The position numbers and the translations under genes were made by a program. Shown here piece by piece: positions 1 to 64,000 of a stretch of DNA of 64,000 nt. The stretch's first letter is position 1, and each line of letters begins with the position of its first letter. Below the pieces are notes generated by a model, which saw only the letters and a list, made by a program, of their open reading frames with translations, was not told where the DNA came from and ran no database searches. Location of the stretch: the NCBI GenBank assembly GCA_051294375.1, contig JBJCIZ010000744.1:1292262-1356261 (forward strand), read 5' to 3'. The stretch comes from Paraspadella gotoi. Lineage: Eukaryota; Animalia; Chaetognatha.

Positions 1-40
1 TTATTAATTTAATCAATGTCACACATCTTTTTCCATTCAC

Positions 41-925
41 CATCGGCGTCACGATCAATTTGACGAAGATGAGAAACGAAGGAAGAAGAAGATTGGCGAA
101 AGTAAAAGAGGCGCGAATTTGACCCGCGATGGAAACGCCGAGAAGAAAGAGCGCCGCGCCGGGGTAGGCGTCGCCGAGAGTCTCGAGGACGAAGGTGACG
201 AAGAGGGGCACGCGTCCGCTGAAGGAAGCGTTGCCCACGATGCCCAAGAGAGTCATGAAGACGATCGGGTTGGAGAAGACGCCGACGATAACTCGCGAGA
301 TGGCGCGACAGGCGGAGAAGCGGCGCGGCGGAGCAGCGTCGGCGCCGGAGGTCGCGTCGTCCGGCGGCGTCGGCGTCGAGCGACGCTTGTCCCATTCGAG
401 GAGGAAAAACGCCAATGGATTGAGAACGACGAGGGAGATTGGCGCCAAGAGGTAGACGTACTTGACGAGATCCTCGCGCTGCACGAAGACGGCTCGGAGG
501 ATCGGCAGACCCAGAGCGAAGTCATTGGACTGCGTGGCGAAGACGGCGGCGAGGCCGGCGAGCGACGCGGCGGCGGAGACGCGGCGCAGGTGGACGAGCA
601 GCGTGAGGATCAGCGTCGCCAGGAAGATGGCGGATTTGGAGAAGAGGACGGCGCCGAGGAATCGCCAATCGACGGAGCCGAAATCCAGGCGACACATTTC
701 TCTGAAGAGCAGCGCGGGAAGGGCGAAGGTGCCGACGAAGCGGCCGAGACCCGCGGCGCCGTCTCGGGTGACGAGGCGCCATTTTCCGGCGCAGTAGCCG
801 AGGAAGATGACGAGGAAACATTGGACGAGGGCGCGGAAGAGGGAGGAAGAGGAGGTGGGAGGTGGGGAAGTCATGTTCGGGTCCCGGAGGGGGTTGGGGG
901 GTTGGAGGTTATGTTCGGTGGACAT
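41..925 (-). CDS. GPR155: GPR155/LYCHOS-like lysosomal membrane protein, first coding exon (PIN/auxin-efflux-carrier-like transporter domain); gene continues beyond the left edge
   Basis: Manual minus-strand translation from ATG at 925: MSTEHNLQPPNPLRDPNMTSPPPTSSSLFRALVQCFLVIFLGYCAGKWRLVTRDGAAGLGRFVGTFALPALLFREMCRLDFGSVDWRFL...VFATQSNDFALGLPILRAVF...YVYLLAPISLVVLNPLAFFLLEW...SNPIVFMTLLGI...KLIVTPM. This matches recalled GPR155 motifs FALPALLF, FATQSNDFALG, APISL..LNP and NPIVFM. Putative donor ATG|GTGAAT at 41/40. The frame has no stop inside the window, which is why the ORF track lacks it. Confidence 0.93.
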
Positions 926-1125
926 CCGACCTCATTTTTTGTATTTCTAGTTTCTACCTGGAAAAAAGAAAGAAAAAAATAAAGAAAAAAATAAAGAAAA
1001 AGAAAGAAAATAAAAAGAAAATAAAAAGAAAATAAAAAGAAAGAAAAAAATAAAGAAAACGCGAGATGGGATTGAAGTGATGTAATTAAATCGCGGGTGA
1101 TATCATTTAAGCAGACGGGGATTTC

Positions 1126-1164
1126 AATTCTTTGGATGCGTGGGTTCGAATCCCACAACTGCCA
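1126..1164 (+). pseudogene. tRNA-Leu-like 3' half (variable arm, T-arm, acceptor strand); not a complete tRNA
   Basis: GCGTGGGTTCGAATCCCACAACTGCCA contains a B box with a paired T-stem, like the 3' end of eukaryotic tRNA-Leu. No recognisable D-arm or 5' acceptor strand upstream. Confidence 0.55.
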
Positions 1165-3680
1165 CCGCATTTAAGTAAGAAGACGGGGATTTCAGGATGA
1201 AACCAAAGTGGAATTTTGTTATCACAAAATAGACAAGAGAAGACTGTGTCAATTTTCGGATAAAGTGAATCAAAGCAGAAACAGAAGCTATTTATAAAGG
1301 GCAAGTGGACGAAGCCAGTTTTCTCGTTCTGGAACCTTCTTTTCCTCTTCCGTCAAGTAATGTTCCTCTTTCTGACTTGGCTTTCAAAATCCCGTTCGAA
1401 ATCATTCTAGAATTCTCTTCCTTAATAATATATAAGTAAAAATAAGTATACAAGTAATCTTCAATTTTTCATATATGACACAATGAAAAATTAACGTGGA
1501 CGAAACGTTCTCGTGCTGATTTTGTCCCGTTAAAATTGTTTCTGAGCCAAAAAATTATGATCATTACTTTTGGTAATAATGTGCGATATACACTACTAGA
1601 CATTACTGTATCTGAACCATAACCCTTGACCATCAACAAAAAAGCTAACTTGATCAAAAATAGTAAAAAAGATAAGCAATATAGCTCGAAACGCTTACAA
1701 AAAATTTAGACCATTGCTTTTATAAATGCAAAAAAAATATTAATATTATTAAAACAAACTTTAACAATAAACTAAATTTACCGAGACCAAGATGAATATT
1801 TTTTACCCATCATTTCCTCAATTTATATGAATCATTTGTTTGTAATTAGTCAATTAATCTAAATAACAATATGACAAATTCATTTAATTTTCTTTATGAA
1901 TGGGAAGTTTTCTCTGCTACTCCCTTGTGTCTAATTATTTATTTTTAAAGGTATTTTCAAAAAACCTTATTAATTACTATATTTTTCACTTTTTTTCAAT
2001 TCTTTCAAACAAACAACATCATAAAAACATTTTAAATTAATAAAAAAAAAATTGATTGAATGATTTTGGAAAAAAATTTTTGAAACTTGAAGAATAATGG
2101 ATTATGAGTCAGGAAAAAATTTTGCAATTCTAAAAAATCAGCTTCTAGCCTTTCGATTTTTCTAGAGGCTGATTTTTTTATTTTTTGATATTTGATTTTC
2201 TATGCAAAACCATTATTCTCAATGAGCATAGGTCGGACGAAATTTTTTACCAACAATTTGAAAAAATTCAACTTTTATAATTAGGCTTTTTGGGGAAATA
2301 AATAAATAAATTATTATATTATGGGTACATCTAAAAGTGATATGTCTCAAAATGACAAAAAAATTTTCTTCAAGTTTTATTTTGAAATATAAGTATTGTA
2401 CCAATAGAAATACGTGAGATACTCCCGCTTTGCCGAAATTTTATTTAACAAAGATTTGTACTGCGTAATTTTAAAAAAATATTTTTTAAATAACTTTTGA
2501 AAGAAAACAGGTAGCAAGGTGGTGTGGTACAAATTAAAGCCCTAATCATGGACACCTTTCTAAAAGAGTTTTATTAAATTAAATCCATAAATATTTACAC
2601 AGCTTTTGTTTAAATCAGAGTTAAAGTATAACAGTTTTTTGCTTTAAAAATTTCAATGAAGACATATAAAATTGTTTCTTTTTCTTTTGTAATTTGAAAA
2701 AGGAAAGACTGAATTACATTTTGTTTTATTATAAATTTTTTTTATTCCATAAAATTGCTTATATTTTTCAGTTAAAGTAAAAAACAAGCAAAAATTTATG
2801 TTGTAGCTTGATAAAATATTTTTTTTAAATATTAAAAATGATAAAAACAAAAATGTTTTCAGCTTGATATAAACAGTATGGACATCTACCTTCTTGTCTG
2901 TAAAAAAAAATCGTCATTTTTCATTATCTTAACTACAAACTAAAAGCTTGACACACTGCTTGTTTATCATATAAAGTTGTCAAAAATTATATAGCTGGTA
3001 ACATATTTGACAAAGCAAAACATCATTGGTGTTAAATTGTTTTAATATTTTTTTTTAAATATAGAAGGAATTTAATTCTATATTTATCATCCATTTTAAT
3101 TAAGAAAAATATTTTTCGTATAGCCCATTGGAAGGGTTCATTGACTGACTTAATGATGAAATTTTTTAGATTTCTTTTACTGCCCCCATTTCACAAGATA
3201 TAAAAAGGTCATGGTTATCATGCAATAAGTGCAGATTATCTGTACCCTTTCTAACTGCATTCCAATTTTCTTTTTTTCCCTTTCAAATGTATTATAAAAA
3301 AAATTATTTGAGAGAAACAATCGGCGTGGAGGATGCCATTGGTAAGCCTTAGTTACCCCACTCCCGATCGAATTTTAAATGGTTTTTTTTCCATCTATTT
3401 GAGACATAACACTAACTATTGTACTATTATTTTTTTTTTTTTTTTCTATTACAGTTTATGAATGAAATAAATAAGTAAATTTTTAACAAAATTTATCATC
3501 TTTACCCTATAATCAGTCATATCTAAAAAACAAAAAAAAAATTTTGCATTGATATTTTGGATATCAACATATGAAACTATAACGTTTCAAAAAATAAAAG
3601 AATATAATATTATTGAACAGTGAATTTTTTTATGCACGGAACAGTAACGTTACGCTATTTTCATTGTGTCATATAATATA

Positions 3681-3858
3681 AAATTGGTACAACCAATATA
3701 AAAATTATCCATTCATTTAATAAATAAGCTATCTTGCCCCTGACTTTGGACAGGCTTTGGTGGTTTAAGGCCTCCATCACTCTTACAAGAAAATGACATA
3801 GCAGGTCCCTGCAAGCTTTCAATCAAGACTCTCTCACAGTCCCGTTTATTCACTCCCA
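3681..3858 (-). mobile_element. Interspersed repeat family B (L2/CR1-tail-like SINE or LINE 3' end), copy 1
   Basis: AAATTGGTACAACCAATATAAAAATTATCCATTCATTTAATAAATAAGCTATCTTGCCCCTGACTTTGGACAGGCTTTGGTGGTTTAAGGCCTCCATCA recurs nearly identically at 26478-26666 and 26751-26858, and inverted at 30311-30388, where it ends in (AATG)n, a tail typical of L2-type elements. Confidence 0.75.
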
Positions 3859-4567
3859 GAGTACCTGGCTTCCCTATCATGAAGTGGAAATATCAAAAAA
3901 TTTTTCAATTGTATGAAATGTATATAATAATATAATCATTTTCTCTATTTCCGCGTTTTATTCATCTGGGATGATCCGTTCAATGTCTATTTTGAGAAAG
4001 AGATATTGAAAGGATGAGTTTTCGGCCGGAGCTTGCGTTCCCTCTAAAACGCTTTCGTCTTTTGAACAATTAACAATTTACGATAAAAGAAATTTAAGAA
4101 GATCCCGCAATAACAACGAATACGTTTGTTCAATGTTCAAAGAAACTTTTTTCTTCGACAACAAATCAAACCCTTAAATGAACGGAATCACTGACATTCA
4201 CTGAGAAGTGTGAAAGCGTAAAGTGACACTTATGTAGTTTTTCATGTATTTATTCATATTTACACATATGATGAAGGCAGAAGTTTTTTTTTTCCTTTGG
4301 CAAGTGAAGATCAAAAACAAATTCAATGTCACTTATCACTCTTCTTTTTTTCTTAAATCGTGAAGAAATTCGTAAATTCTCAACAACAATATTTAAATGT
4401 ACCTAAATCCGATCAAGTTGGTACATAAAGAGACGAAAGAAAGGGAGAGAGAAACGGTGCTATATTCACACGAGAACTAAATAAATATACTGGAGGACAA
4501 CCGACGAGTTCAACAGCCTTCATTTCGCACAAAGACTCCAGTCAACAAAAACGTCTAAATAATACAT

Positions 4568-4756
4568 TATGGCAAAAGGAGGATTGCCTGTGATACCCGG
4601 GCGCGAGATCTATCACCAACTGACGGAGGGGCTGCGGGCACTCAGTGACCGCCTCCTGTCACTGGCATAAACCGGCTCCGTCACATTTAAGCCAGAACCG
4701 GTATATCCAGGGATTGAACCTGGGACGCACGGTTGAAACAAGATTTAGCCTGATCA
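4568..4756 (-). mobile_element. tRNA-derived SINE family A, copy 1
   Basis: The reverse complement aligns with 20349-20562 (shared GTGACCGCCTCCTGTCACTGGCAT, CACATTTAAGCCAGAACCGG, CAGGGATTGAACC). B box GGTTCAATCCC on the minus strand. Confidence 0.8.
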
Positions 4757-4929
4757 CTAAAAGAGAAAGAAAAAAGAGCAAAAGATTAAGAGAGAAAATA
4801 TAAGTATTATTTGCCTGCTTGACCACTTTGGCTGTCAGCGGGCTTTATTTTACTTTGTTTCTGACACACTTTCTGTTTTACCCCAAGAAAATCATGATGA
4901 AACTAATTCCGAATTCAATATCAAACCCA

Positions 4930-7327
4930 ATGCGAACAACAGCGACAACGCCGCTTCTCTCTCTCTTAATTTCCAGCGTCCTCGCCTGCGTCGTCGCGGC
5001 GCCCGGCGACGCTGTCGTCGTCCGCATGCCAGACGTGCGACCGACTAAACCCGACACGTACCTCTGTTTCGGTTACAAAGTATGGGACGAGCCGCTTCAA
5101 GTGGTCGGGTACGAACCTTTGGCGCGGATGAACACGGCTCATCATATGCTGCTTTACTCGTGCGCGGAGCCGGCGAGAAAGGAAGGAGTTTGGAACTGCG
5201 GAGAGATGAGCGTAGGCGGAGGTTTGATCTTTTATTTTAATACATTAAATAATTATCAATTAATTGTACTAACTGTAACAAATAATTGCAAAGTTAAATT
5301 ATTAGTCTAGCTTAGATAAAAATTACAAGATAGTTCTTATTAATTCTAAAGTCTGAAACAACATTTGAGCAATACGATAATTTAAGTAATTAATATATCT
5401 GAGTAATATGATAATTTAAGTAATTATTATAATATATATATATATATCTCCTAAAATATACCCCCCCCTCACAAGCCGACAACCACGTCCCATCCGTTGG
5501 TGTTTGCGACTCGGGCACCAAACTCATCTACGCGTGGGCGATGGACGCGACCTCTCTGCGACTTCCGCCCGACGTCGCCTTTAAGATCTCTGCCGGCGAC
5601 ACCCTCGTGCTGCAGGTTCACTACAACGACGTCTCCAAGTTTGTCAAGGGGTTAGTTTTCTATAAAGTGTGTCTGTTTGATTGACGACAACTAATCATTG
5701 AGATCTGAACAACAATTTTTGGATCGGCAATATTCAAAATCACGCAAACCATTATTTACACTTTAATTATTAGCAATAAACTTTAAAGCAAAGGCTGTCG
5801 ACATTGTTGATATTCCTGTCTGTTGAGATTAATTGTTCAAAACACGAATTTATGATCAACAATGGCAAAGAATAACGAGATAAACAGAACAAACAACTTA
5901 AAAGAAACGAACAACTTTGAAAATCCTCTTAACTGTGAAAGGAATAGAAAGAGAGAAACTTTTGAGGGTCGCAACATTCAATAAATTTATAAAACTATTT
6001 CATGAAGGCTTTTCCAGACGCTCAAAACTAAATTCATTATTCACTCCCAACTCCATCCCTTTTTAACCCCCAATCTCACATTTCCACAGGAATAGAACCG
6101 ACAGTTCAGGGATCAGACTTTTAACCAGTTTTTGGCCTCTTCCTAAATCTGCCGCGGTCTACTTAGCCGGGACGGGCGGGAAAATCCCCAAGCGCAGGGT
6201 GACTTATCTAGAGACGGCTTGCAGGATTAAAACTAAGAAAGAGGTGCACCACGATGACAATTATTAGAAACTAACACGAGTAATTATTAATAATTCATAA
6301 AATCATTATGATTATTATAAAAATTATCAATCTTAAGATGCACCCCTTTGCCGTCCGCACTCACACGCACAAACTTGGACGCGTTGTGGCCGGGTACCGC
6401 GTGCGCGACGCTGACTGGACCGAGATCGGGCGCGGAAATCCACGGCGCCCGCAGACGTTCTACCCGACATCCGCGGCGCCCGAGGAGCTAGCGCTGCGGG
6501 ACGGCGACTATTTGGCCGCGCGGTGCACGATGTTCAATAGACACAACAGGGATGTGGCCATCGGGTGAGCAATCTTTAGATTTAATAATAATTAAATTGT
6601 TAGGAATGCCCAATTCATCAATTATTTTAATTTTCAGCGCAACCGCAGATGACGAAATGTGCAACTTTTACACGATGTACTGGATGGACGGAGATGTGGA
6701 AGACCCCGACATGCAATGTTGGAGCAAGTAGGTTTTTGACTCAAAAGTTTGCTAAGAATATAATGTAATATATACATAATAATAACAAGGAATCTAGCCA
6801 AAGAAGTTCAGAAGCATATCGAGAATGCTTCGTAGCAAGGAACAGGGAATAAAGCGGTAACCTTCAATGAATTTGTCTTTTATATCACAGCGGTTATCCA
6901 AAGTGGGACTGGCGAAAAATTCCTGCTCTCTATTCAGACCGCAAGGCTCCTATCACTGCGAGCGTTCAACCGCCTTTGGAAAAGGGTGAGGAGAAAGAAT
7001 AATTGATTAAGATTCGTTTTACGACCAATCATGACAAATGGAAAGAACAATATAATTTGTCAAGGATGCCTCGCACGAAATAGTAGGAATATAACAAAAT
7101 TTAGTTTTAATTTTTATTAACCCTCCTTGCCCACTTAAGACGAAGAAGAAGTAGTCAGAGATGACCCATACCCCGAAGATGCCGCGGTCGGCGGCGTTCT
7201 CTCCGAGGACGACCCCAGATTCGTCGTCGCCGTCGCCGGCGGAGGGCGCCGTTATCTGGACGAAAAATCGCGCGCCTTAGCCGCCATCGAGGCGAAGATA
7301 GAGAGGCGTCGAAATGGGAGACTTTGA
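4930..7327 (+). CDS. PHM: Peptidylglycine alpha-hydroxylating monooxygenase, monofunctional (no PAL domain), 7 exons, ~406 aa
   Basis: Exons 4930-5221, 5476-5650, 6090-6243, 6338-6564, 6638-6727, 6891-6985, 7140-7327; all GT-AG and phase-consistent (1221 nt). Signal peptide MRTTATTPLLSLLISSVLACVVAA. Motifs DTYLC, AHHMLLYSC (CuH His pair), IYAWAMDA, VLQVHY, RTHTHKLG (CuM) and DEMCNFYTMY (Met ligand). Confidence 0.95.
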
Positions 7328-8271
7328 GACGGCGTCTTCGGCGTCGTTGTTGTTGTTGTGTCAAATTTAATAAATGCAATTAAAAAAAAACAAAGTTTCT
7401 TCTTTTTGTGTGTGTACCTTTGTTTGTGTGTCAGTCAGAAGAAAATGTAAAGAGTAGTACCGTCTGTACTACAGAAAGGGCAAAGAATGATGATTAGGAA
7501 TATGATAACTGATCGATTGGACATACGGGAAGGTTAAATCTTAAATTAAGAAAAGATTAATGAATATAATCAAATTTCATATTGACTTAAAGGAGGGATA
7601 TATATATAACTACTTCTTGTCAAGGTAGAAAGTCAAAAAGCCAGAGATGCGGGATGTAAACTTCATCAAAAATTAATGACGATTTCTAAAAAAGTAAAAA
7701 AAAATGTCATTTCATAACTAGAGATAAAAATTATATTGCATAACTAGAGATAAAACGATAATTGCAAAGTGGTCAACATGAACATATCACAGACATGTTT
7801 GAGCATGATCGATCTGGTCACAACTATAGATTAAGTTCTATATTAGCCATAGCCGATGAAATTTAAATGATAGATTATTTTAACGTTGTATTCATTAGCA
7901 TGAGCATAGATTATAGTATTAAAATATTTTTTTCGGAGGGTACTAGCCTAATTAAAATTATTATATTACTATATAAAGCAAAAAAAAAAATTTTTTGAAA
8001 TCTTAAAATTTTTTAATGGATTCTGATAAAGCATAAAAAGTTAAACAAGAAATATAATTACAGCTTTTAAAAATTCTTACGTTTTCTTCGTAAAAATTTT
8101 AAAAAACTAATAAAATCATCAAAAGATGATGATGATGACGATTTTTTATGGTTTTTCTTATTTTTGACCTACTTATCATAAAAATATTTAAAAAAGAATT
8201 ATACTTTGTTACTTTTTTACTTTTTTACGAGCTATCTGAATCTGGTCTTAAAATTTAAAATTTCAAAAAAA

Positions 8272-8445
8272 AATTTTTGACCTTTCCTATCTATAAATAA
8301 ATATTAAAAAATTAAATACTAGGGTATAGAGCCATATAAGAAATTTTTTGTCCATTGAAAGTATTCTTAAAAATGTATAAATTTTCGTTTGAGCTTGTAC
8401 TCACTCTAAATTTTTGACTCACCCCATTGAGCGCGGCTACCCCTA
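8272..8445. repeat. Interspersed repeat family C, copy 1 (DNA-transposon-like AT-rich segment)
   Basis: TACTAGGGTATAGAGCCATAT...TTTTTTGTCCATTGAAAGTATTCTT...TGTACTCACTCTAAATTTTTGACTCAC is repeated in the same orientation at 28947-29120. Confidence 0.75.
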
Positions 8446-8685
8446 TCTATATGAGCGATTTTTAAATAAAATTTTGATGTATGATCGAATAACGAGAGAT
8501 AAAAAAGACACGCATAACTAGAGAAAAGTGTTATTAAATAACTAGAGATAAAAATGTCATCGCATAACAATTAACTGTAGATAAACAATAATCGCAAATT
8601 AACCAAATTGAAGAAGTTAAGTCTGGTCACAATTATACATACAGAAACGTACGATTCTCAAACGAAATTTCTATAGGGATACTAC

Positions 8686-10290
8686 CTATTCGGATTTTAT
8701 GGATTTTAATTTTGAACCCCAGACTTCGCAATCGGGGCTTCTTTTTTTCCTATCCAACCTCATAACCCTCCTTCTCAGACGCGAGAGAATCTGCGGATCC
8801 GTCTTCCAAAACATCGACGTAGACAAAAAAGCATTCCTCGTCAAAATTCTCAATTTTTCCCGCGGAAAGATCAAAGTCAAGGAGCGGTAAAAGTCCGGAA
8901 AGCTCCCGACGGAGCAGAGCAGCGGAGAGCGGTCGTCCCCCGCGACTCGGCGACGTGTGCCGATGAGCGGCTCGAAGGATTCGTGAGCCAGGGTGCTGTG
9001 AGCTTGAGGCAGCTCGATTTGGTCCACGCAGATGACCCATTCCTCGAGACTGGGGATCAAGGCCAAACGCTCCGCCAGTCGAAGGTAGTAAGTCGCCGAA
9101 TGTTCGCCGAAATATTGAAACTTGCGGAGCCGACATGCCGATCCGTAGGTACTCAAGGTTTCAAAAAAATCCAGCAACTCGTCCGGCCTGTAGATGGTCA
9201 ACATCATCAGAGCCAATCTCTCCGCCACCAGCATCTTTTCCTTCAAAGCGTCCGACAGTTGGTAAATGAGCAACACCTCCAATCCGTAGACTGGAACGCA
9301 GCTCGGAACGTGATTTTCAAAACCCCACGAGGATCGAATCAAGAAAGAGATTTTCGTGTCCGGTCGAGCCTCGAGAAGCGCCGTCCAAGGTTCTTCGCTT
9401 AAAGTAATCGAGGGGAAAAAGTACGACGTCGAATGAACGATGAGATGTTCGAGTCGCGGAAGGGCCGAGCTCAATTTGACCAAGCAATCGCCATCTCCTT
9501 CCATGTTGCTCGATATACTCAACTGTTCCAGACGAGGGAGTTTGAGTTTGGGAATCCAATTTCCATGAATGCCACTATGGCAGAAATATAAGAGGTCCAG
9601 CCTCTTTAAATGGGACCCGAGGCGTCGGCGGAGAGTATACCAAAGCATCTCGTAGTCCCGATCCCGGATTGGTACGCCCGAGTATAGGTGAATCAAGGAG
9701 AGTTGTTCGAGTTTGAAGCTTCTCCGACGCTCGAGGACTTTGTCGTCCCGAGGAGAGGATTTCGAAGACAAGAATCGAACCATCTCGTCATCGTCGCGAT
9801 GCGTCTTCTCCAAGAAAGCGTCGAGAGTAAGGAAGAGTTTATCGTTGGTAAAAAAGACTTCCACCCCGTTCCACTCGAAATCCCACTTGGCAGGATGAAA
9901 CGCCCCCTTATTTTCCGACCCGGCGAGGGTCATCGACTTTAAAACGCTCCGGTCGCAGGCTTTGGCCGAGGAGTTGAGAATTTTGATGACCCTCTCGAGG
10001 TCGGTCACGTTGAAGATGGACAAGTGACGGGCGGAGGCGCCGTGGCGCCGGAGGAGATAAGCGTGGCGAGAGGCGTTGGAATCGTCGAGGTAGAGGGCGC
10101 GGGAAAAGCCGTAGGCGCGGAAGACGTCGTGCCAGGAGGAGCAGACGCCCGCGGAAGCGACGAGAGAGTCGAAGTCGAGATAAGAGAAGATTTGAAGAAG
10201 GAGTTCCTCCGGGATGTGGTTCCATTTCGACGGCGGCGTGAAGAATGCGGCGCCGAACGATTTGGAGGAGGAGGCGATGGGCTCAGTCAT
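8686..10290 (-). CDS. Single-exon F-box protein with leucine-rich-repeat-like C-terminal region, ~534 aa
   Basis: Uninterrupted ORF. Likely start MTEPIASS at 10290, because the ORF-track extension upstream is AT-rich UTR. F-box motif IPEELLLQIFSYLDFDSLVASAGVCSSWHDV; LRR-like segments LKRLDLL, LPRLEQLSIS and LPRLEHLIV. Confidence 0.85.
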   Translation of the reverse strand: MTEPIASSSKSFGAAFFTPPSKWNHIPEELLLQIFSYLDFDSLVASAGVCSSWHDVFRAYGFSRALYLDDSNASRHAYLLRRHGASARHLSIFNVTDLERVIKILNSSAKACDRSVLKSMTLAGSENKGAFHPAKWDFEWNGVEVFFTNDKLFLTLDAFLEKTHRDDDEMVRFLSSKSSPRDDKVLERRRSFKLEQLSLIHLYSGVPIRDRDYEMLWYTLRRRLGSHLKRLDLLYFCHSGIHGNWIPKLKLPRLEQLSISSNMEGDGDCLVKLSSALPRLEHLIVHSTSYFFPSITLSEEPWTALLEARPDTKISFLIRSSWGFENHVPSCVPVYGLEVLLIYQLSDALKEKMLVAERLALMMLTIYRPDELLDFFETLSTYGSACRLRKFQYFGEHSATYYLRLAERLALIPSLEEWVICVDQIELPQAHSTLAHESFEPLIGTRRRVAGDDRSPLLCSVGSFPDFYRSLTLIFPREKLRILTRNAFLSTSMFWKTDPQILSRLRRRVMRLDRKKRSPDCEVWGSKLKSIKSE

Positions 10291-10606
10291 TTTGTGATAA
10301 TGTTTTTTATTTTTTTTATTCCGAGAAGTTCGCGTAAACTTATAAATACATAGGCAAAGACGACTAGGTATAACGACGAACAAACACTAAGGGAGAAAAG
10401 CTCCGGATTTCATCTCCTTCCGTGCTTCACTTTTTTTTTCGAAAAAAAAGTTTTCCCCGAGAATTTAATGAATTTTGTTAAATAATTATTCAAATCTGTT
10501 TTAAAATAAAGAAAAAAAAAAGAAAGTTAAATCAACGGATTCACAGTCAGAGCGTGAAAACAATAAACAATAAAACAAAAATGGTGGACGGAAAAAGAAT
10601 ATTTTC

Positions 10607-10612
10607 TTTATT
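10607..10612 (-). terminator. Probable RRM2 polyadenylation signal AATAAA with downstream GU/U-rich element
   Basis: Minus-strand AATAAA ~160 nt after the RRM2 stop, followed by TTTTGTTTTATTGTTTATTGTTTT (10557-10580). Confidence 0.55.
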
Positions 10613-10683
10613 TTCGTCCGCGAATCCGCGAAAATAAACGAGGAAATGAAAGTTGAAATGAGATTGAGGATTGTCATGGAAGG

Positions 10684-10782
10684 AAAGTCCGGGGTCCCTA
10701 GGGGACGGTCGTCAAAAGTCCGGGGTCCCTCGGGGACGGTCGTCAAACGTCCGGGGTCCCTCGGGGACGGTCGTCAAAAGTC
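10684..10782 (-). repeat. 31-bp tandem repeat (3.2 copies) starting at the RRM2 stop codon
   Basis: mRNA-sense unit TGACGACCGTCCCCGAGGGACCCCGGACTTT; units at 10746-10776, 10715-10745 and 10684-10714. Confidence 0.95.
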
Positions 10783-13700
10783 AGCGTCGAGGGTGAAGGC
10801 GTTCTCTTCCTTGGTCGCCATGACTCCCGCCTTTTGATATTCGCCGACGCGTTTCTCGAAGAAGTTCGTTTTTCCTTCCAGACTGAAAAAGGAGGGACAG
10901 AAGGGAGGGGGAGATGGTGAAAGTCGGGAATCAAGCGACTGCGCAAGAATGATACGTACGCGCGTTAAAAGTCTGATGGAACCTTAACTTTCGACAAAAT
11001 ATGAACTAAATTGATAGAGTATTACCAGAGTGAGGAGCATTTTCAAAGTAACGGAACAACGGACAGACAAAAGCGAGCGATCGACTCCCTAAGTGTCTAA
11101 TAAAATTAAGAGTGGGGACCAAAAAAAAAAAAAAAAAAAAACAAAAGGGCGAAAGTTAAACGAATGGTGAAAATAAAAAAAAACAGGAAATGGAACCTAA
11201 AATAAATTAAGTTTAATTTAAAATATATTAAGTTTAATTTAATGGATTAACAGAAAAAGAGTAAAGACGAAAAGGCTTTCTCAGGACTTACCCAGCGACT
11301 CTGTATCCCCCCCCCCGCACCTTCTCCCTCTTTTCTCCTCTCCCTCTCCCTAATCTTTCTCCCCCCCCTCCCTCTTCCTCTCTTCACCTGATGTGCTCCA
11401 TAAAATCGAATGGGTTTTCCGCGTTGAAATGATTTCCGCATCCGAGTTCGCGAAGGAGTCGATCCGCGACGAACTCGATGTACCTTTTTTATTTTAAATT
11501 AAATTAATTAATTTAAATTTAATACATTCTACCTCTTATATCATATCAGATTAGAAAAAAGAAAAAGGACGTGTTTCGACTCTTTTTGAAAAATACTCTC
11601 ATTAAACTTATTTAACGATCAATGCAATGTCAAGCATATTAATCATACAAATCAAAAGCACACCAATCAATTTGTGCTATTCTTTATCTAGGGTTCATCA
11701 ATCTATCGTGGGACTCATCGAGCATAAGAGCTCTTCACGCTTCTATCATTTTCATTTATTTCATTCGCTTAATGGACAATATGTCATGATTACTTACCTT
11801 CATAACCTCAGATTAATTCATCAAACGACATACCGATCAATTAACGAAAAGATCACTGATAATGTGAATAAAAAGGAACATTAAACATAAACATAACATA
11901 AACAACCCCTAAAATATTTCAACTACAACAACAACTAACCAATCAATCCAATGAAAACCAACTCGACTGTCAATCACCTCTTCATCAGGTCGCAGTTCAT
12001 CCCGATGAGGTTGACGGGTAACGCGACGCTGAGGAACTCCTTCTCGATGTCCACGGCGTCGACGATAATCTCGAGGACGCGCGAGGCCGACGGTTTGTGG
12101 ACGAGGTGCTTGAACATCAGGCAGGCGAAGTCGCAGTGGAGACCCTCGTCGCGGGAGATGAGCTCGTTGCTGAAGGTCAGGCCTGATTAGAGAAAGTGGG
12201 GGGGAAGAGGAGGAGAAACCGATGAGTCGATTGGGAAAATTTTAATTGCTACACTAATGACAAAAGTGAATTCGTGAAATAGGACGATGAAATGACACAG
12301 GAATATAATTTATGACAGGTCAATGTCAATGCGACAATATGCAAATGAGATTGATGAGCTCAATCTCATTTTCGGTTGCGTCAAAAGTTCATCCCTTATA
12401 TATAAACTAGTAAACACAATAATAGTGTTACTGCTAAAGCTAAAACGTACTACATGCAAATTAATTTAACAATCTTAACGATTCGATAATTATTTTATAA
12501 TTATTTTCCTTTTCTAAAACACGGCAAAAAACTTTTCTAAAGGAAAATAGTTATCAAACTAGAAATCCAAAAGCCAAACACGCCCCCCTCCCACCGTTTC
12601 CAAAACTCACCCGGCATGAGTCCCCTCTTCTTGAGCCAAAATATGGCGGCGAAGGATCCGGAGAAGAAGATCCCCTCGACGGCGGCGAAGGCGACGACCC
12701 GTTCCGCAAAGGTCGCCTTTTCCGCGTTGATCCAGTTCAAAGCCCACTCCGCCTTTTTCTTCACGGCTGGGGTGAGGGGGAAGGGGCGAGGATCGTGAAA
12801 CGGGAGATGATTGGTTGTGAACATCGATCAACGAGACTTTCACTATTCTTTCGGTGAAGAGACTCACTTTAGACTCGCGAGCGGACTTGTCATCCCTCTT
12901 TGCCAGCGTAATTAGAGGCAAAATTTGAATTAGTTCAACAACGATTTATTTGTATTATAACGGACATGTTTCGGCTTTATTTGCAAGCCTTCTTCAGCGT
13001 CAATTTAGTTCAAATTGTGCCTCTAATAAAAACACAACGAAACAGAAAGGATTACAATACAATCCAACGTACAACGTAAATAATATTAAAAACTCCTCCG
13101 TCGCGCAGATAGCCACATACTGAATGATAAACAACGCGACAGTCGCTTAGCAACCCGCCCCCTTTTCTTACCCGGCAGATTCTCTATAGCATTGAAGAGA
13201 AAGTCCTTCTCCTCATTGTCCTTGATGTATGTGTCGATCAAGAGGCTGTACATCTCAGAGTGAATGTTTTCGATGGCGATTTGAAATCCGTAAAAGCATC
13301 GCGCCTCCGGGATCTTTTAAAATAGGAGAGAGAGAGAAAAAAATATGAGTTTTGAAAAACGGATGGAGAGTAGACACATTTGAATCCGACAAAGTTTTAA
13401 TTAGATAACCAGTCTGGGTGTCATTCTGTTCGTTTTTCCAAGCTCTTTTTAACTAAAAAAGTTTCATTTAAAAAAAAAAAACTTTTTCGCCCGAGTAAGG
13501 GGTGTTGAAGAGTCAAAATATGGAAATTCACCATTTTTTATCTTTTTCCAGTTAATTTTTTTAATATAATAATCTTTAATCAAGTTAATTACTTCTGATA
13601 ATGATTTTAATTTATCCTATTTAACTGTTTTTAAAATCATTCATTAAAAAAATATTAGTTTTTAGCTTAAGCCAAGGGTGTTGAAGAGCTAAAATGTTTA

Positions 13701-16700
13701 AATATTTTTTTTTAAAATATTTATAAATTATAATTTATTATTTTTTTAAAGATAACTTATTTTAATTATGGTAATGAAAATATTTGATATCTTTAAATGC
13801 TTTTAGGCGACTTACCACAGCTTTTAGTTAATCAATTAATTTAATAATGTTTTTTAAAACTGAAAACCCCAAAAACTTCTATGATCCAAAGCAATTAATT
13901 TTAACTTTTAATCACAAAATATAATTGTTATAAGATAAAATTATTTAAATAATATTTGGATATTACTATTAAAAAATGTTTACTTTATACTATATAAATT
14001 TATTTAAAAAATAATTTAAAAATGATATCTGAATATAAATTTTGTACGGATAAGAGTAATAGTTTGGTTTAACTCTATATACAAATATTTTGTTATTAAA
14101 TAAAATAATTTTTCTTTTAATATACAATAATTTTTAAAAAAATAATTGTTTTTTACTTTTTTCTTAAAATAGTTGTTTAACAAAAGTTTTGTTTTTCTCA
14201 CTAAATCTAAAAACACAAGGAAAAGAAAGTTAAGATTTATAAAAGATTAATTAAAATAATTACCTCTTATAGTCCGATTCATATATTTAAATTAATTTAT
14301 AAATTCATTTAAATACTATTTTAATATATAATAATATTGTTAATTGTTAATTAATACTTGATTAGCAAATTATTAACAAGTTTAAATTATAAACATTGTG
14401 TTGAACTTTTTTATTAAATTTTTAGATTTATAAAAAAATTTTATGTTAACAAAAAATTTAATAAATTTGTTAACAATTTATTTTTATCGTTGTTAACAAA
14501 TTCATTAAATTTTCTTTGTAATCTCTAAAAACAACAAAAAAGAAAGGATCAAACAATGAATATGTTAACAAATATTTTTTTAATGAAAAAAAGTTTTTAA
14601 AGTCTAAATTAAAATTTTAATTAAAATATAAATACATTTCTATCCTAGCATCCCACGTAAGTCCCTCCCCTAGCCATAACCTCCGCTTTGCATCCAAGGC
14701 CAAGCATGAACCTTGAACCTATCATCGCCCATAAAACTTTTCCCATCTGTAACTTCCCAGTGGGGTATAACTACAACAACCTTGTTGATCAATAATTCAC
14801 TTTTACTTATTCAACCTGAATTACAATTACCTCAAATGTTAAAACAAAACTAACCCTTAACCTGTTTTTGATAATGTCAATACTGTTTTTGTATAATAAA
14901 AAAAAAATTAACCTAATTTTGGTAAAATTGCTATAAAAGAACATTAGTTTCAGTTCATTAACAAAATTATTATTTTCTATGCGATATGCATAAAATCTGG
15001 ATAGTGATATCATTTGAATAATTATATCTTGTTTTAACAATTTCATTATATGATTAAAAAATTTTATGATTGCTTTTTTTTAAGATGAATCTTTAAAAAA
15101 AACTTTTAAAAAATAGGTCACAATAGTTTTTAATGCTTTTAATTATAAAAAAATTAATTAACTATGTTAATTAACTTAAAAAACATTTAAAATTTTCAAA
15201 TATTTTTATTATCATGATTAAAATATGTAATCCTTAAAAAATAATAAATTATTATTTGAAATATTAAAAAAGACAATTTAGAAATTTTAGCTCTTTAACA
15301 CCCTGGCTTAAGCCCTAAACTAATATTTTTTGTGAATGAATGTTTTAAAAATAGTTAAATATTAGACACATTTTTTTCGCGAAAATGATCATAGAGTCTC
15401 AAAAAGGGTGTCATTGTTCGTATTTAAATGTTCTTTATGAAAAAAACCTTGGAACCTTTTTTTATACATCTTCGCCTCTCCCAGAGGGCGTCAAAGTGCC
15501 ACGAGCGTCAATTATACGATTTTTGACAATTTTCCTTATTTTCTTGTGATTATAATTAATTTTTAAATAATTTTATAATGATATGTTATGATTTTATTAG
15601 ATTTATTCATATAAAATATATTTATATAAGATTTTATTGCATTGTATCAGTATCTTTAAACCGGAAAAAATTTCGTAGACCGGAATTGACTCTCAAAAAC
15701 CATTTTAATTTGGATAAATATTTTAACGTAGGAAGTTTGCCAAAAAAAAAGAAAGCTAGAATTATTATAGTTTTGTTTATTTAAGTATTTATATCTAATG
15801 AATCGATTTTTTAAGGTTTTCTTCCTATAAATACAATGCAAACCCGAGTGCCGCTTTGATATTACGAAGCGGCGGAACATTTTCAGACTCGCCATGTGAA
15901 CCTCCAAAAGGCAGAGATGTTCTTTGCGCTTCTTTTGTTGTGTTTTGTGATTTAATGCGAAATATTTCAGTTTCAACAACATTTTATTTACATACATTAA
16001 ATATTTAGCATTAAAGAAAATTTACCATACGCACGACTCTTATTTTATCGGCGATTTCTGCCACGAAAGGAGTTCTATGCGAGCGGCCGCTCTGGCGCAA
16101 AAGTTTCGCTTTACACAAAGTCATTGCAAAAGATGCAAAAAAGACAGGATGCACGGGACGAAGAGACGCAGATTTGTTCATTGATTTTTCTCAATTTATA
16201 AAAATTTGGATCGCGCGACTGGGATCAAGTACGATTTGACCGTCAAGGCCTAATCAAGAAAAAGATTTTGATTAGAAAAACAGACTGGATTAATTTTGAA
16301 ACTTAATTTGAAAGTAATGTAAAATATTTTTTTTTAAAAAGCTTTTCATAATTAAAATATCAAGTTTTAAGATTACAGGAAGACAACTGTGCCATACCCT
16401 CAGATATCATAAAAGATCCAGAGATTTCATCACTAAATCGGACACGATAACAATTCAGAATGAGTCATGCCGGACGCTAAACATCAAAAAAATGCTGAAA
16501 ATTATTCAGCAGCGAGTGGATACGGTCAGCCATCTGCGCTGCATTCGGGCGCGCCTATCACCGACAATATTTTATTCCTGTCGCGGCGTAATTTCATAAC
16601 GTTTTTTCTCTCACATCGCTATTGCCGAGATCTGTAGAGAAGTAAATCTTGTAAAGTTCAATTTAAAAAAAATGTTTTTTTCTCGAGGAACTTTAAATTT

Positions 16701-19700
16701 CCAGAAATTCTTCAAACTTTCTTAATGGAAAAAGACCGATTACTAAGAAGTGTCCTTAAAAATGAGTGCGTGTCGCTTGTGTGTCGCGGCCCCGGGATGG
16801 AAAAAGTTTTTTGGAGACACTACAATTGGGGAGAGCACGGACTCTTTTTAGTACGCCGTGAATTTTCAGGATTTTTTCAGGGAATTAATTGCATTGACGC
16901 GACCACCCCAAAAGCAGTTTTAAGCACTAATTTCTTAATGTCACCATAAACTTTTGTTAATGAATCCATTATTTTATCTTTTTTAAACCTTGTCCTTTGT
17001 CAGTTTTCTTGTAGCAATAAAAAGTATTTGAATGTGTGAAATCTATTTTTTTGTTTTTAAAAAAAAGTTCATGCCAATAACGTAACTTCGGTTTTAATAT
17101 ATTATTAAAAATTCTCAATAATGATTGAGCTGTTTAAATTTCGATTAAATATATCGGGTAACATTTAAGATAACAAATAATACAAATTTTTATCATTATT
17201 TTTATAATTATTTTAAAAAATTTTATGAAAAACCTGAGAAATTTGCTGAAAGTTATTTTGACGCCCGTGGAACTTTAACGCTTGTGGAAAAGCGAGATAT
17301 TAAAAAAAATGTAATAAAAAATGCCTTTATTTTGTATAGCTCTAAAATACGAACAGAATGACACTTTTTGAAAATCTATGATCATTTTCCGCGAAAAAAT
17401 GTGTCTATTAAATATGATATTTTAAAAGCATTATCATTAGTAATTAACTGATTAATGAATAATTATATTAAAAAATTACTGAAAAAAGCTAAAAAAATAC
17501 TCATAAAAGGTGAAATTCCATATTTTGGCTTCTTTAACACCCCTGGCTCGGGCGAAAAAGTTTTTTTTTTTAAATAAAACTTTTTTAGTTAAAAAGAGCT
17601 TGAAAAACGAACAGAATGACACCGAGACTGGTTGTTTATTTAAAACATGTGGATCAAATTGTCTAATGGAGAGAGAGAGAAAAAATATTGAGTTTTGATG
17701 TGAGAGAGAGAAAAAAAAACCGCTAACGCTTATTTCCATGGAAAGATGGTAACAAGCGCGGATTTTATGCCAAAGGTCGTTGGGTTCGATTCTCATACGT
17801 ATTTGAATGAAGAAAAAACAATGATAGAAAGAGAGCGAAAAAAAGAAGCGAGAAAGCGAGAGAGAGAAGGAAATGCGGAAAATTAGAAAGGGTAAGTTGA
17901 AAGCGTTGGGCCCATGAAAAGGCAAGGAAAAGCCATTTATGACCAATGAGAATGCTACAATTCCGACGCCAAAAAAATTTGATCAGCCTGCGGGCCTGAG
18001 GCGCGGCAGAGCCGGCCTTTGTTTTTTAGCCAATCAGGAGGCGGAGAGAAAGGCAGAGAGGCATTTCAAAAACCAAAGGAAGAGAGTTTCTTATATTACA
18101 TTTTCGTCACGCTTTCGTGTCAAAACAAAATTTTAACTGAAGGGAATGACATGGAGAATCCAGCAAATACCATATTGTAAAAAAAAGGGAGATAAGCATC
18201 ATAATTATAGAAAAATACTGAAATTTCAGCGGCAACGGCGACAGCAGCAGCAGGAACCACAACAACGGCGACAGCTACAGTGACAATGGAAAAAGAAGCG
18301 AGAGAGGCCACAAAAGAAACCCACAGCGACAACAGCAACAACGCAGAGAGCAGCAGCAGGAACCACAACTACGGCGACAGCTGCAGTGACAACAACGGAA
18401 AAAAGAAGCGAGAGAGGCCAGAAAAGAAACCCCACAGCGATCAGCAGCAGCAACAGAGATCAGCAGCGAATAAAAGCAACCCTTAGCGAAAGCGGTCAAA
18501 ACAGCGACAGCGGCAACAGCGTAGTAACCCACCTGAACTTCCTGCGTGAATCTCTCGACGAGATTCTCGTTGACGATTCCGTCGCTGGCGGCGAAAAAGG
18601 CGAGAACGTGGGAGATGAAGAATCGCTCGTCCTCCTGGAAGATTTAAAATGATTGAGATTAAATTAACCAATTATTTATTACAAAAATATTGCTTATCAC
18701 ACTGAAGTGACCCTCTCGACTATAAAATCATTATGGCGTCGGAATATTTTATATTAAAACTATTAACAATTACTTAAAACAAAAAAACCTCATCTTAAAG
18801 TCCTTAGACATAGTTTCAATTTAGGAAAAAATTTACATTAATAAGTAATCTAACCCCTAATCTTAATTTATTTGATATACTATTTAATGCAGAGACCTTT
18901 ATAATAATTTAACCATCAACAGTTGGAGGACAGAGACGGACCGACCTTCAAGGCCTCCCAGTGGGCGAGGTCCTTGGAGAGGTCGACCTCCTCGACGGAC
19001 CAGAACGACGCCTCCGCCTTTTTGTACATCCGCCAGATGTCGGGATATTCGATGGGAAGGATCACGAATCTGGGAGGGAGAAGAGAAGGCGAAAGGGGAT
19101 TAGAGAGAGAGAGAATGGAGAAGAATAAAGAGATGTAAGGATTAGAAAGGGGAATAGAGAGAAATTAGGAGATGATGATGATTGGCGAGTAGAATAGTGA
19201 AGGAATAGAGGGAAATAAAGAGAAGAATAAAGAGTTTGAAGGGATTAGAGAGACAAAAATAAAGAGAGAGGGTAAATAAATAAGGGAAGAATTGAGATGT
19301 CATTGAGAAAGAAAGAACATAATTAAATGTTTAATCATTGCCATACTTGACAATATTTTATTCAACATTTCTGTTGTTAAAATTGTAAAATCATTATCGG
19401 CAAAAATCTTTAAACAGAAGTCACGACTGAGAGCGATAAATTAATATCGTTTAATGAACCTTAGGCACATCAAATGAAAAACTCCAACGCGATTAAAATA
19501 TATCTCTAATTTAAATATTAAAAGCTCAAATTCTTAAAATTAAACAACTTCGCGGCAAATAATAATCGCCAACGCGCCAATTATGAACATCGAAAAAAAA
19601 ACCATTACAACCAAAACACTAATCGACCTCCAAATATTTTTTTTAAATGTCAACCTTTACAAATCAAAATCTTTCTCACCCCCCCCCCATTTTTCTCTCC

Positions 19701-19943
19701 CCTCCCCACTAACCTTCTTGGGTTAGGCCTGAGCAGCGGCTCGTCCTCCACCGCCTTCTCCTTCTCCCTCTCTATCTTCCTCCTCTTCTCCTCCGCGTCG
19801 AATGAGAAGGCGAGGGGCTTGAGAATGCCGGGCGTCGGCGCCACCTTCGCCGGCGACTTGGAAGGCGTCTTCAGCGGGGATTTGAGGAAGGAGGCCGAGG
19901 GGAGGTTCTCGGAGTTGGAGACGTTGGCGGAGAGGGCCGCCAT
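10774..19943 (-). CDS. RRM2: Ribonucleoside-diphosphate reductase small subunit (R2), 8 exons, 387 aa
   Basis: Exons 19943-19714, 19069-18946, 18634-18533, 13313-13172, 12766-12611, 12182-11978, 11483-11388, 10882-10774; GT-AG and phase-consistent (1164 nt). Motifs [89 protein letters not shown] and C-terminal FTLDADF. Confidence 0.98.
12958..13002 (-). ncRNA. Minimal type-I hammerhead ribozyme (Penelope pLTR-type remnant) in RRM2 intron 4
   Basis: Minus strand UGACG-CUGAAGA-A-GGCUU-GCAAAUA-AAGCC-GAAA-CAUG-UC^CGUUA. Helix I UGACG/CGUUA, helix II GGCUU/AAGCC, palindromic helix III ACAUGU, GUC cleavage triplet. Confidence 0.7.
13407..17633. mobile_element. Non-autonomous foldback/MITE-like composite element in RRM2 intron 3 with ~220-bp imperfect terminal inverted repeats
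   Basis: Left end AACCAGTCTGGGTGTCATTCTGTTCGTTTTTCCAAGCTCTTTTTAACTAAAAAAG is the reverse complement of the right end ...GAAAAACGAACAGAATGACACCGAGACTGGTT. Internal inverted pairs at ~13630-13970/14990-15360 and ~15362-15600/17170-17405. No transposase ORF and no clear TSD. Confidence 0.8.
18230..18470. repeat. ~106-bp tandem duplication rich in CAG/CAA, RRM2 intron 3
   Basis: CAGCAGCAGGAACCACAAC..ACGGCGACAGCT.CAGTGACAA...AAAAAGAAGCGAGAGAGGCCA.AAAAGAAACCC at 18245 and 18351. Confidence 0.85.
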
Positions 19944-20348
19944 CACGGAGAGAGGCTGAAAGGGGGGATTTTATTAATAAACTTATTTATTTGATTTTTA
20001 TCAATGAACTAATAAGCGATGGCCGTGCATGTTGGAGACGATTTTGTCTGAATATATTTAGTTCATTAATTCATAAAATGTTTATAATTAATTTATTTAA
20101 GATAAATTGTTGGGAAACCATGAGGATGAATGATAAAGTCAAAAAAGGGAAAAAAAGATGGTTAAATGGGACCGAAGTTCAGACTGATGTAATCGCATGC
20201 AACTCGGGGCGAATCGAGAATACGAAAAGACAAGTCCGGACTGAACGTCATAACGAGATGACTAAAAATCATCGATTGTCATGTATTTAGTACTAATTAT
20301 GGACATGTGGCAGCAAGACTTAAAGCTGCCTCACTGCTGTCCGTCCTC

Positions 20349-20562
20349 AGCCTCGTCTCAATGGCTGAGCAGGCTAAATCATCTCATTCCATCCGTGCGT
20401 CCCGGGTTCAATCCCTGGGTATCCCGGTTCTGGCTTAAATGTGACGGTGCCGGTATAAACATGCCAGTGACAGGAGGCGGTCACTCAGGGTCCGCAGCCC
20501 CTACGCCAGTTGGTGAGATACCCCGCGCCCCGGGTATCACAGGCTATCCTCCCGTTGCCATA
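20349..20562 (+). mobile_element. tRNA-derived SINE family A, copy 2 (more complete head)
   Basis: A-box-like TGGCTGAGCAGG (20362-20373) and B box GGTTCAATCCC (20405-20415). Body matches the reverse complement of 4568-4756. Confidence 0.8.
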
Positions 20563-20764
20563 GACAACATATTTCCACCTCCCCCCCCAAGCCGCCTCGA
20601 AACCCACCTTTCGTTTTACGGGCCAATTGGTCCGCGCCGTCGAGGCTGTGTCACCGAACGATTTGGATTTGTACATCTTGGAACGAGTTGTCGTCCGCGG
20701 GGAGGAAGCGATAGAAAATTAGGAGCAAAGGCGAAGTCGCAGAGAAGTTACGACGATTGGAGAT

Positions 20765-20875
20765 GGCGAAGTTATGGCGATTTGAAAAGGCGAAGTTAGA
20801 GCGATTTGAAAAGGCGAAGAAACGGCGAAGTTAGGGCGATTTGAAAAGGCGAAGTTATGGCGATTATAATGGCGA
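20765..20875. repeat. 24-bp minisatellite (GGCGAAGTTATGGCGATTTGAAAA) upstream of RRM2
   Basis: Units at 20765, 20789, 20824 and 20848, plus partial units. Confidence 0.9.
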
Positions 20876-21367
20876 TCCAGAAAGGACAGCAATGATTAAT
20901 TTCGTTTTAAATGGGACGTAATAAAAGTGAGTGATCACAATTGATTGGTAAGAATTTTGATTTTTTAGTATTTTGAGAAATGCTTTTTTTTTTCACTGGC
21001 TTTTTTTTTTGGAATGCTTGTATTTTGTATTTTTGAGATTCTTATGTGGTTTTAGGATTAATTTTTTTATTCTTACAATGCTCGATTATTGGGTTTCGAT
21101 ATTAATTTTCTGAAATAAGAAAACAAGTTACGCAAAAGCGCTATTAACAATTGAGGAAGAATGGACGGGAAAAGTAACGTGGCCACAAAATTGGCGTCGT
21201 AAAGAAAATAATGAATCTGGAATCATAAACCTGTGACGAGTGGAGGATAGCTTTGGTAAATTACGCCAATATTAACGACTAGGTACAACTAATGGTGCTT
21301 GGTGAGTTATAAGAGTTTAATTAATCCTTAAATGATTAATCAATTAATATTATAACTTTCAGAGGAT

Positions 21368-24054
21368 TCAATCATAAAAATCGAATTCGTCATCATCCTC
21401 TCCGACGGCCCCGCTCCCGTCTCCCTCGCCGCGACCGGAAATCGGGGCCCGCCAATCAGAATCGTCGTCGTCGTCATCGCGCCCAAGTCCGGATGGCAGC
21501 CGAGCCACGGTGGACGATCCTCTCGACGCCGAAGCCGCAGCCGACGTCGTCTTCGATTTCTCCTTGGATTTTTTGCCTTCGTCGACGCGAGAGCTCGAGG
21601 ACGTCGGCGACTTGGGATCTTCGGCGGCGACGGAAACGGCATCAGCGGGGGGTTTAGCGGCGGCGGCTGCGTTTCCCATGACGGCCTTCTGTATCGCCGC
21701 TTCGAGTTCGTCTTCGGAATCAGAATCGTCGATAGATTTCGCCGCGGCGGCGGTCTTCTTCGCCGAGTCGCCGCCGCCGCCGCCGAGGGTCATCTTCATC
21801 TGTTCGTAGGCGAAGCCGATTCCGACGTCGGCCTTTCGTCCGCGCGAGAAAATGTCATCCTCGTCGTCTTCGTTTCTCTCGAGGCTAAAATCCGCGCCGA
21901 CGGGACTGCGGAGCGACTTGTCCTTCTTCGAGGACGCCGGACGCGACGCCGATCGCGCCGCCGGAGACATTTCCGGCAGAGTCGCCTCCGACGCCGTTGA
22001 GCCGAGGCTGGATTCGAAGTCCAACGTGGCGGCGCCGCCTCCGCCGCTGGTGGCGCCTTTTTTCGACGGCTTCGAAAATTCGAGGTTCGTCGGTGACGCC
22101 GCTTGGAAATCCTCGACGCGCGGCGCAGTTTTGTCGGCGTCGTTTCGGTCCGAATCGTCGTCGACATCGCCGTCGTCGTCCTCGTCCAAATTGGCGCTGG
22201 GGATGCTGATGATGCCTCTTTTGGACGAGGGTGGAGGCCGAGTGTCGTCGTCATCGTCACGCGACGAAGGATCCGCAACTTCGTCGTCGCAATCGTCTTT
22301 ACGTTCGCCTTCCAGTGCACCGTCTCCATCACGACCACCTGCGAGTTCGCCGTCACCACCTTCGAGGTCGTCGTCGCGATCGCCGCGACCACCTTCCAGT
22401 TCGCCGCGACCACCTTCCAGTTCGCCGCGACCACCTTCCAGTTCGCCGCGACCACCTTCCAGTTCGCCGCGACCACCTTCCAGTTCGCCGCGACCACCTT
22501 CCAGTTCGCCGCGACCACCTTCCAGTTCGCCGCGACCTCCTCTTTCGCTCCAAGAATATCCTCGCGACGATAAATTCTTCTTCGACGGAGAATCCATCGA
22601 TCCTTCGACGGCGTCGACTCTCTCGTCCACCCGCAAATTCATCAATTGCAGATGGTCGACCTCCTTGGCGACGTCATTGGTATCCATTGTATCTCGTTTG
22701 CCCGCAGGATATTCCTCCTTTCGATTTTCATTATAATTTCCATCGCCTCCGACGAACGTTTCCATCTCACCTTCTTCGTCCGGACGCTTGAGCTTCGTCT
22801 CCGACTGACGACGATGGTTTCGAGAGTCGACAAGCGAAGACGGCTTCGGGTCGGGCACGGAAGGGTTTTGATGAAGTTGTGGTCGTGGCTGCGGTTGTGG
22901 AAACTTTGCGTGCGATTGCGGAAAAGAGGGAATCTGTGTGGTCGTCGTCGGGACTGAAGGAATGGGAGGAGGCAAACTGTCAACCGCCGGTGCTTGAAAA
23001 TGTTGAGGAGCTGGTCCGCTCATTGACTGATATGGCATAGTTCCGCCAGGTAGGTTATAAGGCACGGAAGTAGCGGAACCGTAAGCCACAGATGTTGGTA
23101 GCTGTTGATAAGGCACGCCTGCTTGCTGGTAAGGGACGCCTGGTGGTTGGTAAGGAGCGCTATACACCGGATTCTGCAATAATTGCGCTTGCGACGATTC
23201 GAATCCCGAAGGATCACGTGACTGCATCGCCGAAGAAAGAGTAAGTAAAGGCGGAACGGTCGACGCTGCACCTCCGGGAAAGTGAGACATTTGACCGGGA
23301 TAACCCTGACCAACGAGCGGCGCAGCCTGGACGCATTGGTAAGGCGAGCGACCGGACGTCGGCGGGTGAGGCAACGCAGCCGGAGCGAATGCCTGACCCT
23401 GATGATTCGTCCCTCGATCTTGACCCGTCTCCAAATTTCTCATTTTCTCTTCCTCGATTTTCTGCCAAACTGAAGGCAGCTGCCGCAGCCAACCCGGAAA
23501 CTCGGCCTCGATCAACCGCTCGTACTCCTCCTTGAGCGCCTTGAACTTGTCCGTCCGTCTGGCCATCCAATCCAGGCGCGAGTTGGCCCGCGCCATGTCC
23601 TGTCTGATCTTCTCGTGTCGGATGCGGGAGCGGCGCTCGTCCTCGCAGATTTTTCTAGTTAGAAGAGGGGGGGGTGGGGAATTTAGGGAGGGGTAATCTT
23701 TTTATTACTATGTGAATAAGCTGAAGGTAATTGTCTATAACTTGTTGAACCCCCTCAAGCAGACACGGGCTTTGAACCAGGCTTGAGGGTTTCACACTCC
23801 CATAAGGCGGCTCAATCAAGCCACACCCTCTTCCAACAACCCAACTCGACAATAACTAGTTACACTTACAATACAATTTACCTGTAATACCGTTCCAGCC
23901 TCTCGATCTTCGGTCCCGAAATTCGCGCGTCTATCGTCGGCGCCGCGGTGTCTAGTCGCCGGTCGAGTGCCAACCGGCGTCGCTCCAGTTCGTGTTGAAG
24001 GCTCTGGGTGCGGGCGACGCGCTCGAGAAACGGGACCGAGTCGTCCAGGGACAT
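21368..24054 (-). CDS. KIZ: Kizuna centrosomal protein ortholog, 2 exons, ~819 aa
   Basis: Exons 24054-23882 and 23654-21368 (phase 2, GT-AG). N-terminal coiled coil FLERVARTQSLQHELERRRLALDRRL...LERYYRKICEDERRSRIRHEK...RTDKFKALKEEYERLI resembles recalled human KIZ (YYERLGQLQHGLRDSEKKRLDLEKKL...EICESEKKAHTRN...TEKLQKLKLEYE). C-terminal SDSEDELEAAI and terminal DFYD resemble human ESDDSNSEIEAAL...DDFYD. Confidence 0.8.
22381..22537 (-). repeat. In-frame 21-bp coding tandem repeat (GELEGGR x~7) within KIZ
   Basis: Plus-strand unit TTCGCCGCGACCACCTTCCAG repeated about 7 times without variation. Confidence 0.95.
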
Positions 24055-24992
24055 TTTTACGTCCAAGCGGGAAGGGGAGGGGAATCTGTGAATGAATGGA
24101 TTATATGTTTATATCAAAATTAAATAACGAAGGAAATGATAATAAAGTCCGTCCGAAAAGTTGAATAGCCACTTGAATCGATAAAAATTGACCTTTTTTA
24201 TATATTCTTCTGTAAAATAAAACATTAAAAACGAACAAATTACTTAAAATTATAAGTTCCAGACGTCGTAACTTTAAGTACAGGATACGACAGACCGATT
24301 TTAACTTGAGAAAGAATACAAACGAATACAAATGAAGCAGAAAAAAGCAGAAAAAAAGCGGAGATGAAATAAAAGAATTAATGAAAAAAAGCAGAAGAGA
24401 AAAAGAATCGAGGACCGAAAGGAGGAGACGAAGGAATGACAAAAGAGCAGCGGTGTTAAAGAGTAGAGATTAATAATAATAAGATAAAAATAATTAACAA
24501 CTTGATAATATTAAATAACTATTAGGTTATTAAATAATAATTAATAATAAACTTAAGGTAACGTAAAATCCCTGACTTGGAATGACGTTGAATTAATTTT
24601 ATGATTTTATATTCTCAGTATTTTTTAACGAAATATTTTCTTTTTTTCGGGGGACATAAACAAAATATTAAACATTTTTCCTATCATCCTCAGAACTATA
24701 TCTTTATAAATTATAATAATGTACGATGAATTCGGCTATAATGATTCATTTCTTAAAAAAATATTCGCGTAAACTTTTACCTATGAATTTTTTTCAATGG
24801 CACGATGTACTTAAACTGGAATTTATGAATTTAAAGAATCAATAATTTTTATACTGCTCTTATCAAAAGACTTTAAATATAAAATATTGAGTTTTAGAAA
24901 AAGTTTGAGTGCTGTATCCACAGTTCTCTGACGGCCACCCGAAAAGTGATAATCACTGATATACACTAGTTTCTAACCCCCCCCTCTCTCTC

Positions 24993-25035
<43 letters not shown>

Positions 25036-25540
25036 CTCTCAGCTAAATCTCTGATATTCGAATTATCCGTCGGTGAGTGTTTTATACCGGTTTTAATAAT
25101 AAATTCGTCTGGCCATTAATTTTTAATTTTGCTGCCTTAAAAAAAAAGAAGAAAAAAATTCGTGATCAAGTTTTACGTTTTATTTTCGTTTCAGTAAAAA
25201 AACTTTTTTTCTTTACGAATTTTATTATCTTTTTCAATCTTTACAAGGATTTTGTTTTATATTAACATTGAACAATGTTCATATGATAATGAACATTATT
25301 TAGTGGAAAACTCGGAATTCATTGAAGTATTTTAAAGGTGTTAGGACCCGCCGGTCCGTCCCTCCAGAAAAACGCCCCCGACAATCTTTGATTCGAGGAA
25401 CTTCCATCGTCGATCCACTCCGGCCGCCAAAGATGGAACATTCCGCCAAAGATCTAACCAAAGGACAGACCACACATTCTTTCTTTCTTTCACTCTCTTT
25501 CTCTCTCAACATATTTTAACATTTGACTCAATTTCCAGCC

Positions 25541-25660
25541 ATGTCTAACTTACCCAAATGTCCCGACGGGTCAGGTCTCCGCTGCATCTTTCATCGCGTC
25601 GGTTCTGACTCAAACGGAATCTTGTCTTTGACCGAGTTCATCAACTTCGCTATCTCTCTC
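25541..25660 (+). pseudogene. Duplicate of the EF-hand-like first exon, lacking a donor site
   Basis: MSNLPKCPDGSGLRCIFHRVGSDSNGILSLTEFINFA parallels MTHLPQCPGGSVLRCIFNLIDSDSNGIITLPKFIDFA at 25859. Preceded by acceptor TTTCCAG; no GT donor at the equivalent position. Confidence 0.6.
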
Positions 25661-25858
25661 TCTCAGCCCAAAGCTCGTGCCCGTTTTATTAATAAGAACG
25701 CGAGACAATCAATAACTCGTTACTTTATCATGGTTTTTTAAAGTCACGTTGTGATTTTACTACTGATGATTCAATTTTTATAATTGTATTTTCAAAATTA
25801 TTTCAGATTTTTGATTATTGATTTGTATTTTTCTGCGGCTTTATTATTTTCGTCCACC

Positions 25859-26199
25859 ATGACTCACTTACCTCAATGCCCAGGCGGGTCAGTACTACGC
25901 TGCATCTTTAATCTCATCGATTCTGACTCCAATGGGATTATCACTCTGCCAAAATTCATTGACTTTGCTCTCAGGGTAAGGATGAGACAAATATGTTTAT
26001 TATTTAAAATTTACTTGTGATTTGAAGAAAAAATTTTATTCTTTGAACTTACAGGAACTTAAGCCTTGCAAGGTTGACAGCCACTGCATCCAAGAAATAT
26101 TCCACAGTATGGAATACAGCAAAAGAGAATGTCTCAATGTTCAACAATTTGAAGATTTCCTAACCGACTTCATGACTCCCTTAAAAGACAATAAATTAA
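25859..26199 (+). CDS. EF-hand-like exons (degenerate Ca-binding loops), probably the 5' part of the DUF924 gene
   Basis: Exon 25859-25975 (loop DSDSNGIITLPK, donor AGG|GTAAGG) and exon 26055-~26199 (CIQEIFHSMEYSKRECLNVQQFEDFL). The phase link from 26199 to the next exon is unresolved. Confidence 0.55.
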
Positions 26200-26331
26200 G
26201 TTTGCACATTTTTTTCATTCATTAATTCCTTGAATAATTCTTTAAATTTTTATAAAATATTTATTAAAGCAAATACAACTATTCATTCATTTTAGCTCAT
26301 GTTTCAGATGTTAACTTTCTCTACAATATAG

Positions 26332-29300
26332 ACCGCGGATTCCTGTTCGCATCCAAAGGGAATACTTACCTTAGAAGAATCTTTAAAAGTTTACATCAAA
26401 CAGCAAACTCACGCTCATGAAAAGGCCAAGGCGGGGGATATTACCTACTGCCCAACTCGGGTAAGAAATGCAAATACAATTTTTTATGAAATTGGTACAA
26501 CCAATATAAAAATTATCCATTAATTTAATAAATAAGCAATCTTGCCCCTGACTTTGGACAGGCTTTGGTGGTTTAATGCCTCCATCACTCTTACAAGATA
26601 ACAACATAGCAGGTCCCAGCAAGCTTTCAATCATGACTCTCTCACAGTCTCGTTTATTCACTCCCAATTGTATGAAAAGATCACCCCCTTAAGTATTAAA
26701 TCGGGGAATACTTATTGTACTCCACACTAGCATCAAAATAAATGGAGCTGAATTTTATGAAATTGGTACAACCAAAATAAAAATTATCCATTCATTTAAT
26801 AAATAAGCTATCTTGCCCCTGACTTTGGACAGGCTTTGGTGGTTTAAGGCCTCCATCATAACTTTTTAACATTGAAAACTTCAATGAATCCTCTCTTCTT
26901 TTCAATCACCAGATCCCTAGCGACAGTGGCGGTCTACTTTATCGACATCGCCTGATCCTTCGGCTTTTGTCGGGTAGAATCGATGCCGACGCGGCCGCCA
27001 TTCTCGACTTTTGGTTTCCGGAAAATGCAACAGAAGCTTTGCTATTGTGGTTTGGTGGAGGATCGGCTTTGGACCAGGAGATAAGGTTCAAGTTTGGGTG
27101 AGTTAATATCAATTTTTGGGCCATAATTTCTCATAGTGACTCTTTTCAACTTAAATTCTTAAGTTAGTTTTTAGGTAAGGGTTAAATAGTAAGGCGGGAC
27201 AGAATTTACCAAAGTCTTTTTTCCTTTTACAACCAAATTGACTTATGATGTTAGATTTAATAAATAGGTAAGGGGCTAGGCAAAGGGATTAGAAACAGAA
27301 ATGTGGCTCTTTCAGAAAATTGTGCGAATTCAAATCACTTTTATTAACTATTTAGCGCTGCTATAATTGACTGTTGACATTGTTCTTGTTGTCTTTAATG
27401 TATGTCAAAAGTGGCTAACTTAATGTATTAATAAAGAGCTGTTGATATTTTTGATAGTATTTTGATATCCCCCTTTAACCCGCAGTGTCTTGGTTGACAA
27501 GGCAGCCAAAGGTGACCTTGACTCCTGGACAAATACCCCATTGGAATGTCTCGCTCTCATCATTCTCTTGGATCAATTTTCCCGCAATCTTTTCCGTAAT
27601 CAAAAACGCATGTACGCCAATGACGAAAAAGCGCGGGCCGTCTGCGCCAAAGCCTTGCACAATGACTATCTGCAATACTTGACGCCTGTGCAGGTACTAG
27701 CTGCAAAAGTGAAAATAGATTGCACTTTTTAGAATGGTGATCATAAATACGGAAATATCACTATAACAAATGACAAATTTTTAAGACTAAAGCTAATGTT
27801 TCACGTTTTTTTCTTGCAGGCGATTTTTCTGCCCTGCCTGGTATTCATCCACTCGGAGCTCTTTCATCACCAAGAGCTAAGCATCAACATCTGGTGTCAC
27901 CAGATTCAAAACCATTTACCTCAAGACGACCAACTGAGAATGTTTGGAATGATTTTCTTGTATCACATCAAGGTCATATTTATTCTATGTAATTATAATT
28001 GTAAATTGTAAAAATGTGTGATGTCATGTCCTGCCACACTAAACACAAAGATAGGAAATTAATTTTAATAATAGCTTATAAACTTTTAATATTTACTTTA
28101 TATGTTTTTTAATTTAATTTAATTTTACTAGTAATTTACTTTGTAATTGAGTCGTTTAATGTTTATCCTGTTTTGAATTTATTTACTATATTATATTTAT
28201 TACTATTAATAATAAATAGAATGAATGAATTTAATGATAAATTATAACAAAAACCTAACAATGTCTTTTTCCTTTTTCAATCAGGTCTTGTGCAAATTCG
28301 ATCGTCTTCCTCACCGCAATAATGTCTTAGGTCGCGAGTCGACAAAAGAAGAGAAGGAATTTAATAACGACGAGTATCTCGTGTACGTTTTGTGTCTCTG
28401 GCATTCCCGTCTTTCTCCGTCTCTCTCACTCTGTCTCTTTATCTTACGTTCTGTCTTTATCCTACGTTCGCTCTCATTTTTCTTTCTATCTCTCTCTTAT
28501 TCTTTCTCTCCTTTTCTTACTCGCCATCTGTTTCTCTATTTATCTCTCTCTCTATATATATAATTTATATATATATACATATATAATATTATTATTGTAA
28601 AAAAAGTAAAAAAAACATAATCAAATAGTAAAATATATTTTTTGTTTTTTCCATTTAAACTCATTTCCACTCGCACGATTCCCTCGAAACTTCATATCCA
28701 CCTCAATCACACAGTTTCCTACCCACACACAAAATTTCATACCAATCCATCCATCCAATCACGAGTAATTGGAGTTTTTTGCTAAGGTGGGACGGATGTA
28801 CGGACGGACGGACGGACATCGTTTTTTTTTGCATAATTAATCATAATTCGATGTTCTGACATGATATAAGTGAATGCCCGACAAGATTGAGGGGGTGGAC
28901 CGACGGACCGACAAAGTGAATTATAGAGTCGGGATCTTCTAAAACAAATTTTTGGCCTTTCTTATCTATAGATAAATATTAAAAAATTAATTACTAGGGT
29001 ATAGAGCCATATTAGAATTTTTTTGTCCATTGAAAGTATTCTTTAAAATCTCTAAATATTAGTTTGAGCATGTACTCACTCTAAATTTTTGACTCACTCC
29101 ATTGAGTTGGTCTACCCTATTAACCCAACTGACACGCCCCCCCCCCGCAGTTTCGACTTCCCCCTCCGCAGCAGCAGCGACGGACGAATCATCTTCGTCG
29201 AAACTCCCGCCTTTTCCCCAACTTGCGGCAGCGACCGCGGTCCGCCCGCTTCAGACGCGACAGATCTTCTTCGACGCTGCCGACGACGCGGCGGCGAAGC

Positions 29301-29436
29301 GGCTGATGCTGCGACAGATGCGAGAGTGGCTGACGGCGCTGGCCTCGCTATTTCCGGACGCCGACGAGATTATTCGGCGAAAGACCGGAAAGGCCGTGGC
29401 TGTGGTGACGAGAAGACCGGAAAACTGCGTGGCTGA
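26332..29436 (+). CDS. DUF924 (PF06041)-family protein, multi-exon
   Basis: Phase-consistent exons 26332-26460, 26913-27097, 27486-27693, 27820-27972, 28285-28373, and tentatively 29151-29436. Motifs AILDFWF, WFGGGSALDQEIRFKFG, LALIILLDQFSRNLFR, FIHSE and FDRLPHRNNVLGRESTKEE are the family signatures. The last exon is the least certain. Confidence 0.85.
26478..26858 (-). mobile_element. Repeat family B, two tandem copies in an intron of the DUF924 gene
   Basis: 26478-26666 and 26751-26858 match 3681-3858. Confidence 0.8.
28657..28932. mobile_element. HINE/DINE-1-like (Helentron-associated) repeat fragment
   Basis: AAACTCATTTCCACTCGCACGATTCC..CGAAACTT...CAATCCATCCATCCAATCACGAGTAATTG followed by (GGAC)n and GACAAAGTGAATTATAGAGTCG. 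Related copies at 31742-31889, and inverted at ~54900-55010 and ~62215-62395. The class assignment is inferred from the (GGAC)n microsatellite and 3' motif. Confidence 0.5.
28947..29120. repeat. Repeat family C, copy 2
   Basis: Matches 8272-8445. Confidence 0.75.
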
Positions 29437-29899
29437 GGGGGAATGTCCTGAAATTAGGCGAGTCTGACTGTGGGTCTGGGTTTGAGTTTCTCTGGGTCTG
29501 TCTGGGTCAGGGTCTGAGTTTGTTTGGGTATGAGTCTGTTTGCGTCTAGATTTGGGTCAAGATTCTGAACGTCCAGCAATCTTCCTACTGCTAATCAATC
29601 GTCCAAATTGCTTGCCAATTTTAAAATTGGTTTTTCCTCGTCTTCTTGTCCAATTTAAATTACCAATGTTCATCGTCATTCGATCAAACTTTTTAGTCCA
29701 GCGTCGAATTGTTTAACATTAAACTGCTTGTCCATTGTCCAACATTCTTTTCCTGGTCCATTAAGGCATTATGATATCTTATTGTCTGTCATAATAATTA
29801 TTGCTTTGATAACATTGAATTCCTTATCGCTTGGCTTAAATTTCTTGCTAACGTTGAATTGATTGATCCATTTTTCTCCACCAACAGATTCGACTATGA

Positions 29900-30055
29900 C
29901 AAAGAACCAAAGGGCGACGAAACAAAGACCAACGCGGAATCAAAGGGCAACAGATCAGAGGCCAACGGATCAAAGGCCAAAGTGGAATCAGAGGCCGACG
30001 GATCAAAGGCCAACAAGGAATGAAAGGCCAATAGATCAGAATCAAAGGCCAACGC
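29900..30055. repeat. ~15-bp degenerate minisatellite (GATCAAAGGCCAACG)
   Basis: About 9-10 imperfect units; produces the spurious QRPT-repeat ORF. Confidence 0.8.
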
Positions 30056-30077
30056 TTTCTGACGAAAAAATGTATAT

Positions 30078-30108
<31 letters not shown>

Positions 30109-30310
30109 TTAAATTTATATTTTAAATTGATTACAACTAAATTTGTAATATTATTCATTTCCATTTAACCTAATATGCCGTGGTTACAAAGTTAAATATA
30201 TGGTCGCCATATATAGAAACACTTTATTGAAATATTACGCCACTTTATTGATAGGGAAGCTTAGTAGTTTTTAGCCAAGCTAGCTATATATCATTATCTT
30301 GTTCGAAGGA

Positions 30311-30388
30311 TTGGAGGCCTTAGGCCACCATAGTCCGTCCAGAGTCATAAGGCAAGATAGCTTATTTAATAAATGAATGAATGAATAA
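30311..30388 (+). mobile_element. Repeat family B 3' end with (AATG)n tail
   Basis: GGAGGCCTTA..CCACCA...GGCAAGATAGCTTATTTAATAAATGAATGAATGAAT is the inverted match to 3681-3780. Confidence 0.65.
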
Positions 30389-30459
30389 TTTAAAACTTTG
30401 TTTTACTAAACTCATTGGTCTCGTTAGCGATTGCTTCCTCCTTCTCATCTCTCAAAATG

Positions 30460-30462
<3 letters not shown>

Positions 30463-30527
<65 letters not shown>

Positions 30528-30545
30528 CATTATTATTATTATTAT
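30463..30545. repeat. (TAT)n microsatellite
   Basis: About 27 near-perfect units. Confidence 0.95.
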
Positions 30546-31889
30546 CAATGAGTGTCTATACTATACTATTCGATCCTAACCCTTCCCGCCTTCGACGCGT
30601 CAACCTCGAGTCTCTCCCCCAACCCTAATCCTAATCCGAGCCTCCCGTTCAACTCCGTGCCTCTCTCTTAAGTTCCCAACCCTCACCCGGGCTCGGGCCT
30701 GCCGTACATCTCCGTGCCTCAACCCTACTCCTTCATTTCCCTCACTCTTCCCTCACCCTTACGCGGGCCTCCTGTTCATCAGCAACACTCAGTCAGTGTC
30801 ACTCACCCTACCCCTTAACCTAAAATTGACATCAACATTAACCCTAAACTGAACTTAACCCAACCCCCGGTTTTTAATTCACGGTTTTTTAATTCAAGAT
30901 CATCGATTCAATTAATTCATGATCGACAAATTATAAATTTCAAGATTTATAATTCAAAAATTTATAATTTACAAACGTCAGTTCACGATCGTCAATTCAA
31001 GATCGTCGATTCACCACCATCAATTTAAAATTTTTGGTCCAAAATTTTTAAATTAAAGATTTTCAAGGAAAGATTTTTTAATTTAAGAGTTTAAATCCAC
31101 AATTGACGATCTCTGATCAACAATCAACAATCCATGATGTGCAATTCACATAATCGATGATTTTAATCAATAACGAATTATTGATTCAATAATTAAGAAT
31201 TATTGACGCGATAATTACGAATTATTGAGGCAATGATAATGAGTTATTCGAAGCGATGATAGTCATTCATCAATGCTATTATAAACATTCAATGACAGTC
31301 ATTCATTGATGCGATTATAGTCATTAATTGATCCAATGAGAGTTATTTTTTATGCTATTATAATAATTTATTGATGCAATTATAAACAATAATTGATTCA
31401 GGATGCAATGATAATATTCAATAATGCGATCATAGACATTCATTATTGCGATGATAATCATTTATTGATGCGATGATAATCATTAATCAATGCGATTATT
31501 GATGCAATTATAATGATTTATTGATGCGATAATAGTAGATGCAATGATAATCGATAAATGATGGACACATAAGAGAGAGACATAACAAATTTATTAATAA
31601 TTCAAAAAAGGAATCTATAAACAATCATTCAATAACCGGGTCAATCAGCCAATCAATCATTTTAACTGAGAGAGAGAGAGAAAGAAACTTTAAAATTTAA
31701 AATGAATTCAAATTTATAAATGTGAACTTTGTTTTCTCCTTTTAAACTCATTTCGACTTGTCCGATTCCATCGAAACTTTATATCCAGCTTGATCATACA
31801 GTTTCCTACCAGCACACAACATTTTATCTCAATCCATCCATCCAATCATGAGTAATTGAAGTTTTTTGCTAAGCGGGGACGGTCATCAT

Positions 31890-32923
31890 NNNNNNNNNNN
31901 NNNNNNNNNNNNNNNNNNNNNNNNNNNNNNNNNNNNNNNNNNNNNNNNNNNNNNNNNNNNNNNNNNNNNNNNNNNNNNNNNNNNNNNNNNNNNNNNNNNN
32001 NNNNNNNNNNNNNNNNNNNNNNNNNNNNNNNNNNNNNNNNNNNNNNNNNNNNNNNNNNNNNNNNNNNNNNNNNNNNNNNNNNNNNNNNNNNNNNNNNNNN
32101 NNNNNNNNNNNNNNNNNNNNNNNNNNNNNNNNNNNNNNNNNNNNNNNNNNNNNNNNNNNNNNNNNNNNNNNNNNNNNNNNNNNNNNNNNNNNNNNNNNNN
32201 NNNNNNNNNNNNNNNNNNNNNNNNNNNNNNNNNNNNNNNNNNNNNNNNNNNNNNNNNNNNNNNNNNNNNNNNNNNNNNNNNNNNNNNNNNNNNNNNNNNN
32301 NNNNNNNNNNNNNNNNNNNNNNNNNNNNNNNNNNNNNNNNNNNNNNNNNNNNNNNNNNNNNNNNNNNNNNNNNNNNNNNNNNNNNNNNNNNNNNNNNNNN
32401 NNNNNNNNNNNNNNNNNNNNNNNNNNNNNNNNNNNNNNNNNNNNNNNNNNNNNNNNNNNNNNNNNNNNNNNNNNNNNNGGTTAGTATATAAAATTGTAAA
32501 TACTGATTACGTACAACTGTCTTGCAGCTAAACTAGTGCATATTTTACTTTTAACAGCATTACTGTTATCCTTAATCCTACTGTACACTGTACTGTACAG
32601 TGGACAGTGTACAACTGTACATGGACCAAACTCTGAAGCAAAAAATTGCAATAAAATTTCCGTCGAATCATCGAAGACCGAAAAAAAGACCGGGTAGANN
32701 NNNNNNNNNNNNNNNNNNNNNNNNNNNNNNNNNNNNNNNNNNNNNNNNNNNNNNNNNNNNNNNNNNNNNNNNNNNNNNNNNNNNNNNNNNNNNNNNNNNN
32801 NNNNNNNNNNNNNNNNNNNNNNNNNNNNNNNNNNNNNNNNNNNNNNNNNNNNNNNNNNNNNNNNNNNNNNNNNNNNNNNNNNNNNNNNNNNNNNNNNNNN
32901 NNNNNNNNNNNNNNNNNNNNNNN
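31890..32923. other. Two assembly gaps (31890-32478 and 32699-32923) separated by a 220-bp island
   Basis: Runs of N. Confidence 1.
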
Positions 32924-33617
32924 TTTTTTTTTCAACGAAATTAATTCGGAAATAAAATAAATAAATAAGTAAATATAAAAGTAAATAACTAAACGAATGA
33001 ATAAATAAGAAGCAATGGGAGAGATGGAGATGTGTCGTTTGGACGGTGAGTATCATTGTGGTCGGTCGGTCAATGTCACTTTTGGGTTAAACGATACTGA
33101 TACTGATACTGTGTAATACATAGTGTGTAGCCTGTAAATTTATGGCAGTAACAAATCCTTCATTGTGGATGTGGAATGTTTGAATGGAGATATTCGCTCT
33201 TATTCGACTTAATTCTAATTCTGCAATTATTCAATTTTGTTAATTTTTATTCAATATCAATCTAAACAAGTAAAAAAATTTAGTCAATAAAATAAAATCA
33301 AAAAATCTAATCAGGCAATGAATTAAAATCTATTTAATCAAATCAAATCAATCTCAGCAACCAATCGATAAAATTAATAAAATAAACTTAATCAGCCAAT
33401 CAAATTATTAAAATAAAATCAAGCAATCAATAAATCAATCGTTTCATTAGAATCATATCAATCTTATCAACCAATCAAATCAAATCAATCAATCAATAAA
33501 TTTATACAAATGTAATCAACCAAGCAATCTAGTTAATAAAACCTATCAATCAAATCAATCTCAATCGACCAAAATCAAATCCAATCCAACCCTTTAACCC
33601 CCCCCCCACGACAAAAG

Positions 33618-34121
33618 GCGCCTACCATTTCTCGCGGCCGGCAGACCAGATTGCCTCGATTCAAAACCGGCTTTCGGCGAATCCGGCGGCACGGCAGCGG
33701 TACGCTTCCATTCGTCCGGCATACGCAGATTTCGAGCGCGCGCGATCCGACTTCGGTTTCATCGAGTTATCCGGGTAAAGGGGAAGCCGGTCCGTCACAA
33801 CGACTCACCACGCGAGATTCATGAAAGTTCACAATTTGGAAGAAAAGGTCAGTTGGATTGATTGGTTGCTGTTGTGGTTCGTTGATTGATTGTTTTGATT
33901 GTTGGGTTGTGTTTGTTGGTTGTTTGTGGTTGGCTGGTTTCGTTTCGTTGGTTTTGTAGATTGTTGTTTAGATAGATGGGCAGAAGAGAGAGAGAGAGAG
34001 ACAGACGATATACGAAACTAAACGAACAAAAAACTGAAATTAAAATGTAATCAAAGAATCACGATTAAAATTTAAATGTTGGTTCATTGTCTATTAGACA
34101 ATGTCTAATGTTTACTCTCTC

Positions 34122-34173
<52 letters not shown>

Positions 34174-34598
34174 TCTCTCTCTGTCTCTCTTCATGACCAG
34201 AATCTCTCTCATCTTCAAGTTTCGCTCGGCGCGAATGGAGACTCCCGATTCCCAAGTTGATTCTCTCCATCACTGAGGAGCTAAAGATTTTCAATTCCCA
34301 ATATGTGAGTGGAGATGGGAGCGAGAGAGGTGGGAGAGAGGGAAAGAGAGAAGGGAGAGAGAGAAAGGGTGAGAGAAGAGAAAGGGTGGGAAAAAGGAGA
34401 GAGAGAGAGAAAGAGCGAGAGGGTGGGAGAAAGGGAGAGAGAGGGATCTTGGGCCCTTGTTTAGTTGAAAAATATATATTTAAAGACAGCAACTAAAAAA
34501 AGGTTATAACAAAGAAAAAGCAATCAGCCTCTTCCCTTCCCCTTCGCCCCCCCCATCTCTCCTCCCCTCTCCTCTCTCTCTCTCTGCATCTCTCTCCA

Positions 34599-34645
<47 letters not shown>

Positions 34646-35652
34646 GATCGAAAAGGCCTTTCAAAACTCGATCCACGATCTTGTGCAAAGATCTCCAGGC
34701 ATCATGCTCACCACCGGCGGAACCAACACCGGAGTCATGAAACTCGTCGGCAAAGCGATGAAAAACTTCGCCTTGACTCGCGTCGACGACGGAAACTTCC
34801 ACGACGCCTCAGCCGCCGCCGCCGCCGCCGCCGCAGAAGAAGAAGAAGCCGCCGCCGCCGCCCCGCCTTCCGTCTCCGCCCTCGTGCCCGCCACGGCCCG
34901 TGCCAACGCGGTCGTCGATATCGAGCCCGCCATGGCTAACGAAGACGACGCCTTTGCCAAGATCGCCTGCATCGGAATCGCTACTTGGGGCATCGTGGAG
35001 GGCAGAGACAAACTCGCCGGGGCCACTGGCTCCGTCGTTCCTTACGACGTCGATAAGGACGATAATAAAAAGACTTACCTCGATCCAAACCACACTCACT
35101 TTCTTCTCGTCGACGACGGCAGCGAGGGTAAGTTCGGACGAGAGATCGAGTTCCGATCTCGATTGGAAAAGTCACTCACCTTTTCCAAAAGCGCCCTCGC
35201 TCGAGCGCCGCTCGTCAACATCATCATCGAAGGCGGTCCCAACTCTCTCATGACCGTCCACGAGAGTCTGCTCATGAAGACGCCCTGCATCGTGCTCAAA
35301 GGAACGGGAAGAGCGGCCGACGTGCTCTCCGAGGCTCACGAGCTCTTCGACGTGTCGGTCGGAATGTCGGGCGGATCGGAGAGAGACTCCGCGTCGGCTT
35401 CTCCCTTCTTGACTCGCAAGTTGTCGGTCAACCGGGAGGAGACCGACGAAGCCGCTCGCGTGGCCGCCTTTCGCGAGAATCCGCGAGTTCGCGAGCAAAT
35501 AGAGAGGAGTTTGAGGCAGAGGCTCTTCCTTTCGCGAGCCGAGGATATTGAGAACAATTTGAAGTTGGTCATGGATTGTATGGATAATCACGAGTATTTG
35601 TATATATTTCAGGTGAGATATATAGAGGGAGGTGTTTATTTCTATTTTATAT

Positions 35653-35691
<39 letters not shown>

Positions 35692-36234
35692 TTATTCTGT
35701 TTGGGTTTTGGAATGGATCAGAATACATACTTTAATTGAGAGAAAAATCTGTTTTTGTTTTCAGACTGTTCGTTTTTTACTAATAATAATAACAATAATA
35801 ATAATAATAAATTCGTTGTCTGTAGACAAAAAGAAATTTGATTTTTATGATTTAGAATATATTTTTAGCCTTTGTAGCTTTGTGTATTGTTTGTTAATGA
35901 TGATTGTACTGAATCAACCATGTTCCATACGAATTAAAGCGTATATAGTATATATATATATATTCCTTTCAGTTTTATAATTTTCCTTTTTGAATTTTAA
36001 TCTCCCTATTAAGACGGGTTTAAAAGTTAAAAAAATAATCAAAAAAACTCAATGAACTCAACAACAACAATAATAATAACAACAACAACGACGACGACAA
36101 CGACGACCAATAAAGTAGATTTAAAAAAAAACAAAAGATCAAACGATTCGATCTCCGAAATCGAAAGACCCGCAGTTTCGGAACAATGTTGGGAATCCCG
36201 GCGGATATTAAAAAAAGGGAATTAATGATTAAAT

Positions 36235-36274
<40 letters not shown>

Positions 36275-36581
36275 CATAATCGAACATGATTAAAAGAGAC
36301 AAACAAAATGGTACAGATAAAGACTTCAACTCCTTAAATCAACATCCCCCCCACCCATTCAAAAAAAATCGCCTCAGGTGGTGAGCGGCCGCAACGACGA
36401 GGGTCTCCAAGCGAACGACCTCGCCCAGATGATCGTCGACGCGTTCCTGGATCGAGCGAGAAAAGAATCGAACGAAGATCGAGAGAAAGAATCGGAGAGA
36501 CTTTGGCAAAGCCTCGTTCTCGCTTTTCAATGGAATCATACGGAGGCCGCCAAGTCTATTTTGGAGGACGCAGTTGGGAAG
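33618..36581 (+). CDS. TRPM-family cation channel, N-terminal MHR1/2 (SLOG) and MHR3 exons
   Basis: Exons ~33618-33847 (SDFGFIELSG*...ARFMKV, in-frame TAA at 33776), ~34201-34304 (REWRLPIPKLILSIT, frame-disrupted), 34647-35612 (TGGTNTGVMKLVG, IACIGIATWGIV, LDPNHTHFLLVDDGSEGKFGREIEFRSRLEK, IEGGPNS, GTGRAADVL) and 36378-36581 (LVLAFQWNHTEAAKSIL). Confidence 0.9.
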
Positions 36582-36789
36582 GTTAGGGCGGGGGGGGTGT
36601 TGGGTTATAGGGTGAGGTTAGTCTGCAGTTAAGAAGGTTAGGGCGGAGAGGGTGTTGGGTTATCGGTTTGATTGGGCTACAGGACTTTTGGACGCGTTGA
36701 TATTTTTCCAGACGCTTTGTGTCTCTCTCTCTTTCTTTGTGTAAACTTGAGGAGGACTAACTTGTTACTATTTTCCCGACGCTCTCTGT

Positions 36790-37320
36790 CGCCGTCCGCC
36801 ACGAAGGTTATCATCAGGGCCGCCAGCGGCTGGACACAGCGACGCGGCCAGGAATCTTCCAGTTAGCTCGTGGAAGTCGCGATCCCGTGTACCACATCAT
36901 GCTGCGTGAGAAGACCGTTGCTGGCAGACCTTGCAGCTGATATGAAGTCATGCATTGGCCTTGAGGGCCAACTGGCAAGCACGGACAGGTCCGAACCCAG
37001 CACCGTGCGCGATTCTCCTGCCAGCAGGAAGAACTTGGCGCGCGTATGTATGCGAGGTCGCGCTGGCATTCGTTGAGGCAGGCGATTGCGATCTCCGTCG
37101 AAACTCGTCCTTGTGGACGTTGCATGGACGAGGGCTTCGTGTTCCACGGCTCCGGTTTCGACTTCTTCTTGGCCAAAGGACGTTGCAGGCGATGAGGCAC
37201 AGTCGCGATTCGGGTATTTTCTTTGAAACTCTTTTTTTTGGCCCCCCGGGGGGGGGGCTCCCAAGGAAGGAGGAACCGGCACTGTTTGAGGTCGCAGTCT
37301 CGAATCACTGGGCCCAATGA
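36790..37320 (-). other. Inverted, indel-rich copy of the TRPM MHR4 exon
   Basis: The reverse complement reads ...ACGCGCCAAGTTCTTCCTGCTGGCAGGAGAATCG...GTTGGCCCTCAAGGCCAATGCATGACTTCATATCAGCTGCAAGGTCTGCCAGCAACG..., matching 54337-54520 with many 1-nt indels. Confidence 0.85.
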
Positions 37321-39519
37321 AGAGTAGCCCTTGAAACGGGTTGGATTTTTGCGTCCATTTTTTTCAGGGGATTGGTATAAGCGGTGGGGTGGTTAAAGAG
37401 AATAACATTGCTGGAAGAATGATACATAATGGACTTTCATAGTCATTTAAATGTGATCATAGGGAAATATACGTGAACAAGAAGGACTCTCTCTCCTCTC
37501 TCTCGTCTCTCTCTCTCTCTCCTTCTCTTCTCTCTTCGTCGGTGATAATTTATTTGAAAAGCTTTTCTTGTCAGGGCCACTCGTTGTAAATACTGTATAT
37601 ACTTATTATAAAAAACAGTTAATTTCTTGTTTCTCCTGATTTCTCCAAGCATTATGCAAAACGCTCTCTCATCTCTCTGACTGTTCCAACTCTCCCCTCT
37701 GCTCTCTTTGTCCTCCGTCCATTAAGTCTCAATGCCTTGCTTCCTCCTCTTTTTTCTTTTGTGCTCTCTAATCTTTATCTATCTCTATCTTTTTATTTTT
37801 TCTCTCTCTCTCTTCTCTCTCTAGTCTCTTACTCTCATACTTCTTGGATATATTTGAAAAGCTTTTTCTTAGTCATCCAATCCTTTGGAAAATACTGTAT
37901 ATACTAACTTCATAAAATTCGTTTCTTGTTTCTCTGATTCTCGATGCCACAACGTCTCTCTCTCTCTCTCTCCTCTACTCTCTGCCTCTTCTCTCTCTCT
38001 GTCTTCTGGATTAATATTGAAAGCTTTTCTTGTCACCACTCTTGGAATACTGTTTATACTTAATCATAATAAATTCGGTTTTAAAGTAAAATTTTTCTTC
38101 TTCTTGAAAATAGATAAGCTTCGCCTTACGATCAATTTGTTCAGTTTCTTTAAAATTACCCACCTCGTAGTGATTTCTCTAAAAGAAATCCTCCTACGTC
38201 AGTACTGTTCTTTAATAAAATCGCGTTCGCATTCATTCTTATTTCATTTATTCTACAAAAATCAGGACCACTGATGTGGTCCCCCGCACACAACAAACGA
38301 AAAGTGATGATTTAATGAGTCAACCTGTAATATTTCTTGGTTTCCCAAAAGTGGCCGATAGCATCCGACACTGAGTCTTCTTCATGAGTATCTGATCTCA
38401 TGCGCGGGAAGGGAAGATCGAAGAGATACTGTGTAGAGGGGAGATGGGGAATTAATATTAATATGTAATACTGCGGGGATTAGGAATTTAATATTATATT
38501 ATTTAATACTGCGTAGTCTTGGAATATTAAATTATTAAGTATTTTGGGCATTTTTGTATTGAATTGCAAAGGCTGAAACGCGAAGTTAGTGACCGAAATC
38601 GCTTCTTAAGATCTTTGGGCGCAAAGGGGTCTGACACCTTATCTCCCTCTGGCTCCACTGTTAACTTTTTCTAATTTAAGTTAATTTGGGTAACAAACAT
38701 TTAGAACAAGTTTGAAATGAACCTTCACAACGTGTTATTTGTAACAATAATAACGGACGATGTTTCGCGCTCTTGTTCGAAGCCCTTTTATATCAACTTG
38801 AACAAGAGCCGAAACATGTCGTATATTATGTTTCAAATAAATCGTTGTTGAATCATTTCAAACTTTTCTCTAAAACTCAACCACAACGAAACGAAGGATT
38901 TATTAATGGGGTAAAAAATTGAAAAAAAAAAGTATCTTTCTGAAAATTTCTTGTTTCTTTTTAAGTTTTTTTAAAAAACTTTGTTTTGTCATTTTTGAAA
39001 CATTTTTTCTTTATTTGAGATTGTTGTTGTTTACCAGGGCTTAGGTGGGATAAAAATATGGGGTGAATGAGTTTTAATAGCTTTTTACAATATAGTATCA
39101 ATAGTTTAATAGTATAATAGTTTAATATGGGCGATGGTTTTAAGGGGTGAGGCATACGAGGGTACCAACAGGTTGTGGTAATGGAGGTAGAGGCCAGAGA
39201 GTGAAGTTGCAGGGATATGCATCATTCCTTGGGTAAGAAAGGTTTAAGGCAAAACAAGTATTGGGGTAACCAATGGGCAATAATGTTTAAAAAATAGTTT
39301 GTTTTGTTATTTTTAATACAAGTTGTTAATTCAATTTTTTGCCCATATTTAAACATCTCACCCAACGACTTAACCCAACTCAAACTTTCTTCGGACTGAT
39401 ACTGCACTCGGATAAAAAAAATCCTTGAAAAAAAAAGCCCTTTAATATCCGTTCAATCTTCAGATTAATAATTTAAGCACCTGATTTTTCAACCGACGAA
39501 ATTGATAAACGCATCCTTT

Positions 39520-39850
39520 ACCGACCCTGATCCTTAAACGCGACCTGATGCCCTTAACCGACGCTGATCCTTTACGACCTGATCCTTAACCGACCTGATT
39601 TCAACTGAACCAAAATTGATAGACAAAAAGAAAGTTATCCGACCCAATTGTTAACGACCTGATCCTTACCGACCTGATCCTTAACCACCTGATTCCACTT
39701 AACCGATCTGATCCCTTAACGAACCTTGATCCTTAACCGACGCTGATTCACTTCCCCGATCGCTGATCCTTACCGACCAGATGTCATTTAAGCCGACCTG
39801 ATCCCTTTAACCGGACCTGATCCTTAAACCGACCTGATTACATCTGATCC
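39520..39850. repeat. ~16-bp minisatellite (TTAACCGACCTGATCC)n, mirrored at 40975-41275
   Basis: About 20 noisy units. Confidence 0.9.
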
Positions 39851-40299
39851 CTCGATGCTTATTGCACTCGTACGAGCAATCCCATGAAGAGCTGCGATGG
39901 AAGGAGTTCTGCTTCGCGCGGAGGGCGGTCGGACGAAGAGATCCACGCGTTTGTCCTCTTCGAATTTGATGCCCTTTTGTTAAAAGATGGAGGGGAGATC
40001 GACGAGAGAGAGAGAGACGAGGGAGACCAGTGAGAGGAGAGAGTTATCGATGGATCTTGGAAAATATAAACACGTCTGCCATCTACAGACTTGCATGCCG
40101 CTTTGTTTAAAGAGTGAGGAGTTGAGAAGGACGAGAGAGAGAGCGTCTGGAAAATATCAACACGTCTGCCCCTCTACAAAGCTTGATGCCCTTTTGTTTA
40201 AGATGGGAGAGAGAGAGAGAGATCGAGGGTCTGGAAAATATCAGGCACGTCTGCTCTTACAAATCTTGATGCCCTTTTGTTTAAAGATGAGCGGAGGAC

Positions 40300-40337
<38 letters not shown>

Positions 40338-40611
40338 TGGCGTCTGGACAATATCAACAGGTTCTGCCCTGCTACAAACTTGATGCGCCCTTTTTGTGTC
40401 TCAAAGAGAGTGAGGACAGTAGAAGAGACGGCGAGTGACCAGAGAGAGAGGAAAAGGATTAGACGAGAGAGAGATGAGTGAGAGAGAGACGAGAGATGAT
40501 GATCTGAGAGAGAGAGAACACCGTCCGAAGAAGAAGAGGACCGAGTATAGAGACCAAGACACACACAGGTAGATTAAAACAAGCTGNNNNNNNNNNNNNN
40601 NNNNNNNNNNN

Positions 40612-40646
<35 letters not shown>

Positions 40647-41862
40647 ATCTTTAAACAAAAGGGCATCAAGTTTGTAGAGGGCAGACGTGTTGATATTTTC
40701 CAGACCCTCTCTCTCTCTCTCTCCTCATCTTTACAAAAGGCATCAAGTCTGTAGAGGCAGACGTGTTTATATTTTCTCCAGATTCCACGCTAACTCTCTC
40801 TCTTCTCTCTCTCTCTCTCTCTCTCTCTCCTCATCTTTAAAAAAGGGAATCAATTCGAAGAGGACAAACGCGTGGATCCTTCGTCGGACGCCTCGCTTGC
40901 TCCCCGCGAAGAGAGAATTCCCTTCCTCGAGCCATCTCTTTCTGATTGCTTCGCTCGTCGACGTCAAAAGCATCGAGGATCAGATGTATCAGGATCGGTT
41001 AAGGATCAGGTCGGTTGATATGTCGGTTAAGGATCTGGTCGGTAAGGATCCAGGTCGGGGAAGGATCAGTCGGTTAAGGATCTCGGTAAGGTAGATCCGG
41101 TTAAGGATCAGGTCGGTTGGATCAGTCGGAAGGACAGGTCGTGTTAATTGGTCGGATTAACTTTCTTTTTGTCTATCATTTTGGTCAGTTGAACATCAGG
41201 TCGGTAAGGATCTAGGTCAGTAAGGGATCAGGTCGGTTGAAGGATCAAGAGGTCGGTTAAGGATCAGGTCGGTAAAGGAATGGCGTTTATCAATTTCGTC
41301 GGTTGAAAATCAGGTCGCTTAATTATTAATCTGAAGATTGAACGGGATTTTAAAGGGCTTTTTTTTTCAGGATTTTTTTTACATCACAAATTTGAGTTTT
41401 AAGTTTAATGTTTAAATATGGGCAAAAAATTGAAATTACACTTGTATTAAATAACAAAACAAACTATTTTTTAAACATTATTGCCCATTGGTTACCCTCA
41501 TACTTTTTTGGCCTTAAACCTCTTACCCAAAATGATCATATCTCTTCTGCAATTCACTCTCTGGCCTCTCCCTCCCATTACCACAACCTTTGTACCCTCG
41601 TATGCCTCACCCTTAAACCACTCGCCCCATATTAAACTATTATACTATTATACTATTAAACTGTTATACTATTAAAATATTAAACCACTCACCCCATATT
41701 TTATCCCACTAACCCTGGTAAACAACACAAACCAAAGAAAAATGTTCAAAAATGACAAAACAAAAGTTTTTTAAAAAAACTTTAAAAGAAACAAAATTTT
41801 CAAGATATTTTTTTTTTCAATTTTTTACCCATTATAATCCTTTTGTTTCGTTGTGGTTGAGA

Positions 41863-42032
41863 TTTAGAGAAAAGTTTGAAATGAATTCAACAACGATTTA
41901 TTTGAAACAATAATAACGGACATGTTTCGGCTCTTGTTCAAGTTGATAAAGGCTTGAACAAGAGCCGAAACATGTCCGTTATTATTGTTACAAATAAAAC
42001 GTTGTTGAATTCATTTCAAACTTTTCTCTAAA
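41863..42032. mobile_element. 170-bp palindrome of two head-to-head Penelope-type pLTR ends (mirror copy at ~38700-38872)
   Basis: 80-bp arms ...CAACAACGATTTATTTGAAACAATAATAACGGACATGTTTCGGCTCTTGTTCAAG / loop TTGATAAAGG / CTTGAACAAGAGCCGAAACATGTCCGTT.... Shares TTCAACAACGATTTATTTG and AACGGACATGTTTCGGCT with 12934-12976. Confidence 0.7.
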
Positions 42033-42295
42033 TTTTTTACCCAAATTAAACTTAAATTAGAAAATAAGTTAACAGTGAGCCAGAGGAGATAAGGTGTCAG
42101 TATCCCTTTGCGCCCAAAGATTTAAGAAGATTTCGGTCACTAACTTCGCGTTTTAGCCTTTGGCAATTCATACCAAAAATGCCAAAATATTAATATTAAT
42201 ATTAATTCCCAAACTACGCAGTATTAATATTAATATTAATTCCTAATCTCCGCAGTATTAATATTAATATTAATTCCCCATCTCCCTCTACACAG

Positions 42296-42391
42296 TATCT
42301 CTTCGATCTTCCTTCCCCGGATGAGATCAGTCTCAATGAGAGACTCAGTTCGGTCATCGGCCACTTTTGGGGAACCAAGAAATATTACAAG
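42296..42391 (+). CDS. Probable TRPM MHR3 exon
   Basis: CACAG|YLFDLPSPDEISLNERLSSVIGHFWGTKKYYK|GTGATC, phase 0/0. Resembles the TRPM ISLH.V..VI..L.G segment; inverted copy at ~38325-38430. Confidence 0.55.
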
Positions 42392-44414
42392 GTGATCATT
42401 AATACATTTGTTTTTTGGGGGGCAACATGGTGGTCCTTTTTTAAAAGAAATAATATGAAAGGATTTTTATAAAAGAAATACTACGAGGGGATTTTCTTTA
42501 GTATGCTGGATGGGGCTTCAGGGTTATGGAAGATTTGTGTTCTTGATAATAGACTTTTTATGGACAACTCTGAAAACGGGTTTTAAAATTTAACATTTTT
42601 GCTTAAGTTACTAGTATATATATGGGCCTACTGCGTAATATTGTAAAATTTATTATAAATTTTTTTCGTATCATAAAGCTATACTATATATTTGGTTCGT
42701 TCTCTTACTTTTAAAATTTTTAACTTAAAGTAAACTTAGGATTCTTTTACTACGCCCCTTACTAATCATATGATTAATTTATGAATAAATCTGGTAAAAT
42801 TTTTATTATTTATTTAATTTAATTCTCTAATTTATCATCTGAAAAATGGTTTTCCTTTTTAGGTGTTTTCTCAATGACCACGACAAGAAGCAAGACGACG
42901 GGGGGCATACGCGACAATATTACCAAAACGATTGACTTGCTTATTGAGTGATTGATTTAAGTGATTGAGTAGGATATGACGAAGTCAGTTGGAGAGACTT
43001 TTGAATCTTCACCGATCACAATAAAAGAATATTCTTTATTTCACTCTCTTTTTACTTGAATCTACAAATGTAAATAATACAATAAAGTCAGAGGTGAAAA
43101 CTTTAAAGTAAACAATACTTAAAACGAGAACATATTTCCCTCAATGTCCGACATATGAAACAATATTCTCAAACGGCCACGTCTTAAGTCAGACTCTGGC
43201 AGTTGCCAGATCCCATCGCACGTTGTGGTGAGAATCAGAGAGCTTGCCAACAACTGGTGAGACCGCGATGAACTCTATCGGCCTTCAACAAGGGGAGAAC
43301 AAGTGAAATAACAACCTTCTCATGAGGTAAGATTGGGTGAGGTAATTGGAATAAGCTGAGACCCATTCGCCACGGTATTCCTCTTTCACCTTTCAATATC
43401 TCCCCCGGCAAAACTCGACGGAGAACAACGAACAGCTTGGATGAGCGGGTCAGATATTCGCTCTAGACCCGCTCAGCAAGGCGACCGTGGCTACGAGTGC
43501 CGACGACGCCGCGAGTTTCTGGGTGGATTCGGACAGGGGTCAACTCTTCTACACCGTTCCACTCTCCTGTTATGCCGACGCCACGACCTCATTCGATTAT
43601 CCGGCGACCAATCAAACAATACCAACCTCCGAACTTCGAGGACGCCGCCAATGGCAAATGGCCGGCGCCACCGACAGGGACTTACACAGGACGAGACGCT
43701 GAACTCCGCGCCCGCTCTCGCGCCACGTGCTCTCGAGCGGCGTCCGAATAGAAAGCCGGAACCTACCCCGACTTCGACAAGACAATTCGAGATCTGGATT
43801 AGAGGTGGAAGCCGCCTACAACGCGCGCTGGCGTCACCGCTCCTAAAAACAAATTTGCACATCGTGAAAGCCAATCGACGTTGATCCCAACATCAATCAA
43901 TTTCTGTTCGGCGTACGCGACCGCAGGAGCGGAGAGAGGCGAGTACGAGGAGGAACCGAGAGAGAAGTTAGAGAGAGAAATGAGAGCCACAGGAGGACGA
44001 GCGACTTACGCAGCAGAAGAAAAATTAGTGGTCTTAGCGCCGAAAGTACTTTCTTTTCCACCGGCGCACTATATCAGTGCATAGAATCCTACATTACTCT
44101 GGACAACAACCGCTCAGACATCGACGGCGCCAAACATTCAAAAATCTCGACTCAATTATCAAAAAAAACGAAAACTCTTACATCATGACATACAACGACA
44201 AGAGTTATTCTTCTGATAAAAATACATCATAATACACTAACATATGATGCACCCCACACACACATGTTATTCCGATCCAATATTATAATAACCACAGGCA
44301 AAACACACTCACCCTACTGCTTCTGATTACATCAGCCTATCCACTCTTAAATTCGAGAAAAGACCAAAAGCCAGTAACCAGGCATCGGCGCGTTCAGAGC
44401 GACGCCGGCACTGC

Positions 44415-44850
44415 GCTCTTCACTGTTGGGCCGTGATTCTCGGAGACGACCAAAATTCAAACTGAGCGGCACGGAGATGTACAATCCTGCGCCACAAGTC
44501 GGAAATACCGCGATCGCGCTGCCTCATCGCCTGCAACGTCTTGGCCAGAGAAGTCGAAACGAGCCGTGGAACACGAAGCCCTCGTCCATCAACTCCACAA
44601 GGACGAGTTCGAGGAGATCGCAAATCGCCTCCTCAACGAATGCCACGCGACCTGGCACNNNNNNNNNNNNNNNNNNNNNNNNNAAAAATTACTACGAGGT
44701 GGTCATTTTAAAGAAAATGACCAATTGATTGTGGGGCGAAAGCTTATCCTTTTCAGAAGAAGAAAATTTACTTTAAAAACGATTTATGATTAAGTATATA
44801 CAGTTATTTCAGAGTTGGTGACAAGAAAAGCTTTTCAAAATAATTATCCG

Positions 44851-44881
<31 letters not shown>

Positions 44882-45520
44882 AGAGTCGGAAACTCGACTC
44901 AAAGCTCGCAACCGTCACTCACCAAACCAAAACTTGTGCACCTTTCGTCTAAGATGAGAGTGTGGGACGACGAGGAGAAGAGAGATAGAGAGAGTAGAGA
45001 GAGAGGAGACGAGAGAAGAGAGAGAGGAGAGAGGGACGGGAATAAGAGCAAAAAAGATCGTGTTTATGCGCCGAAGTGACTTTTTCATCGTGTAATTTCC
45101 ACTAATTGATCACATTACTACACATTACATGACACTAAGAAATTCATTATTATCATTCAACCACATATGTTATTCTCTTTACCAACCCCCCCCTCCCGCT
45201 TATACCAATCCCTTAAAAAAGGACCAAAATCCAACCCGTTCAACTACCTCTTCATTGGGCCGTGAATTCGAGACGACCTCAAACTGGCCCGGTTCCTCCT
45301 GCGCAAAGTCAAATACCCGATCGCGCTTGCCTCATCGCCTGCAACGTCTTGGCCAAGAAGAGTCGAAACGAGCCGTGGAACCACGAAGCCCTCGTCCATC
45401 AACTCCACAGGACGAGTTCGAGGAGATCGCCAATCGCCCCTCAACGAATGCCACGCGACCTGCACATCCGCGCCAAGTTCCTCCTGCTGCAGGAGATCGC
45501 CACGCTGTCCGAGCCTTTCC
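44415..45520 (+). other. Two more partial, indel-rich copies of the TRPM MHR4 exon (44415-44658 and 45245-45520), separated by a 25-N gap at 44659-44683
   Basis: Both contain GCCTCATCGCCTGCAACGTCTTGGCC..GAGCCGTGGAAC..GAAGCCCTCGTCCATCAACTCCAC..GGACGAGTTCGAGGAGATCGC, each with different frameshifts. Confidence 0.85.
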
Positions 45521-48500
45521 AGCCTAAAATTCCGACGACTCAGACTGGACGGCGACGGGAGTGGCCTCCGAATTCGTTAGGGGGGCCATGGTCAGCAGTC
45601 GTACTAGCATACGCCTTACGCATCAGGTTGCACCCAAAGAGTCCGAGCTAAGGTGTTCGTGGGCTCCTCGGCTGCTTGGAAAGCAGGAAGTCTTCACATG
45701 CGCGAACCGCTCATGGCGGCTCGCGTTTCCGGTACAGACGAGCTGGAGGAACGCGTCGCCGGAAGCTCGGGGCGGATCTTACGTCGGAACTCCACGCGAT
45801 CTTGACGACGCGGGAAAAATTCCTTTGCGCCCTCGGGCACTCGAGATGGAACGTTCGAGAGCGGCGAAGCATTTCCGCAGGCCACGAGGCAGCGCCTCCC
45901 GGTCGATCGGGCGCGCCGTGGGTGACGACGCCGTTGTTCGACCACGACAAGAGTATCGCGCGCCACGCGCTCGAATAAGAGGCGCCAGAAGCTCGAGACT
46001 CAAAGTTTAAAGCCGGATAGCGTGCGTACGTCCTCGCGGCCGCCCCCGCCGGAGGGGAAACTCCAGATCGTCAGGCCGATCGGTTAGTCCCACGACAGAC
46101 TGCCCGGGCGGGTCGCTCCTCTTTGAGCGCGCTCATATTTGAGAAATAAACCTTTCTTTGGCGCTGGGGTAAGAGTCCTCCGAGAGCGACCATCATGACG
46201 ACGAAGAAAAAACGCGGAGCGGGCGAGAGATAAAATTAAAGGAATCACCGAGATCGCGTCTACTTATACGTCGTAGTTCGATACACTCCTTGAAAAATTC
46301 TTCTTCCTGGATCAAGATAAAGTGCGTTGTCGTCCGTTTATACATTAATAAGAAAAAAAAAAAAAAGAAAAAAATCCCACAAGAGCGATTATGTTTTTCC
46401 GTCGATTTTAACGACGATGAGTTTTTTTAAAATAAACAAAACGAGGAAAAAGTGTCCCCGAATCTTCGATCTCTGATCTCAAGATTTAAATAAACAAAAG
46501 TTATTCCGCTCGAACTCATCCGTTCTCGTCACGATCGAATTTGAGATTTATTTTGTTTTATTGCATTTTTTTTGTTTTTTCGCGAGAACTAGTTTAAAGA
46601 ACTCTGCGCTGCGCGTGACATCGTCGAGAAAATGGAATGTGATGGCGGTTGGGAGTTCGACAAAAAAAAAACGGGGTATCTACTCTCTGAGTAGGTGTAT
46701 GACTCGATTCTTTTTTTTTCGGGGGGTTACGCTCAGGGCGTCGTCAAAACAAGAGATGAGAGACGAGAGAAGGCGGAAAGCAGGTTAGGCGCAAACAAGC
46801 CTCGATTGTCGTTTTCATTGCGTCGAAGAAAACGACTTTTTCTTTTTTCAAATGTCGACGAACGACTTCAAACCCCTTGAAAAGTCATTGATGGTCTTAT
46901 TGCAGTTCGACGTGTCACGGCATCTCTGCGTCCTACTTTGCGACATTGACAAAAGAGAGGCGATAGAGAGTGAAGAGACGGAAATGTGTTCATAGAAAAT
47001 ATCGAATGAAAGGGTTTTCTGTTAGTCGCATCGATGAAGTCTCTAACTGAACTTTTCAGGTCGATGATGACGTGTTACATGACGATGATGGTGCGTCTCC
47101 AATGAACAGTGTGCGAAGTTCAATTTCTTTTACATTTAATTCTGTGATGTAACATAATCAAAAAAAAAAATTTTCGATAAGTAACGCCTTGGTACTTTGC
47201 TAGTCAGTGTATATAACCTTTCTCTGAGAAACCTAATATTTATACTTTATTTTTATCTTTGGTTAGGGAAAGATGCATAGAACGAGATTCCGTTTCCGAA
47301 GTTACGCCCTTCGTTAGCATTGAGATGTAACACGAAGAGCGAGAGAGTGCGTGTAGTGATGAGTAGTGAGACATATACATTAAGGAAGTTCTCCCTCTGC
47401 GCGCCGTCGAAAAAAAAAAACCCGGGGAGGAAGAGGACGATGTTAGAAGACGCCGTCCCGAATGATTAGGAAGAGGATGAGGAGAGCGATTTATCCGAGA
47501 AAGAGAAAGAAGATGAGATAGAAGAGATCGAGAAGATGAGAGAGTGACTAAGAGAGAGATGAGAGAAGGAGAGAGAGAAAAAGTATCTAGGGCGCGCGAC
47601 TATATGTTATTCTCTCACCTGCCGACCCGAAATTTAGCCTGAGGGAAATCAGAGTCACTTGAATGAGACTTTCTCGACGGTCAATCTTATTTACTGATAT
47701 GCAGATTGAGAGTAAGAGAGAAAGAGTGAGTGAGACGATGAGATGAAGCAGCGCATCGAGTGTCATGAATCATAAACTGTATGATATATTATGCGTAGGA
47801 TGCATCTGCGACGTCACACACATATCACTTCTCTGCTCACACACAAAAAACCGGTGACAATCAGTAGATTCGTGAGTTTACCGCGGGGACGGGAGAGATC
47901 GAGTAAGAAGCCATTGAGATAATGAGATGAGAGACTTAAGTAATGTCGTATGAGAGTGAGGGAGTAGGGATATGTGTGAGGTTGAGGAGGTGAGTAGAGA
48001 GAGATGGTAAGAGAAGTAGATTAGTATTTGATTGAGATTCACCGCCTGATAAATTAATCTAGCCCATCCAGATGCCCGATCGTGTTAACTAACGATGTCA
48101 AAATAATATTGCAAGTTTATCAAGTGCTGGCTCTACTACAAGAGTCGTTAATCTTGGATAGTCGCCTATAGTTGTTGGTCTCAGATATTGGAAATTCTTC
48201 TCTTGATCCGACTCTGTCGACGTCTCTGCGCGTTACGTTCATCGCTCCCCAACTCTGCGTAAGAGACTCGTTCATATCTGAATTTTTGAACTCTTCCGTC
48301 TCTGTCTTCTCAATCTCTCGTCGTCTATTTATCGCCTCCAATGCTCTTATATTTACAAATTTCTCACGGACTGCGCTGTGCCTCTGACCTTTTCGCGTCT
48401 CGTCATTAGTGTAACAGTACTCCGTGGATCGTGACGCATAGCGCTCCATCGGAAACCAATATGCGGTGTCAGAAATTCGCGTATTTGAATGACTCGAAGT

Positions 48501-51500
48501 ATTCTTCATCTTCTCCCAACTTCTTTTCCCTCCTCTCTTTTTTTGATCTCTCGTCTTATTGAAAAATATTTTTCTCTTAATGTAGAATAAAACGAGATAT
48601 ATTTACGCTGCGAACCAGATACCACACGGGCGAATTTCGTTGTCCCTGCATCTCGGTAATTTGGAATAGCGATACCACAGCTGAAGCACCACATTGGCGC
48701 GACCGACCGAAGAAAACACACAGAGAACAGCGAGAGAATTCCCGTGAGAGAGATCACCAAAGCAGACGTTTGAGGAGGAGTTCGAAGATCTTCAGCTAAT
48801 ATGCATGGAGTTCCCCTCCAGCTTCTGGGTCTCCTTTTCCATTTCCCCAAGAAGATCTCGTTACAGATCGTCACAGCAGACGCGGGCCAAGCTCCGCAAG
48901 TGATGACGTCCGAGGAATCCCGATTACCTCCTGTTCCTCCATCTTTCAACCATCTCCCTCTCTCTCTCTCTCCTCTCTCTCGTTCTCATCTCTCTTCTCC
49001 TCATCTCTGTCTTCCTCTCTCTCTCTCTCTCTCTCTCGCCTGCGAAGGAGGAACGGCGAGAGAAATAACGGAGACCTATAGTCTCTTTTTCGCTTTCCTG
49101 TCTGCCTTTAATTGCCTCTCGAGGGAGTCCATTTCCAATACAAGTACGAAAAATTTCATACTTCTCTTTTCGTCATATTGACAGTAAGACTTGGCTGTCA
49201 TCCTTCTTTCTCGTCGAGAATAGTCGCCGTCTCAAGTTATTCAAAAACAGAGCGATCGACTTCCTCTCAATCCAGTAGATGGCTGAGATGTTTAGTATCG
49301 ATATTTGAATCAACGCGTGTTGTTATTTTAAGAAAATCGCGTTTATATTAAATAAAACGATCAATGGTTAAATAATATTCGACTAAAATAAAATACTTAC
49401 TCGTCTCACAGAACATTAAAAGTAGAAAGAAATAATTGTTCCTACGAATCTGTACTTCGCACTTTCAAAAAACCGAACAGTCACTACGCCTACGTTCTTT
49501 TTTGTTTTTTTTTTTCTATAGTTACTTCGAAATATTCAACCTCCTATTTAGAACCAAAATATGGTGGAGTCGATGCCTGCAGTATAGTCATTAGCCTCCC
49601 AACTCAAATGTCTCCTCGCGGTTTACCATTATCCCGGTAGTGTCGCAGCAGTTATAGATCTGAACGGTCTGTCCGCGTAGTATGCCCGCCGAACACCGGT
49701 TGGTTACCAGCCCCTTTATTCCCGAAGCTCAGGGTACTTCTTTACCAGTGATGAACTTCTTCAAATCTTTGCTGAATGAAAACCATTCTGCGTTAGATCA
49801 CCACAAACTAAACTTTGGTTAAAACTGTGATGGATGGCATGATACTCCCGTCTGCTGCTTCTCATTGACTAAAGAACAGAAAATGTTGTGATAACAGAGG
49901 ATTGATTGAATAAGGTTTTGAGAGGATGAGATTTTTTTATGATCATGCTAAAAGTCAAATGTAGTTTTATTAATAGGTTTTCGTAAAAAATAGTGCTCAG
50001 TTACATTCTTACTGTTATAGTGTAGAATATATGGACTATAATTGTGTCAAGCTCAGTATTGTCATTCTCTGTCGCACTCTGAGTATAAATAGCTCAAATA
50101 ACCTCACTATACTGAGTTTGATACAAAGTAGGTCTGAGACAGAAAGCTTTTCAAAGAAAGGGATAAATATATTAAAAATGTTTTAAAATAATTGAAGCTT
50201 GTGATAATTTAATGCACAGAGTTTTCTCAATTATTGTTTATATATATGGTATCTCTTCTCACCTCATCAAGTACGTACCATACTCTAAGGAGTAGTGTGT
50301 ATCTCGAGAACCTTGTGCCGAAAATAAAATTAAAGGATAAAATCAGTATCTATATATTGAGTAATTTCGTTATCTTATATAGTTTTTAAATTTCCGCCAG
50401 TTTTCAGAAGCCATCGAGCTGAACTTAAAATAAAACTGTTGTTTTTTTCAATTTTTTAATTTATGAAATACAGTAGAAACTGTATTGTTTGTAAAACAAA
50501 AAATATTGATTGTTAATATATTTTTAATAAAACTTTTAACAAAAAATTAAATAAGAATCTGACGATTAGATCAGCATGAGTACGTGCCAACTCAGTAATT
50601 GGGACAATAGTGTACAAAATAAAAAATTAATTACAGATTTTAAAAAAAAATTATGAATTTATTTATTTATTGTGAGTTCGTAATTAATTAATAGATTAAA
50701 GACAAGTCTTTTCACAACACAAAGAGATGATTTTGCGAAAGAAATTTGCATAATTTAATTCTTTATTAAATATCAACTGAAATGATTATTTGTCTATTTG
50801 TCTAATAATTGTACCTCAATATTTTTCTTTGCTTTTAAGAAATAAGAATTCATCCATCCATTCATTATCAAGTGAATTAAAGTCCAAACAATTATTAGCA
50901 CTTTAGAGACTTCTGCCAAGAATCCTTTATGTATTCATATGTGTTATGTCGTAGTATACAGAGAGCAAGGATATCAAAGACCAAGTCAGTTATCTATTTT
51001 TTATAATTAAAGTTTCTTTGCCAAAAGTTTAATTATAAACTTTTTCTTAATTTACATAATTGTGTTGATTGCTTTATTTTGTTTTTGCTATACATTGTAA
51101 TACCAAAGATACATTCCAAATTTTAAGCTTAAGAAGAAAAAATTCAACAGTGTTATACAGATGTTCGATTTTGAGTCTGCAGATATACCAAACTACTATG
51201 TTATTAATAATTAGTATATCATGAAGTGATTGAGTGTCTTATCGACATATATATTGACCTAAAAAACTATGAACACCTAATAGAAAAGACGAATAAAGTT
51301 TTGAGAACCAGTTTCTAATAATCAAAGTCAAAATGGTAATTTGAATTAGATTTGAAAAATAATTAGTTCATTTCTTATAAAATACTCTTTTATATGATTA
51401 CTCATAAAATTGCAACCCTCAGCTATCTTATTCTGCCAGTACAAAATTGCTTCAAAAGCTCAAATATATGTCTTGATAAAACGTAAGCCGAACTATAAAA

Positions 51501-54336
51501 CTCTTCTAAAATGATATCTTATTAAAAAAAATTCAACTGAATACAAAGACGCTTATAATGATAGTCAATTGTTAAAAGTAGAATTCCCTTATTTATATAG
51601 AATGTAACTTCACTATTAAGATGAGTGTTCAGATCAAATGCATCTGAAGAGAAAAATAATTAATGGTAGCTATTATCTTATCTTAGGTGTTGTCCGAGTT
51701 TCATACAATTATGCACAGATTAATAAATTTAAAAATATATAAGAAAATCGCATAAACACTATGAGACAGACTATGTCCCTTTGCACCTTCCCTTAAAGGC
51801 GCACCCTTTTATATGAGCAAACTATTAAAGTTAACAACTTTTATCAGTCAATAATACTCGATCGCACCACGATTAATGAACAACTCCTACACACGCTTCA
51901 AATTTGAACTTTTAGGCTCTCCGTACCTCGATCCGAATACAGTCCCCGCCGTTAAAATTCTACCAGCTGCACTGAATCCGCTTGTGTTTGTTTATGGATA
52001 CAAAAAACGTTTTACAATTAGTTCGATACAATTAGAACAATGATTAGAAATACATGTGTCGAACGGAAAGGTACAATCGATAGTTTACAAAACTAATGAC
52101 GTCATTGTACATTGAATATATCTACAAATAACACTAAAAAACGTTTCCAATCTTCAGAGCGCTGTTGAATCTTTGTTTGTGCTTTTGTTAAAGCTCTCTA
52201 TTCGTCGGTTTTCGGCGGCATCCCAATGCGCGTGAGCGAATATTTTGTGCCGTGTCGCGACCGAACAGCTCTTCACTGCCCCCCCCAAGACGAGCTCTCT
52301 TAGGCGATGGAGGATTTGATCGGATGTATAGCGTAAAGGGGCGAACGGACCTCTCGCCTCTTGCTGATTGAAGACGACGTGCGGATGCTCCGCCACAGCG
52401 GGCTGCGTGGCTTCTCGTCAACTGGCAGTTGGCGTCGCCGTCCGCGCTGGATTGAGAGCGAGTGGGTGACCGGCAGCGCGACTGAGGCGCCGGCGGGTGG
52501 CATGGTCGGGAGCGCGCTTCTCTGGTCTTCGAAAGCCGACGCAAAAACCAGCTTTTGAGTTGCTGTTACTTTCGACCGAACTTCATCGAGCGTCCTGTCT
52601 AAAAAGTTCGTGACGCTCGGACAAAATTCGGGGAGCCAACTCGCGTGGTTTGAAACAACCTCTCGAACGGCCGTCGTTGTTCTAGACTGGGCCTAGAGGC
52701 CCTTACAGTTCGGAGTAGACAGTGCTCGATCGCTGCGGGAGCAACACAAAACGGCAACTTTGTACAGCTGGCGACATCATATGCGACTTAGCCTCTAAGC
52801 GGAACCCTACCGAGAAGATACTTCTGCGCGAATACTGTTTATGTATCTGGACGTGGCGTTGTGCCGTCGAGTTCGTCTGACCGTCGAAAAGGCTACCAGC
52901 TTTTCGCGCCGCAGTGGACTTTGCACACTCGCCACTCTCATGGGCCAAGGATCGGCGCAGGCTGTGCCGTCCGGGATAATTTCGCCGGTAGGCCGCCAGA
53001 TCTTTCTCCGTAGACCAACTCTTCGAGGGATTGCTTTAAGATCGGTCCTTGGGAAGACGAGCTGGCAGGTCCCAGAAAGGTATCCCAAACAATGGGACGT
53101 TGTTCAACGACCAATTCGGTCCGCCCAGAACAGCTTTGGCGCGCGCATAGCTCGCTTTGACTGTGTGCGCGTGAACTCTCTCCACCATTACCACGACTTG
53201 CTCATTGCAATGTTCGTTGGTCACACCCTTTGAGTGTACGCATAAAGATTCGGATTTAGGCATGCACTTGGCGCCGAGAGACGCTGCACAGGCGTTACGG
53301 CCAGTGCACCACTTTCAATCGAGAAAACGAACTGAGCTCCTCCTCGACGACGTGTATGTGAAGTGGGGACGCCAAACGCGCGACCCACCCGATGGAGAAG
53401 CTGTGTCTGCTACTAACCCTAGTCCCCTGCATATCCAGACGAGAGACGGACTAAGCCTTTCTCTGGCGCATGCGGTTAGATAAACGGTTTGCCCAAACCT
53501 AACTGGATGAAACGTAGGACGAATAAGGAGGTCGCCGCGATACAGAACGGCACGCCCGAAGCGAAGATCCACGTGAACATTGGAATTTTAACATTGTCTG
53601 CCTAGGACGTGGACGAAAAAACTTTCGGTCTCAGTCAGCGCCGAGTGCTGTTTGGACGCTTGGTCGTTAACTTCTTTACCTCTCAGAACATTGGGAACGC
53701 AGGTACTCACTCACATTATCGTGATCTCAAACATTGAAAACTAGTTTTTAATGCAGTGACGTCCTTTTTACGCCGGCCGACAAATCTTTTTAGACGATGA
53801 CGCAGTTGATTTCGATCGAGTTCTTGAGTGTCTTTACCGATGAGATAAGGTATGTGATCACGATAGCGTCTATACACGTCCTGTCGGCGCAAATGGCCGA
53901 GTACCCCGACGGGCCGACGCCGGTCGCGACATCTCAAGATGACTGCGGAGCCTGGTCGATAAGAAGGCTTCTTTCAGACTAAACGCGTCCTCTTTCAGCG
54001 CGAAGAGGCGCGTACATCCGGATCTGTTTTGCTGGTCGTTGCAATAGGTTTTATGATGGCGGCGAAAAATCGATGTTCGGCAGAGGATTAGGGACTCTGA
54101 ACACCACGCGCGACAATCTCTTCATGGGAATGGACGACGCGGAAAGGCGCAATTTAAGGTCATTAGGCGACGACGGTTGACTTGCCCGAAGGGATTAAGA
54201 TTTGTGCGGAAGTCCGTACGAATAGTGTCAGAGATGCGGCGGTTGATTTCGTCCTGTCGTAGACAGCAGACTTCGTGAGTCGTTTTCTTCTGCCAGAAGA
54301 TTTATTGGATGAACCAAACTCACGGATCCATGGTTA

Positions 54337-54831
54337 ATCCGCGCCAAGTTCCTCCTGCTGCAGGAGATCGCCACGCTGGGTTCGACCTCCGTGCTGCAGT
54401 TGGCCCTCAAGGGCCAATGCATGACCTTCATCAGCAGCAAGGTCTGCCAGAACGTCTTCACGCAGATGTGGTACAACGGGATCGCGACCTCCACGAGCTA
54501 CTGGAAGATCCTGGCCGCGTCGCTGTGTCCGCCGCTGGCGCCGCTGATGATAACCTTCGTGGCGGACGGCGAACGCGACGAATCGACGACCGATTTCGTC
54601 TTTTCGTCGGACGGCGTCGATCGAGAAAAGAGGCTTAGAGTTCGACAACAGGTCTACTCTCTGAGATCCGTCGGGATCGACGTCGGTCTTCGTCGACGTC
54701 TGTCCTACTGCGACAAACTGATGGCGTTCTTCGCTTCGCCTTACGTCAAATATCAGTACAACATGATTTCCTACGCGTTTCTTCTCCTATTTTTTTCATC
54801 GTTGATTCTGAACGAGTCGGATTATTTTCAG
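54337..54831 (+). CDS. TRPM MHR4/pre-S1/S1 exon (clean 3' part)
   Basis: IRAKFLLLQEIATLGSTSVLQLALKGQCMTFISSKVCQNVFTQMWYNG...KLMAFFASPYVKYQYNMISYAFLLLFFSSLIL, donor CAG|GTAGAA. Matches the TRPM LQLA..A....FI.....Q..L...W.G and F..AP.VKF motifs. Confidence 0.9.
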
Positions 54832-56338
54832 GTAGAATGCTAATAAATACTTATAATTACTGATAAATATTACTATATTTACTGAGTAAGTGACTTAAAT
54901 CATGTCCGTCCGTCCGTCCAACTACTCATGAGTAGATTGAGCGATTGACTTAAAATTTTGTATTTGGGTATGTAAGTGTGTGATGGAGCAAAAATCAAGT
55001 TTCGATGTAATCTTCCTAGTTTAAATCTATCTCTCTCTCTCACCAACTTGATGTTTGTGTCCGATTTACATTGTGATTAAAATCAAATGTTTAAATATGC
55101 TATTTTTTCTCCTGTTTTATAGATTTTTTATATATTTATTGTCATCTTAGTAGGATTAACCTGACTAATTTTTTTTGCTGATCATTGAAGTATTTTATTC
55201 TCAGGACCTGTTTTATGAATTCAAGTTCAATTCTTGTCAAATTGTCCGCCGTCTGAAATTCGTTCTCAAAAATTTTTCTGAAAACTGAAGTTGATTAAGA
55301 TTAATTTGTAATAGTTCCCAACTGATGACCTTTACATTGTATAACATAATAGATAAAAAATATTTTAATTAATTTTTATTAACGTATTCGAAATATGTTC
55401 ATGATCGAAAAGTGACTTATAAGTTGCTCCGCGAGTACTAAAAAATAGAAAATAGTGAAACAAGTAATTTTGCAAATTTCATGTAGAATTAGAGGAAAGC
55501 TTGAGAAAGAAAGAGAGAGGGATAGGAAAATGGAAGAATAAAAAAAAAGAAAGAAAGAAAAGAAAGATAGAAAGAAAGAGTGAAAAAGAGAGAAAAAGAA
55601 GAAAGAAATAAAGAAAAAAGGAAAAAAAAAAAATAAAGAAATAAAGAAAGAAATAACAAAGGAAAAACAAAGAGGGAAAGAAATAAAGAAAGAAAGAGGA
55701 GAAAGAAAGAAAGTTCGTCGAACAGGCGTGACAGATCATTAGGGATCGACACTTACTTTCAACCGAAAAAAAAACCTAAAAATTAAAATCACATCAAAAA
55801 GTCTGGATTTGCCATAGAAAAACGGTAAGAGAGAAAGGTAAGTGTTGCGAGGTCAAGGGAAAGTAAGCTGACTGGCGGAAAAAGGAATAAGTATAAAAGT
55901 GACAGCTATTTTGAAAGTCGATGCTCCCACGCGAACTCATTTTATCACATTAATTATTTATACTTTTAAAAGATTTTTATAAATATATTTCAATTAAAAT
56001 GTCAAAAGAAAATCTGGATCAAGAGACTTTACCCATGTTTCACAAAAAAAGGTAAGAAAAATGGATTTTCTCTCTTCAAATTTTAATACCAAATTTACAA
56101 ATATAATGTCGAATCCAAATGACTTCTTGTATTATTCTAGCTTCTTAATGTGATCTGTCTAATAAAATATGGAGTAGTACAGTTTATAAAAATATATCGT
56201 AAAATTCAAATCTCATCTCGCTCAAACTCGTCAGCGTTATAGTGAACAATAAAAGCAATAAACTAATTTATAATAAGATAACTAATAATCTTTTTATAAT
56301 AATCTTTTGTTTTAAAAAAAAACAAATTTAAAATTCAG

Positions 56339-58271
56339 CGCCCAATTCGTCTTCCTGGAAACAAAAAGATCATCAATCGAAAATTCGCTCGATCTTCGTC
56401 GACGTCGTCGTCGGCGTCGGCGCCGCCTTTTCCTTTTCCTCGGTTTCGTCCTCACGTTCCATCCTGTCTCGACGCCGAGGATACAACGTGACGCCGGCGG
56501 CGGAAAAACCGGCGCTCTCGATCTCGCTCCGTCAAAAGGCCGGCTTTACCCGTCTTAAAGAAACCGAAAGTTTTAAGTCGAGGAAAAGAGAAAGGTACTT
56601 TATTCTGTTAATGTATGTTAATGTTAATGTTCTCAGTTTGTTTACTGTCCGGGTTTGTGTCTCTTTGTCTATCCCGCCTGGCTTTTTCTCTCTCTCTTTC
56701 TCTTTCTCTCTCTCTCCTCTCTCTCTCTCTCAGTGTGATATGTGATATGTGATATCTGTCTCAGAGTCGGTCATGTTTCAATCAGTCGACGATACGAATA
56801 TCAACAACAGCAACAACAAAAACAACAGGATTAAATGAAGATTGGGGGGGGCGAGAGACAGTGGAGTCATACGTAAAACTGTTGAGGAAGAGCAAGCATT
56901 CTCTAAGTCCTTTTTAAATGTTATGGCCCTTGTTTCTTAGTTAAGGCCTAAGGGCATTTATTGTTTGAATGGTTCACTATTTTCAAGTCTCTCTCTCTCT
57001 CTCTCTCTCCTGTCTTTTTTTACTGAAGACAGCATATACAGTGGAAATATTATACCCCCCCCCCCCAAAAAAAGATCAAAATTTTTTGTCAAGAAACTGG
57101 ACTGAAAACCGGACCGCTGCGCCATAAGTTTATAAGTTTCTTATCACTTGGAGTCTCGTATTTAATGGGTACCTTAATAAAATAATCAAAGCATATAGAT
57201 ATTCATAAAATACAATCAATGAAATACTAACTAATTAATAAAAGAAGCATAGTAAAGAATAAACAAATCCACAAAGATCCACTAAGCGTCCATGAAGCGT
57301 CCACAAACGTTTATTATTTTAGAGAGAGTCCCGTTTCAGAGCAGAATCTGGAATGACCGCAAAAGAGAGAAAGAGACAAACGTCGCATATCTCCTATATT
57401 AAAAGAGCATCTGAGTTGTAGATATTCGTCTGGACTTTACATACTGCGACTGTACTTTCATTTAGAAAAAAATAACATTTTAAATGATTAGTTATAATGT
57501 TGTACTATCATACCGTAATTATCGTACTATTTGTATCCATACAGATTCGATTCCGACGTTTGTTTCCATGAGGAAGTTGCCTTCAAAAAATCGAGTCCAT
57601 GCGGAATACCTCAATCGCCTTCTGAAAAGTTAAAGGTAAGCCTCTTTTAGATTGCACGTTCTATGGTAACGAGTTCTGTTTTTTTTTTTTTTTTTTCTCC
57701 TCGTTTCAGACGAAAATCGACGAGGAGCCTTGCGAAAGATCGCGCGTCGAACCGTGAAATCCCATGATGTTACAATTGGACGGATTGCCCCGACTTTGTG
57801 AGGATTCGGGTGAGTTCAAACGATATAATCAACTTTTTTTAAAAAAATATTGTTATTTATTGTTTATTGTCCGTTTATTGTTCGCAAAAAAAAAAAAGCT
57901 ATGGGTTAGAGATTAGGGATAAGAATTAGTTAAATAAGTTTAAGAACTTATTCAAGTTAAACATTAAGGTAAAATTAAAACAAAATTCCTCTTCCAGTCT
58001 CTCGTCCAGAGATGCTCCGACAATCTCGCCCCATTCGAGAGCCTTTCCCCGAATCGTCAACTATCTCCATGAAACTTTAAATCGAATTGATGACATCATA
58101 GAGTTGTCGTCGTCGTCGTCGTCTTCTTCGTCGATACTCCTCTCCTCCTCCTCCTGGCTTTCCGATGCCCCTCATCGCCGCCGTCGATGCGAAAACGACG
58201 TCCAACGCATAATCGAAGACTTGAGAGGATCGTCGAGAGTGGTCGCGGGGATCGAGTCGATGGATCGTTGA
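56339..58271 (+). CDS. Unidentified spliced exon chain (3' end of a gene)
   Basis: GC-rich blocks bounded by AG/GT at 56339-56594, 57545-57635, 57710-57809 and 57998-58271. Exons 1-2-3 are phase-consistent with a stop in exon 3; exons 1-4 are also phase-consistent (…RAFPRIVNYLHETLNRIDDIIEL…MDR*). No family recognised. Confidence 0.45.
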
Positions 58272-59629
58272 TGAATAATTTGATTTGGATTATTTTGTGC
58301 CTGTCGGTCGGTGTATGGTCGCCGATTTAGCTGACCGCGAGAAACTTCGATCCCACTGAACTACCACTGGACCACCTCCAAAACCCCTCAAGCTCTTTAA
58401 ACCTTACTCTGAAGATTTACTCTAATAATTATACCCTCTCACTAAACACTTAAAAATTCTCACTTAAAATCACGAACCCCTTCACGGTTACACCCAACCA
58501 TTCTCAACTGTATCCCACCTTTCAAGTAAACCTGTAACGACCACGCCCAACTGCCCAATCCCCGGTGATCCACTGCGAACCTGAACGCCCTCTCACCTAT
58601 TAACCCCTCGCTGTAAACCTTAACCCTTTATCACCCCCGAAACCACGAAAACAAAATTTGATCTTTGGTTGTAAATACTAAATAGTCAAGTTATTGAATT
58701 TGCTTCTCTTGCGACGAATTAGTGTTACGCTTGACAGTCTTTTTAGTCGGATCTGCTTACAGCAAGATTCCGGCTCTATAATTCACTTTGTCGGTCCATC
58801 GGTCGCCCCCCAATCTTGTTGGGCATTAACATATATCATGTCAGAACATCGAATTAATTTTATGATCGAGATTGTTGTTTTGTGATTGAGAGGCGAGATT
58901 TTAACACAGATAAAAAAAATTAATATTAATTAATTAATTAATTAATTAATTAATTAATTATCTGATCAGCTGCCTTTACGCTAATGATCGTGGGCAGATC
59001 CGGTTTGTTTTTTTGCTCAAACTTATAAAACTCCATTATCATTTGTTAAACAAAAATAATGTTCTGGTGACGGTACAAGATTAAGACTAACAATCTAATT
59101 TTTTTATTTATCTAATTTATTTTATTTATCAAATTTTTTATTGCTAATTCGGTAGATATCTATCGTAATTTATACTAATGGATTATTAAAAATAAAAAAA
59201 ATTCTGACATATTTTTTTAATATTTTTTAAATCTACATTAATGTTTATTTAACAAAAATAATTCTTTGGTGGCGGTCACAAGATTAAGAACTTACAATCT
59301 AATTTATTGAATATTATTGTTGCCGATTCGGTAGATTTTTACCGCAATTTATTTAAAATGTAAATAATCGTTGAAAAGAAAATCGGACATATTTTTTTCT
59401 CAAAAACAAAAAGGCCAGGGTATATTTACAAAAGTAACGAAATTTCAAGGACGAATTAAAAAAAAAAAAATATACACAAAAGTCATTTAATTAACGGAAA
59501 TATATAAACAAAATGTTTAAAAAAAATTAGATAAAACGTTCGTTTTGTGATATTATGAGTCGCCTTTTTACTCACAGCCAAGAGCATGGCATTTCGTCGG
59601 CCGGCATGTGCCCACGGGCACAGGGCATG

Positions 59630-59822
59630 GTAAATCCGGGCATGGTGTCGACGGGAATGGTAAATCCGGGCATGGTGCCACGGCATGGTGTCGACGGGCA
59701 TGGTAAATCGGGCATGGTGTCGACGGAATGGTAAATCCGGGCATGGTGTCGACGGGCATGGTAAATCCGGGCATGGTGTCGACGGGAATGGTAATCCGGC
59801 ATGGTGTCGACGGGAATGGTAA
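59630..59822. repeat. 30-bp minisatellite made of alternating 15-mers (GGGCATGGTAAATCC / GGGCATGGTGTCGAC)
   Basis: About 6-7 imperfect units with 1-nt length variants, so unlikely to be coding. Confidence 0.9.
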
Positions 59823-59907
59823 TGCGCGCAAGGCGATTAACTCTTATTAACACCTCACAGATCTTATTAATTTGTAATCTTGTAATCTTTCGTTCATCCT
59901 TTGACGG

Positions 59908-62746
59908 CTAATAATGCGGAGACGATGACGACGATGGATGACGACGATGACGACGACGCGATGACGATGACGACTCTCGCTGAATTGTATATGGGAGAGA
60001 ACGGCTAAATAATAAACAATTCTTAAATCGTTGATTAGATGGTAAATTAGATATAAGAATCGACACACTTAAGTTTAAATGTAATTGCAAATGAATTTTA
60101 AAAAATTATCTAATCTTTAAAGCCAAACAAATTTTACAAGTATTTTTTTTATATATTTGTGTAAATAAAAAAAATGCATTTATTATATCCCACAAAGGAA
60201 TTGCTTAATATTAATTTACAACTTCCTATGCAGGTGTATCAGGTTAGAGACAGTAATAGTTGTTATGAGTTAGTGACAGAACGTTCAATATTAGAACTCC
60301 CTGAGCTTCGGATCAGGCTGTAACACCGTGTTACAGGCGGGGTTAAGCGCCCCTCTTAACTGCAAGGCGACCACCGTGCTAGAACCCGCGGACGTTGGGT
60401 TGGGAGGCGAATGACTTGCTCCAGCACCAATGGCGCTGATGAAAAGTTAGTGGATTTTAGTCCACCATAATATACAAATTTAAGCGTATTTATTGAATAA
60501 TAAAAAAAAAAATTTTATGCTTGTACGATTTTATATCAAATTTAATAAAAAAAGTCGATATGATATTTATAATATAATATAATAAATAATTTTCTAACCT
60601 ACCCGGGATTTTTCTTCCGGTGCCGTCTGCGACCAAGTCCCGTCGGCGGGGAAGTCGTCGGTACCGCAATCGTGCCCGGCTCCGCAGAAGGGAGACCCGA
60701 GCTCGGAATGCGGAGAACCTCGTGCGGAGCGGAGTGCGTGGGTGGAATGGCGAGCGGTTGGGGGGTGATTGACTTGAAGGTTCATTGGAGAGAGGGAGGA
60801 GGGAGACGAAGAGAGAGAAGACAGAGAGAGAGACAGAGAGAGACTAAGAAAAAGTTAAAAAGTTGGCTCGCTTTCCGAGAGTGTCACATTTCTATCGGAT
60901 GTTTTCTTTTTAACGTTAGTTTAATGTGACTCCTTACCGATAACGCATTCTTGTTTTATTATTGTAACGAAAATATTTTACATACACGTTCGATTAAAAG
61001 AAAAAGAAAGAAAGAGAAACAGAGAGGGAGAGAAGAGAGAGAGTTAAAGAAAAGGGGAGGGGGAGGCGGGGGAAAGAGGATAAAAAATCTTTATAATAAG
61101 ATAAGAGAAAATAATCGATAAAGATTAAAGAGGAGGAGATTAATCCAATACAAAGAGACATTTAAAAAACAAAAAGATAATGCGCGCCATTTACTATACT
61201 AATTTTAATTTTTAACTTTAATCTTAACCCTACTGGGAAGATGGTATCTAGCTAAAGGTAGGTACTAACTAGTCTCTCATCAGGGAAAAGAGGTAAGTAG
61301 GTAAGGAATATATAAAATTTTTAACCTTAACCCTAAACATAATTCCTAAACGATAAATAATAAAATCTTAAACATTAATCGTTAAACAAATTCCTAACCT
61401 TTAATCTAAAACCTACTATTTCGCATTTAAAAATGAAAAAGGTGGGTTGGAAAATGAAGCCCGACTTGGTTCCGTAAACGATTTCCCAAGATGATCACTC
61501 GGTATATGGTTTAATATGGTATGATATATATAGTATGAAACAAGCGTCTTATGATATTAGAATTGTTCGTATTTTATTTACTTATTATTTTAACTTATTA
61601 TAAAACTATGCGCACGGATGACCTTATTGAACTCTTAGCTAGAATACAAATATGAAATTATCGTCGTATGCCGTTTGGTGGCGATAGAAAGCTCCAAGCC
61701 GTTAGGAATTTAACGAAGCAGTTTAAACTTTGAAGTTTGTATAAACAACAATTATCAAATAATTATTTTTGTTTTGTTTTTGTCTTTATTTAATTTTTTT
61801 TTTAGATTCTCACTTAACTATTATTTTTTTTGTTAGTATCGTCTCCCAGCGAAAAGACTTTATATTCAATTGTTTAATCGGTAACTATAATATTTTTCTA
61901 TAGACTAAACTGGCAGCAGACGACGACGACGACGACGATGACGACGACACGTGGCGACAAACCGGTTTGACGTCGGTCTTATCGGTCTTGCATCGTCGGT
62001 CTTTCATATCGAAATCTAGAAAAAAAAATTTAAATTTATTGGCGGAGGAAACTCTATATTTAAGTATCTTCTGGCCTGATCTCGACTCTTAAAGATTCAC
62101 TTTCGGTCGTCCGTCGGTCCCTCACATAAAATATTGTCGGTAAGTCATTCAGAAAATGTCAGAACGTCAAATTCATGATAAATTATGCAAAAAAAAAAAA
62201 AAAAAAAAAAAACGATGTGCGGATGTCCGTCCGTCCGTTCCCCCTCCTAGTTATTGAATGTCAATTACTGAGGAATATATGGGCGATTGACTTGGATGGA
62301 TAGATTGAGATGAAATTTTTGTGTTGGTAGGAAAGTGTGTGATTAAGCTTGAAATAAAGTTTCGATGGAATCGTCCGAGTGGAAATGTGTTTAATGAAAA
62401 AAACAAAGAAACCTGTTTCACAATTTAATTATGCCATTTTCCTTTATATAAATGTAAATACAAGCCTGCATTAATTATTCAATTAATAAATTTATAATAA
62501 ATCATCAATCGATCATCTAAACAATCAATTAATCTATACATGTTGCAAGAACTACGGTAATTACTAAAATTTTAAAAAAACCTATTATGATTTTACCCTG
62601 CTTAGCTTAAACGTATGGTGGACTAAAATCCACCAACTGTTCATCAGCGGCCATTGGTGCCGGAGGCAAGTCATTCGCACGTTCTAGCACGGTGGTCGCC
62701 TTGCAGTTAAGAGGACGGGGCGCTTAACCCGCCTGTAACACGGTGT

Positions 62747-62778
<32 letters not shown>

Positions 62779-63722
62779 GGTGGAAGTGATGAAAGATTGA
62801 GTGATTGAACATTATTTTTTTTGCTGCCTATGGCATATAATTAATAATTTTAAAAATCCTTTTAAAAATTTTTTAGCATAACAGTATAGCAATCAATTAT
62901 TTATGTAGTAATATCCTTAAAAATCGTTAAATTTTAAAATAATTTTTTTTTATTTTAAGACTGATTTGGATTTGCTGTAAAAAACTTAAGAAACTTTTTA
63001 TTAAAATATGTTATATGATATCTTTAATGTTTAGATTCACAAAAAATGATTAAAACGTTTTAACATATATAAGTTTCTACTACAGAGAATAAAAAGTTAG
63101 GAATTTTTCACCTTTTTTTTAATTTTAAACATTGAAGATGACAGAATTTTTGATAAAATGTTTTTATATTTTGATTCAACTTTTATGAAGAATCTGAATC
63201 TTTAACAAAAATTTCATAAAAATTATTTTTAAAATTTACTATTTATAAGGATATTACTACAAATATATTATATTTTACTATACTGTTCCTCGAGATAATA
63301 TGAACAAAATATTTTTGTACTAGTAATCATACTGTCTCACATCTAAATATCAATTGTTCGATCATTCAATAAATTTTTTGTTCTTGAGTGATCCACTCTA
63401 AATATATATATATACTGCATATATTAACGGTTCTGGTCACTAACACATAACAATAATTACTGTCTCTTCAAACGGTTCTATCACTAACTCATAAATGTAA
63501 TAATTATTCTGTCTCAGAGTAACAATTGTCGTACAGAATTCCCAAACATTTATAAAACTTGGCTGTTTTCTCTTTTTTATCATTTTTTCATTTTCTCATT
63601 TTCATAGAAATTTATTTTATCAAATTAAAGTCGCCAAACCTGCCCAAAACAAACGAAACATAAGTCAAATATCTATGCATGACAAGAAAATATAAATACC
63701 AATAAAAAAAAAGAATAATAAA

Positions 63723-63762
<40 letters not shown>

Positions 63763-64000
63763 GATAATAATAATAATAATAATAATAATTAATATAATAA
63801 TAATAATAATAATAATCATAAACCCTTGAAAATATAACTCAAACGTTTTTCCCCTTCTCTCCAAAATCCCGCTGCTCGACCAAAAGTTATGGCTACGATC
63901 GCTTCCCACCGCCGCAACATCTTGGCGTACTTGGCCGCCCATTTGCCCTCGTCCGCGCCCAGCGACTGGCGACGCCCTCGCGGGGGTCTCCAATTTGATC
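59908..64000 (-). CDS. 3' exons of an unidentified gene with a Ser/Arg-rich low-complexity C-terminus; extends beyond the right edge
   Basis: Phase-consistent GT-AG exons 62015-61911, 60772-60603 and 59979-59908 (…FDMKDRRCKTDKTDVKPVCRHVS10AAINHPPTARH…EEKSRRESSSSSRRRHRRHPSSSSSPHY*). Likely upstream exon near 63840-64000 (…GADEGKWAAKYAKMLRRWEAIV…), donor uncertain. Confidence 0.55.
60321..60469 (+). mobile_element. Structured short repeat family D, copy 1
   Basis: TAACACCGTGTTACAGGCGGGGTTAAGCGCCCCTCTTAACTGCAAGGCGACCACCGTGCTAGAAC…GCGAATGACTTGC…GCACCAATGGCGCTGATGAA..GTGGATTTTAGTCCACCATA is the reverse complement of 62614-62748. Confidence 0.85.
62614..62748 (-). mobile_element. Structured short repeat family D, copy 2 (inverted), abutting a (TA)n run
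   Basis: Inverted match to 60321-60469; followed directly by (TA)n at 62747-62776. Confidence 0.85.
63715..63820. repeat. (AAT)n microsatellite
   Basis: About 30 near-perfect units. Confidence 0.95.

Follow-up and report, generated by a model that had tools for sequence, protein, structure and literature searches.

A minimal hammerhead motif in an RRM2 intron and its probable origin in a short Penelope-like insertion

The window analysed here, a 64-kb stretch of DNA, contains an RRM2 gene (PF00268-type) with its exons on the minus strand, and a hammerhead motif lies in the fourth coding intron of this gene (intron 4, 12767..13171, minus strand, 405 nt, GT..AG). The exon map and the course of the intron from 13171 to 12767 bear out an earlier sequence-only reading, which had placed the motif in the sense strand of intron 4. 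The hammerhead sits within a 153-bp insertion (12911-13063), and the intron minus these 153 nt would measure 244 nt. In searches with RRM2, the best matches are transcripts at 88% identity, two of them from the JGI contigs Ga0193200 and Ga0193518, and matches at 82% identity span arthropods and fish. A TRPM exon in the window has matches at only ~32% identity, across phyla.

On the minus (RRM2-sense) strand, positions 13002-12958 read TGACG CTGAAGA A GGCTT GCAAATA AAGCC GAAA CATG TC^CGTTA and form a complete minimal hammerhead of type I. Helix I (TGACG/CGTTA, in RNA UGACG/CGUUA) has 5 bp including one G.U pair and directly flanks the core and the cleavage site, as in the type-I topology. The catalytic core comprises CUGAAGA and GAAA together with a GUC^ cleavage triplet, in agreement with the CUGANGA/GAAA/U-H consensus, and helix II (GGCUU/AAGCC, 5 bp, 7-nt loop) is closed by the pair G10.1-C11.1. 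With C17 at 12963, the cut is predicted between 12963 and 12962. In place of a closable helix III there is the palindrome ACAUGU (15.2-16.2 and loop 3), which is unable to close in a monomer. The minus-strand reading thus upholds the core, the 5-bp helices I and II and the cut site that had been proposed earlier. The single unpaired A between CUGAAGA and helix II, by contrast, had been taken for a deviation, and wrongly so: an unpaired nucleotide after A9 is a published hallmark of the minimal hammerheads of Penelope-like elements (PLEs), and the A is therefore typical of its class and not aberrant.

Related hammerheads were found at no fewer than 120 loci (at least 120) in one metagenome scan, while a search of viral contigs with the hammerhead pattern gave 0 matches. 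The unpaired nucleotide is present in 109/109 of the metagenome relatives listed, where it varies among T, A, G and C, its constant presence being built in because the search pattern itself demanded one nucleotide after A9. Helix I shows compensatory changes among the metagenome copies listed. A covariance model built solely from metagenome copies (R1) matches the RRM2 motif (12958..13002, minus strand) with 54.5 bits and E ~1e-13. When the whole intron was compared by blastn with these metagenome loci, homology was confined to the hammerhead itself, so the metagenome copies do not define the flanks of the element in the window. Among the copies listed, 19 of 113 carry an inverted hammerhead half at most 150 nt upstream, and a GTTGTG block occurs downstream in 59 of 105 and upstream in 1 of 105.

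Around the hammerhead, a direct, 5'-truncated retroelement copy (12911..13005, minus strand) starts 8 nt upstream of the hammerhead core, runs to the 3' end of the element and ends in ...TTTTGCCTCTAAT; it is 81-83% identical to both arms of a second locus described below. This direct copy is adjoined by the element's 3'-terminal 22 nt in inverted orientation (13006..13027, plus strand), the upstream arm of an inverted repeat, and on the inverted copy only there follows a 36-nt A/C-rich tail, AAAAACACAACGAAACAGAAAGGATTACAATACAAT (13028..13063, plus strand), recognised by its composition and by ~90% identity over 29 nt to the 30-nt tail of the second locus. The insertion is flanked by a putative target-site duplication, on the plus strand CCAGCGTA (12903..12910) and CCAACGTA (13064..13071), with agreement at 7 of 8 positions. 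The flanking inverted repeat, earlier described as an 18-bp inverted duplication, is real but longer, with 22-nt arms (12911-12932 and 13006-13027) that agree at 20 of 22 positions. It had also been linked to a habit of PLEs to insert with inverted target-like ends; it does belong to a PLE-style insertion, but the repeat consists of the element's own 3' end, copied in inverted and 5'-truncated form, plus the tail. A proposed initiation stem between the 3' end and the tail (CGUUGU/ACAACG) is no more stable than shuffled sequences (z = -0.3 to -0.65).

The insertion at this locus is inferred from the sequence architecture. Two relatives, L130, whose RRM2 protein is ~85% identical to that of the window, and L131, have an intron at the same position and phase (248 nt and about 137 nt, respectively). 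In neither of these introns did we find a match to model R1 or a hammerhead core motif, and they have no detectable sequence in common with the window intron, so that no empty site can be aligned. Two further RRM2 relatives on long contigs (P0018 and P0155) were set aside for this comparison, being intronless and lying in compact, gene-dense contexts.

Model R1 not only recovers the RRM2 copy, but also reveals a second, independent insertion of the same family at 41.9 kb (locus 2, 41832..42033, plus strand, 26.1 bits, E=3e-5). It consists of an inverted 30-nt A/C-rich tail (41832-41861), homologous to that in the RRM2 intron, an inverted arm of 81 nt (41862-41942), a unique 10-nt piece of the core, TTGATAAAGG (41943-41952), and a direct arm of 81 nt (41953-42033), the two arms being 98% complementary. 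Its core reads UUGAUAA (U3/A8), and it is bounded by a perfect 10-11-bp duplication, TTTTT(T)ACCCA (41821-41831 and 42033/4-42043). The two insertions are homologous from the 3' half of the hammerhead to the end of the element and also in the tail (81-90% identity). They share a layout in which an inverted, 5'-truncated copy abuts the direct copy, although the break differs and leaves 22-nt arms at the first and 81-nt arms at the second, and the tails of 36 and 30 nt stand at one end only, inside the target duplications. A third locus (approximately 38700..38905, minus strand) is a degraded twin of the second, with 88% identity over 259 nt including flanks. Since it has the flanks of locus 2, it arose by a large inverted duplication (38540-40093 and 40667-42189) and not by a separate insertion.

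Most likely, with a probability of roughly 0.85, this hammerhead was carried close to the 3' end of a PLE, or of a short element that was not autonomous and relied on PLE machinery for its mobilisation. The recurring features of minimal PLE hammerheads are a helix I of 4-5 bp, one unpaired nucleotide separating A9 from G10.1, the pair G10.1-C11.1 and a palindromic 15.2-16.2 (Cervera & de la Pena 2014, PMC4209133), and the RRM2 motif shows every one of them. The earlier assignment to the minimal type-I hammerheads of the PLE kind is supported. As in those hammerheads, the topology is type I and no closable helix III is present, the palindromic ACAUGU being one that could pair in a dimer, and the family likewise occurs as dispersed, mostly solo copies with some opposite-strand pairs (PMC4209133). 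It differs from Schistosoma PLE families, whose helix II has 7-8 bp as against 5 bp with a 7-nt loop here, and in that no reverse transcriptase or endonuclease ORF was seen beside any copy examined: neither a reverse transcriptase nor a GIY-YIG domain was found in the 19 ORFs of 130 aa or more that were scanned in the window, or in the 7 scanned out of the 14 ORFs that reach 220 aa at the metagenome loci. What ties the fragment to an autonomous PLE is therefore its architecture and hammerhead type, not a coding partner. Small PLE-associated hammerhead variants are credited to Lunse, Weinberg & Breaker (cited in PMC6765202).

The architecture itself points the same way. In PLE insertions, the direct copy stands next to a 5'-truncated one in inverted orientation, and one end bears a tail of 30-40 bp (Craig et al. 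2021, PMC8557442); the inverted truncated copy, the one-sided tail and a target duplication are present at both loci, the duplication in the RRM2 intron at 7 of 8 positions. Further likenesses to these insertions and to Anolis Poseidon (PMC11167929) are the strong 5' truncation, a hammerhead that precedes the 3' end of the insertion by a few tens of nt and the A/C-rich sequence at the inferred initiation region. The window fragments differ from them in being very short (153 and 202 bp) and devoid of coding sequence, and in that a 3'-end stem-loop is only weakly predicted.

In vitro work on a PLE enzyme reports cleavage and extension of both DNA strands, with reverse transcription beginning internally, at an AC-rich stem-loop downstream of the hammerhead (PMC11167929). 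A single event of target-primed reverse transcription probably left a 153-bp, dead-on-arrival fragment in RRM2 intron 4. Each end of the cleaved target would have primed cDNA synthesis at the 3' initiation region of the element RNA; one cDNA would have extended for 95 nt, starting at the 3' end of the element, crossing the hammerhead and stopping shortly beyond helix I, and the other for 22 nt only, plus the 36-nt tail. The two cDNAs would then have been joined head to head, leaving the 8-bp target duplication. The hammerhead would serve the life cycle of the element itself, acting as a dimer to process tandem transcripts of the element, in which the protein of the element may help.

The sequence-only reading had instead proposed that RRM2 pre-mRNA could self-cleave in this intron, which would make the motif an intronic ribozyme exapted by the host, acting as a dimer or with a cofactor and either tuning RRM2 output or truncating its RNA. 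The core, helix I and helix II are indeed intact, the motif lies in the sense strand of the intron, and sense-strand intronic hammerheads occur in other animals, according to background cited in PMC4209133. The vertebrate intronic hammerheads (Rfam Hammerhead_HH9 and HH10; Xenopus) are also of type I, and they too occupy the sense strand of introns in protein-coding genes. These have, however, a stable helix III, contacts between the loops of helices I and II and deep conservation at orthologous sites, none of which is found in the window motif: its helix III, only A-CAUG-U, is too weak, it matches no Rfam model, and it is absent from the introns of L130 and L131. The gene carries a single copy on the RRM2 strand and so offers no dimer partner in cis. 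Folded as a monomer, the 50-nt motif has a minimum-energy structure other than the hammerhead and of no unusual stability (z = -1.3), and in its sequence context the fold is ruled by the 22-bp inverted-repeat hairpin. Moreover, the motif clearly stems from a transposon, a homologous copy being present at another place in the window. Single minimal PLE hammerheads did not cleave in vitro and dimers cleave weakly (PMC4209133), while the Anolis PLE hammerhead, the one tested with its own protein, cleaved only after that protein was added (PMC11167929). Given the single copy in the gene, the lack of a helix III in cis, the PLE literature and the relatives devoid of the motif, regulated self-cleavage of RRM2 pre-mRNA finds no support, and we regard exaptation by the host as very improbable. 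The lone copy is presumably inert or at most very weakly self-cleaving, weak cleavage being possible in view of the intact sense-strand core.

Terminal inverted repeats of 22 nt beside an 8-bp near-duplication could also be those of a MITE, in which case a cut-and-paste transposon would contain a hammerhead-like sequence by coincidence. Yet the arms are not fixed termini, as they measure 22 nt in the RRM2 intron and 81 nt at locus 2 with different inner breakpoints, and the homologous tail of 30-36 nt lies outside the repeat on one side only, but inside the duplications. Most metagenome copies listed are without an inverted partner, and where one is present its distance is variable. Variable arms, a one-sided tail and variable partners indicate 5' truncation during retrotransposition and not ends bound by a transposase, which makes a MITE a very unlikely source.

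A PLE fragment also has to be set against a monomer of a non-LTR retrozyme or hammerhead satellite, which form tandem repeats of 170-400 bp and circular RNAs. Type-I hammerheads are frequent in animal retrozymes (PMC7229834), and a 2026 preprint argues for a derivation of retrozymes from PLE pLTRs (bioRxiv 10.64898/2026.07.22.740005). Animal non-LTR retrozymes are likewise short and non-coding, with a type-I hammerhead and a short palindromic helix III, and they too probably depend on PLE machinery; if retrozymes are PLE derivatives, this explanation largely merges with a PLE origin. One metagenome locus (L040) has two direct hammerhead copies, 647 nt apart. None of the three window loci shows a tandem arrangement, however, their copies being single or inverted, whereas retrozymes are tandem repeats giving circular RNAs. 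The inverted copy with its tail is the signature of PLE insertion (PMC8557442), and the same preprint reports retrozymes to be excluded from introns. A retrozyme proper is therefore very improbable.

It is exceedingly unlikely that the RRM2 hammerhead is active conditionally, only with the PLE protein of its family or with a dimer partner supplied in trans by transcripts of other copies. If this were true, bursts of retroelement expression would lead to cleavage of RRM2 pre-mRNA and tie the supply of dNTPs to transposon activity.

As to a chance origin, a single motif in the window fits our own hammerhead descriptor. Against a null of 112 Mb of first-order Markov sequence, 0.038 motifs are expected per window when helices of at least 3 bp are allowed and 0.008 with helices of at least 4 bp, and with helices of at least 5 bp, as in the RRM2 motif, there were 0 occurrences. 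An Infernal-type hammerhead search, which the first reading had proposed, gave no match to the Rfam hammerhead models around the site at gathering score or at E<=10. Rfam hammerhead models represent hammerheads with a closable helix III, and the minimal class is without one. Two weak Rfam matches near the site (Flavo-1 and MIR5998) are spurious and due to the hairpin. Although the Rfam models are silent, chance resemblance to the hammerhead consensus is refuted by the Markov null, the homologous copies in the window and those at the metagenome loci.

The hammerhead in the RRM2 intron is a real motif and an ordinary transposon relic, of a PLE-type minimal class that is already known and to which the window copy adds a member; it is no demonstrated regulator of RRM2. 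RRM2 is an essential, S-phase-regulated gene of dNTP synthesis, and the present analysis offers no evidence for a regulatory role of the motif in it; the insertion is probably a near-neutral intronic passenger. Were this single hammerhead to cleave in vivo, RRM2 would offer a rare example of an essential host transcript acted on by a ribozyme of retroelement origin. For the family, the window provides two cleanly bounded and very short PLE-type insertions, in each of which the inverted copy is accompanied by a tail at one end and by a target duplication. Both agree with a model, recently drawn from in vitro work, that has reverse transcription primed by the two target strands at an internal site of the RNA.

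The RRM2-type ribonucleotide reductase small subunit gene is encoded on the minus strand of the window in eight coding exons, and the sense strand of its fourth coding intron (13171..12767, 405 nt, GT..AG ends) carries a complete type-I hammerhead, with the donor site 208 nt away. On the minus strand, 13002-12958 reads TGACG-CTGAAGA-A-GGCTT-GCAAATA-AAGCC-GAAA-CATG-TC|CGTTA, comprising a 5-bp helix I that includes a single G.U pair, the core CUGANGA ... GAAA, a helix II of 5 bp with the closing pair G10.1-C11.1, and a GUC cleavage triplet with C17 at 12963; only the self-complementary ACAUGU is left of helix III. The minimal hammerhead with a GUC triplet that the sequence-only reading had placed on the RRM2-sense strand is thereby borne out. 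Minimal hammerhead ribozymes (min-HHRs) of metazoan Penelope-like elements (PLEs) were defined by Cervera & de la Pena (2014; PMC4209133), and several traits recur in them outside the search descriptor, namely a helix I of 4-5 bp, an unpaired nucleotide between A9 and G10.1, the G10.1-C11.1 pair and a palindromic 15.2-16.2 / loop 3. All four recurrent traits listed for PLE min-HHRs are found in the RRM2-intron hammerhead, and the extra A after A9, previously taken for a deviation, is therefore a hallmark of the class (PMC4209133).

A motif-specific descriptor has exactly one match across the two strands of the window, including with helices relaxed to 3 bp. In 112 Mb of first-order Markov sequence of window composition, scanned with the hammerhead descriptor as a null, the relaxed form is expected 0.038 times per window and helices of at least 4 bp 0.008 times, and there were no motifs with helices of 5 bp or more, the length present in the RRM2 intron. 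The Rfam hammerhead models gave no match to this motif at any threshold tried; these models describe hammerheads whose helix III can close, a feature missing from the minimal class.

Homologues also place the hammerhead beyond chance, without recourse to any null model. A single scan of JGI metagenome contigs with the exact pattern CTGANGANGGCTT-N(4-12)-AAGCCGAAACATGTC found at least 120 loci with the same hammerhead, on contigs whose names appear to denote insect (termite) gut metagenomes, in which host DNA would be included. Among the matches listed, the copies form repeat families of ~200 bp with the ribozyme in the centre; helix I, which lay outside the search pattern, is retained with compensatory changes between subfamilies, and the nucleotide after A9, where the pattern demanded a base, is T, A, G or C. 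A block reading GTTGTG(TTAGAC), that is GTTGTG(TTAGACTG), lies a median of 47 nt downstream of C17 in 59/105 of the copies listed (L004-L123) vs 1/105 upstream, and may serve these families as a conserved element for recognition or for initiating reverse transcription. An inverted hammerhead half stands head-to-head at most 150 nt upstream in 19 of the 113 copies listed. Helix I covariation, the variable nucleotide after A9, the GTTGTG block and the inverted halves together support a selected structure and a PLE-like arrangement. For comparison with the GTTGTG block, CGTTGTTGAAC/T is found in the window copies at positions +26 and +31. The same hammerhead-like core, with a poor helix I, occurs in metagenome loci L054 (4095-4127) and L113, which may be of host, symbiont or chimeric origin; a GTGTTGTGTATGACTG block comes after the core, and an ORF for a bacterial-type aspartate-semialdehyde dehydrogenase (PF01118 + PF02774) lies ~145 nt downstream of it. 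In blastn, homology between the metagenome loci and the window is restricted to the hammerhead, and the window element therefore belongs to a different family with the same ribozyme.

A covariance model (R1), trained solely on 109 metagenome hammerheads and run unfiltered on the whole window, recovered the RRM2 copy at 54.5 bits and a second locus at 41934-41985 (26.1 bits, E=3e-5) with an overlapping inverted partial match. This second locus is an inverted repeat whose 81-nt arms (41862-41942 and 41953-42033) are 98% complementary across a 10-nt spacer; each arm starts inside helix II, continues with GAAACATGTC-CGTTAT... and ends with ...CTTTTCTCTAAAT. Since the arms are 98% identical, the insertion is young. 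Its core (41943-41949) is UUGAUAA, with U3 and A8 replacing C3 and G8, a covariation that occurs naturally in Schistosoma Cercyon PLEs (PMC4209133); here it could be characteristic of the family instead of a product of decay.

The arms are 81-83% identical to the RRM2 copy, from the hammerhead through ...TTTTGCCTCTAAT. Around the RRM2 copy, an inverted duplication had been noted at 18 bp; it exists and is slightly longer, with 22-nt arms (12911-12932 and 13006-13027, 20/22 identical). An extra homologous block, A/C-rich when read along the inverted copy (CTCAACCACAACGAAACAAAAGGATTATAA and AAAAACACAACGAAACAGAAAGGATTACAATACAAT), lies at one side only (30 nt in the second locus, 36 nt in the RRM2 intron), and direct target duplications stand external to these blocks, perfect over 10-11 bp in the second locus (TTTTT(T)ACCCA) and 7/8 identical in the intron (CCAGCGTA / CCAACGTA). 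The homologous arms, the one-sided tail and the bounding duplications therefore delimit the RRM2 insertion as 12911-13063 (153 bp), composed of a minus-strand direct copy (13005-12911) whose 5' truncation point lies 8 nt before the hammerhead core, an inverted copy of the last 22 nt (13006-13027) and a tail (13028-13063). A third locus at ~38.7-38.9 kb has flanks in common with the second and lies in a large inverted duplication round an assembly gap, and is therefore no independent insertion. Upstream of this duplication (38540-40093 vs 40667-42189, arm segments 71-95% identical, centred on the N run 40587-40611) is a TRPM SLOG-domain exon (34683-35735). The duplication copies the second locus with its flanks, and could be a true palindrome or a product of fold-back misassembly.

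A miniature inverted-repeat element (MITE) is unlikely, as fixed transposase-bound termini would not yield arms of 22 vs 81 nt; under variable 5' truncation, such lengths would be expected. PLE insertions are strongly 5'-truncated, often with a 5'-truncated inverted copy directly abutting, and have a tail of 30-40 bp, frequently at one end only, and a hammerhead close to the 3' end (Craig et al., 2021; PMC8557442). [quoted passage not shown] Both window insertions agree point for point with this model, and, together with the relatives, their architecture backs the earlier assignment to the PLE type. A predicted stem of CGUUGU with tail ACAACG exists and is statistically undistinctive. Scans of 19 window ORFs (130 aa or longer) and of 7 of the 14 metagenome-locus ORFs of at least 220 aa revealed neither an RT nor a GIY-YIG domain; with no coding partner in the ORFs scanned, the element is therefore perhaps non-autonomous, carried along by PLE machinery.

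The nearest relatives of the window RRM2 are transcripts at 88%, two of which map to JGI contigs Ga0193200 and Ga0193518, presumably marine (Tara Oceans) metatranscriptomes. In two RRM2 loci of related marine-metagenome organisms, L130 (~85% protein identity) and L131, an intron of 248 nt and ~137 nt, respectively, occupies the identical codon position and phase as window intron 4, which would be 244 nt long without the insertion and one duplication copy. Neither intron contains a hammerhead (R1 and core-motif search) or sequence alignable with window intron 4; at the level of sequence, the comparison shows the hammerhead to be unconserved, and an empty site is not thereby demonstrated. In L130 (2458-2970), the first four RRM2 coding exons of the window form a single exon, with the position of intron 4 kept, and introns 1-3 (intron 3 being 5 kb) were therefore gained in the window lineage or lost in L130. 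On ENA marine metagenome contigs (L001, L002, L126-L129), RRM2 is intronless (376 and 575 aa; protein P0018 is 84% identical to that of the window) in a compact, gene-dense, syntenic setting, adjoining a 1413-1466-aa ORF with ResIII/helicase matches in L001/L002; the setting resembles that of a large DNA virus, or of another compact genome, with an acquired animal-type RNR small subunit. In the window, an intronless 565-aa F-box ORF (PF12937/PF00646; 8686-10383, minus) follows the last RRM2 exon on the same strand, ~400 nt past the stop, and a single-exon 742-aa ORF (21368-23596, minus) has tandem GRGELEG heptad-like repeats, which keep overlapping frames open too, and no Pfam match.

Regulation of RRM2 by the hammerhead, as the sequence-only reading had proposed, is not supported in view of the lone copy, the unclosable helix III, the PLE literature and the hammerhead-free introns of relatives. 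Inside the gene, R1 detected a single copy on the RRM2 strand, and there is therefore no dimer partner in cis, and helix III is unable to close in a monomer. The minimum-energy fold of the 50-nt motif differs from the hammerhead (z = -1.3), and the fold in context is dominated by the hairpin of the 22-bp inverted repeat. Cleavage by a single PLE min-HHR was undetectable, and that of dimers was weak and for the most part seen when Mg2+ was non-physiological (PMC4209133). For the Anolis PLE hammerhead, cleavage depended on addition of its own protein, and RNA-seq was without cleaved ends (PMC11167929), a conclusion with which a review agrees (PMC6765202). The evidence thus points against a host function in RRM2: the hammerhead belongs to a short, dead-on-arrival PLE-type insertion, whose ribozyme core is by chance intact in the sense strand of the intron.
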